Notes under the pieces: model-generated | Told to the model about the DNA's origin: nothing | The model's database searches: none | The model's input: only the letters and a program-made list of their open reading frames with translations | From: Escherichia coli | GTDB taxonomy: Bacteria; Pseudomonadota; Gammaproteobacteria; Enterobacterales; Enterobacteriaceae | DNA: 64,000 nt | Reading direction: 5' to 3' (one strand) | Assembly (NCBI RefSeq): GCF_030384885.1 | Contig: NZ_CP128613.1 | Position numbers and translations under genes: made by a program | Part shown: piece by piece, positions 1-64,000 of the stretch | Layout of the letters: each line of letters starts with the position of its first letter | How positions within the stretch are numbered: position 1 is the stretch's first letter

Positions 1-334
1 TAAAATCGCGCATCGTCAGGCGCTCACGAATGGTCGCTGGTGTGTAACGTTCGCCGCGTGGATTAAGCGCCGCAGCGCCTTTCTCGATGGCTTCAGCAGC
101 CAAAGGAATATCTGCGGTGATCACCAAATCGCCCGCTTCACTCTGCCGGACAATTTCGTTATCGGCAACGTCGAAACCTGCCGCGACACGCAGCGTACGA
201 ATAAATCGCGAAGGCGGTACGCGTAAATTCTGGTTTGCTACCAGTACCAGCGGCATCTGCATACGTTCAGCCGCGCGATACAAAATCTCTTTAATTACAT
301 TGGGACACGCGTCGGCATCCACCCAAATTGTCAT
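1..334 (-). CDS. yaiI: UPF0178 protein YaiI, N-terminal part only; gene runs off the window start
   Basis: Minus-strand ATG at 334-332 translates [31 protein letters not shown], open to the window edge; matches YaiI from memory. Confidence 0.85.
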
Positions 335-453
335 AAAGTCATCCTTTGTTGGGTAATTCTCTATTGTGTCGCGCTTTTGCCTTCCGGCATAGTTCTGTTT
401 ATGCTTCTGCCAGCGATTATCAAAACAATGAATTTCACGGCAGGAGTGAGGCA

Positions 454-1263
454 ATGGAAAAGAAAATCGGTTTTATTGGCTGCGGCAATATGGGAAAAGC
501 CATTCTCGGCGGTCTGATTGCCAGCGGTCAGGTGCTTCCAGGGCAAATCTGGGTATATACCCCCTCCCCGGATAACGTCGCCGCCCTGCATGACCAGTTC
601 GGCATCAACGCCGCAGAATCGGCGCAAGAAGTGGCGCAAATCGCCGACATCATTTTCGCCGCCGTTAAACCGGGCATCATGATTAAAGTGCTTAGCGAAA
701 TCACCTCCAGCCTGAATAAAGACTCTCTGGTCGTTTCTATTGCTGCGGGTGTCACGCTCGACCAGCTTGCCCGCGCGCTGGGCCATGACCGGAAAATTAT
801 CCGCGCCATGCCGAACACTCCCGCACTGGTTAATGCCGGGATGACCTCCGTAACGCCAAACGCGCTGGTAACCCCAGAAGATACCGCTGATGTGCTGAAT
901 ATTTTCCGCTGCTTTGGCGAAGCGGAAGTAATTGCCGAGCCGATGATCCACCCGGTGGTCGGTGTGAGCGGTTCTTCGCCAGCCTACGTCTTTATGTTTA
1001 TCGAGGCGATGGCCGACGCCGCCGTGCTGGGCGGGATGCCACGCGCCCAGGCGTATAAATTTGCCGCTCAGGCGGTAATGGGTTCCGCAAAAATGGTGCT
1101 GGAAACGGGAGAACATCCGGGGGCACTGAAAGATATGGTCTGCTCACCGGGAGGCACCACCATTGAGGCGGTACGCGTACTGGAAGAGAAAGGCTTCCGT
1201 GCCGCAGTGATCGAAGCGATGACGAAGTGTATGGAAAAATCAGAAAAACTCAGCAAATCCTGA
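454..1263 (+). CDS. proC: Pyrroline-5-carboxylate reductase
   Basis: ORF 346-1263; internal start [20 protein letters not shown] at 454 preceded by AGGAG; Rossmann GxGxxG N-terminus; 269 aa as for ProC. Confidence 0.95.
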
Positions 1264-1279
1264 TGACTTTCGCCGGACG

Positions 1280-2395
1280 TCAGGCCGCCACTTCGGTGCG
1301 GTTACGTCCGGCTTTCTTTGCTTTGTAGAGCGCCAAATCTGCCGATTTCAACCACTCCCGATAGTGACTCATTTGTGGATTCAGCGGCGCGACACCCACA
1401 CTAATCCGTAACATCACCTGCGGTGTATTCGGCAAACGTAACGTATTTAGCCCTTCATGTACCCGTAACATGGCGGTAATGGCGCTCTCAGCTGGCGTAC
1501 CGGACATGATCACCGCAAACTCATCGCCACCAAACCGACCAATCACATCGCTACCGCGCAGGGTAATTTGTAATTGTCGGGTAAGCGCCACAATCGCTTC
1601 ATCGCCCACATCATGGCCCCAGGTATCGTTGATGCTCTTGAAATGGTCGATATCGATAATCAGTAACGTCGCATCGCGGTTATGCCGCCGACAGTTATCA
1701 AATTCATTGCGTAACATAGTTTCCCAATGACGTCGGTTATACACGCCCGTCATACCGTCGCGGGTACTCATGACCTGCAATCGGCGTTTATGTTCCGCCA
1801 GTTTAGTCGCCGTCTGGTAGCTGACCCAACCAAACAGCAGAGGATAAATGACGATAATGGGAAGGGAGAGCCACCATTCCAGCGGCGCACTATTGAACGA
1901 CACGGTGATACCCGTCAGTTCGAGGGTGACAAGGCAGGAAACCACCATCAACACCAGACCCGCGACAAACAGACGGGGGCCGCCTGCCCCCATCAAATTC
2001 AGACACATAATCATCAACATCGCGGTGGAAGGCAGCACGTTTACGCCCATTACGCCTACCCACATTCCCGCTAATACTGCATCGGTTTTTAAGTTATAAA
2101 TTTCCCGGCTAAGCGGATCGACAGCCCTACTCGCAATCTGCCAGGCTAAATGCGGCCAGACGAACGCCCAGCCGACCAACACCAGCCACCACCAGCCCGG
2201 CGGCGGGTGCGAAACCAGCGTTGAAGCAATCGGTAAGAACATGCCAGCCAGGCCAACCGCGCGGGGTAGTCTGACGCGACGGGCGAAGCGCAGCCCGGAC
2301 CGCTGATGTTCGTTTTGAGGAGTTAAAGGAGGTTCCTCCCCATGCGCCGCCGCTTTTTTGAAAAAGTTTTCATCATTCATTATTTTTGGGAACAT
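1280..2395 (-). CDS. dgcC: Diguanylate cyclase, membrane-anchored GGDEF protein (DgcC/AdrA/YaiC)
   Basis: 371 aa ORF with hydrophobic N-terminal half and C-terminal GGDEF motif (RFGGDEFAVI). Confidence 0.9.
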   Translation of the reverse strand: MFPKIMNDENFFKKAAAHGEEPPLTPQNEHQRSGLRFARRVRLPRAVGLAGMFLPIASTLVSHPPPGWWWLVLVGWAFVWPHLAWQIASRAVDPLSREIYNLKTDAVLAGMWVGVMGVNVLPSTAMLMIMCLNLMGAGGPRLFVAGLVLMVVSCLVTLELTGITVSFNSAPLEWWLSLPIIVIYPLLFGWVSYQTATKLAEHKRRLQVMSTRDGMTGVYNRRHWETMLRNEFDNCRRHNRDATLLIIDIDHFKSINDTWGHDVGDEAIVALTRQLQITLRGSDVIGRFGGDEFAVIMSGTPAESAITAMLRVHEGLNTLRLPNTPQVMLRISVGVAPLNPQMSHYREWLKSADLALYKAKKAGRNRTEVAA

Positions 2396-2453
2396 TCAGA
2401 AACAATTTTCCCAAATTATAGAGACGGGGCTAAAGGCAGAAGTATGAAATTTC

Positions 2454-2479
2454 GGGTGAGCCATTTTCGTAGCTCACCC
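2454..2479 (-). terminator. Hairpin downstream of psiF, possible terminator
   Basis: GGGTGAGC ... GCTCACCC inverted repeat immediately 3' of the psiF stop, followed by a short T-containing run on the minus strand. Confidence 0.4.
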
Positions 2480-2496
2480 GTTAGCACTATCAGGTA

Positions 2497-2817
2497 TCAG
2501 GCGGCTTTCTTGAGGCAGGCGCTCATAAACTTATTACGATCATCACCTTTCAGAGATTGTTGCGTTGCTTGATTATTACATTCGCGCATCTTTTGCTGCT
2601 GTGGCGTCAAACTTTTTTCACCAGGCGCAGACTTGCTGTTCTTCAGGCAATCACTCATGTAGGTCTTACGAGCATCCCCTTTCAACGCCTGCGCCGTCGC
2701 CTGCTGATTACAGGAGGTCATACGCTGTTGTTGCGGGGTTAAGGTTCTCTCGGCAGCGCCGACGGTGGTTAAAAAAACCAGTCCGAAAAGCAAGGTAACC
2801 AGTAATGTTATTTTCAT
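2497..2817 (-). CDS. psiF: Phosphate-starvation-inducible protein PsiF
   Basis: ORF 2497-2835; start MKITLLVTLLFGL at 2817; signal peptide and duplicated TPQQQ...C...ATQQ repeat; 106 aa. Confidence 0.85.
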   Translation of the reverse strand: MKITLLVTLLFGLVFLTTVGAAERTLTPQQQRMTSCNQQATAQALKGDARKTYMSDCLKNSKSAPGEKSLTPQQQKMRECNNQATQQSLKGDDRNKFMSACLKKAA

Positions 2818-2889
2818 AGCACCATCCCTCTTCATGTTTTAACCATGAGCGTTTGCGCCCGTGATCTGCCATTAAGTCTGGTTGCTAAC

Positions 2890-2928
2890 CGCAAAAAAAC
2901 CACCCGGCAGCGAAATTTCACCGCCGGG
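2890..2928 (-). terminator. Rho-independent terminator after phoA
   Basis: Minus strand reads CCCGGCGGTGAAATTTCGCTGCCGGG followed by a T7 run, directly 3' of the phoA stop. Confidence 0.6.
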
Positions 2929-2935
2929 CGAGGTT

Positions 2936-4351
2936 TTATTTCAGCCCCAGGGCGGCTTTCATGGTGTAGAAGAGATCGGTCTGGTCGGTCAGTCCAACGA
3001 CATTGGCGGCATGTGGGCCATACGCCGCAATACGCAGCTGACTACCGGTATGTTCTTGTGAATCCTCTTCGGAGTTCCCGTAACTCATCACCATCACTGC
3101 GCCATCTTTGGTATTTAGCGCCTGGGTGAGGCCCGGCGCTTTGGTGTCCGGCGCGACAATCTGGCTGGCGTGGGCGTGATCAGCGGTGACTATGACCAGC
3201 GTGTTGCCATCCTTTTTAGCGAATTCCAGCGCCCGTTGTACGGCTTCGTCGAGATCGACCGTCTCGCCAATTTGCCCACAAGGATTCGCCGCGTGATCCT
3301 GTTTATCGATTGATGCACCTTCAACTTGCAGGAAAAAGCCTTTCTCATTTTTACTCAACAATTCAATGGCTTTATCAGTCATCTGCGCCAGGGTCGGTAC
3401 GCTGTCATTACGTTGCGGATTAGGCGTACAGGTAACTGCGGGCTTGTCGATATTGCCGTGGTACGTTGCTTTCGGTCCTTGCCAGCGCACTGGCATATTG
3501 CCGTCAGCAAACAGTCCTAGCAGGGGTTTTTGCTGGTTCGCTTCCGTCACCGCATTCAGTGAGGCAGCATCGCTCACCAACTGATAACCACGCGCCTGCG
3601 CCTGTTCACGCAGCGTTTTTCCCTGCCATTCACCGGCGGTTGCCGTTTCCGCAAAGGTTTTTGCGCCGCCGCCAAGCGTAACATCGGCACGGGCGTTAAG
3701 CAGCTGTTCGGTAATCGATCCTTTTCCGCCTTTTTCCAGCGCGTTACCCGGACATTTTTCACTGGTCGCGCTCGGACCGTAGCATTTGCGCGAAGTCACA
3801 TGCGCCACCAACGCGGCGGGAGTGGCATCCTGCAACTCTGCGGTAGAAACGTTACCGGTCGCCAGCCCTGCGGCTTTTGCCATTTCCAGAATCGTTGGGT
3901 GATCTTTTTCATGAATATCGACACCCAATGCGCCGTTATAGGTTTTGACACCGGTTGACCAGGCAGTTGCTGATGCAGCCGAGTCGGTAACGTAGTCCGG
4001 TTTGCCGGTTTTTTTATTCAGCGCATAGTGAGTGTATTGCCCGGTAAGCGGTAAGGCATCAATACCTTTAAAAAAGCCGCCCGCACCTTCGGCATAATTA
4101 CGTGCGGCAGTAATTTCCGAATCCCCCATCCCATCGCCAATCAGCAAAATAATATTTTTTGCAGGCTTATCGCTAAGAGAATCACGCAGAGCGGCGCTCT
4201 GATCACCCGTTAAGCGGCGAGCACCGCCGGGTGCAGTAATATCGCCCTGAGCAGCCCGGTTTTCCAGAATAGGCATTTCTGGTGTCCGGGCTTTTGTCAC
4301 AGGGGTAAACAGTAACGGTAAGAGTGCCAGTGCAATAGTGCTTTGTTTCAC
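2936..4351 (-). CDS. phoA: Alkaline phosphatase
   Basis: ORF 2936-4393; GTG start giving [21 protein letters not shown] signal peptide at 4351; 471 aa; matches PhoA from memory. Confidence 0.95.
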
Positions 4352-4410
4352 TTTATTTTCTCCATGTACAAATACATTAAAAAATAAAAACAAAGCGACT
4401 ATAAGTCTCA

Positions 4411-4430
4411 GCCGTGACAGCTTTATGACA
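4411..4430 (-). promoter_or_regulatory. Pho box (PhoB binding site) of the phoA promoter
   Basis: Minus strand reads CTGTCATAAAGCTGTCACGG, two direct CTGTCA repeats, about 60 bp upstream of the phoA start. Confidence 0.7.
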
Positions 4431-4451
4431 GCTGTTGAAAAGATTACCTTT

Positions 4452-4712
4452 TTACTGACGAGGATGCTTCAATAACTTCTTTACATAATCGCGCAGCAGC
4501 TCCGTATCGTCGTCAGGAATGCTGGCATCGGGCTTTACCTCGTAAAGTGCCCCCTCAACCTGATCAATCAACCGCTGTTGGTCATTTTGCGCCATATTAC
4601 GAAGCATTGCAGTGACGATAATCTCCAGTGCTTCTACCTGCGCGCACAGTTCTTTCGACTCTTCTTCTTTTTGGGCAAGCTTAAATAACAACTCAGCAAT
4701 GAGATTTTTCAT
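4452..4712 (-). CDS. iraP: Anti-adaptor protein IraP (RpoS stabiliser)
   Basis: 86 aa [33 protein letters not shown]...; matches IraP/YaiB from memory. Confidence 0.9.
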
Positions 4713-5174
4713 GTCTGTATTTCCTTATCCAAAGTATGGAGAAGTTAACATTATGCTTCACAACTTCATAGTGTCTGGAGGTAGTATTTTTATGACGAAT
4801 GAAATACTTTGCGCAAATATTTTTTCCATATTTATCAGCGAAACGTTTCTCTTATTTAAATAAGTAACCATACAAAGTATAGGTTTTTAATTATCAACCT
4901 TTATTATAAGTAAAAGTTATGAAATATATTCTCTTTGCTAACTTATAATTAAGAGAAAAAAACTCACTGCATGGCCATTTAAACCAGGAATAAATTAGCT
5001 TCCCGTTCATCATTTTTGTGATCTTGCGCACATCTTTGAGATAACGCACTTTCTTCACCAGTACGTTGCACACTTTGTCAGTAGAAGATTGCAACATTCT
5101 GTCAGAAGGCCGCGAATCCCCCGTTTTGTCGTGGTAATGTATGCACTTTGTGTTAGACGGGATAGGTTTTCAAG

Positions 5175-6269
5175 ATGGAAAAACTGCGGGTAGGAATCGT
5201 TTTTGGTGGTAAATCAGCGGAACATGAAGTGTCTTTGCAATCGGCAAAAAACATTGTCGATGCCATTGATAAAAGTCGCTTCGACGTTGTGCTGCTGGGC
5301 ATTGATAAACAAGGGCAATGGCACGTCAGCGATGCCAACAATTATCTGCTAAATGCAGACGATCCTGCCCATATTGCGTTGCGCCCTTCGGCGACCAGTC
5401 TTGCGCAGGTGCCTGGTAAACATGAGCATCAGCTTATCGACGCACAAAACGGTCAGCCATTGCCGACGGTGGATGTCATTTTCCCGATTGTTCACGGTAC
5501 GCTAGGCGAAGATGGTTCCTTGCAGGGAATGCTGCGGGTCGCCAATTTACCGTTTGTGGGTTCTGATGTTTTGGCGTCAGCGGCCTGTATGGATAAAGAT
5601 GTCACCAAACGTCTGCTACGCGATGCCGGGCTGAACATTGCGCCATTTATTACCCTGACACGCACCAATCGTCAAAACATCAGTTTTGCCGAAGTGAAGT
5701 CAAAACTGGGGTTACCGCTGTTTGTAAAACCCGCTAACCAAGGCTCTTCTGTTGGTGTCAGCAAAGTAACCAGTGAAGAAGAGTACGCAATTGCCGTCGA
5801 TCTGGCGTTCGAGTTCGATCATAAAGTGATCGTTGAGCAAGGGATCAAAGGTCGTGAGATCGAATGCGCGGTTCTGGGCAACGACAATCCGCAAGCCAGT
5901 ACCTGTGGCGAGATCGTACTAACCAGCGATTTCTATGCCTACGACACCAAGTACATTGACGAAGATGGCGCGAAAGTGGTGGTTCCGGCAGCCATTACGC
6001 CTGAAATTAACGATAAGATCCGGGCAATTGCCGTTCAGGCTTATCAAACGTTGGGTTGCGCAGGCATGGCGCGTGTAGACGTGTTTTTAACCCCAGAGAA
6101 CGAAGTGGTAATCAACGAGATCAACACACTGCCAGGCTTCACCAACATCAGTATGTATCCGAAGCTGTGGCAAGCCAGCGGTTTGGGTTACACCGACCTG
6201 ATCACACGTCTGATCGAGTTGGCGCTGGAGCGTCACGCTGCGGATAACGCATTGAAAACCACAATGTAA
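5175..6269 (+). CDS. ddlA: D-alanine--D-alanine ligase A
   Basis: 364 aa [29 protein letters not shown]...; ATP-grasp ligase. Confidence 0.95.
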
Positions 6270-6290
6270 TTTTTAAATGCCCAATAACTG

Positions 6291-6503
6291 TTATTGGGCG
6301 TTTTCAGTTTCTTCATCGCGACGACGAATAATCAGCCCCGCGAGCCAGAAACTAATCACCCACGTCACCAGACCAACGGCATAGGTCTGCCAACCTTTTG
6401 CTTCAAATCCCAGTAACCCCACCACGCCATTAAGAATGAATATCAGGCCAATGGCGAACGCATAGTAGTGCCAGTCACGGCGAATTTTTACAGGCAGACT
6501 CAT
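6291..6503 (-). CDS. yaiZ: Small membrane protein YaiZ
   Basis: ORF 6291-6530; internal start MSLPVKIRRDWHYYAFAIGLIF at 6503; two predicted TM helices; 70 aa. Confidence 0.7.
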   Translation of the reverse strand: MSLPVKIRRDWHYYAFAIGLIFILNGVVGLLGFEAKGWQTYAVGLVTWVISFWLAGLIIRRRDEETENAQ

Positions 6504-6762
6504 GGCAGCTCCGTTAACGAAAAATAACATCTTCGCATAATCGATAACTTACGTCTGTGGGGTAGACAGCATTTCCCGTATCGTTAAAAAATTTAACTTA
6601 AAGTTACCGTTTTGTGACTCGTGACAAATATTCCCGCTTCGGGAATATTCCCAACATCAATTTACCATGATTCTGATATTGACAATCTAAATGACCTGTC
6701 AGACTTGCCATAAGCCGCTGGTATGACACCAGAAGAGAAGTAGATGACTTCCGGAGGTTTTT

Positions 6763-7071
6763 ATGGCTGATTTCACCCTGTCAAAATCGCTGTTTAGCGG
6801 AAAATATCGCAATGCCTCTTCTACGCCTGGCAACATTGCCTATGCGTTGTTTGTGCTGTTTTGCTTTTGGGCTGGGGCGCAATTGCTGAACCTGTTAGTG
6901 CATGCGCCCGGCGTCTATGAGCGTTTAATGCAGGCTCAGGAAACAGGCCGCCCACGGGTGGAAATTGGTTTAGGTGTCGGTACCATTTTCGGGCTGATCC
7001 CATTTTTAATTGGCTGCTTCATTTTTGCAGTGGTGGCGCTATGGCTGCACTGGCGACATCGCCGCCAGTAA
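6763..7071 (+). CDS. yaiY: Inner membrane protein YaiY
   Basis: 102 aa ORF with two hydrophobic segments; conserved position between ddlA/yaiZ and yaiW. Confidence 0.85.
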
Positions 7072-7128
7072 GAGTAGGTTGCCAGATGCGGCCTAAAATG
7101 CCTTATCTGGCCTGGCGTTCCCTCTTGC

Positions 7129-8223
7129 TTACTGTTTCATACAACGCGCCCGCCGTTCGTCTACGCGCTTCGCAAACCAGGCCGTAGTCAGATTGCGGGT
7201 AATTTTCGGGCTTTCCAGTTGGATGCCGGGCAACATTTCGCGGGGTAGTGATCTACCCGTTTTTGCTTCGGCAAGTTGATAAACTTCCTTGTACAGCGCC
7301 GTCTCCTCAAAAGAGAAGCTGTCCCCTTTCTCTAACTGACGGCGAATTTCGCTGTCGCTCATCCCCAGTTTGCTTGCCAGTTTGCGCGTTGCCAGCTCTG
7401 TTTTCCCTGGTTCTTTACTGTCGTAACGAATTAAATCACCGTCCAGCGCCAGCTTTATGCCAGTGGCCTTACTGACCGCGTTCTGAAAAGCGGCATTACG
7501 GCTGGCGTACCAGCCAGCGTTAAAATCGGCAAAACGGTATATCGGCGCGCTATAACTGGCGGGATAATTCAGTAAATGGTAAGTACCGAACCACAATCCG
7601 CCGCGGCGACTGAAGACTTCCTGACGGACTGTACCGTCCATTTTCCACGGATACCCTTTGGTATGCTGTTCGGCAAACGCAATGCTGACCTGCATCGGTC
7701 CACCGGTACGTACCGGATTAAGCGAACCAAACAGCGTCTGCCCCATTGGCACCATGCTGATCAAATCGTCAAAAATCGCGCTTAATTGCTTTTCTGTACG
7801 CACAGAATCTAACCGCTCACTATAACTTTTGCCGTTTGGCGATTTGATTTTTAGCGCGGTATGAACCAGAAAAGCAGGGATGTGCATCCGTTCGGCACGA
7901 CGGTCAATCTCTTGCCATGCTATCTTGCTTAAGCCCGGAACGGGCGGATCTGCCTGATAATTTGACTCCTGCTGCGCCACCGCCAGCACCGAGCAGACAT
8001 TTTCCAGCGTCGGTGCCAGCCCCTGACTTTCAAACGTGGTGGCAAGATCTTTCGCCCAGGCATCGCGGTCTTTCACGCTCGCGGGCATCTTCTGCCGCAC
8101 GACGCTCGCCACATCTATCGCTTTTTCGCCCTTTTTCAACGGTTGCGGAGCCTGACTACTACACCCTGCTAAAACCAGAACCGCCAACAACGAAAGCGAA
8201 GATAGATGATTGACGCGCGACAT
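7129..8223 (-). CDS. yaiW: Lipoprotein YaiW
   Basis: 364 aa ORF; lipobox LAGCSS after signal peptide; 12 bp downstream of sbmA, implying an sbmA-yaiW operon. Confidence 0.9.
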   Translation of the reverse strand: MSRVNHLSSLSLLAVLVLAGCSSQAPQPLKKGEKAIDVASVVRQKMPASVKDRDAWAKDLATTFESQGLAPTLENVCSVLAVAQQESNYQADPPVPGLSKIAWQEIDRRAERMHIPAFLVHTALKIKSPNGKSYSERLDSVRTEKQLSAIFDDLISMVPMGQTLFGSLNPVRTGGPMQVSIAFAEQHTKGYPWKMDGTVRQEVFSRRGGLWFGTYHLLNYPASYSAPIYRFADFNAGWYASRNAAFQNAVSKATGIKLALDGDLIRYDSKEPGKTELATRKLASKLGMSDSEIRRQLEKGDSFSFEETALYKEVYQLAEAKTGRSLPREMLPGIQLESPKITRNLTTAWFAKRVDERRARCMKQ

Positions 8224-8235
8224 TACTTCTCCTTT

Positions 8236-9456
8236 TTAACTCAAGGTATGGGTTACTTCCTGAATTTTGTCACCATCCAGCTCATGTTCAAAGCTGCGCA
8301 GACGTTTGTAGATAGACATCAACTCAACCAGCGTGGTCCATGAGTTAATCAGGTACTGAAAAGCACCGCGAACCTGACCAAAAACGTTGGTAATCTGCGT
8401 CATCAGGCCGAGCGTAATCGTACCGGCAACAATCGACGGAAACAGCAAGAACAAACCGAAAACGTTATCGACCTGCAAATAGAGAATGCGGGCGATGTTG
8501 AAATACATATAGTGAAAATAGAGGCGGAAATAGTTTTTCCGCACGGCGCTAAACAGCTCGCGTACCGTAGGCGGCGTCGCGCGCGATGCATCGTCTTCAC
8601 CATAAACCAACTCTTTACGGTAGGCAGCCTCTACACGCTGATTTTTAAACTCCAGTCCCGGCAGTTTGATCCCTACCACTGCCAGCAATCCGGTCCCCAT
8701 CAACGACCATACGATAGCAGCAATCACCAGACCATACGGAATATGCCCGACAATCGGCAGCTCCGGCACATGCGCAGAGAGCGTTACCAGTACCGGCAGG
8801 AAGGCGATCAACGTCATGATAGCGTTGATAAAACTGACGCCCATATTCTCAAGCGTTGAAGCAAAACGCATGGTGTCTTCCTGCACACGCTGGGCGGCAC
8901 CTTCGATATGACGCAGTTGTTGCCAGTTCGCCATGTAATATTCGTTCATCGCCGTACGCCAGCGGAACACGTAGTGACTGACAAAGAAGTTGTTCAGCAC
9001 ACTGATCACCACCGCGATCAGCGCAATCCCCAGAAAGACGCCCACTTCGCGGTAAAATTGTTCGATAGTGACTTTATGCGGCGAACTTAGCGCAGTTTGA
9101 ATCAGATCATAAAACGGCGCATACCAGGCGTTGACGGCAACTCCAACTTCCACCAAAAACCAGGTGACGAAGATAATCAACGCAGTACCGAGTATTGACC
9201 AGTATTGCCAACGATGCGGGCTATAAATAAACCAGAACAGTGCAAAAAGCCCTACGCAAACAATGTAGTAAGCGTAAAAAATCAGGAAATCTAACGACCA
9301 GAAACGCGCGGCGCTAATTGGGATCTGCCCGGAAGCTCCGGTGATGCGCGCCACCCAATCCCCCCCACCGGCTTGCCAGAAGATAACGGCAATCAATGCC
9401 CAAACAAAGGCCGAGAGAAAAAACGTTCCCGGCTTTGGGAAAAAAGACTTAAACAT
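8236..9456 (-). CDS. sbmA: Peptide antibiotic/microcin transporter SbmA
   Basis: ORF 8236-9462; start [24 protein letters not shown]; polytopic membrane protein, about 406 aa. Confidence 0.95.
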
Positions 9457-9807
9457 ATGCACTCCTGCTAACTTCTTATCGTTTTAACAACTGCTGTGTA
9501 TTAACCGCATGACCGCTACAAAGAATCAGCCAAATGAAACTGCCCATTGTGACCCATAGCAAGGCGCATAGTTCGCCAGCCTGACCATAAGAATTGTTTC
9601 GACGGATTTCACAAACCAAAGATTATTTACATTAGCGGATTAACACGCGCAGGATCACAAATGCAGGCATTGGTGAGCAGGAAAAAGATCGTGTTTACGC
9701 GCCGTTACGTTTTTAACACTATTATTGCACTAATTCGCCCTTTGCAATCCATCAATGAGTAGTATAAATACGCTCAGTTACCTTCATTCAATCTATGGAC
9801 ACCACCG

Positions 9808-10965
9808 TTGAAACGTAGTCTGCTTTTTTCTGCCGTGCTTTGTGCGGCGTTATTGACCCCCGTCCATGCGGCGCAGCCGATCACTGAACCGGAGTTCGCC
9901 TCTGATATTGTCGATCGTTATGCCGATCATATTTTTTATGGCAGTGGTGCCACGGGGATGGCGCTGGTTGTTATCGACGGTAACCAGCGCGTCTTTCGCA
10001 GTTATGGCGAAACGCGCCCGGGTAATAACGTTCGCCCGCAGCTGGATTCGGTCGTGCGTATTGCTTCGCTCACCAAGCTAATGACCAGTGAGTTGCTGGT
10101 GAAATTGCTCGACCAGGGGACCGTGAAGTTAAACGATCCGCTAAGTAAATATGCTCCACCAGGCGCACGCGTGCCGACTTACAATGGCACGCCTATTACC
10201 CTGGTGAATCTGGCAACCCATACCAGTGCCCTGCCCCGTGAACAGCCGGGAGGTGCGGCACATCGCCCAGTGTTTGTCTGGCCAACGCGCGAGCAACGCT
10301 GGAAATACCTTTCTACGGCGAAGCTGAAAGCCGCGCCAGGCAGTCAGGCGGCATACTCTAACCTTGCGTTCGACCTGCTGGCAGATGCACTGGCGAATGC
10401 TTCTGGCAAGCCTTATACCCAGTTGTTTGAAGAGCAGATTACCCGTCCGTTGGGGATGAAAGACACGACCTATACTCCATCGCCGGACCAGTGCCGCCGT
10501 TTAATGGTTGCAGAGCGCGGTGCCAGTCCATGCAATAACACGCTGGCGGCAATTGGCAGCGGCGGAGTCTATTCCACGCCTGGCGATATGATGCGCTGGA
10601 TGCAGCAGTATTTGTCATCTGATTTTTATCAGCGCAGTAACCAGGCAGATCGCATGCAGACGTTGATTTATCAGCGAGCGCAGTTTACAAAAGTGATTGG
10701 CATGGATGTCCCCGGCAAAGCGGATGCGCTTGGTTTAGGCTGGGTATATATGGCCCCGAAAGAGGGTCGTCCAGGGATTATTCAGAAGACAGGTGGTGGT
10801 GGCGGTTTCATTACCTATATGGCGATGATCCCGCAGAAGAATATTGGCGCATTTGTGGTGGTCACTCGTTCGCCATTGACGCGCTTTAAAAATATGAGCG
10901 ATGGCATCAATGACCTGGTGACCGAACTGAGCGGGAATAAACCGTTGGTCATCCCCGCGTCCTGA
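9808..10965 (+). CDS. ampH: Penicillin-binding protein AmpH (class C beta-lactamase fold)
   Basis: 385 aa; signal peptide; SxxK motif (ASLTK); the codon at 9808 is TTG. Confidence 0.9.
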   Translation: MKRSLLFSAVLCAALLTPVHAAQPITEPEFASDIVDRYADHIFYGSGATGMALVVIDGNQRVFRSYGETRPGNNVRPQLDSVVRIASLTKLMTSELLVKLLDQGTVKLNDPLSKYAPPGARVPTYNGTPITLVNLATHTSALPREQPGGAAHRPVFVWPTREQRWKYLSTAKLKAAPGSQAAYSNLAFDLLADALANASGKPYTQLFEEQITRPLGMKDTTYTPSPDQCRRLMVAERGASPCNNTLAAIGSGGVYSTPGDMMRWMQQYLSSDFYQRSNQADRMQTLIYQRAQFTKVIGMDVPGKADALGLGWVYMAPKEGRPGIIQKTGGGGGFITYMAMIPQKNIGAFVVVTRSPLTRFKNMSDGINDLVTELSGNKPLVIPAS

Positions 10966-11652
<687 letters not shown>

Positions 11653-11653
11653 T

Positions 11654-14623
<2,970 letters not shown>

Positions 14624-15148
14624 TTGTCATCCCTCCTCAGGGACGTAATAAGTTGATCCATCAATTATCAATGCATAGAAAACATCTTATGTTTCGCGTT
14701 GACGATTATGCGGCGTTATAGAGGAATGGTTCAATTATTCTTTCCCCGAAGTCCGGTTACGGACATATATAAAGCACGGAGAAACACACAAAGAAAAAAT
14801 TGATGAAATCCTAATTTTTCAACAAGTTAACAGGAGTTCCATTTTTAAAGCATATGCATTTAAAATATCAAACACACAAACCAGACAAATAATCTATCAA
14901 TAACCAATGAACTTTAAATCATTCTGTTTTTGATAACGCAATCAAATCCGTAAAAACAATAATCTATAGCTATAAATAAAAATTAAAAATATTTTCAATG
15001 AATATAAATTTATTGCTATTTCTATTACAAAGATGTCCTGACCTCTCATTCATTCTCTTCTTGTCAACATCGCGACAACTTTCGTAAAACATCCCCACCC
15101 TGCTTCAGGTATACTATGCCCCTCGATTCCACAAACATCAGGCAGACC

Positions 15149-16123
15149 ATGACAGATTTAATCCAACGCCCTCGTCGCCTGCGCAAATCTCCTGCGCTGC
15201 GCGCTATGTTTGAAGAGACAACACTTAGCCTTAACGACCTGGTGTTGCCGATCTTTGTTGAAGAAGAAATTGACGACTACAAAGCCGTTGAAGCCATGCC
15301 AGGCGTGATGCGCATTCCAGAGAAACATCTGGCACGCGAAATTGAACGCATCGCCAACGCCGGTATTCGTTCCGTGATGACTTTCGGCATCTCTCACCAT
15401 ACCGATGAAACCGGCAGCGATGCCTGGCGGGAAGATGGTCTGGTGGCGCGTATGTCGCGCATCTGCAAGCAGACCGTGCCAGAAATGATCGTTATGTCAG
15501 ACACCTGCTTCTGTGAATACACATCTCACGGTCACTGCGGTGTGCTGTGCGAGCATGGCGTGGACAACGACGCGACCCTGGAAAATTTAGGCAAGCAGGC
15601 CGTGGTTGCAGCTGCTGCAGGTGCAGACTTCATCGCCCCTTCCGCCGCAATGGATGGCCAGGTACAAGCGATTCGCCAGGCGCTGGACGCTGCGGGCTTT
15701 AAAGATACGGCGATCATGTCGTATTCGACCAAGTTCGCCTCTTCCTTTTATGGTCCGTTCCGTGAAGCTGCCGGAAGCGCATTAAAAGGCGACCGCAAAA
15801 GTTATCAGATGAACCCAATGAACCGTCGCGAGGCGATTCGTGAGTCACTGCTGGATGAAGCCCAGGGCGCAGACTGCCTGATGGTTAAACCAGCCGGAGC
15901 GTACCTCGACATCGTGCGTGAGCTGCGTGAGCGTACTGAATTGCCGATTGGTGCGTATCAGGTGAGCGGTGAGTACGCGATGATTAAGTTCGCCGCGCTG
16001 GCGGGTGCTATAGATGAAGAGAAAGTCGTGCTCGAAAGCTTAGGTTCAATTAAGCGTGCGGGTGCGGATCTGATTTTCAGCTACTTTGCGCTGGATCTGG
16101 CTGAGAAGAAGATTCTGCGTTAA
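15149..16123 (+). CDS. hemB: Porphobilinogen synthase (delta-aminolevulinic acid dehydratase)
   Basis: ORF 15116-16123; start [23 protein letters not shown] at 15149; 324 aa. Confidence 0.95.
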
Positions 16124-16162
16124 TGATCATTATGCCGGGTTATCCAACCCGGCATTTCCCCT

Positions 16163-17014
16163 TTACCCCGCCCGATAAAACGGAATATCCCCAAGAATCG
16201 TCGCCCGATGCATAATCCGCCGCTGTGGCAGGTAATCCGCATTGGCATAGTGCTGAGTCACTCGGTTATCCCAAATCGCAATATCATTCGGTTGCCAGCG
16301 CCAGCGCACCTGAAACTCCGGTTTAGTGATATGGGCAAACAAAAAACCTAACAAGGCTTCGCTCTCTTTCTCGCTGACGTCAACAATTCGCGTAGTAAAG
16401 CCTTCGTTCACAAACAGCGCCTGTTTACCGGTCACCGGATGCGTTCGCACAACCGGATGGAGTAACGGTGGATTTTTCGCGACCGCCTCGTGCCAGCGTT
16501 GATGCTCCTCCTCGGTTTTGCGGTACTTGTATTCCGGGAACGATTTACGGAAATCATGCTCCGCACATAACCCGCTCAATAGTTGACGGAAGGGAACTGA
16601 GAGCGCCTCATAGGCCGCAATACCGCTGCTCCATAGCGTATCGCCGCCGGTCGAGGGTAACTCTTTCGCCGCCAGAATCGCCCCTGCGGGTGGCGTTTCA
16701 ATAAATGTCACATCGGTGTGCCAGTTATCGTTATCCGGCGGATTATCGTTATGAGTATCCAGTACGATAATCTCGTCAACCCCTTCGGCATGAGGGTAAA
16801 CAGGATGAATATGCAGTTCGCCAAAACGTTGGGCCAGCGCGCGTTGCTGCTGCGGCGTAATGGCCTGTTCACGCAGAAACACCACCTGATGACGCAGTAC
16901 CGCATGGTAAAGCTGTTCAAACTGGTTATCACTTAACGGGCGCGTCAGGTCGACACCCGTAATTTGTGCGCCAATATACGGCCCCAGCGGGGTAATGCTC
17001 AGACGTTCACTCAT
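16163..17014 (-). CDS. tauD: Taurine dioxygenase (alpha-ketoglutarate dependent)
   Basis: 283 aa; overlaps the tauC stop by 4 bp. Confidence 0.95.
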
Positions 17015-17838
17015 TGTACTTCTCCATGCCAGGGCGTCAGGCGGCGCTGTAACGCGCGCAGACCCAGTTCTAAAAGAAAGGCGATACTCGCAATCACCGC
17101 GATCCCCGCCAGCACCACGTCAGTCGCGAGAAATTCACCCGCTGACTGGACCATAAAACCCAAACCGCGCGTCGCGGCAATCAACTCCGCCGCCACCAGG
17201 GTAGACCAGCCCACACCCAGACCAATGCGTAATCCGGTGAGAATTTCCGGCAGCGCACCGGGCAAAATAACAAACCACAGTACCTGTGTGCGGCTGGCCC
17301 CCAGCGACTGAGCGGCACGAATGCGAACCTGCTGCGCGCTTTTCACCCCCGCCAGCGCCGACATCGCCACAGGTGCAAAAATCGCTAAATAGATCAGTAA
17401 GATCTTCGAGGTTTCACCAATACCAAACCAGATCACCATCAGCGGCAAATACGCCAGCGGCGGCACCGGGCGATACAATTCAATTATCGGATCCAGAATG
17501 CCGCGCACCGTCGGGCTTAGTCCCATGGCGATCCCAACCGGAATGCCGATCAACACCGCCGCAAGTAGCGCCAGCACAATGCGCGTCAGGCTGGCTGCCA
17601 GATGTTGCCACAGGGTGGCGTCCATAAATCCTTGAGGTCCGGCAATAGTGAGCAGTTTTGCCAGTACCTGTTGCGGCGGCGGCAGAAACAGCGGGCTAAT
17701 CAGTTGCAGGGCCGCCACCGCCCACCATACAGTGAGTAAAACCGCTAACGTGCCAATGCTTAAGGTCACCTGACGCGAGAGCGGCCAGCGCCATTTCAGC
17801 CGATGCGAATGCAGTTTTTCATTAATGAGCACACTCAT
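17011..17838 (-). CDS. tauC: Taurine ABC transporter permease
   Basis: 275 aa polytopic protein; overlaps the tauB stop. Confidence 0.95.
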
Positions 17839-18602
17839 GAGAACGCCTCCCGTTGCTCAAATACGCGGCTTAAAACATATTCGCGCATGGCGATGAATTG
17901 TGGATCGGACTTGATGCTGCGGCTCGGTTCCCCGGCAACAAAGCGGCGGGCGAAGTTGAGCGGCAGCCGTTCCAACACACGGCCAGGGCCGGGTGAAAGC
18001 AGTACCAGCTCAGTCGCCATAAACACCGCTTCTTCTATATCGTGGGTAATCAACAGCACCTGCTTGCCCGTCTCCTGCCAGAGTTTCAGCAGCAGGGTTT
18101 GCATCTGGTCGCGGGTGAAGGCGTCCAGCGCGCCAAACGCTTCGTCGAGTAATAACAGCTGGGGATTTGCCGCCAGCGCGCGGGCAATCCCTACCCGCTG
18201 ACGTTGACCGCCGGAAAGCTGCCAGATATAGCGTTTTTCTGCGCCTTCTAGCCCCACTTTTTTCAGCATCTGGTGCGCGATTTCCAGGCGCTGTACTTTC
18301 TCTACACCTGCCAGTTGCAGGCCGAATGCCACGTTGTCTACCACATTACGCCACGGCAACAGCCCTTCATTCTGAAAAACCACGCCCCGCTCTGCGCCCG
18401 ATCCCTCAATGCACTTACCCGCCAGTTGAATGCTGCCATGCTGATAAGGCACAAAACCGGCAATCAGATTCAGCAAGGTGGTTTTGCCGCAGCCAGACGG
18501 TCCCAGAACCACCAGAAGCTCGCCGCTTTCCAGCGTCAGGTTGATATCTTCCAACGCCGGTTTGCCGCCATAATCGGCGTAAAGATGAGAGATTTGCAGC
18601 AT
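17835..18602 (-). CDS. tauB: Taurine ABC transporter ATP-binding protein
   Basis: 255 aa; Walker [10 protein letters not shown]; signature LSGGQRQR. Confidence 0.95.
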
Positions 18603-18614
18603 CTGCGCCTCCTT

Positions 18615-19577
18615 TTATTGCACGAAGCGCGAGGTCACGTACTGGCTGTAATCATTCGCCACGGCAGGGACTTTGCCCTGATCTTTCAAAAACTGCGCGG
18701 TATCGATGATCGCTTTATTCACCGGTCCGGTCAGTTCTGCCGTTTGTTGCTGCGGCGTCAGATAGGTATTCCCCTTCACCAGCCCCGGAACGTCACCTTC
18801 CGGCACGCCGCTTAAACGCGCCAGCTTGCTGATGTTTTCCGGCTGTTTCAGCCACGCGTCTGGGTTAGCAATGTACGGTTGCTGAGCATCGATGGCGCTT
18901 TTAGCGAACGCTTTCACGACTTCAGGATGTTTCTCGGCAAAATCTTTGCGCACTACCCAGACGTCCAGTGTCGGCGCGCCCCACTGCCCGACCTGTTCAG
19001 AATCGGTCAGCACCTTGCCATCTTTTTCCAGGGCGTTAACCGCCGGTGCCCAGACATAAGCACCATCAATGTCTTCCCGCTGCCAGGCGGCGATAATCGC
19101 AGGCGGCTGCAGGTTCACAATCTCCACTTGCCCGGGTTTAATGCCCCAGTGTTTCAGCGCCGCCAGCAAGCTGTAATGCGTGGTGGAGATAAACGGTACG
19201 GCAATGCGTTTGCCAATGAGATCTTCGGGTTTGCTGATGGTTTTCTTCACCACCAGCGCTTCGGAGTTACCCAGTTTTGACGCCAGCAAGAAGACCTCAA
19301 TCGGCACCTGTTGGCTGGCTGCAACCGCTAATGGGCTGGAACCGAGGTTGCCGATTTGCACATCGCCAGAAGCCAGTGCCCGCACGATGCTGGCCCCGCT
19401 GTCAAACTTACGCCAGTCCACGGTCGCCCCGCTCTCTTTAGCAAAGGTGTTATCAGCCTGAGCCACTTTCGCCGGTTCAGCGGAGGTTTGATAGGCCACA
19501 GTGACGTTCACCGCCTGTGCCTGAAAAGCGATGAATGCCAGTGCGGCAAGAAGTGTGTTACGCGATGAAATTGCCAT
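18615..19577 (-). CDS. tauA: Taurine ABC transporter periplasmic binding protein
   Basis: 320 aa with signal peptide; first gene of tauABCD. Confidence 0.95.
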   Translation of the reverse strand: MAISSRNTLLAALAFIAFQAQAVNVTVAYQTSAEPAKVAQADNTFAKESGATVDWRKFDSGASIVRALASGDVQIGNLGSSPLAVAASQQVPIEVFLLASKLGNSEALVVKKTISKPEDLIGKRIAVPFISTTHYSLLAALKHWGIKPGQVEIVNLQPPAIIAAWQREDIDGAYVWAPAVNALEKDGKVLTDSEQVGQWGAPTLDVWVVRKDFAEKHPEVVKAFAKSAIDAQQPYIANPDAWLKQPENISKLARLSGVPEGDVPGLVKGNTYLTPQQQTAELTGPVNKAIIDTAQFLKDQGKVPAVANDYSQYVTSRFVQ

Positions 19578-19879
19578 GATTGTCTGCTCCCCTGTCTTGT
19601 TATGGGAGCAGTATTTCGTTGCTGGTCAGTTTGATAAAGGAATTAAAACGTCTTGTTAAGAACAAAGCGTTTTTAGAAAAAAACTGGCAATGGTTAGCGA
19701 GTTTACGCATTTTGCAGCTTGGGCGAATGTAGCATGCCGATTCACAAACCAGATCAGATGTTCGCTCTCCGGCAAATTATTGCCATTTTGTTACATCCAT
19801 TCCATATCTGTCGCTGGTTGATTGCCAGCGACGCGCCGTGATGCATGATAGGAGAATGAGATAATAAGAGAAGAAAAGT

Positions 19880-20509
19880 ATGATTAGGGTTGTGCTGGTG
19901 GATGACCATGTGGTGGTGCGCTCTGGCTTCGCACAATTACTCTCTCTGGAAGACGATCTGGAGGTCATTGGTCAGTACAGTTGTGCCGCGCAGGCATGGT
20001 CGGCATTAACTCATAATGACGTTAATGTTGCCGTCATTGATATCGCCATGCCGGACGAAAATGGCCTCAGTCTGCTTAAGCGTCTGCGTGCACAAAAACC
20101 GCAATTCCGCGCCATTATTCTTAGCATTTATGACACGCCAACCTTTGTACAAAGCGCTCTGGATGCTGGTGCCAGCGGCTATTTGACCAAACGCTGTGGG
20201 CCGGAAGAGTTAGTGCAGGCGGTGCGCTCGGTCGGGATGGGCGGGCATTATCTCTGCGCCGATGCAATTCGGGCTTTACGCGGCGGCGAGCAACCCGCCC
20301 AGGCGCTGGAAATTCTCACCCCACGAGAACGTGAAGTGTTTGATTTATTAGTCAAAGGCGACAGTGTAAAAGAGATCGCCTTTAAGCTCGAACTCAGCCA
20401 TAAAACGGTACATGTACATCGCGCCAACGTGCTGGGAAAACTGAACTGTCATAGCACCATTGAGCTGGTGCATTTTGCACTCAATCACCATCTGCTGGCG
20501 GGGCATTAA
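19880..20509 (+). CDS. NarL/FixJ-family response regulator, UhpA-like
   Basis: 209 aa; receiver domain (VVLVDDH, acceptor Asp in VIDIAMPD) plus LuxR-type HTH; close in architecture to UhpA. Confidence 0.85.
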   Translation: MIRVVLVDDHVVVRSGFAQLLSLEDDLEVIGQYSCAAQAWSALTHNDVNVAVIDIAMPDENGLSLLKRLRAQKPQFRAIILSIYDTPTFVQSALDAGASGYLTKRCGPEELVQAVRSVGMGGHYLCADAIRALRGGEQPAQALEILTPREREVFDLLVKGDSVKEIAFKLELSHKTVHVHRANVLGKLNCHSTIELVHFALNHHLLAGH

Positions 20510-22050
20510 TGTCGCGTAACCTTCGTCATTGGGTGATTTCGCTGTTTATTGTGCTGGCCTGGGGAAGCGGCTGGCTGATGTTGTGGACGCTCAGCTTTTA
20601 TCTGACCAATAACGGTCAACAGGCAGTGTTATTTCTGCCGCACGGAGTTTACCTCGCTCTTCTTATTTTGCTCTCTCGCCGTTACTGGCCTGCGTTGGTG
20701 CTCCCCCCTTTGCTGATGATGTTCTGGCTGCACAGCGAGCAACTGTTGAACGGCTATCTCATGCTGGCAACGCCGGTTATTAGCCTGCTTCCTGCCATCC
20801 TTGCACAAAACGTCTGGCACCGTTTTCCACTTTACTGGCAGCGTCTGACGTTGCTGCTAGCCTCAGTAACAGCAGCTTCATTGCTGAATACAGCCATGCT
20901 AACCCCTTTTATGTCAGGCCCAATAATGCTGCCCGGTCTGACCTCATTTACCGGCGGCGTATTGTTGACGCCGTTTGTCTATCTCATCTTTGAGTTTCTG
21001 CGCCAGCAGCATCGCTATCAGCTTCTGAGACTCGATACGCATAATCCCCCCTTGCGAACCTCTTTAATCATCTGGTGTAGCCTATTTTTTATTATTGGTA
21101 TCGGCACCCAGATGGTGTTGTCGCCTGAAATCGAACGCCTGCTGCTGATCGTGGTATTTCTACCCAATGTGGTCATGGCCTGGAAATTTGGCTGGCAAGG
21201 TGGCGTACTCTCGGGGCTTTTGGGCAGCATGATGATCACTATTGCCCGCCAGATTGGCGTGGGCTTTAGTAACCTGGTGGAACTGGAGATTTTTCTCGCA
21301 ACCCAGGCATTGCTGGGAATTGGCCTGGGCATTGCCATCAGTCGCCAGCAACATCTGGCGCTAAACCTGCATCATTACCGTCAGCGACTGGAGGCAGAAC
21401 TGGCAGCACGGCGGGCATTGGCTGAAAAGCTGATCCACACCGAGGAAGACACGCGTAAAAGCCTGGCTCGCGAGCTGCACGACGAAATCGGTCAGAACAT
21501 TACCGCCATTCAGATCCAGTCGCAACTGGTGACGCGGGCACGCGATCCGGCGCAAGTTCATTCCGCAGCTAGCCAAATCAACGAACTCGCCCGCCGCATT
21601 CATCTCTCCACCCGCCAGTTGCTGCGCCAGTTGCGGCCACCCGCGCTTGATGAACTGACATTCCGCGAAGCATTACTTCATCTGATTAATGAATTTGCCT
21701 TTAGTGAACGCGGCATTCATTGCCAGTTTACCTATCAACTAACCACCACGCCAGAAAACGAAACGGTTCGCTTTACACTGTATCGGTTATTGCAGGAGTT
21801 ACTCAATAACGTCTGTAAACACGCCGAAGCCAGCGAAGTGACGATTATTCTGCGCCAGCAGGGAGAGATATTGCACCTGGAGGTCAGCGACAACGGTATA
21901 GGAATCGCCAGCGGGAAAATGACCGGATTTGGCATTCAGGGGATGCGTGAACGCGTCAGTGCCCTGGGCGGCGACTTAACGCTCGAAAAACATAACGGTA
22001 CGCGAGTAATTGTTAACCTGCCCACATTTTTGCAACAAATCGCCGGATAA
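20509..22050 (+). CDS. Sensor histidine kinase, UhpB-like (polytopic N-terminus, HisKA_3, HATPase)
   Basis: 513 aa; about 8 N-terminal hydrophobic segments; H-box ELHDEIGQ; ATPase region; start overlaps the upstream stop (TAATG). Confidence 0.85.
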   Translation: MSRNLRHWVISLFIVLAWGSGWLMLWTLSFYLTNNGQQAVLFLPHGVYLALLILLSRRYWPALVLPPLLMMFWLHSEQLLNGYLMLATPVISLLPAILAQNVWHRFPLYWQRLTLLLASVTAASLLNTAMLTPFMSGPIMLPGLTSFTGGVLLTPFVYLIFEFLRQQHRYQLLRLDTHNPPLRTSLIIWCSLFFIIGIGTQMVLSPEIERLLLIVVFLPNVVMAWKFGWQGGVLSGLLGSMMITIARQIGVGFSNLVELEIFLATQALLGIGLGIAISRQQHLALNLHHYRQRLEAELAARRALAEKLIHTEEDTRKSLARELHDEIGQNITAIQIQSQLVTRARDPAQVHSAASQINELARRIHLSTRQLLRQLRPPALDELTFREALLHLINEFAFSERGIHCQFTYQLTTTPENETVRFTLYRLLQELLNNVCKHAEASEVTIILRQQGEILHLEVSDNGIGIASGKMTGFGIQGMRERVSALGGDLTLEKHNGTRVIVNLPTFLQQIAG

Positions 22051-22122
22051 CCAGGAAAAAGTCTTAGGCATCCCGGATTTTCTCTCATCCTCTTTCACTT
22101 TCATTTTCATATAGTCAGCAAC

Positions 22123-23439
22123 ATGGAGACGACCATGCACGCGCGTTCAGCGAGAGAGATTAATCAATGCTACCGGACATTACGTCCGCGATTGCTGATG
22201 TGCATGATTATTGGCTACGCCGCATTTTATCTGACGCGAAAAAGCGTGAATTACGTCCTTCCGGCGCTGCAAACCGACCTCGGACTGGATAAAGGCGACA
22301 TTGGCCTGCTGGGTTCGCTGTTTTATCTCAGCTACGGATTGTCGAAATTTACCGCCGGACTGTGGCATGACAGCCACGGACAACGCGGTTTTATGGGCAT
22401 CGGCTTGTTCGCCACTGGGCTATTGAACGTGGTGTTTGCCTTTGGCGAATCACTTACGCTTCTGCTTGTGGTCTGGACACTGAACGGATTTTTTCAAGGC
22501 TGGGGGTGGCCACCGTGTGCCCGCTTACTGACCCATTGGTACTCCCGTAATGAACGTGGTTTCTGGTGGGGCTGCTGGAATATGTCGATCAACATTGGCG
22601 GAGCGATTATTCCGCTGATTAGCGCCTTTGCCGCCCACTGGTGGGGCTGGCAGGCCGCGATGCTGACACCGGGGATTATCAGCATGGCATTAGGGATCTG
22701 GTTAACGCTACAGCTTAAAGGCACACCCCAGGAAGAGGGATTACCGACGGTGGGTCAGTGGCGTCACGATCCGCTGGAATTACGTCAGGAACAACAAAGT
22801 CCGCCGATGGGTCTGTGGCAAATGTTGCGCACCACAATGCTGCAAAATCCGATGATCTGGCTGCTGGGTGTCTCTTATGTACTGGTTTATGTGATCCGGA
22901 TTGCGTTAAACGACTGGGGCAATATCTGGCTGACGGAAAGCCACGGCGTCAACCTACTCAGCGCCAACGCCACGGTAATGCTGTTTGAAGTGGGCGGCTT
23001 ACTCGGCGCGTTATTTGCCGGATGGGGTTCGGATTTGCTGTTTAGCGGGCAGCGAGCCCCCATGATTTTGCTGTTTACCCTTGGGTTGATGGTTTCGGTC
23101 GCTGCACTCTGGTTGGCACCGGTTCATCACTATGCCCTTCTGGCTGTGTGCTTTTTTACTGTGGGCTTTTTTGTCTTTGGCCCGCAAATGCTGATTGGAC
23201 TTGCGGCAGTGGAATGTGGACACAAAGCTGCGGCGGGTTCAATCACCGGATTTCTCGGTCTGTTCGCCTATCTCGGTGCGGCGCTGGCAGGCTGGCCGTT
23301 GTCGCTGGTTATCGAACGCTACGGCTGGTCGGGAATGTTCAGTTTACTCTCGGTCGCCGCAGTACTTATGGGTTTACTGCTGATGCCGTTACTGATGGCG
23401 GGCATCACCACCACTCACGCTCGAAGGATAAAACAATGA
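22123..23439 (+). CDS. MFS organophosphate:phosphate-antiporter-family protein, UhpC-like sensor
   Basis: 438 aa; many matches to UhpC from memory (FYLTRKS, GVSKF, CARLLT.WYSR.ERG, NDWGN, FGPQMLIG). Alternative start at 22135 has a better SD. Confidence 0.8.
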   Translation: METTMHARSAREINQCYRTLRPRLLMCMIIGYAAFYLTRKSVNYVLPALQTDLGLDKGDIGLLGSLFYLSYGLSKFTAGLWHDSHGQRGFMGIGLFATGLLNVVFAFGESLTLLLVVWTLNGFFQGWGWPPCARLLTHWYSRNERGFWWGCWNMSINIGGAIIPLISAFAAHWWGWQAAMLTPGIISMALGIWLTLQLKGTPQEEGLPTVGQWRHDPLELRQEQQSPPMGLWQMLRTTMLQNPMIWLLGVSYVLVYVIRIALNDWGNIWLTESHGVNLLSANATVMLFEVGGLLGALFAGWGSDLLFSGQRAPMILLFTLGLMVSVAALWLAPVHHYALLAVCFFTVGFFVFGPQMLIGLAAVECGHKAAAGSITGFLGLFAYLGAALAGWPLSLVIERYGWSGMFSLLSVAAVLMGLLLMPLLMAGITTTHARRIKQ

Positions 23440-24467
23440 AAATGCCCCTTACCTCTACTCTGATTGCTTCTGCCGTTGCGCTGGCAACCTTAACGGGTGC
23501 CGCACAAGCGAAAGGTCGACTGGTGGTCTATTGCAGCGCCACTAATGAAATGTGTGAGACCGAAACCAAAGCGTTTGGCGAGAAATATGATGTGAAAACC
23601 TCGTTTATCCGCAACGGCTCCGGTAGCACCCTGGCAAAAGTCGATGCTGAAAAGAAAAACCCACAGGCTGACGTCTGGTACGGCGGCACCTTAGACCCGC
23701 AGTCGCAGGCCGGCGAGATGGGCCTGTTACAGGCATATAAATCGCCTAACCTTGAACAGATCATGGAAAAATTCCGCGATCCGGCAAAAGTGAAAGGAAA
23801 CCTTTCCTCCGCCGTTTATGTGGGGATCCTCGGGTTTGGCGTCAACACAGAGCGTCTGAAAGAGAAAAACCTGCCTGTGCCGAAGTGCTGGAAAGATCTC
23901 ACCAAACCTGAATATAAAGGCGAAATTCAGATTGCCGATCCACAAAGTTCCGGTACCGCCTACACCGCGCTGGCTACCTTTGCGCAGCTGTGGGGGGAAG
24001 ATCAGGCCTTTGATTATCTAAAACAACTGAACGCCAACGTCTCCCAGTACACCAAATCAGGCATAGCCCCGGCACGTAACGCCGCCCGTGGCGAAACGGC
24101 GATTGGTATTGGCTTCCTGCATGACTACTCGCTGGAAAAAGAACAGGGCGCGCCGCTGGAGTTGATTTCCCCGTGTGAAGGTACGGGCTACGAAATTGGC
24201 GGCGTCAGCATTCTGAAAGGCGCGCGCAACCTCGACAACGCCAAACTGTTTGTGGACTGGGTATTATCAAAAGAAGCTCAGGAACTGGCGTGGAAGAAAG
24301 GGAAGTCTTATCAGATCCTGACCAATACCACCGCCGAAACGTCGCCAAATTCGCTGAAGCTCGACGACCTGAAATTAATCAACTACGACATGGATAAATA
24401 CGGTTCAACTGATGTTCGTAAGGCATTAATTAATAAATGGGTCAGCGAAGTGAAGATGGGTAAATAA
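23436..24467 (+). CDS. afuA: ABC transporter periplasmic substrate-binding protein, AfuA/FbpA family
   Basis: Start MKMPLTSTLIASAVALATLTGAAQA at 23436; the ATG overlaps the stop of the MFS gene (ATGA). Upstream 5' extension of the ORF rejected. Confidence 0.75.
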   Translation: MKMPLTSTLIASAVALATLTGAAQAKGRLVVYCSATNEMCETETKAFGEKYDVKTSFIRNGSGSTLAKVDAEKKNPQADVWYGGTLDPQSQAGEMGLLQAYKSPNLEQIMEKFRDPAKVKGNLSSAVYVGILGFGVNTERLKEKNLPVPKCWKDLTKPEYKGEIQIADPQSSGTAYTALATFAQLWGEDQAFDYLKQLNANVSQYTKSGIAPARNAARGETAIGIGFLHDYSLEKEQGAPLELISPCEGTGYEIGGVSILKGARNLDNAKLFVDWVLSKEAQELAWKKGKSYQILTNTTAETSPNSLKLDDLKLINYDMDKYGSTDVRKALINKWVSEVKMGK

Positions 24468-24478
24468 ACCCGCATTGC

Positions 24479-26614
24479 GTGCACTTGCCGGGTGCAGCAC
24501 AGACGCCTGCCCCGGCCAACCATACCGGAACTGCTATGTCACAGACACTTGCACTCCATCCCGCGAAAAAGCGGGATGCGATTTTCCTTTGGGTTTTGCT
24601 GGGCTGGCTGGCATTTATCCTGTTGCCGAGCTGGAGTCTCGATTATGGTCTGCTGGAGTCCACGAGTGATGAGATCCTCGAGGCGTACAGCTGGTCGCAT
24701 TTTAATATCAGCTGGCTGTGGTATTTACTCCCGAGTTTGCTGCTGGTTCGCCCGTTTAATGAGGCCAAACGCGAGCAGCGTAGCCGTCATTATTTTGATG
24801 CAGGCTGGGCATTGCTTTGTATAGCGTTTATGGTCATCAGTGCCACCATCGTTGGCCGCGGTCTAGGCTACGCCGCCATCGTGCTGTTTATCGAATTAAG
24901 CGCGATAATGACGCTGGCCTTAACCCGCCTCGAATGGCTGGGTGGCGACCGCTTTGTGATCGGCTCGCTGATTGCGATTGTGGCGCTGATTGGCATTTTT
25001 ATCGTCTGGCCGAGCATCGCCATTTTTATCCCGATGTTCACCAACGACGCGGGAGGGTTCGCCCCACTGGCGTTTATGAATGTGCTCTCGCAGGCACATA
25101 TTGTTCAGGTGATCGTCAACTCCATCGTCTTATCGATAGCGGTGGGTATTGGCTGTACTTTCTTCGGTCTGGTGCTGGCGATATATACCACGCGCATCGC
25201 TAAACGCAGCGCAGTAATCGGCCGCATCTTTTCCATTCTGCCAATTGTCACGCCACCGTTTGTGGTCGGCTTAGGCGTTACGCTCATGATGGGGCGCTCC
25301 GGCTACATAACGGAATTTATGGTGGAGTGGTTTGGGCTGACCAACACCAACTGGCTGTATGGTTTTACCGGGATCTGGCTGGCACAGGTCCTGGCATTTA
25401 CGCCAATGGCTTTTATGATCCTCGATGGGGCCATTAAAACCATTCATCCCTCGCTGGAAGAAGCCTCCTACACCCTGCGCGCCAGCCGCTGGCAAACCTT
25501 TAACGGTGTGTTTGTGCCGTTGTTAAAGCCCGCGCTTGCCAATGCCTTTTTAATCGTCGTGGTACAGTCACTGGCTGACTTCAGTAACCCGCTGGTGCTT
25601 GGCGGCAACTTCGACGTACTGGCGACGCAAATTTACTTCTACATTACCGGCTCGCAGCTGGATTATCAGGCCGCCAGCACCCTTGGCGCTTTCCTGCTGC
25701 TGTTCTCGCTACTGGTGTTCTGCGTCCAGTATATGTGGATTGGTAAACGCTCTTACGTCACGGTTTCCGGAAAGTCCTACCGCGGCGATGTCCAGCCACT
25801 ACCGGTCACCCTGGTGTGGAGCGTGGTCGCCATACTTGCGATATGGATTGCCTTTAACGCCCTGCTCTATGGCAGCATTTTCTACGGCAGCTTCACCGTG
25901 AACTGGGGCGTAGACTACACCCTAACGCTGGATAACTTTATCAAGTTATTTGGTCAGGGGATGAGCGACGGCGCATGGCCTTCACTGTTAGATACCTTGC
26001 TCTACGCCGGGATTGCCGCACCCATTACCGCTATTTTTGGCCTGCTCATCGCCTGGGTGGTGGTGCGCCAACAATTCAAAGGCAAAAAGACCATCGAGTT
26101 CACCACCATGTTGTGCTTTGCCGTACCGGGTACAGTGGCGGGTGTCTCGTATATTCTTGCCTTTAATAGCGCCCCAGTCTATCTCACCGGAACGGCAGCA
26201 ATTGTGATTATCTCGATGGTGATGCGCAACGTTCCGGTGGGTATTCGCGCCGGGATTGCAGGTCTGGGGCAGATCGACAAATCGCTGGATGAAGCCTCAC
26301 TTAGCCTGCGTGCGGGTTCCCTGCGAACCATTACGCACATTTTACTGCCGTTGTTACGCCCAGCTATTCTCTCGGCCCTGATTTACAGCTTTGTGCGGGC
26401 TATCACGACGGTCAGCGCCATCGTCTTTCTCGTCACGCCGGACACACGCGTGGCAACCGCCTACATCCTTAACCGCGTAGAAGACGGCGAATATGGCGTA
26501 GCCATCGCCTACGGTTCGATTCTGATCGTGGTGATGCTGGCGATTATTTTCCTCTTTGACTGGCTGATCGGTGAAGCACGTATTTCCCGTTCTAAAGCCA
26601 AAAACCAGGCGTAA
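24479..26614 (+). CDS. afuB: ABC transporter permease with two fused transmembrane domains, AfuB/FbpB family
   Basis: 711 aa maximal ORF, highly hydrophobic with duplicated permease halves; true start may be the internal ATG at 24536. Confidence 0.8.
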
Positions 26615-26625
26615 TGGAGCGCACT

Positions 26626-27672
26626 ATGAGTCAGAAAAATTTTGTGGAACTGCGCAACGTCACTAAACGATTCGGCAGTAATACGGTTATCGACAATATC
26701 AATCTCACCATCCCACAAGGGCAAATGGTGACGCTGCTCGGTCCTTCCGGATGCGGCAAAACCACCATTCTGCGTCTGGTTGCCGGGCTGGAAAAACCGA
26801 GCGAAGGGCAAATTTTTATAGATGGCGAAGATGTCACGCATCGTTCCATTCAGCAACGCGATATCTGCATGGTGTTTCAGTCATACGCTCTGTTCCCACA
26901 TATGTCGCTGGGCGAAAACGTTGGCTATGGGTTGAAAATGCTTGGCGTGTCGCGTAGTGAAGTGAAGCAGCGGGTGAAAGATGCGCTAGCAATGGTGGAT
27001 CTGGAAGGATTCGAAGACCGCTATGTCGACCAGATTTCCGGTGGTCAGCAACAGCGTGTGGCTCTGGCCCGTGCGTTGATCCTTAAGCCTAAAGTGCTGC
27101 TGTTTGATGAGCCGTTAAGTAACCTCGATGCCAACCTGCGTCGCAGCATGCGCGATAAAATCCGCGAGCTGCAAAAGCAATTTAACATCACTTCGCTCTA
27201 TGTGACTCACGATCAAAGTGAAGCTTTCGCGGTGTCCGACACCGTGTTGGTGATGAATAAAGGTCACATCATGCAAATTGGCTCGCCGCAGGATCTCTAT
27301 CGTCAGCCCGCCTCCCGCTTTATGGCAAGTTTTATGGGCGACGCCAACCTGTTCCCGGCGAACTTTAGCGAAGAGTATGTCGATATCTACGGTTATCGCC
27401 TGCCGCGCGCGGCGCATTTCCCGGCGCAAGGTAGCGGCACCGTCGGCGTTCGCCCGGAAGCCATCACCTTAAGCAATCACGGCGAAGAGAGTCAGCGTTG
27501 TGTTATTCGCCATGTCGCCTACATGGGGCCGCAGTACGAAGTGACCGTAGAATGGCATGGTCAGGAGATTTTATTGCAAGTCAACGCCACCCGTTTACAG
27601 CCCGATATTGGTGAACACTATTACCTCGAAATCCATCCTTACGGGATGTTTGTTTTAGCGGATGCGGCATAA
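26626..27672 (+). CDS. afuC: ABC transporter ATP-binding protein, AfuC/FbpC family
   Basis: Start [11 protein letters not shown] with GGAG 7 nt upstream; Walker [10 protein letters not shown]; signature [13 protein letters not shown]; Walker B LLFDEP. Confidence 0.85.
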
Positions 27673-27754
27673 AAATAGCACATAAACGGTCCCAACCTGT
27701 CTTGAGAGACCGTTCACCTGTTTAGACGTCGGACAACAATTATTCTCCGGTGTT

Positions 27755-27807
27755 ATATACTATAGGGGGGTATGCATTGACATATGGCATACCCCCCTAT
27801 AGTATAT
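27755..27807. promoter_or_regulatory. FrmR operator: 21-bp inverted repeat with G6/C6 tracts
   Basis: ATATACTATAGGGGGGTATGC - 11 bp - GCATACCCCCCTATAGTATAT, ending 25 bp upstream of the frmR start. Confidence 0.6.
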
Positions 27808-27831
27808 TGCGTGCAGATGATGAGGTGCGAA

Positions 27832-28107
27832 ATGCCCAGTACTCCGGAAGAGAAGAAAAAGGTCCTTACTCGAGTTCGTCGTATTCGGGGGCAAATTGAT
27901 GCTCTGGAACGGTCGCTGGAGGGTGATGCCGAATGCCGTGCCATACTCCAACAGATCGCTGCCGTTCGGGGCGCGGCTAACGGGCTGATGGCAGAAGTGC
28001 TTGAAAGCCATATCCGGGAAACGTTTGACCGAAATGACTGCTACAGCCGCGAAGTCAGCCAATCCGTTGACGACACTATTGAACTGGTTCGTGCCTATCT
28101 TAAATAG
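27832..28107 (+). CDS. frmR: Formaldehyde-responsive repressor FrmR (RcnR/CsoR family)
   Basis: ORF 27784-28107; start [27 protein letters not shown] at 27832; 91 aa. Confidence 0.9.
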
Positions 28108-28111
28108 CTGA

Positions 28112-29251
<1,140 letters not shown>

Positions 29252-29343
29252 TTTCCCGCTGATTTCGCCCCGTCCAGTTCAGACGGGGTTCTCAATACCG
29301 TCCCCGGGCAGCCGTCCGGGGATTAACCATGAGATAATGACTG

Positions 29344-30177
29344 ATGGAACTCATTGAAAAACATGCCAGCTTTGGCGGCTGGCAAAATGTGTATCGGCAT
29401 TATTCCCAATCACTGAAATGTGAAATGAATGTCGGCGTCTATCTCCCACCAAAAGCCGGGAATGAAAAATTGCCGGTACTGTACTGGCTTTCGGGCCTGA
29501 CCTGTAACGAGCAGAATTTCATTACTAAATCGGGGATGCAACGTTACGCGGCTGAGCACAACATTATTGTTGTTGCGCCAGACACCAGTCCGCGAGGCAG
29601 TCATGTCGCAGATGCCGACCGTTACGATCTCGGGCAAGGTGCCGGGTTTTACCTGAACGCAACGCAAGCGCCGTGGAATGAACATTACAAAATGTATGAT
29701 TATATCCACAACGAGTTGCCGGATTTAGTGATGCAACATTTTCCGGCAACGACCAGAAAGTCTATCTCAGGTCATTCTATGGGCGGGCTGGGCGCGCTGG
29801 TGCTGGCGTTACGTAACCCAGATGAATATGTCAGCGTCTCGGCGTTTTCGCCCATTGTCTCCCCATCGCAAGTACCGTGGGGACAGCAAGCCTTTGCCGC
29901 ATATCTTGGTGAAAATAAAGATGCCTGGTTGGATTACGATCCGGTTAGCCTTATTTCACAAGGTCAACGCGTTGCGGAAATCATGGTTGATCAAGGATTG
30001 AGTGATGATTTTTACGCAGAACAGCTGCGGACTCCAAATCTTGAAAAGATCTGCCAGGAGATGAATATCAAAACGTTAATCCGTTATCACGAGGGTTATG
30101 ATCACAGCTATTATTTTGTCTCCAGTTTTATTGGCGAGCATATTGCCTACCACGCCAATAAACTGAATATGCGTTGA
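29344..30177 (+). CDS. frmB: S-formylglutathione hydrolase
   Basis: 277 aa; esterase motif GHSMGG. Confidence 0.95.
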   Translation: MELIEKHASFGGWQNVYRHYSQSLKCEMNVGVYLPPKAGNEKLPVLYWLSGLTCNEQNFITKSGMQRYAAEHNIIVVAPDTSPRGSHVADADRYDLGQGAGFYLNATQAPWNEHYKMYDYIHNELPDLVMQHFPATTRKSISGHSMGGLGALVLALRNPDEYVSVSAFSPIVSPSQVPWGQQAFAAYLGENKDAWLDYDPVSLISQGQRVAEIMVDQGLSDDFYAEQLRTPNLEKICQEMNIKTLIRYHEGYDHSYYFVSSFIGEHIAYHANKLNMR

Positions 30178-30184
30178 GCATCCG

Positions 30185-30392
30185 CGCACGCCAGCCGGAT
30201 GCGGCGTGAACGCCTTATCCGCCTACATTTCGCCCATAAACCGTAGGCATGATAAGACGCGCATAGCGTCGCATCAGGCATCTGCGCACAACTGCCGGAT
30301 GCGGCGTGAACGCCTTATCCGGCCTACATTTCGCCCATGAGCCGTAGGCATGATAAGACGCGCAAAGCATCGCATCAGGCATCTGTGCACGG
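30185..30392. repeat. REP/BIME cluster, two tandem units
   Basis: Duplicated about 100-bp unit with GCCGGATGCGGCGTGAACGCCTTATCCGGCCTAC-type palindromes between frmB and yaiL. Confidence 0.8.
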
Positions 30393-30403
30393 CTTATCGA
30401 TGA

Positions 30404-30943
30404 TTACCACATCAAATCATCAGGCACTTTAAAGTCGGCATACGGATCGTCTTCATCCTGCTCTTCGGCGCTGAGCGCGCTGTGCAACACAATACTGCTG
30501 GCGTCACGCTGAGCAATTTTATCGGCAACGCTGGCGGGAATAATGGCGTATTCACCTTCGCTATTGTTATCGATCTGCAAACGTGCAATCGCCAGACGAC
30601 CATTAATCAACTGCGTTTGCGTGAGCTTATCGACAAAAATCTTCTTAATCAGATTGCCATCGGTAAAGTTAAAACCGATATCGCCATTGGCAATGGTGAT
30701 CCGGTTCATTTCAATAAGCTGCTTCACCTGAGCTTTATATTCTTTCGCCAGTGCCGCTTGTTTTTGCTGCTCGCTAAGCTGTTTATCACGCTCAAGCTGT
30801 GCCTTTTTATTTTCTTCTACCGCCGCCCGAGCCTCACGCGCCTGAACGCGCGATTTTTTCGCCGTTCTCTCGACCTTCGCCGCTTTTTTGCTGGTGACTA
30901 ATCCTGCTTTGAGCAACTGCTCTTGTAAGGTAAGTTTTGCCAT
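30404..30943 (-). CDS. yaiL: DUF2058-family protein YaiL
   Basis: ORF 30404-30955; start MAKLTLQEQLLKAGLV at 30943; lysine/glutamine-rich. Confidence 0.85.
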   Translation of the reverse strand: MAKLTLQEQLLKAGLVTSKKAAKVERTAKKSRVQAREARAAVEENKKAQLERDKQLSEQQKQAALAKEYKAQVKQLIEMNRITIANGDIGFNFTDGNLIKKIFVDKLTQTQLINGRLAIARLQIDNNSEGEYAIIPASVADKIAQRDASSIVLHSALSAEEQDEDDPYADFKVPDDLMW

Positions 30944-31044
30944 CTTTGTTTCCAAACCCGCTGAATAATTTTTAGCGAGTATACCTGTAAACGCCGTAGG
31001 TGTATTGGGGGCAAGTCCCTTTCGCCCCTACCTAATAAGGCGCG

Positions 31045-32256
31045 TCAGGCATCGGCGCACGGCTGCATTCGTGATCTCCGGCTCATCAAAATAAACACTG
31101 CCAGGCCAGCAACAAAAATACCCGGCGCTGAAGCGGCCATTACGCCAACCGTGCCAGTACCTAATGCCAGCATTTTCCCGGCCAGTAACGGACCGCTCAT
31201 AGCCCCCAGACGCCCTACCGCCACGGCGGTTCCCACGCCGGTTGCGCGGATCTGCGAACTGTAAAACAACGGAGCCAATGCATACAAAACGCTTTGCCCA
31301 CCTGTTGCAAACAACCCTGCGACGAATCCCGCCAGCAACATACCGTTAAATGATGACACTGTTCCCAGCGCTAACAGCGAAGCTAACATACCGCTATAAA
31401 TCAGTAGCGACATGATCATTGGACGCAGTTTATCCATCAGTGCGCCCAATATTAACGTCCCGCTTGCCGCCCCCATTTGTAGTGCAAACATCACCCCTGC
31501 CGCCTGCGATGGCTGGAATCCTTGTTCCACTAAAAGCAGCGGTAGCCAGTTGATCAACATGTAGACCACCAGCAAAGTGAAGAAATAACACAACCACAGC
31601 AGCAGCGTTGCGGTTGCCGTGTCGGGCGCAAATAACGCACGCAGCGGCGGCGCAGCCTGTTTTTCGCCAGCGAACACCGCCGACTCCGGCAGCCAGCGCA
31701 TTAACAGTGGCACCAGAATCAACGGCACCACACCACCTACCCAAAACACCGTTTGCCAGGCTAAGTTTGCCCCTGCAAAACCCAGTGTCGCCGCCAGCGC
31801 CGCGCCAATGGGAACCCCGCAATACATCAGGCTCACCGCCGTTCCACGAAAACGTGGCCCCGCCGCTTCAGACGTCAGGGCGATAAGATTCGGCAACGCC
31901 GCCCCCAGCCCGACACCGGTCATCAGCCGCGCAAAGACCAGTGAGGGGAAATCCCAGGCAATAGCCGTTGCCAGCGAGAACAAACCAAACAGCGCAACTG
32001 AACCAATCAAAATGCGTTTACGACCATAACGGTCCGCCAGCATTCCGCCAACCAGCGCGCCGGGTAGCAAACCGAGTATTCCGGCACTGAATATCCAGCC
32101 CATTTGCATTTTATCGAGTGCAAAAGCCTGGGCGATGCCACCCGCCGCAATGCCAGCCGCCTGAAGATCCAGTCCTTCCATCAGAGCGACTAAAAAACAA
32201 AGCCCGATGGTCAGCATCAGGCGGGATGAAGATGATGAAGGGGTACGAGTCGACAT
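31045..32256 (-). CDS. mhpT: 3-(3-hydroxyphenyl)propionate MFS transporter
   Basis: ORF 31045-32325; start MSTRTPSSSSSRLMLTIGLCFLVALMEG at 32256; about 403 aa. Confidence 0.9.
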   Translation of the reverse strand: MSTRTPSSSSSRLMLTIGLCFLVALMEGLDLQAAGIAAGGIAQAFALDKMQMGWIFSAGILGLLPGALVGGMLADRYGRKRILIGSVALFGLFSLATAIAWDFPSLVFARLMTGVGLGAALPNLIALTSEAAGPRFRGTAVSLMYCGVPIGAALAATLGFAGANLAWQTVFWVGGVVPLILVPLLMRWLPESAVFAGEKQAAPPLRALFAPDTATATLLLWLCYFFTLLVVYMLINWLPLLLVEQGFQPSQAAGVMFALQMGAASGTLILGALMDKLRPMIMSLLIYSGMLASLLALGTVSSFNGMLLAGFVAGLFATGGQSVLYALAPLFYSSQIRATGVGTAVAVGRLGAMSGPLLAGKMLALGTGTVGVMAASAPGIFVAGLAVFILMSRRSRMQPCADA

Positions 32257-32334
32257 AAGATGAACCTCGTTGCGAATGCAGGTGAATCGCGGCTGATACA
32301 TTGCCAGCCGCGTAATCAAAACCATTTAATGACT

Positions 32335-32535
32335 GCCTACGGACGAAAGTAGGCCGGATAAGGCGTTTATGCCGCATCCGGCAGTCGTGCACAGATGCCT
32401 GATGCGACGCTGACGCGTCTTATCATGCCTACAAATTCCCGCGCCATCCGTAGGCCGGATAAGGCGTTTATGCCGCATCCGGCAGTCGTGCGCCATTGCC
32501 TGATGCGACGCTGACGCGTCTTATCAGGCCTGGGA
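32335..32535. repeat. REP/BIME cluster, two tandem units
   Basis: Repeated GGCCGGATAAGGCGTTTATGCCGCATCCGGCAGTCGTGC ... GCCTGATGCGACGCTGACGCGTCTTATCA units between mhpT and mhpE. Confidence 0.8.
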
Positions 32536-32564
32536 TGGGTATACAAAATGCACGTTGCCAGCAG

Positions 32565-33580
32565 TCAACATGATTTGTTGTTGCACAGATCCAGCGCCAC
32601 GTCGACGATCATATCCTCCTGGCCGCCGACCATCCGGCGTTTACCCAGCTCAACGAGAATATCCACCGCGCTTAAACCATAACGCGCCGCCGCCGTTTCA
32701 CAGTGACGCAAAAAGCTTGAGTAAACACCAGCGTATCCCAGCGCCAGCGTTTCGCGGTCGACACGTACCGGACGATCCTGCAACGGACGCACCAGGTCGT
32801 CAGCGGCATCCATTAACGCATAGAGATCGGTCCCATGCTGCCAGCCCAGTTTATCCGCGGCGGCAATAAACACTTCCAGCGGTGCGTTACCTGCACCCGC
32901 GCCCATCCCCGCGAGGCTGGCGTCAATGCGGTCACAGCCCTCTTCCACCGCCGCGATAGAGTTCGCCACGCCAAGACTCAAGTTATGGTGAGCATGCATG
33001 CCGGTTTGCGTTTCCGGTTTCAGCACCGCTTTCAGGGCGCGGAAACGGTCACGGATATCGCTCATGTTCATCGCACCGCCAGAATCCACCACATAAATAC
33101 AGGTCGCACCGTAGCCTTCCATCAGCTTTGCCTGTTTTGCGAGATTCTCTGGCGTGGTCATGTGGCTCATCATCAGAAAGCCAACGGTATCCATTCCGAG
33201 TTCGCGGGCATACTGAATATGCTGAGCGGAAACATCAGCTTCGGTGCAGTGCGTAGCCACACGAACCACCCGCGCGCCAGCCTGCCAGGCATTTTTCAGA
33301 TCGTGAATAGTGCCAATTCCTGGCAGCAATAACGTCGCGATTTTGGCGTGCTTCACCACATCCGCCGCTGCTTCAATCCATTCAAGGTCGCTATGCGCAC
33401 CGAAACCATAGTTAAAGCTGGAACCCTGCAAACCATCGCCGTGGGCCACTTCAATCGAATCCACGCGGGCATCATCCAGTGCTTTGGCAATCTGGCGAAC
33501 ATTTTCAAGTGAATACTGATGACGAATGGCGTGCATACCGTCACGCAACGTGACGTCTGAAATATAAAGTTTTTTACCGT

Positions 33581-33584
<4 letters not shown>
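32565..33584 (-). CDS. mhpE: 4-hydroxy-2-oxovalerate aldolase
   Basis: 339 aa; DRE_TIM-type aldolase, [19 protein letters not shown] start; overlaps the mhpF stop. Confidence 0.95.
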
Positions 33585-35346
<1,762 letters not shown>

Positions 35347-36213
35347 TTAAGGACGTGCGAGGAAATTCAGCACCAGTTGATTGAAAGCGTCGGCATGTTC
35401 CCACTGAGCCCAGTGACCACAGTCGCGGAAGATATGCAGCTCAGAACCGGCGATGCCAGAAAGCAGACGCAGCCCTGCATCCATCGGCACAAAACGGTCG
35501 TTACGCCCCCAGACAATCAGAGTTTGCGCTTTGATTTCCGTCAGACGTGGGCCAAAATCCGGGAACTGTTTCGGATTGGCTTCCAGGCTCTTAACGAAGT
35601 TTTCCAGGTGATCGCGGCGCGACAGCATATTATTCAGGCGCGCTTCAAACAGGGCGTCGGTCAAATCGCTGGTATCGAAAACGAAGATATCCATCATCAG
35701 CTTCAGATTTTCGATAGTCGGCTGGCGATAAAGCTGATTCAGTCGCTTAATGCCTTCAGTTGGCATCGGCGTAAACAAACTCATGCCACCTGTACCGCCG
35801 CCCATCAGCACCAGTTTGCCGACGCGCTCCGGCCAGTTAAGGGTGAACGCCACAGAACTGTGGCCGCCCATCGAGTTGCCCAGCAGGTGGATTTTGGCGA
35901 TATCCAGTTGATCCACCACGCTTTTCAGGATGCGCGCATTGAGATCCGATCGCGAACCACTGTTAACGATCGAATCGCTCTTACCCCAACCAGGACAATC
36001 CAGCAGGATCACCCGATAACCAGCTTCTACCAGCGGATCGATATTGCGGCTGAAGTTCGCCCAGCCCGTAGCCCCCGGGCCGGAGCCGTGCAGCAGGACA
36101 ACGGTTTCGTCGCCTTGACCGCAGTCATTAAAATGGATGCGCAGCGTTTTACCCGCTTCTTCTACATTCAGAAAACGGCTGGTGGCGGCTTCGGTTTGTG
36201 GCTGATAACTCAT
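35347..36213 (-). CDS. mhpC: 2-hydroxy-6-ketonona-2,4-dienedioate hydrolase (alpha/beta hydrolase)
   Basis: ORF 35347-36276; start [14 protein letters not shown] at 36213 avoids overlap with mhpB; nucleophile elbow GNSMGG. Confidence 0.9.
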
Positions 36214-36230
36214 CATCTTCTCCTGCATAT

Positions 36231-37175
36231 TCAGTTCTCTGTTCTGGCGCTTAACGAGCCAAATCCGGCAATCCACTCCGGGATCGGGCGGTAATAACGC
36301 CCTTCGCTACGCCAGTTGCCAAACGCAGAAATAGCGGCAAAAGCAGCGACCCAGGTTTTGATTTCATGTGTCGACTTTCCTGCAATGGCGGAAAGCTCTT
36401 CGTTACTGACGGCATCCAGTTCCTGTATGCGTCCCTGCTCCAGCAAAGACATGAACTGGTTATCCCAAATCGGGTTGAGCGGATGCAGAGTTCTCTGATC
36501 CTCAACAAACCTCTCAGCGGCGCTAATCACCCGTTGCTGGCGCATTTCGCGCTCATTGGCGGGCAAATCTTTCCCGCTACCCAACAGACGATCGCGCATA
36601 TGGGCATCCGCTTTCGCCAGTTCTGGCACCGGCGGCTGATGGGAAAGCCCACCGGAACCCAGGAACAGCACGCGCTTATTCAGCGTGCTGGTGAAACGTC
36701 CAATGGCTTCACCCAACATGCGGGTACGCTGAAAACCAGGTAGCGGCGTGGCGACACCGTTGATGAATACAGGCAGGACCGGCACCTTATCCAGCCCACC
36801 GAGCAAGAACTCCAGCGGCTGGGCGAACCCATGATCCACCTGCATACAGTAAGAAACGGCAAGATCAATCCCGCTCTTCATGACGGCATGCGCACAAGCC
36901 TCCGCCAACTCCACAGGCACAGGAAGCTCTCCTGCCGCACTGCCGAAATCGCCAATTGCCGTCGCCCCAACGCCTAAACAGAAGGGTGGCATCACGTCAT
37001 AGAAAAAACCGTTGTAATGATCTGGCGCAAACAGCACCACCAGTTCAGGGGAGAAGGCCGCAATACGCTCGCGGGCACTGGCAATCACGCCATTGACCTC
37101 ATCGAGTATCTCTTGCGCCGGGTCGACATACCCTACCAGCGGCGAGTGGGAAAGACAGTGAAGATAAGCGTGCAT
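36231..37175 (-). CDS. mhpB: 3-(2,3-dihydroxyphenyl)propionate 1,2-dioxygenase (extradiol)
   Basis: 314 aa; start overlaps the mhpA stop. Confidence 0.95.
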
Positions 37176-37176
37176 A

Positions 37177-38841
37177 TCAGGCTACCTTTTCGACAGAAAC
37201 GTCGACATCAGGGCGGTTGAGTGTCATCACGGACGCCAGTTTATTCAGCGTATTACCCAGAGTTTGCGGAATGGCGATGGCGGCAACAAAGCGATCCGGG
37301 CGCATCACCACCAGCGAAGCATTATGTTGTGCGAACCAGCTACGCAGGCGACCTTGCGTATCGCCCACGCGCAGCACGCCGGCGTGGTTATCCTGCGCGG
37401 TATGAATTTGCACATCCGGCACCACCTGAATGAAGCGAGTACCCAGCGCGCGCCATTGCTGGATTTGCTCATCGCTCATCCCCCACAGTGGATTGCATCC
37501 CCAGCCAATTACCGCGAAGTTCGCGCCGATCGCGTTATCGAGCAACGTCACGTCGCCGTTTTCCAGCGTAACTTTCGGCTGAATAAACATCTTGCCGACC
37601 GGAGAGTGTTTCGCTTCGCCTTCACGCACCAGCGCACCGGCGTAATATTGCGGCATCGGCTTGAAGCGCATTTCGAGAAAGTAGCGTTTTACTGGCGGCA
37701 GATAATTCAGCAGCCAGGAAACACCGTCACGTAACGTACCCTGCCAGCGTTTCGGCGGAGCCAGTACGTTGCCCGCCGTCACCGACAGATCAATCATCGC
37801 TTTGGCGTGATCGCGACGTTCTTGTTGATAGGTATCGAGCAGCGCATCGCGAGCTTTCCCCTGGATAACCAACGCCAGTTTCCAGGCGAGGTTAAAGGCG
37901 TCGCGCATACCACTGTTATAGCCCTGCCCCTGCCACACCGGCATGATATGTGCGGCATCGCCCGCCAGCAGTACGCGGTCAATACGAAAACGTTGTGCCA
38001 GTCGCGCGTTGTGGGTGTAGACACGCTGGCGAATCAACTCGACGTTGTCCGGATTAGGCAGCACTTTGCTTAACAGCTTGCGCATATTTTGCGGCTCGCG
38101 GAGCTGTTCTTCGGTTTCGCCCGGCATCACCATAAATTCAAAGCGACGTACCGCATGAGGCAGAGCCGCAGAAACATACGGGCGCACCGGATCGCAACAC
38201 AAATAGATATGCGGCGTACTTAACGGATCGTTGGCGATATCCACCACAATCCACTGATTTGGTGCGGTTTTACCTTCAAACGGCACATTCAGGGTGCGCC
38301 GGACAAAACTTGATCCACCGTCACAGGCTACCAGCCACTGGGCTTTGACCGTTTCCCGCTGCCCTTCTGCCGTTTTCAGATACAAGGTCACTTCGTCATC
38401 TTGCTGGCTGAAGGCCTCCAGCTCGCGGGAAAACAGGCAGCGCACATTCGGAAACCGCGACAACCCTTCCAGCATCACCGCATCGACCTGCGGCTGAATA
38501 AAGGCGTTACGACGCGGCCAGCCAAATTCATCGGTCATTGGCTGAATATCAGCAAAACAGCGGCCTTTTGGGGTAAGAAAACGCATCGCATGCCACGGCG
38601 TAGTGTGCGGCAGAACATTATCGACAAGGTCAACCGACTGCATGGTGCGCAGCGCCTCGTCATCAATTCCAATCGCGCGTGGATAGTCGATCAACTTATC
38701 GAGTTTCTCCACCACCAGCACGTCAATGCCCATCTGGCCGAGATAGTTCGCCATCATCAGCCCGACCGGACCGGCACCAGCGATCGCCACCTGAACGCAA
38801 TGGTTAACAGCAGGCTGGATGTCAGGGTGTTGTATTGCCAT
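37177..38841 (-). CDS. mhpA: 3-(3-hydroxyphenyl)propionate hydroxylase (FAD monooxygenase)
   Basis: 554 aa; N-terminal FAD fold [17 protein letters not shown]. Confidence 0.95.
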
Positions 38842-38982
38842 TTCAGTACCTCACGACTCGGACAAAATGCCGTTGCGCGCACAGTTCAACGCAACTTATT
38901 TTGTTAAAAACATGTAAATGATTTTTTATTGTGCGCTCAGTATAGGAAGGGTGTTTTCGGCTACAATCAAAACATGCCTGAG

Positions 38983-38999
38983 TGTGCACCAAGTGCACA
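38983..38999. promoter_or_regulatory. Perfect 17-bp palindrome in the mhpR/mhpA divergent region, candidate MhpR operator
   Basis: TGTGCACCAAGTGCACA lies between the mhpA start (38841) and the mhpR start (39032). Confidence 0.5.
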
Positions 39000-39031
39000 A
39001 CGTTGTTTTAACTATAGAAATGTCAATTAAT

Positions 39032-39865
39032 ATGCAGAAAGATGTGCAGACGGAATACAAAACCGTGCGCGGCTTAACCCGCGGTCTAATGTTATTAAAT
39101 ATGTTAAATAAACTCGATGGCGGTGCCAGCGTCGGGCTGCTGGCGGAGCTCAGCGGCCTGCATCGCACCACTGTGCGGCGACTGCTGGAAACGCTGCAGG
39201 AAGAGGGATATGTCCGGCGCAGTACCTCCGATGACAGTTTTCGTCTGACCATCAAAGTGCGGCAATTAAGCGAAGGATTTCGTGACGAACAATGGATTTC
39301 TGCACTGGCAGCCCCGCTACTGGGCGATCTGTTGCGCGAAGTGGTATGGCCGACAGATGTGTCCACGCTGGATGTTGATGCAATGGTGGTACGCGAAACC
39401 ACCCACCGTTTCAGCCGTTTATCTTTTCACCGGGCAATGGTCGGACGGCGTTTACCGCTCCTGAAAACCGCCTCGGGACTGACCTGGCTGGCCTTTTGCC
39501 CGGAACAAGAACGCAAGGAGTTAATCGAAATGTTAGCCGCCCGCCCCGGTGATGACTATCAACTGGCACGGGAACCGTTAAAGCTGGAAGCCATTCTGGC
39601 GCGCGCACGCAAAGAGGGTTACGGACAGAACTACCGTGGCTGGGATCAGGAAGAGAAGATCGCCTCCATTGCCGTGCCCCTACGCAGTGAACAACGGGTG
39701 ATTGGCTGTCTGAATCTGGTGTATATGGCAAGCGCAATGACCATCGAACAGGCAGCGGAAAAGCATCTTCCGGCGCTACAACGGGTAGCAAAACAGATCG
39801 AAGAAGGGGTTGAATCGCAGGCTATTCTGGTGGCCGGACGGCGAAGCGGCGTGCATTTACGCTAG
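39032..39865 (+). CDS. mhpR: IclR-family activator of the mhp operon
   Basis: ORF 38918-39865; start MQKDVQTEYKTVRGLTRGLMLLNML at 39032; 277 aa. Confidence 0.9.
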   Translation: MQKDVQTEYKTVRGLTRGLMLLNMLNKLDGGASVGLLAELSGLHRTTVRRLLETLQEEGYVRRSTSDDSFRLTIKVRQLSEGFRDEQWISALAAPLLGDLLREVVWPTDVSTLDVDAMVVRETTHRFSRLSFHRAMVGRRLPLLKTASGLTWLAFCPEQERKELIEMLAARPGDDYQLAREPLKLEAILARARKEGYGQNYRGWDQEEKIASIAVPLRSEQRVIGCLNLVYMASAMTIEQAAEKHLPALQRVAKQIEEGVESQAILVAGRRSGVHLR

Positions 39866-39967
39866 TTGCGCCAATGTGTAATTTGGCCCATTTTCATCGT
39901 TATTCGCCCATTTGCCCACATGCACAGTACGGGCTGCACGCTACGCTAATGCCATCAATACTGTGAT

Positions 39968-40756
39968 GTGGAGCAAATCATGAAAATTACTCAAATTCGT
40001 AATGCCACCCAAATTATCCAATACGCTGGCAAAACATTTCTTATTGACCCGTTACTCGCGCCTAAAGGAAGTTATCCGGGTTTTGCCGGAACGGCACGCG
40101 CAGAAATCCGCAATCCAACGGTAGAATTACCGTGTGATTTAACAACGTTACTCAACGTTGACGCCCTAATAGTGACCCATTTGCATGAAGATCACTGGGA
40201 CGAAACAGCCTCCCGCGTCGTCCCCAAAGATAAACAGATTTATGTGCAAAATGAGCAAGATGCTGAATCACTGCATAAACAAGGATTTACGCATCTTACC
40301 GTACTTGCCGACGAGACTAAATTTGGCGATATTACTCTGCATAAAACGACAGGGCAGCACGGCTCCGATCGCACCTATGCAGACCCGGCTATGGCGAAGC
40401 GTTTAGGCGCAGCCTGCGGCGTTGTTTTCCAGCACCCGACAGAGAAAACGCTCTATCTGGCTGGCGATACCCTCTGGCGTGATGACGTCGAGGCTACAAT
40501 GCTAACTTTCCAACCAGAAGTGGTGGTGTTGAATGCCGGATTTGCGCATGTTCTGGGGCATGGCGCGATAATTATGGGAGCTGAAGATATTCTCAAAACA
40601 CATTTTACCCTGCCAGAAGCGCAAATTGTCGCGACACATATGGAGGCCGTAAACCACTGTTTGCTGACGCGTGATGCGCTCAAGGAATACGCCAGAGATA
40701 ATCAAATTATCGAATTTGTGAACGTACCAGAAGATGGTGAAACGTTGACATTCTAA
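39968..40756 (+). CDS. Metallo-beta-lactamase-fold hydrolase, function unknown
   Basis: 262 aa; THLHEDHWDE metal-binding motif (HxHxDH-like); SD GGAG 8 nt upstream; not present in K-12 as I recall it. Confidence 0.75.
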   Translation: MEQIMKITQIRNATQIIQYAGKTFLIDPLLAPKGSYPGFAGTARAEIRNPTVELPCDLTTLLNVDALIVTHLHEDHWDETASRVVPKDKQIYVQNEQDAESLHKQGFTHLTVLADETKFGDITLHKTTGQHGSDRTYADPAMAKRLGAACGVVFQHPTEKTLYLAGDTLWRDDVEATMLTFQPEVVVLNAGFAHVLGHGAIIMGAEDILKTHFTLPEAQIVATHMEAVNHCLLTRDALKEYARDNQIIEFVNVPEDGETLTF

Positions 40757-40775
40757 TTCGGAGATAAAGAGTGTT

Positions 40776-41729
40776 ATGCGCCCGCTAACTGTTGCCATTA
40801 TCGCCGTTGCCGGTTTTAGTCCTTTTCACCTTTCCGTACCGTTTATCGTGTTTAGCGAAAAAATGGCGGAGAAAAAACGCTTTCATGTAATTATCTGCGC
40901 TGAAAAGCCGGGAAATGTGGACTCTGCCGATGGGTTTTCCGTAACCGCCACCCATGACTATACGGCAGTCATCCAGGCGGATATTGTGATAATTCCTTAC
41001 TGGGGAACAATTACACAAAAACCGCCACAAAAACTGCTGGAAGCCTTAACGACCGCACGAGATAACGGGGCACAGATTGTCGGGCTTTGCCTGGGCACGT
41101 TTGTGCTCGGCTATGCAGGTTTACTGAACAATAAGCGTGCTGCCACGCACTGGGAGTTCGAGCGTGAATTTCAGGCACGTTTTCCACAAACACATCTGGA
41201 TATTAACGCGTTGTATGTAGACGATGATGGCATTATTACCTCTGCCGGTACTGCCGCGGCGCTGGATTGCTGTTTGTATATTGTTCGGCAACATTTTGGC
41301 AGCGACTATGCTAACCATATTGCCCGACGGATGGTCGTACCGCCATATCGCACCGGCGGTCAGGCGCAGTTTATAGAGCAACCGGTGCCGAAAAATACCC
41401 ATGATGAACGCATTAACCTCCTGCTGGATTACCTGCGGCAAAACATTGCGCAACAGCATGATCTCGACTCGCTGGCTCAGCGAGTAATGATGAGTCGCCG
41501 CACACTAACCCGTCATTTTATGAAAGCGACCGGTTCGAGTATCGCCGAATGGCTCATCACTGAACGCTTACGCCGTAGCCAGGAACTGTTGGGATCCAGT
41601 CAGTTGCCCGTTGAGCGGATAGCGGCTGAGGTGGGTTTTCTCTCACCTGTGACCTGGCGTCAGCATTTTAAATCTCACTTCGGCGTCAGCCCCGCAGAAT
41701 GGCGCAAAACCTTTCGTGGTATGGCATGA
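40776..41729 (+). CDS. GlxA-type transcriptional regulator (DJ-1/PfpI-like domain plus AraC HTH)
   Basis: 317 aa; N-terminal class I amidotransferase-like fold, C-terminal AraC HTH; the 3' end contains the lacI promoter. Confidence 0.8.
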   Translation: MRPLTVAIIAVAGFSPFHLSVPFIVFSEKMAEKKRFHVIICAEKPGNVDSADGFSVTATHDYTAVIQADIVIIPYWGTITQKPPQKLLEALTTARDNGAQIVGLCLGTFVLGYAGLLNNKRAATHWEFEREFQARFPQTHLDINALYVDDDGIITSAGTAAALDCCLYIVRQHFGSDYANHIARRMVVPPYRTGGQAQFIEQPVPKNTHDERINLLLDYLRQNIAQQHDLDSLAQRVMMSRRTLTRHFMKATGSSIAEWLITERLRRSQELLGSSQLPVERIAAEVGFLSPVTWRQHFKSHFGVSPAEWRKTFRGMA

Positions 41730-41730
41730 T
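41702..41730 (+). promoter_or_regulatory. lacI promoter (-35 GCGCAA, -10 CATGAT)
   Basis: Near-identical to the classical K-12 PlacI sequence; here it lies inside the last codons of the upstream regulator gene. Confidence 0.7.
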
Positions 41731-41765
41731 AGCGCCCGGAAGAAAGTCAATTCAGGGTGGTGAAT

Positions 41766-42848
41766 GTGAAACCAGTAACGCTATACGATGTCGCGGAGTA
41801 TGCCGGTGTCTCTTATCAGACCGTTTCGCGCGTGGTGAATCAGGCTAGCCACGTTTCAGCGAAAACGCGGGAAAAAGTGGAAGCGGCGATGGCGGAGCTA
41901 AATTACATTCCCAACCGCGTAGCACAACAGTTAGCGGGCAAACAGTCGTTGCTGATTGGCGTTGCCACCTCCAGTCTGGCCCTGCACGCACCGTCGCAAA
42001 TTGTCGCGGCGATTAAATCTCGCGCCGATCAACTGGGTGCCAGCGTGGTGGTGTCGATGGTAGAAAGAAGTGGTGTCGAAGCCTGTAAAGCGGCAGTACA
42101 CAATCTTCTCGCGCAACGCGTAAGTGGTCTGATCATCAACTATCCGCTGGATGACCAGGATGCCATTGCTGTGGAGGCAGCCTGCGCTAATGTTCCGGCG
42201 CTATTTCTTGATGTCTCTGACCAGACTCCCATCAACAGTATTATTTTTTCCCATGAAGACGGTACGCGGCTGGGCGTAGAGCATTTGGTCGCATTGGGTC
42301 ACCAGCAAATCGCGCTGTTAGCGGGCCCATTAAGTTCTGTCTCGGCGCGTCTGCGTCTGGCGGGCTGGCATAAATATCTTAAACACAATCAAATTCAACC
42401 GATAGCGGAACGGGAAGGCGACTGGAGCGCCATGTCCGGTTTTCATCAAACCATGCAGATGCTGAATGAGGGCATCATTCCTACCGCGATGCTGGTTGCC
42501 AACGACCAGATGGCGCTGGGTGCAATGCGCGCCATTACCGAGTTCGGGCTGCGCGTCGGCGCGGATATCTCGGTAGTGGGATACGACGATACCGAAGACA
42601 GCTCGTGTTATATCCCGCCATTAACGACCATCAAACAGGATTTTCGCCTGCTTGGGCAAACCAGCGTGGACCGCTTGCTGCAACTCTCTCAGGGCCAGGC
42701 GGTGAAGGGCAATCAGCTGTTGCCCGTCTCACTGGTGAAACGAAAAACCACCCTGCCACCCAATACGCAAACCGCTTCTCCCCAGGCGTTGGCTGATTCC
42801 TTAATGCAACTGGCGCGACAAATTTCCCGACTGGAAAGCGAGCAGTGA
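41766..42848 (+). CDS. lacI: Lactose operon repressor
   Basis: GTG start (VKPVTLYDVAEYAGVSYQTVSRV...); 360 aa; near-identical to K-12 LacI from memory. Confidence 0.97.
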   Translation: MKPVTLYDVAEYAGVSYQTVSRVVNQASHVSAKTREKVEAAMAELNYIPNRVAQQLAGKQSLLIGVATSSLALHAPSQIVAAIKSRADQLGASVVVSMVERSGVEACKAAVHNLLAQRVSGLIINYPLDDQDAIAVEAACANVPALFLDVSDQTPINSIIFSHEDGTRLGVEHLVALGHQQIALLAGPLSSVSARLRLAGWHKYLKHNQIQPIAEREGDWSAMSGFHQTMQMLNEGIIPTAMLVANDQMALGAMRAITEFGLRVGADISVVGYDDTEDSSCYIPPLTTIKQDFRLLGQTSVDRLLQLSQGQAVKGNQLLPVSLVKRKTTLPPNTQTASPQALADSLMQLARQISRLESEQ

Positions 42849-42861
42849 GCGCAACGCAATT
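42841..42861. promoter_or_regulatory. lac operator O3
   Basis: AGCAGTGAGCGCAACGCAATT, one substitution relative to K-12 O3 (GGCAGTGAGCGCAACGCAATT). Confidence 0.7.
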
Positions 42862-42863
42862 AA

Positions 42864-42879
42864 TGTGAGTCAGCTCACT
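42864..42879. promoter_or_regulatory. CRP (CAP) binding site of the lac promoter
   Basis: TGTGAGTCAGCTCACT (TGTGA-N6-TCACT); one spacer substitution versus K-12. Confidence 0.8.
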
Positions 42880-42896
42880 CATTAGGCACCCCAGGC

Positions 42897-42926
42897 TTTA
42901 CACCTGATGTGTCCGACTCGTATGTT
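42897..42926 (+). promoter_or_regulatory. lac promoter (-35 TTTACA, 18-bp spacer, -10 TATGTT)
   Basis: Hexamers identical to K-12 lacP1; the spacer differs at about 5 positions. Confidence 0.8.
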
Positions 42927-42932
42927 GTATGA

Positions 42933-46045
<3,113 letters not shown>

Positions 46046-46051
46046 TAATAA

Positions 46052-47350
<1,299 letters not shown>

Positions 47351-47415
47351 GTAATCAATGTCGGATACGGCGCACGCGCCTTATCCGACCAGCATATCAG
47401 GACAGAATGATCAAA

Positions 47416-48027
47416 ATGAACATGTCGATGACAGAAAGAATAAAAGCAGGAAAGCTATTTACCGATATGTGCGAAGGCTTACCTGAAAAAAGACTTCGTG
47501 GGAAAACATTAATGTATGAGTTTAATCATTCGCATCCAGCGGAAGTTGAAAAAAGAGAAAGCCTGATAAAAAAAATGTTTGCCACGGTAGGGGAAAATGC
47601 CTGGGTAGAACCACCTGTCTATTTCTCTTACGGCTCCAACATCCATATAGGCCGCAATTTTTATGCAAATTTCAATTTAACCATTGTCGATGATTACACG
47701 GTAACGATCGGTGATAACGTACTGGTTGCCCCCAACGTTACCATTTCCGTTACGGGACACCCTGTACACCATGAGTTAAGAAAAAACGGAGAGATGTACT
47801 CTTTTCCGATAACGATTGGTAATAACGTCTGGATCGGCAGCCATGTGGTCATTAATCCAGGCGTCACCATCGGGGATAATTCTGTTATTGGCGCGGGAAG
47901 TGTCGTCACAAAAGACATTCCACCAAACGTCGTAGCTGCTGGCATTCCTTGTCGGGTTATTCGCGAAATAAACGACCGGGATAAGCAATATTATTTCAAA
48001 GATTTTAAAGTTGAATCGTCAGTTTGA
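47416..48027 (+). CDS. lacA: Galactoside O-acetyltransferase
   Basis: ORF 47407-48027; start MNMSMTERIKAGKLF at 47416; hexapeptide-repeat acetyltransferase; 203 aa. Confidence 0.95.
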   Translation: MNMSMTERIKAGKLFTDMCEGLPEKRLRGKTLMYEFNHSHPAEVEKRESLIKKMFATVGENAWVEPPVYFSYGSNIHIGRNFYANFNLTIVDDYTVTIGDNVLVAPNVTISVTGHPVHHELRKNGEMYSFPITIGNNVWIGSHVVINPGVTIGDNSVIGAGSVVTKDIPPNVVAAGIPCRVIREINDRDKQYYFKDFKVESSV

Positions 48028-48039
48028 ATAAGCAAAATT

Positions 48040-48125
48040 GCCTGATGCGCTCCGCTTATCAGGCCTATAAGTTCAGTGATCTACGTAGGCCGCATCCGGC
48101 GTAAACAAAGCGCAGGAACGAGCGT
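48040..48125. repeat. REP element(s) between lacA and cynX
   Basis: GCCTGATGCGCTCCGCTTATCAGGCCTA and GGCCGCATCCGGCG palindromic units. Confidence 0.6.
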
Positions 48126-48129
48126 CGCA

Positions 48130-49284
48130 TCATGCCTCTTTGACCCACAGCTGCGGAAAACGTGCTGGTGCAAAACGCAGGGTTAAGATCATCAGCCCAA
48201 CGACGCACAGCGCATGAAACGCCCAGTCCATCAGGTAATTGCCACTGATACTACGCAGCACACCAGAAAACCACGGAGCAAGCCCGGCAATGATAAAACC
48301 GATCCCCTGCATAAACGCCACCAGTTTGCCAGCAATAGCGGGTTGCGCAGAGTGATCGAGCGCCAGCAGCAAACAGAGCGGAAATGCGCCACCCAGACCT
48401 AACCCACACACCATCGCCCAGAAGACCGGCAATTGCAGCGGCAGCCAGATAAAGCCGCAGAAACCCACCAGTTGTAACGCCAGTGCCAGCATTAATAGTT
48501 TGCGCCGATCCTGATGGCGAGCCATAGCAGGCATCAGCAATGCCCCTGCGGCTTGACCAAGCGTCATCAACGCCAGCAAGGAACCGCTGTACTGCGTGCT
48601 GGCACCGATCTCAATATAGAAGGCGGGTAACCAGGCAATCAGACTGGCGTAACCGCCGTTAATCAGACCGAAGTAAACACCCAGCGTCCAGGCGCGGGGA
48701 GTGAAGACTACGCGAACCGGAGTGGTTGTTGTCTTGTGGGAAGATACGACCTCGCGGGAGCTTTGCCACCACCAGGCAAAGAGCGCAATAATGGCAGGCA
48801 GCGCCCACCAGGCGAGAGTCTGGAACCAAATCTCGCTGTGTTGAACTAACCAGGGCGTCAGGGCGGCACCAAGTCCACCGCCGCCCATCAGAGCCGCAGA
48901 CCACAGCCCCATCACCAGTGGCGTGCGCTGCTGAAACCGCTGTTTAATCACCGAAGGCATCACCGCCTGAATGATGCCGATCCCCACTCCACCGAGCAGT
49001 GCGCTGCTAAGCAGCAGCACACTTTGAGGGTAAAGCTCACGCATCAATGCACCGACGGCAATCAGCAACAAACTGATGGCGACGCTGCGACGTTCGCTGA
49101 CATGCTGATGAAGCCAGCTTCCGGCCAGCGCCAGCCCGCCCATGGTGACCACCGGCAGAGCGGTCAACAGGGCAGCCACGCTAAAGCTCATTCCGCTCGC
49201 CTGGCGCAATTGCGGTAGCAGTGGCCCGACGGAGGTGAGCAGTGGTCGCATATTAAGACCAATCAGCACCAGAACCAGCAGCAT
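48130..49284 (-). CDS. cynX: Cyanate transporter (MFS)
   Basis: ORF 48130-49311; start MLLVLVLIGLNMRPLLTSVGPLLP at 49284; 384 aa. Confidence 0.9.
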   Translation of the reverse strand: MLLVLVLIGLNMRPLLTSVGPLLPQLRQASGMSFSVAALLTALPVVTMGGLALAGSWLHQHVSERRSVAISLLLIAVGALMRELYPQSVLLLSSALLGGVGIGIIQAVMPSVIKQRFQQRTPLVMGLWSAALMGGGGLGAALTPWLVQHSEIWFQTLAWWALPAIIALFAWWWQSSREVVSSHKTTTTPVRVVFTPRAWTLGVYFGLINGGYASLIAWLPAFYIEIGASTQYSGSLLALMTLGQAAGALLMPAMARHQDRRKLLMLALALQLVGFCGFIWLPLQLPVFWAMVCGLGLGGAFPLCLLLALDHSAQPAIAGKLVAFMQGIGFIIAGLAPWFSGVLRSISGNYLMDWAFHALCVVGLMILTLRFAPARFPQLWVKEA

Positions 49285-49316
49285 CGTGAACGTCTTTTGA
49301 TGGTCGCGCATGGCTG

Positions 49317-49805
<489 letters not shown>

Positions 49806-49817
49806 TTAAAAATAAGG

Positions 49818-50477
49818 TTACGCTGCGGTCGGCTGGCGTAGCGGTATGGCACAAACGCAAGGATTAGCTGCCAGTGGCACAAACTGGCGGGTTGCGCCGT
49901 CAAAGGCTGCGATACTTCCGCTTTCAATGTCGTAGACCCAGCCGTGCAGAGCGATCCGCCCCTCTTCGAGCGCCAGGCGCACCGATGGATGAGTTTGCAA
50001 ATTAGCCAACTGAGCAATGACGTTTTCACGTACCATCGCCGCAGCTTTTGACGCTAAATCGGAATGCGGGCGCGCCTCATTAACGACGCGGGCTGAATCG
50101 GCATAACGCAGCCAGTGGGAAACGGCAGGCATATGGTCCATGCACTGACAGCTGGCAATGGCGGTCATCGCGCCACAGTTGGAATGACCGCAAATCACAA
50201 TGTCAGATACCCGAAGCGCAGCGACGGCATACTCCACCGAAGCAGAAACGCCACCAGGTTCCGGTCCGTAGGAAGGGACGATATTGCCCGCGTTGCGAAT
50301 CACGAACAGATCGCCAGGTTCGCGTTGCGTCACCAGCTCAGGGACCAGACGGCTGTCGGAGCAGGAGATAAAAAGTGTGCGCGGGCTTTGCTGTGTCGCC
50401 AGCTGTTTAAACAAGGCTTCCCGCTCAGGAAATGCCTCGCGCTGGAATTTAAGGAATCCATCAATAATCTCTTTCAC
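49818..50477 (-). CDS. cynT: Carbonic anhydrase
   Basis: 219 aa; beta-carbonic anhydrase motifs (CSDSR, HSNCGA). Confidence 0.95.
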
Positions 50478-50586
50478 CGTTAACCTCTGTCTGTCTCTGG
50501 AATGAGAGGCAGACTACTCGCCGATTGCCATAAGGTAAAAGACTCATTTATGATGAGTTCTATTGGATTTACTTATAGGTTGGCGA

Positions 50587-51486
50587 ATGCTCTCTCGACA
50601 TATCAATTACTTTCTTGCCGTGGCTGAACATGGCAGCTTCACCCGTGCCGCCAGTGCGTTGCATATCTCCCAACCTGCGCTTTCCCAGCAGATTCGCCAG
50701 TTAGAAGAGAGTTTGGGCGTACCGCTGTTTGACCGTAGCGGGCGAACGATTCGTCTCACCGATGCGGGAGAAGTCTGGCGACAGTACGCCAGCCGTGCGT
50801 TACAGGAACTGGGGGCGGGTAAACGGGCGATTCATGATGTTGCCGATTTGACGCGAGGATCGCTGCGCATCGCCGTCACCCCCACCTTCACGAGCTACTT
50901 TATCGGCCCTTTAATGGCGGATTTCTATGCGCGTTATCCCGGCATCACGCTCCAGCTACAGGAAATGTCACAGGAGAAAATCGAAGATCTGCTTTGCCGC
51001 GACGAGCTGGATGTTGGGATTGCCTTCGCGCCGGTGCATTCGCCGGAACTGGAGGCAATACCTTTACTGACAGAAAGTTTAGCGTTAGTCGTGGCGCAAC
51101 ATCATCCACTGGCAGTCCATGAACAGGTGGCGTTGAGTTGCTTGCATGATGAAAAACTGGTACTGCTCAGCGCGGAATTTGCCACCAGAGAGCAAATTGA
51201 CCACTACTGCGAGAAAGCGGGGCTACATCCACAGGTGGTGATAGAGGCGAACTCAATTAGCGCAGTTCTGGCGCTGATTCGCCGCACTTCCCTTTCCACA
51301 TTGTTGCCAGCAGCGATTGCCACACAACATGACGGGCTTAAAGCTATATCCCTTGCCCCACCGTTACTGGAGAGAACGGCGGTTTTGTTGCGGCGGAAAA
51401 ATAGCGGGCAGACAGCAGCCGCAAAGGCATTTTTGCAAATGGCGTTGGATGAATGCGCGGTTGTTGGCGGGAATGAATCGCGGTAG
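50587..51486 (+). CDS. cynR: LysR-family regulator of the cyn operon
   Basis: ORF 50563-51486; start [36 protein letters not shown] at 50587; divergent from cynT. Confidence 0.9.
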
Positions 51487-51590
51487 CCGCTGACACAGGT
51501 CAGCGGCTGGAATTGCCTGATGCGCGACGCTTATCAGGCCTACGAGTTCAGTGCAAGGCGTTCACGCCGCATCCGACATAAACTACGCTC
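51487..51590. repeat. Perfect hairpin plus REP element in the cynR/codA convergent gap
   Basis: GCCGCTGAC-ACAG-GTCAGCGGC (9-bp stem) directly after the cynR stop, then a REP-like unit; no T-tract. Confidence 0.5.
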
Positions 51591-51606
51591 GCTGCAACCC
51601 AGCCGA

Positions 51607-52890
51607 TTACCGTTTGTAATCGATGGCTTCCGGCTGCTCCAGATACACGGTGGTTTGTGCCGGTTGCGTGGTGGCAATCACCTTACCACCACGTACCGAA
51701 TAGCGTACCGGAACCTGACGGCGCAGCGCATCAAACCCATTTTCAGCCGGCAGGATAATCAGGTTAGCGCTGTTTCCGGCGACTATGCCGTAATCCTGCA
51801 AATTCAACGTCCTGGCGCTATGGTGGGTGATTAAATTTAGGCCGTCGTTAATCTGCCCGTAGCCCATCAACTGACAAACATGCAGCCCCATATGCAGCAC
51901 TTGCAGCATATTCGCCGTTCCCAGTGGATACCACGGATCGAAGACATCATCGTGACCAAAGCAGACGTTAATGCCGGACTCCAGCATCTCTTTAACGCGC
52001 GTAATACCGCGACGTTTTGGATACGTATCGAAACGCCCTTGTAGATGAATATTGACCAGCGGGTTGGCGACAAAGTTAATACCGGACATTTTCAGCAAAC
52101 GGAACAGCCGCGAGGTATACGCCCCGTTATAGGAGTGCATTGCCGTGGTGTGGCTGGCGGTGACTCGCGCGCCCATGCCTTCACGGTGAGCCAGGGCGGC
52201 AACGGTTTCGACAAAGCGCGACTGTTCGTCATCGATCTCATCACAGTGAACATCGATGAGACGGTCGTATTTTTGCGCCAGGGCGAAGGTTTTATGCAGC
52301 GACTCCACGCCATATTCACGGGTAAATTCAAAATGCGGAATCGCCCCCACTACGTCAGCCCCTAAGCGTAACGCCTCTTCCAGTAACGCTTCACCGTTGG
52401 GATACGACAAAATCCCTTCCTGCGGGAAGGCGACGATTTGCAGATCAATCCACGGCGCGACTTCCTGCTTCACTTCCAGCATCGCTTTTAGCGCAGTCAG
52501 GGTTGCATCCGAAACATCGACATGGGTACGCACATGCTGAATACCGTTGGCAATCTGCCATTTCAGCGTTTGCCAGGCGCGTTGTTTCACATCGCCATGG
52601 GTTAATAATGCTTTGCGCTCGGCCCAGCGTTCAATGCCTTCAAACAGCGTGCCGGACTGATTCCAGTTCGGTTGCCCGGCGGTTTGCGTGGTATCCAGGT
52701 GAATATGCGGCTCCACAAACGGCGGTAAAACTAAACCTTGCTCGGCATCCAGGCTGTTTTCTGTTACGGGCATCACGCCGGATTGCGCATCAATGGCGCT
52801 GATTTTTCCGTCCTGCAGATGAATCTGCCATAGCCCCTCTTTGCCGGGTAACCGGGCGTTAATAATTGTCTGTAAAGCGTTATTCGACAC
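51607..52890 (-). CDS. codA: Cytosine deaminase
   Basis: ORF 51607-52905; GTG start giving [16 protein letters not shown] at 52890; 427 aa; overlaps the codB stop. Confidence 0.9.
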
Positions 52891-54139
52891 TGTTAGCCTC
52901 CACATGCGTCATTGCAGCTGTCGTTTTGCGATTCAAAATCGGGTTAAGGATCAGATAGCTCAGCGCACCACCTAATACCGCGTTGACCGGAACAATGCCC
53001 GGTAACCAGTGGCCTGCGGCAATCCCCAGCGCGACCGCCAGAATCGCCACCCAATTGACACTCATCATACGCGTGGTCGCAAAGTGCTCATAGCGGCGAC
53101 GGTTCATCAGATAGTCGGCGATGATCACGCCACCCACCGGAGGAATAGCAGCCGAAAGGAAGGTTAGCCAGCCGACAAAATTGTTATACAGCCATAGTGC
53201 GCAGACCGTGCCGATAATACCGTTGATTACTGAAAGAGTTTTGCTCGACATACCGGTAATATTGGCGAAACCTAAACCCGACGCATAGAGCGCGTTATCG
53301 TTGGTGGTCCAGATATTCAACCCCAGCACCACAATCGCGGGCAGCAGCAAGCCCTGAGCAATCATCACATCAGAGATATCCGCCATCCCCAGTGCCGCAG
53401 CGCCTGCCGCACCGAAAATAAACATCAACGAGTTGCCGAGGAAAAAGGCCACCATCGCCACCAGCACCGCCAGTTTGGCATTGCGACCAAAGCGGACAAA
53501 GTCAGCGGTGAGCGTACCCGCACTGATAAATGACCCCACAACCAGCGCCAGCGCGACATTGAAATCTAGCGGTTGTGCGGGAACGACCGCTTTTAAGGCG
53601 TCCAAACCGCCCATGCCGTTAACGGCCAGCCATACGGAATAACCGCCAAGGCAGGCAATCGCCGGAACCGCAATCACCGAAAGTACCGTCAGCGCCGAAA
53701 TGCCAAAGAAGACGGTGACGGTCATCAGTAAACCGGAAACGGCAATCAGCAAATTAATATCCAGCCCGGTTGCCTTGCCCACCGGAATAGCAAACATCGC
53801 CACGCCAACACCAAACCAGCCGACCTGAGTGCCGCCCAGCAGCAGTGAAGGCAGCCATGAGCCTTTAACACCAAACGAGAAGCGAGCAAGAAGATGGGTG
53901 GTCAGGCCGGTTTTTGCGCCAATGTAACCAAGAAATGAAGTGTAAATACCGAGGAGAAGATTACCGATGAGGACTGCGAGGAAGAAATCATGATAGCTAA
54001 GACCGGTTCCGAGAGTGCCGCCGGTCCACATACTGGCGGAAAAGAAGGTTAATCCCAGCATGACGAACGTCAATGCCAATACCCCTTTCCGCGCCGACTG
54101 CGGGACTGGCCCCTGGCTAAAGTTGTTATCTTGCGACAC
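52880..54139 (-). CDS. codB: Cytosine permease
   Basis: 419 aa polytopic membrane protein. Confidence 0.95.
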
Positions 54140-54297
54140 GAAATTCCCCCTTTTTGCTGTTTGAAACCCAAAAAATCCGCCGCATTCTATTCATCTGAAG
54201 ATAAAAAGCAATCGTTTTCGTGGAGGGGGTATATTTTTTATATGGATGAATGCGGAAAAGTGGATAAAAACTTATTTGAGAAAAAATGGGTACACAT

Positions 54298-54645
54298 GAT
54301 AAGACACGCCTGCGTCGCATCAGGCATCTGCGCACGGTGTCGGATGCGGCGCGTGCGCCTTATCCGACCTGCGGTTCAGGCCTGTAGGCATGATAAGACG
54401 CGTCAGCGTCACATCAGGCATCTGCGCACGGTGTCGGATGCGCCGCGTGCGCCTTATCCGACCTACGGTTCAGGCCTGTAGGCATGATAAGACGCGCCTG
54501 CGTTGCATCAGGCATCTACGCATAGCTGTCGGATGCGCCGCGTGCGCCTTATCCGACCTGCGGTTCAGGCCTGTAGGGATGATAAGACGCGTCAGCGTCG
54601 CATCAGGCATCTGCGCACGGTGTCGGACGCGCCACACGACACATC
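54298..54645. repeat. BIME/REP tandem array, about 3.6 units with 94-95 bp period
   Basis: Unit CGCATCAGGCATCTGCGCACGGTGTCGGATGCG.CGCGTGCGCCTTATCCGACCTGCGGTTCAGGCCTGTAGGCATGATAAGACGCG repeats from about 54316, 54410, 54505 and 54599. Confidence 0.85.
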
Positions 54646-54655
54646 CGACAATACC

Positions 54656-56542
54656 TTACTCTTCCATCGCCTGGCGGATCTGATCCAACGACGCAGGATC
54701 ATCAATGGTCGTCAGATCTCCCGGATCGCGTCCTTCACAAATCGCCTGGATCGTGCGGCGCAGCATTTTTCCGGATCGCGTTTTTGGCAATTGCGAGACA
54801 AACCAGACGTGCGCCGGGCGGCCAAAGTTGCCAATCTGGCTGTCCACCAGCGCCATAATCGCCTTCTCTTGCGAGTGCGCCACCTCGCGATCTTCCAGAC
54901 TGTCGCTCTCTTTCGGAATGACAAACGCCACCGCCACCTGCCCTTTCAGCGCATCTTTCACCCCAACCACCGCCACTTCAGCAACGCCCGGATGACTGGA
55001 GATACTCTCTTCAATCTCGCGTGTGCCAAGCCGATGCCCGGCAACATTAATCACATCGTCAGTGCGCCCGAGAATAAAGTGATAACCGTCAGCGTCACGG
55101 ATGCCCCAGTCAAAAGTGGCATACACCGGACGGGAAAACAGCGACCAGTACGTCTTCACAAAGCGGTCGTCGTCGCCCCAGATGGTCTGAATACAGCCCG
55201 GCGGCAACGGCCCTTCCACCACCAGCATCCCTTTCTCATTGACGCCGCACGGTTCGCCGGTGACTTCATTGAGCAACTGCACGTTATAGCCATACATCGG
55301 CACGCCGGGGCTTCCCAGACGCGTCGGCCTGTCGTCCAGACCGCGAGCAATTGCCATAATCGGCCAGCCGGATTCGGTCTGCCAGTAGTTGTCGATGACC
55401 GGCACATCCAGCGTATTGCTCACCCAACTGGCGGTCGGCTCGTCCAGCGGTTCTCCCGCCAGATAGAGCACTTCCAGCGACGAGAGATCGTGTTTGCGAA
55501 TTTCAGCGGTAGGGAATTTTTTCAGCACGCGAATGGCGGTCGGCGCTGAGAACATCCGGCTAACCTGATATTTCTCGACGATTTTCCACCACACACCGCA
55601 GTCAGGATAAGTCGGCAATCCTTCGTAAACGATAGTCGCCATCCCCGCCAGCAGCGGCGCGTAGACGATATACGAATGCCCCACTACCCAGCCGATATCC
55701 GACGCACAGAAGAACACACCGCCCGCTTTGCCGCCAAAAATGGTGTCCATTGAGGTCGCCAGCGCCACCGCATAACCGCCGACGTCACGCTGTACGCCTT
55801 TTGGTTTGCCGGTCGTGCCGGAGGTGTAGAGAATGCAGGAGGTTTCGTTGGATTCCAGCCACGCCACCGGCACCCGCGCGCCGATGTGTTGATGGCGCAA
55901 CGACGCGAAATCGACATCCCGCCCGCTGACGCGCGCCATTTTCGCCAGCCCGCGATCCACCAGCAAAACGTGGCGCGGCTGATGCTGCGCCTGACTTATC
56001 GCATCGTCGAGCAATTTTTTATAAGGAATGATTTTGCCACCGCGCGCTCCGGCATCTGCCGAGACAATCAGCACCGGTTTAGCGTCATCAATCCGCGCAG
56101 CCACGCTGTGCGAGGCAAATCCACCAAACACTACCGAGTGAATAGCGCCAATGCGCGCGCAGGCCAGCAGGGTAATATGCGCTTCGGCAATCATCGGCAT
56201 ATACACCAGCACCCGATCGCCACGCCGTACGCCCAGTGAGCGCAGCATTGACGCCACCGCGTTCACTTCGTCATGCAACTGGCGAAAGGTAAAGGTGCGC
56301 TCTTCTTCTGTTTCCGAAGAGACGGCAATTAATGCCAGCGCCTCTGGCTGTTTCTCCAGCCAGCGGTCGATGGCGTTATGACACAAATTGGTTCGGCCTT
56401 CACAAAACCAACGGGCAAACGGCGGATTGCTGTGATCGAGCGTTTGCGTAAAGGGCGTCTGCCAGTCAATACGCCGGGCCTGCTCGGCCCAGAATTGCTC
56501 CGGTTCGTTAATCGAACGCTGATAAAATTCGCTAAAAGACAT
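54656..56542 (-). CDS. prpE: Propionate--CoA ligase
   Basis: 628 aa acyl-CoA synthetase (TSGTTGKPKG AMP-binding motif). Confidence 0.95.
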   Translation of the reverse strand: MSFSEFYQRSINEPEQFWAEQARRIDWQTPFTQTLDHSNPPFARWFCEGRTNLCHNAIDRWLEKQPEALALIAVSSETEEERTFTFRQLHDEVNAVASMLRSLGVRRGDRVLVYMPMIAEAHITLLACARIGAIHSVVFGGFASHSVAARIDDAKPVLIVSADAGARGGKIIPYKKLLDDAISQAQHQPRHVLLVDRGLAKMARVSGRDVDFASLRHQHIGARVPVAWLESNETSCILYTSGTTGKPKGVQRDVGGYAVALATSMDTIFGGKAGGVFFCASDIGWVVGHSYIVYAPLLAGMATIVYEGLPTYPDCGVWWKIVEKYQVSRMFSAPTAIRVLKKFPTAEIRKHDLSSLEVLYLAGEPLDEPTASWVSNTLDVPVIDNYWQTESGWPIMAIARGLDDRPTRLGSPGVPMYGYNVQLLNEVTGEPCGVNEKGMLVVEGPLPPGCIQTIWGDDDRFVKTYWSLFSRPVYATFDWGIRDADGYHFILGRTDDVINVAGHRLGTREIEESISSHPGVAEVAVVGVKDALKGQVAVAFVIPKESDSLEDREVAHSQEKAIMALVDSQIGNFGRPAHVWFVSQLPKTRSGKMLRRTIQAICEGRDPGDLTTIDDPASLDQIRQAMEE

Positions 56543-56581
56543 AATGCTCTCCTGTTGAACTTACGCCTTACCGCCGTTTAC

Positions 56582-58033
56582 TTAAATGACGTACAGGTCG
56601 AGATACTCATTGACCGGCATCTGTTCCAGGCGAGCTCTGTCGAGAGAAACGTCCAGAATGCGCTGCTGCTGTCGAGTCGGGAACTGGCGCGCGAGGTTGA
56701 TTTTGAATTTATCGACCAGTTTCGGAATACCGTCATGGCGGCGACGAGCATGACCAATTGGGTACTCCACCACCACTTCTTCAAATCGCGTACCGTCGGT
56801 AAACTCAAGGGTAATGGCATTGGCGATGGCGCGTTTTTCCGGGTCGTGGTAGTCAGCGGTAAATGCCGGATCTTCAAAGCAATTGATCTTCTCGCGCAGG
56901 GCGTCAATGCGTTTATCTTGCGCAACGTTGTCTTCGTAATCTGCCGCCGTTAAGCGCCCGAATAACAGCGGGATCGCCACCATGTACTGAATGCAGTGGT
57001 CGCGGTCAGCCGGGTTATTGAGCGGCCCTTTTTTGTCGATGATGCGAATACAGGCTTCGTGGGTGCGAATGGTCACTTTTTCGATATCTGCCGCCGTTTT
57101 GCCTGCTGCCTGCATCTGTTCATAGAGCGTCATCGCCGCTTCAACTGCCGTCTGGGAGTGGAACTCCGCCGGGAAGGAGATTTTGAACAGCACATTTTCC
57201 ATGACGTAGGAACCGTACGGGCGCTGGAAGCGGAACGATTCACCTTTAAAGGAGACGTCGTAGAAACCCCACACCGGCGCGGTCAGGGCTGACGGGTAAC
57301 CCATTTCGCCCGTTTTCGCCATCAGCGCCAGACGTACCGCGCGGGATGTAGCATCGCCCGCCGCCCAGGATTTACGCGTGCCGGTGTTCGGCGCATGGCG
57401 GTAGGTGCGCAGCGACTGTCCGTCTACCCATGCCAGCGAAACGGCGTTGAGGATTTCATCACGGGTCAGGCCAAGCATTTCGGCGACCACGGCGGTGGAA
57501 GCCACTTTCACTAACAGAACGTGGTCGAGACCGACGCGATTAAAGGAGTTTTCCAGCGCGATGCAGCCCTGAATTTCATGGGCTTTAATCATTCCGGTCA
57601 GCACCTGTTTCATGGTCAACGGCGTTTTGCCGCTGGCGACCGCGTTGCGCGAAAGCCAGTCCGCCGTTGCCAGAATGCCGCCGAGGTTGTCGGAAGGATG
57701 GCCCCACTCCGCCGCCAGCCAGGTATCGTTGAAATCGAGCCAGCGGATCATCGCGCCAATGTTAAATGCCGCCTGAACGGGGTCGAGCTGGAACTGGGTT
57801 CCAGGGACGCGTACGCCGTTAGGTACGACGGTGCCGGGGACAATTGGCCCCAGCAGTTTTTTACAGGCCGGGTATTCGAGAGCTTCCAGACCGCAGCCGA
57901 GAGTGTCAAGCAGGCAGTAATGGGCGGTGTCGTAGGCTACTTTGGAGCTAATTTCGTAGTTCATCACGTAATCGACGATATCAACGATTTCACGATCAAA
58001 TTCCGGACGGATGTTGTTAATTTGAGCTGACAT
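56582..58033 (-). CDS. prpD: 2-methylcitrate dehydratase
   Basis: 483 aa MmgE/PrpD-family protein. Confidence 0.95.
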
Positions 58034-58066
58034 TGGGTACGTTTCCTTCTTGTTATTCGTAGAGGT

Positions 58067-59236
58067 TTACTGGCGCTTATCCAGCGCGACAAACTGGCGG
58101 TCTTCCGGTCCAACGTAATTGGCGGAAGGACGGATAATTTTGTTGTCCTGACGTTGTTCGATAATGTGCGCTGCCCAGCCGGTGACGCGGGCGATAACAA
58201 ACAGTGGCGTGAACATCTCGGTGGGAACGCCCATCATGTTGTAGGAAACAGCGGAGAACCAGTCGAGATTGGGGAACATCTTTTTGCTCTCCCACATCAC
58301 CGCTTCCAGACGATCGGCGATGTTGTACATCTTCAGCGAGCCGCCTTCCTGCGAGAGCTGCTTCGCCACGCGTTTGATCACCTGATGACGCGGGTCAGCG
58401 ATGGTATAAACCGGATGTCCAAAACCAATCACCACTTCTTTGTTTTCCACGCGCTTGCGGATATCGGCTTCGGCTTCGTCCGGCGTTTCGTAGCGTTGCT
58501 GGATCTCCAGCGACACTTCATTCGCCCCGCCGTGTTTCGGCCCGCGCAGTGCGCCAATCGCGCCGATAATCGCTGAATACATGTCAGAGCCGGTGCCCGC
58601 AATCACCCGGCTGGTAAAGGTGGAGGCGTTAAACTCGTGTTCGGCGTACAGCACCAGCGAAATATGCATCGCCTTTTCCCAGCTTTGCGACGGCTTTTCG
58701 CCATGCAGCAGATGCAGGAAGTGACCGCCGATGGAGTCGTCATCGGTTTCCGGCTGAATGCGTTCGCCGTTGTGGCTGTAGTGATACCAGTAGAGAAGAA
58801 TCGAGCTAAGTGATGCCAGCAGTTTGTCGGCAATATCACGCGCGCCGGAGACGGTATGCCCCTCTTTTTCTGGCAGCGTGCAGCCGAGCGCGGAAACGCC
58901 GGTGCGCATGACATCCATCGGATGCGACGCCGCTGGTAAGGCTTCCAGCACGGTACGCACGTTAGCCGGTAAACCGCGCAGGGCTTTCAGTTTCGTTTTG
59001 TAGGCGGCGAGTTCGTCACGGGTCGGCAGTTTGCCGTGGATCAGCAGATGCGCCACTTCTTCAAATTCGCAATGTTCCGCCAGATCAAGAATGTCGTAGC
59101 CGCGGTAATGCAAATCATTGCCACTTTTACCCACGGTGCAGAGCGCCGTATTGCCCGCCGGAACGCCAGAAAGTGCCACAGATTTTTTTGGTTTAATGAC
59201 ATGGGTACTGTTTTGCAGGATCGTTGTGTCGCTCAT
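58067..59236 (-). CDS. prpC: 2-methylcitrate synthase
   Basis: 389 aa citrate-synthase-family protein. Confidence 0.95.
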
Positions 59237-59275
59237 GTTGTCCTCGTCATTGTTATCATTTGTAGGGTCGAGATT

Positions 59276-59465
59276 GTTGTCGGATGCGACGCTATGCGTC
59301 TTATCCGACCTACAGTTCAGTTCATCCCGTAGGCCTGATAAGCCGCGTCAGCGACGCATCAGGCATCGGTTGTCGGATGCGACGTCATGCGTCTTATCCG
59401 ACCTACAGTTCAGTTCATCCCGTAGGCCTGATAAGCCGCGTCAGCGGCGCATCAGGCATCGGTTG
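59276..59465. repeat. BIME/REP tandem array, two units with 94 bp period
   Basis: TTGTCGGATGCGACG..ATGCGTCTTATCCGACCTACAGTTCAGTTCATCCCGTAGGCCTGATAAGCCGCGTCAGCG.CGCATCAGGCATCGG repeated from 59276 and 59370. Confidence 0.8.
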
Positions 59466-59489
59466 TCGAATACAACCAAAGGGCGTTTT

Positions 59490-60380
59490 TTATTTCGCCT
59501 GGTTACGGGCAAACAGGTCGTCGAGCTTTTCTTCGTACTGGTAGTAGTTAATGCTTTCATACAGCTCGTTGCGGGTCTGCATGGTGTCGATGACGCTTTT
59601 CTGCGTGCCTTCCTGGCGCAGGACGTTGTAGACATGTTCAGCGGCGCGGTTCATGGCGCGGAAAGCAGAAAGGGGATACAGCGCCATTGCGACATGGGCG
59701 CTGCGTAATTCGTCGGTGGTAAACAGCGGTGTTGCGCCAAACTCGGTAATGTTGGCAAGGATTGGCACCTGCACCGCATCGGCAAACTGGCGGTACATAG
59801 CGAGTTCGGTAATTGCTTCCGGGAACAACATTTCGGCACCCGCTTCAACATAGGCCTGCGCACGCTCGAGCGCCGCATCCAGCCCTTCAACCGCCAGCGC
59901 ATCGGTGCGCGCCATGATCACAAAATCAGGATCGGTTTTCGCATCCACCGCCGCGCGGATCCGATCCACCATCTCTTCTTTCGAGACGATCGCTTTGTTC
60001 GGGCGATGACCGCAGCGTTTTGCTCCAACCTGATCTTCAATATGTAAGCCCGCCGCACCGGCTTTAATCATCGATTTCACAGTGCGGGCAACGTTAAAAG
60101 CCGAAGAGCCAAAACCGATATCCGCATCCACCAGCAGCGGCAGCGAGCAGACGTCAGTGATACGACGAATATCAGTCAGCACATCATCAAGAGTAGAAAT
60201 ACCGAGATCCGGCAACCCCAGCGAACCTGCCGCCACACCACCGCCGGAGAGATAAATCGCCTGATATCCGGCACGCTGCGCCAACAGCGCATGATTAGCG
60301 TTGATGGTGCCGACAATCTGCAATGGATTTTCTTTAGACAGTGCAGCGCGAAACGCTTTACCCGGAGAGTGTAGAGACAT
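59490..60380 (-). CDS. prpB: 2-methylisocitrate lyase
   Basis: 296 aa isocitrate-lyase/PEP-mutase-family protein. Confidence 0.95.
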
Positions 60381-60426
60381 AGCCCATCCTTTGTTATCAA
60401 CTTGTTATTTACGTTGATAAACTCAA

Positions 60427-60442
60427 AGCAAGGGGTGTGCCA
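60427..60442 (-). promoter_or_regulatory. Sigma-54 promoter (-24/-12) of prpBCDE
   Basis: Minus strand reads TGGCACACCCCTTGCT (TGGCAC-N5-TTGC), about 45 bp upstream of the prpB start. Confidence 0.6.
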
Positions 60443-60618
60443 CAATTACATGGATGAAATTAAATGTTTTATTTCAATTTGTTAGAGAAAAAGTCATGAA
60501 GTAATCTGCAAATATGCGTTTCAGTTAACGTTTCAGGCAATGTTTCACTGCGTTTCATTGCAACAATTATGAAACAAGACTAAACCCAATATTCGGTTTC
60601 TTAACTTTGCGGTGCGCT

Positions 60619-62205
60619 ATGGCACATCCACCACGGCTGAATGACGACAAACCGGTTATCTGGACGGTATCTGTAACGCGGCTGTTCGAGCTGTTTCGCG
60701 ATATCAGTCTCGAGTTTGATCACCTGGCAAACATTACCCCTATCCAGCTTGGCTTTGAAAAAGCGGTGGCCTACATCCGCAAAAAACTGGCCAGCGAACG
60801 CTGCGACGCCATCATTGCCGCTGGCTCTAACGGCGCGTACCTGAAAAGCCGCCTGTCGGTACCGGTGATTCTGATAAAACCGAGTGGCTACGATGTGTTA
60901 CAGGCACTGGCAAAAGCCGGAAAACTCACCTCTTCTATCGGCGTTGTCACCTATCAGGAAACCATTCCGGCACTGGTAGCGTTTCAAAAAACCTTTAATT
61001 TGCGCCTCGACCAACGTAGCTACATTACCGAAGAAGACGCACGTGGGCAGATTAACGAGCTAAAAGCCAACGGCACCGAAGCGGTGGTCGGCGCGGGGCT
61101 GATTACCGATCTGGCAGAAGAAGCCGGAATGACCGGAATTTTTATCTATTCTGCCGCCACCGTGCGCCAGGCATTTAGCGATGCGCTGGATATGACGCGC
61201 ATGTCGTTACGCCATAATACTCACGATGCCACCCGCAACGCCCTGCGTACTCGTTACGTGCTGGGCGATATGCTCGGTCAATCACCACAGATGGAACAAG
61301 TACGGCAGACTATTTTGCTGTATGCCCGCTCCAGTGCGGCGGTGTTGATTGAAGGGGAAACGGGGACGGGCAAAGAGCTGGCGGCCCAGGCGATTCATCG
61401 GGAATATTTTGCCCGCCACGATGCGCGACAGGGCAAAAAGTCGCATCCTTTTGTTGCCGTCAACTGCGGGGCGATTGCTGAATCTCTGCTGGAAGCGGAG
61501 CTGTTTGGCTATGAGGAAGGAGCGTTTACCGGCTCGCGACGCGGAGGCCGCGCCGGGCTGTTCGAAATTGCCCACGGCGGTACGCTGTTTCTTGACGAGA
61601 TAGGCGAAATGCCGCTGCCGTTGCAGACCCGGCTGCTGCGGGTGCTGGAAGAAAAAGAGGTCACCCGCGTCGGCGGGCATCAGCCTGTTCCGGTGGATGT
61701 GCGGGTTATTAGCGCCACTCACTGCAATCTCGAAGAGGATATGCAGCAAGGGCGTTTTCGCCGTGATCTGTTTTATCGACTGAGTATTTTGCGTCTGCAA
61801 TTGCCGCCGCTACGCGAGCGGGTGGCGGATATTCTGCCGCTGGCGGAAAGCTTTTTGAAAGTGTCACTGGCGGCACTTACTGCGCCGTTTTCTTCCGCGT
61901 TACGTCAGGGATTACAGGCAAGTGAAACTGTGCTGTTGCGCTACGACTGGCCGGGAAATATTCGTGAACTGCGCAATATGATGGAACGACTGGCGCTATT
62001 TTTAAGTGTGGAACCAACGCCGGATTTAACGCCGCAATTTTTGCAGTTGCTACTGCCGGAACTGGCGCGCGAGTCGGAGGAAACTCCCGCTCCACGTTTA
62101 CTGACGCCACAACAGGCACTGGAGAAATTTAATGGCGATAAAACAGCCGCGGCGAATTATTTAGGTATCAGCCGAACGACATTCTGGCGGCGGCTGAAAA
62201 ACTGA
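60619..62205 (+). CDS. prpR: Sigma-54-dependent activator of the prp operon
   Basis: ORF 60607-62205; start [17 protein letters not shown] at 60619; AAA+ core ([13 protein letters not shown]) and C-terminal HTH. Confidence 0.9.
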
Positions 62206-62302
62206 AATGCCGAATCCAGCGCGAACGCCTTATCCGGCATAAATTTCAATAGATGATCACCGATAAACTTACGCATCGGGCATGTTTACATGGGGTGCAG
62301 AA

Positions 62303-62578
62303 TTATTTCTTCTTATAAATATTTGCCGTGCCGTGGATCTTATTGTCAGTTTGACCAGAGGTCAGCACCAACACATCTGCCCCTTTTTCATCCGCTTTTT
62401 TGATCAGATCTTCTTTCGCATCTGCAGTCGACATTTCATTACTGGTTGAAATATCACCTATTTTTTCATATTGCGATGCAACTTTTTCAAATTCTGCTTT
62501 GGTCATTAATTCTGCGGCATAAACGTTGGTAACGGCAAACGCTAACGCACCGATTAACATTTTAGAGATTATTTTCAT
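62303..62578 (-). CDS. yahO: DUF1471-family periplasmic protein YahO
   Basis: 91 aa with signal peptide [21 protein letters not shown]. Confidence 0.85.
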
Positions 62579-62762
62579 ATTACGGCTCCAGAGTTGTTAT
62601 CAAACTATCACCCACCCATATTATTGGGCTGATTAATAATTAGTTCAGTCAGGGCATAAACGCCAGTAACCGGAAATAAGACACTTTGTGATCTCTCTCG
62701 CATCCGATTACTTTTTGTAGAAATATGATGAAGTTACTTCACTTATTTATGGATGAAATCAC

Positions 62763-63395
62763 ATGGATCCCTTGCACGCCGTTTACCTGACCGTAGGACT
62801 GTTCGTGATGACTTTTTTTAATCCGGGAGCCAATCTTTTTGTGGTGGTGCAAACCAGCCTGGCTTCCGGTCGACGCGCAGGAGTGCTGACCGGGTTGGGC
62901 GTGGCACTGGGCGATGCGTTTTATTCCGGGTTGGGTTTGTATGGTCTTGCGACACTCATTACGCAGTGTGAGGAGATTTTTTCGCTTATTAGAATCGTCG
63001 GCGGCGCTTATCTCTTATGGTTTGCGTGGTGCAGCATGCGCCGCCAGTCGACACCGCAAATAAGCACACTACAACAACCGATTAGCGCCCCCTGGTATGT
63101 CTTTTTTCGCCGTGGATTAATTACCGATCTCTCTAATCCACAGACCGTTTTATTTTTTATCAGTATTTTCTCAGTAACGTTAAATGCTGAAACACCAACT
63201 TGGGCACGTTTAATGGCTTGGGCGGGAATTGTGTTCGCATCAATTATCTGGCGAGTCTTTCTTAGTCAGGCGTTTTCTTTGCCCGCTGTGCGTCGTGCTT
63301 ATGGGCGTATGCAACGCGTTGCCAGTCGGGTTATTGGTGCAATTATTGGTGTATTCGCGCTACGCCTGATTTACGAAGGAGTAACGCAGCGGTGA
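62763..63395 (+). CDS. yahN: LysE/RhtB-family amino acid exporter
   Basis: 210 aa polytopic membrane protein; the upstream ATGs at 62725/62728 are in a different frame and run into a stop. Confidence 0.85.
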   Translation: MDPLHAVYLTVGLFVMTFFNPGANLFVVVQTSLASGRRAGVLTGLGVALGDAFYSGLGLYGLATLITQCEEIFSLIRIVGGAYLLWFAWCSMRRQSTPQISTLQQPISAPWYVFFRRGLITDLSNPQTVLFFISIFSVTLNAETPTWARLMAWAGIVFASIIWRVFLSQAFSLPAVRRAYGRMQRVASRVIGAIIGVFALRLIYEGVTQR

Positions 63396-63520
63396 GCAGA
63401 TAATTTACTCTCTACGTAATCAACCTGATTTGCCGAATCCCGCTCATCGGCGATGATACCCCCCGTAATGCGTGGTCCTTATTTCCGATAAGTTTACTTG
63501 AGTCTTTAGCTTCCCATTTC

Positions 63521-63550
63521 AGCCCACTCTCCCCTGTGTGGGCTTTTTTC
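63521..63550 (+). terminator. Rho-independent terminator downstream of yahN
   Basis: AGCCCAC-TCTCCCCTGT-GTGGGCT hairpin followed by TTTTTTC. Confidence 0.55.
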
Positions 63551-63641
63551 ATTTGTCTGCTTCAGTGAGTAGCTGGCAATGCTCCATCCACTCTGCAAGG
63601 ATGATAATAAGAGGATCTGATTCAGAAGAGTTTTGAAAAAT

Positions 63642-63722
63642 TGGACCGCCATCGAGGCCTCGAACCCCGTACCATACAACAATCCTGGTTGTCGTCTGCT
63701 CTTCCTGATGAGCTAATGGCGG
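63642..63722 (-). ncRNA. tRNA-like element with atypical anticodon region (possible tRNA pseudogene or tRNA-derived RNA)
   Basis: Minus strand: perfect 7-bp acceptor stem CCGCCAT/ATGGCGG, U8, D-arm GCTC-ATCAGGAA-GAGC, T-arm CGGGG-TTCGAGG-CCTCG, discriminator plus encoded CCA. About 5 nt too long between the D and T arms; anticodon loop lacks U33. Confidence 0.3.
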
Positions 63723-64000
63723 TTTGTGATATGAGCCTTACAGCATATTGTCTGTCAGGCTTGAGTGCGATGCGTAAGATACAGAAAAGACCCCACACAA
63801 ACATGATGGAATTATGATTTTTTTCATATGAATGTCAACCAACACATTCATAAAACACTCGCACAAGTTCACTTTTTAAGCAACATGACGCCGATCACAA
63901 CAAAATATCGGCGAAAAAGGAGGGTAAATGCCATTTGACGTGGAGATAAGCAGATGAAATGATTACCCGCTTTGCGATTCACTCTCTGATGGAATAACAA

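Follow-up and report, generated by a model that had tools for sequence, protein, structure and literature searches.

[quoted passage not shown] Sequences at or just upstream of a −35 hexamer are otherwise familiar as repressor operators, including SOS boxes, and as the UP elements of stable-RNA promoters. The promoter described below faces a tRNA-like element, whose homologues are the middle members of ileZ-argN-argO clusters in Stx and lambdoid phages and on plasmids.

The window that we analysed, a stretch of 64,000 nucleotides of an E. coli contig (NZ_CP128613.1), ends in the prpR-yahO-yahN-yahM-yahL region, which is reversed with respect to K-12. Strain 2013C-4282 matches this sequence at 100% identity, and most E. 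coli match it at about 91% over 63400-64000. The annotated yahN gene lies at 62763-63395 on the plus strand, the yahM reading frame at 63412-63652 on the minus strand, and yahL at 64025-64840, beyond the window end and also on the minus strand. Just downstream of prpR, at 62166-62239 on the minus strand, a stretch weakly resembles the REP-derived naRNA4 family, with a score of 25.7 bits that is under the gathering score. In the yahL-yahM intergenic region, 174 bp past the yahL stop and 176 bp before the yahM ATG in the minus-strand sense, the initial annotation had pointed out a perfect palindrome, ATGAATGT-CAACCAAC-ACATTCAT, at 63828-63851. The sequence reads as claimed, and a repeat finder extends it by one base pair on each side, giving 9-bp arms, TATGAATGT at 63827-63835 and ACATTCATA at 63844-63852, that are 100% complementary across the 8-nt spacer CAACCAAC. 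The half-site centres are 15 bp apart, or about 1.5 helical turns. A lone perfect repeat of this size is unremarkable by itself, because the window contains 33 inverted repeats with arms of at least 8 and spacers of at most 20, against 19.7 ± 4.2 in Markov simulations, and 16 with arms of at least 9, against 4.6 expected. The motif, with up to two mismatches allowed, occurs once in the 64-kb window, and its median in E. coli is one place per genome. We rejected a REP or other dispersed repeat on these counts, such repeats being present in many copies.

The palindrome overlaps a close match to a sigma-70 promoter on the minus strand. TTGACA (63838-63833, 6/6) and CATAAT (63816-63811, 5/6) are separated by 16 bp and together match the consensus at 11 of 12 positions, within the 16-18 bp spacing and near the TTGACA and TATAAT hexamers by which sigma-70 promoters are recognised; in our own scan of both strands over the whole 64 kb, this was the sole match of at least 11/12. 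The transcription start predicted from this geometry is the A at 63804 (63802-63806, minus strand), 7 nt past the −10 hexamer. Numbered from it, the palindrome extends from −48 to −23 with its centre at −35.5: the distal arm lies at −48 to −40, the dyad spacer at −39 to −32 and the proximal arm at −31 to −23. The −35 hexamer straddles the junction between the dyad spacer and the proximal arm, taking 3 nt from the end of the one and 3 nt from the start of the other, and the proximal arm with the adjacent spacer bases holds TTGACA and the first third of the 16-bp promoter spacer. A second small palindrome, TTCATATGAA at 63823-63832, can be read in the promoter spacer, where it overlaps the proximal arm. 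We consider it very likely that a functional promoter directed towards the tRNA-like element and yahM lies under the palindrome. The suggestion in the initial annotation that the palindrome may be part of a promoter is supported in that it contains the TTGACA of this promoter. The promoter had tentatively been assigned to the following gene outside the window, which is the wrong way round: it is a minus-strand promoter that fires into the window. The gene found beyond 64000 is yahL, which lies upstream in the same orientation with its 3′ end facing the palindrome.

This position also bears on whether the palindrome acts as an RNA stem-loop, terminating or stabilising read-through from yahL, or as a DNA cruciform. 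The repeat follows yahL on the same strand at the distance given above, and as single-stranded DNA it forms a hairpin that folds better than shuffled sequences (z = −2.7) but is weak (−5.8 kcal/mol). However, neither strand of the A/T-rich stem has a U-run, the stem is shorter in nearly all genomes (6-7 bp), and the palindrome lies upstream of the predicted start and hence outside the yahM transcript. A terminator scan found no intrinsic terminator in 63300-64000. With no G+C-rich stem, no T-run and only a weak fold, we rejected the terminator or hairpin reading and consider a role of this kind very unlikely indeed. A separate inverted repeat, CGCCGAT-N11-ATCGGCG at 63889-63913, is conserved in E. 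coli lineages inside the variable yahL-promoter stretch and may be a yahL 3′ hairpin, with no T-run after it.

The predicted start lies 82 nt before the tRNA-like element and 152 nt before the yahM ATG. As the initial annotation had it, the palindrome is upstream of this element in the minus-strand sense: the element occupies 63722-63642 on the minus strand, after a leader at 63723-63803 on the same strand, and forms a cloverleaf with a 3′ CCA. ARAGORN classifies it as tRNA-Ser(gga); Rfam found no tRNA at 63722-63642 and no family at E ≤ 1 for the palindrome, the leader or the tRNA-like element. With a 93-nt query across the element, 5,169 of 5,199 E. coli records matched at 95% identity or more, and an RNA annotation of it was absent from the E. 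coli records that we examined. RNA polymerase would start at about 63804 and transcribe the 82-nt leader, the strictly conserved tRNA-like RNA and then the poorly conserved yahM frame, the ATG of which falls within the 3′ acceptor strand of the tRNA-like element. That frame is annotated as frameshifted in this lineage, has a frameshift in strain BH100 as well, is split into fragments in different frames in locus L010 and in E. albertii, and is deleted in Escherichia sp. E1V33. The RNA module upstream is retained where the frame is frameshifted, fragmented or deleted, and the yahM reading frame looks dispensable. The tRNA-like element is likely the main product of the promoter. yahM has been recorded as a differentially expressed transcript in a small-RNA-enriched library. 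A 60-aa open reading frame at 63622-63804 (minus strand), listed as a hypothetical protein in some genomes, begins exactly at the predicted start and would therefore be leaderless; it is probably non-coding, judging from a stop at codon 4 in E. albertii in an alignment read by eye. We also judged that the plus-strand frame opening at the ATG in the palindrome (63828-63938, 36 aa) is no gene, as it enters a variable, indel-bearing region.

The homologues of the tRNA-like element introduce a phage origin as a further account of the dyad. The element could have come from an ileZ-argN-argO cluster 3′ of Q and the late promoter of Stx or lambdoid phages, in which case the dyad would be left over from a Q-binding element or some other regulatory site of a phage. 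Identity between the tRNA-like element, together with the short spacer that precedes it, and the middle member of the phage cluster is 78-87%; in mEp460 and YeP1, about 200 bp separate the cluster from Q upstream of it, and YahL (271 aa) is close in length to those Q proteins (272-273 aa). Nevertheless, the phage homology is confined to the tRNA-like part and does not cover the leader, the promoter or the dyad, while YahL lacks an Antiterm domain and shows no similarity to the Q proteins by BLASTP. Unlike in mEp460 and YeP1, neither a tR′-type terminator nor an early −10-like pause element follows the start, and the dyad is kept in lineages without yahL. A lambdoid late promoter with a Q-binding element is largely refuted by the limited phage homology and the unlike YahL, and we regard a phage relic at the dyad as very unlikely.

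Within E. coli, the 46-bp segment comprising the promoter and the dyad was found once per genome in 5,165 of 5,426 complete genomes. Of the 5,167 matching records, 4,939 had at most two mismatches (exact in 13, 1-2 mismatches in 4,926), and a further 227 had 3-4. A 71-bp megablast query retrieved 18 genomes, which we attributed to the low-complexity filter and the word size and not to absence, and the search was repeated in a more sensitive mode. The perfect 9-bp form occurs in 13 (46-bp query, exact) to 18 (71-bp query) of the 5,426 genomes. It arises through the replacement of C by T at 63851; the C of K-12 and most E. coli leaves perfect 7-bp arms, TGAATGT/ACATTCA, and many strains have the spacer CAACCCAC as well as this C. 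The perfect 9-bp palindrome is hence a rare, derived and lineage-specific state. The dyad core itself is conserved in other Escherichia species as well as in about 95% of E. coli genomes, so the lack of conservation in related strains that the initial annotation had named as grounds for dismissal was not found. Plasmid copies of the promoter turned out to be F-prime plasmids or mis-assigned chromosome and offered no new context.

From the distal arm onwards (63851-64000 and beyond; 4452-5441 in locus L001), this lineage carries a divergent haplotype that differs from K-12 by about 15% and lacks a 40-bp segment that K-12 has near 63877. YahL of this lineage is 87% identical to K-12 YahL, and YahK 98%. 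The edge of the haplotype suggests a recombination junction at the border of the module described below. Two independent insertions lie within 2-3 bp of one another in the promoter spacer beside the proximal arm (63825-63827; L004 1605-1621; L050 about 150): an IS1 in strain SW071618, where it is joined to the fec region, and an IS2 in strain p10B. They could reflect a local hot spot or selection against the promoter.

Beyond E. coli, a YahN-anchored search yielded loci from 37 species-level genomes, among which the module of dyad, promoter, leader and tRNA-like element was present in Escherichia loci alone; Citrobacter, Salmonella and others have yahN without it. We aligned E. coli, two cryptic-clade Escherichia and E. 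albertii. The tRNA-like element is invariant from E. coli to E. albertii (0/81 variable columns), as are the −35 hexamer (0/6), the proximal arm (0/9) and the CATTCA of the distal arm (0/6). Variation is limited to one column in the −10 hexamer (1/6) and two in the promoter spacer (2/16, both in E. albertii near the T-run), and it is extensive in the distal half of the dyad spacer (3/4), in the fast-evolving leader (29/82 or 35% over 63723-63804) and in 63853-63880 (23/28). The −35 hexamer is the same in 7/7 Escherichia sequences, and the −10 hexamer is altered in E. albertii alone (CATATT). The 28-bp core promoter is unchanged in E. coli and the two cryptic-clade Escherichia, the leaders of which differ from K-12 at 10-16 of 82 positions. 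The arms are 7 bp in the two cryptic-clade Escherichia and 6 bp in E. albertii, where the innermost base of the distal arm is changed; TGAATG and CATTCA do not vary in any of the lineages, E. albertii included. No indel was found within the dyad in 7-8 Escherichia lineages, so the arm spacing is fixed, and no compensatory double change in the arms was seen across the aligned Escherichia, as E. albertii just loses the innermost pair.

The block shared between species has its upstream edge at 63853-63860: homology with Escherichia sp. E1V33 and E. albertii ends at about 63860, and the divergent yahL-side haplotype starts here. The palindrome forms the upstream border of a compact module, about 220 bp long, that comprises the dyad, the near-consensus promoter, the leader and the tRNA-like RNA. 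This module is kept without yahL (E1V33 and E. albertii) and without the yahM frame (E1V33), and its conservation across Escherichia does not depend on these two annotated genes. From E. coli to E. albertii, the tRNA-like RNA does not differ at a single base, while its leader, the yahM frame and the genes on either side decay or are replaced. What is more unusual here than the palindrome is the target of its promoter, a perfectly conserved and unannotated tRNA-like RNA.

Conserved arms, a free spacer and a fixed spacing across relatives are what a dyad operator is expected to display, and the dyad displays all three. We place at about an even chance the reading in which the palindrome constitutes the −35 and upstream part of the yahM-locus sigma-70 promoter on the minus strand and its arms form an operator-like site. 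That the dyad is a regulatory site bound by a protein is a proposition to which we give slightly less than even weight. If so, a protein bound to the two arms would occlude the −35 hexamer and repress the promoter. The candidate repressor would be IHF, the sole one reported for the yahM promoter, or equally possibly another dimeric regulator; no regulator gene was found adjoining the dyad, and YahL gave no DNA-binding domain hit. The outer part of the proximal arm, TATGAA (−28 to −23), is invariant within the promoter spacer, where sigma-70 makes no base-specific demand, whereas the neighbouring T-run changes in E. albertii. The initial annotation's proposal of a regulator-binding site is plausible on the pattern of arms and spacer, and the preprint puts an IHF repressor site somewhere in the yahM promoter (10.1101/2025.05.13.653802).

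Several observations speak against an operator. The ancestral dyad has just 6-7 perfect base pairs per arm, for which the probability of overlapping a given −35 by chance is about 0.04-0.15 (in sequence of local composition, about 0.002 repeats with 9-bp arms, 0.04 with 7-bp arms and 0.15 with 6-bp arms are expected to overlap one given −35). The perfect symmetry in this lineage stems from one lineage-specific substitution, compensatory double changes were not seen, the conservation of the proximal arm is partly owed to the −35 hexamer, and a half-site spacing of 15 bp is unusual for a simple helix-turn-helix dimer. The six invariant columns of the distal arm are weakly significant when set against the variable-column rate of the leader (p ~ 0.08).

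The main rival to an operator is promoter anatomy. Here the proximal arm would be conserved for the −35 hexamer and the promoter spacer, the distal arm would be an A/T-rich, UP-element-like contact for the alpha subunit of RNA polymerase or a product of chance, and the symmetry would be accidental, with no regulator involved. The promoter strand from −51 to −42 reads TTTTATGAAT (TTTTGTGAAT in K-12), which is A/T-rich and has a T-tract at the place of the distal UP subsite, and the promoter drives a tRNA-like gene. The short ancestral dyad within the range of chance, the origin of the perfect form in a single lineage-specific substitution and the lack of compensatory changes are all compatible with accidental symmetry. 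On the other hand, the match to the UP consensus is partial, E. albertii breaks the T-tract (AAGAC on the plus strand), and the arms are invariant while the dyad spacer and the adjoining T-run vary. A discrete repressor site at the yahM promoter, as given in the preprint (10.1101/2025.05.13.653802), is also at odds with an account that involves no regulator. We see promoter anatomy alone as a real possibility, if well short of an even chance.

If the dyad is bound as an operator, the question of its protein turns to IHF. On the minus strand, TATGAATGTGTTG (63852-63840) differs from the IHF consensus WATCAANNNNTTR by one mismatch, at the conserved C. The mismatches within the palindrome rise from one here to two in K-12 and, by hand count on an alignment, to three in O157 and B2-type strains and in the lineages with the CCCAC spacer; by the same count, the match decays to three mismatches in most E. 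coli. In this window and in K-12, we scanned a region that begins about 95 bp below the −35 hexamer and ends 125 bp above it, and the distal arm with the spacer gave the sole IHF-consensus-like matches within about 100 bp of the promoter. However, a match with at most one mismatch is present in 27% of random 200-bp sequences of local composition, and about 2.7 matches with at most two mismatches are expected per 200 bp. The IHF-motif matches at the palindrome are at chance level, and the link to IHF is weak on sequence: chance alone would produce matches of this kind, the conserved C is absent, and the mismatches number three in most E. coli.

Other regulators known to bind dyads offer partial likenesses to the palindrome, which could accordingly be a LexA-like site, a NikR operator or a half-site of the Zur, KdgR or PrpR kind. 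Its ATGT-N8-ACAT has the geometry of the SOS box, but the C and G essential for LexA are replaced by A and T, and no exact CTGT-N8-ACAG exists in the 64-kb window. TATGA-N16-TCATA matches the NikR operator GTATGA-N16-TCATAC at 10 of 12 positions, which is chance level (two sequences with at most two mismatches found against 1.5 expected), and the match drops to 9/12 in most E. coli. Repeated GTTTCA(T) half-sites at 60541-60576 in the prpB-prpR intergenic region, including GTTTCAT-N10-ATGAAAC, are probably PrpR enhancer sites. The dyad shares the ATGAA/TTCAT pentamers with these probable sites upstream of prpB in the same window, although their half-sites have the opposite orientation and another spacing. 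PrpR activators, moreover, normally act on sigma-54 promoters, and the promoter here is of the sigma-70 type. All of these likenesses come from trying a range of familiar motifs, which amounts to multiple testing. We compared the palindrome with the known operators of LexA, NikR, CRP, ArgR, Fur, Zur, MetR, KdgR and Fis and with the LysR-type T-N11-A, none of which fits; K-12 has a CRP-like TGTGA half-site, but without a partner half-site. A site for one of these known regulators is scarcely credible.

Should the dyad be a true operator, it would provide an experimental handle on when the tRNA-like RNA is made, and it would suggest that the changes in yahM expression seen in transcriptome studies reflect this RNA and not a protein. 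A bolder extension is that IHF or another regulator switches a strong promoter via the dyad and that the real product of this promoter is not YahM but a domesticated, regulated, phage-derived tRNA-like RNA concealed by a y-gene annotation; taken as a whole, we consider this scenario unlikely. The feature in its entirety is probably a promoter-embedded, operator-like dyad of an ordinary kind.

Compared with repressor operators that overlap the −35 hexamer, SOS boxes among them, the dyad is alike in being centred at about −35.5, where a bound protein would exclude RNA polymerase, and in having conserved arms, a variable spacer and a fixed spacing. The SOS box CTGT-N8-ACAG and the ATGT-N8-ACAT of the dyad share their geometry, and the critical LexA bases are not present in the dyad. 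From generic dyad operators it differs by its half-sites 15 bp apart and its ancestral symmetry of 6-7 bp. With the UP elements of stable-RNA promoters, the locus has in common an A/T-rich stretch from −40 to −52, a near-consensus promoter and a tRNA-like gene as the target, whereas the consensus match is partial, a G+C-rich discriminator is lacking and symmetry with the promoter spacer is foreign to UP elements. IHF sites are asymmetric, and IS1 is said to favour IHF-bent DNA. The palindrome resembles IHF-repressed promoters in the two IS elements inserted beside the dyad and in the IHF repressor given for the yahM promoter in the preprint (10.1101/2025.05.13.653802), and departs from the asymmetric known sites in its match, which is at chance level and without the conserved C. 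Finally, the acceptor, D and T arms link the tRNA-like element to its homologue, the aberrant middle member of the ileZ-argN-argO cluster, but the element has another anticodon and another variable region, and it is chromosomal and solitary, standing without ileZ and argO behind a near-consensus promoter of its own that lacks phage homology.
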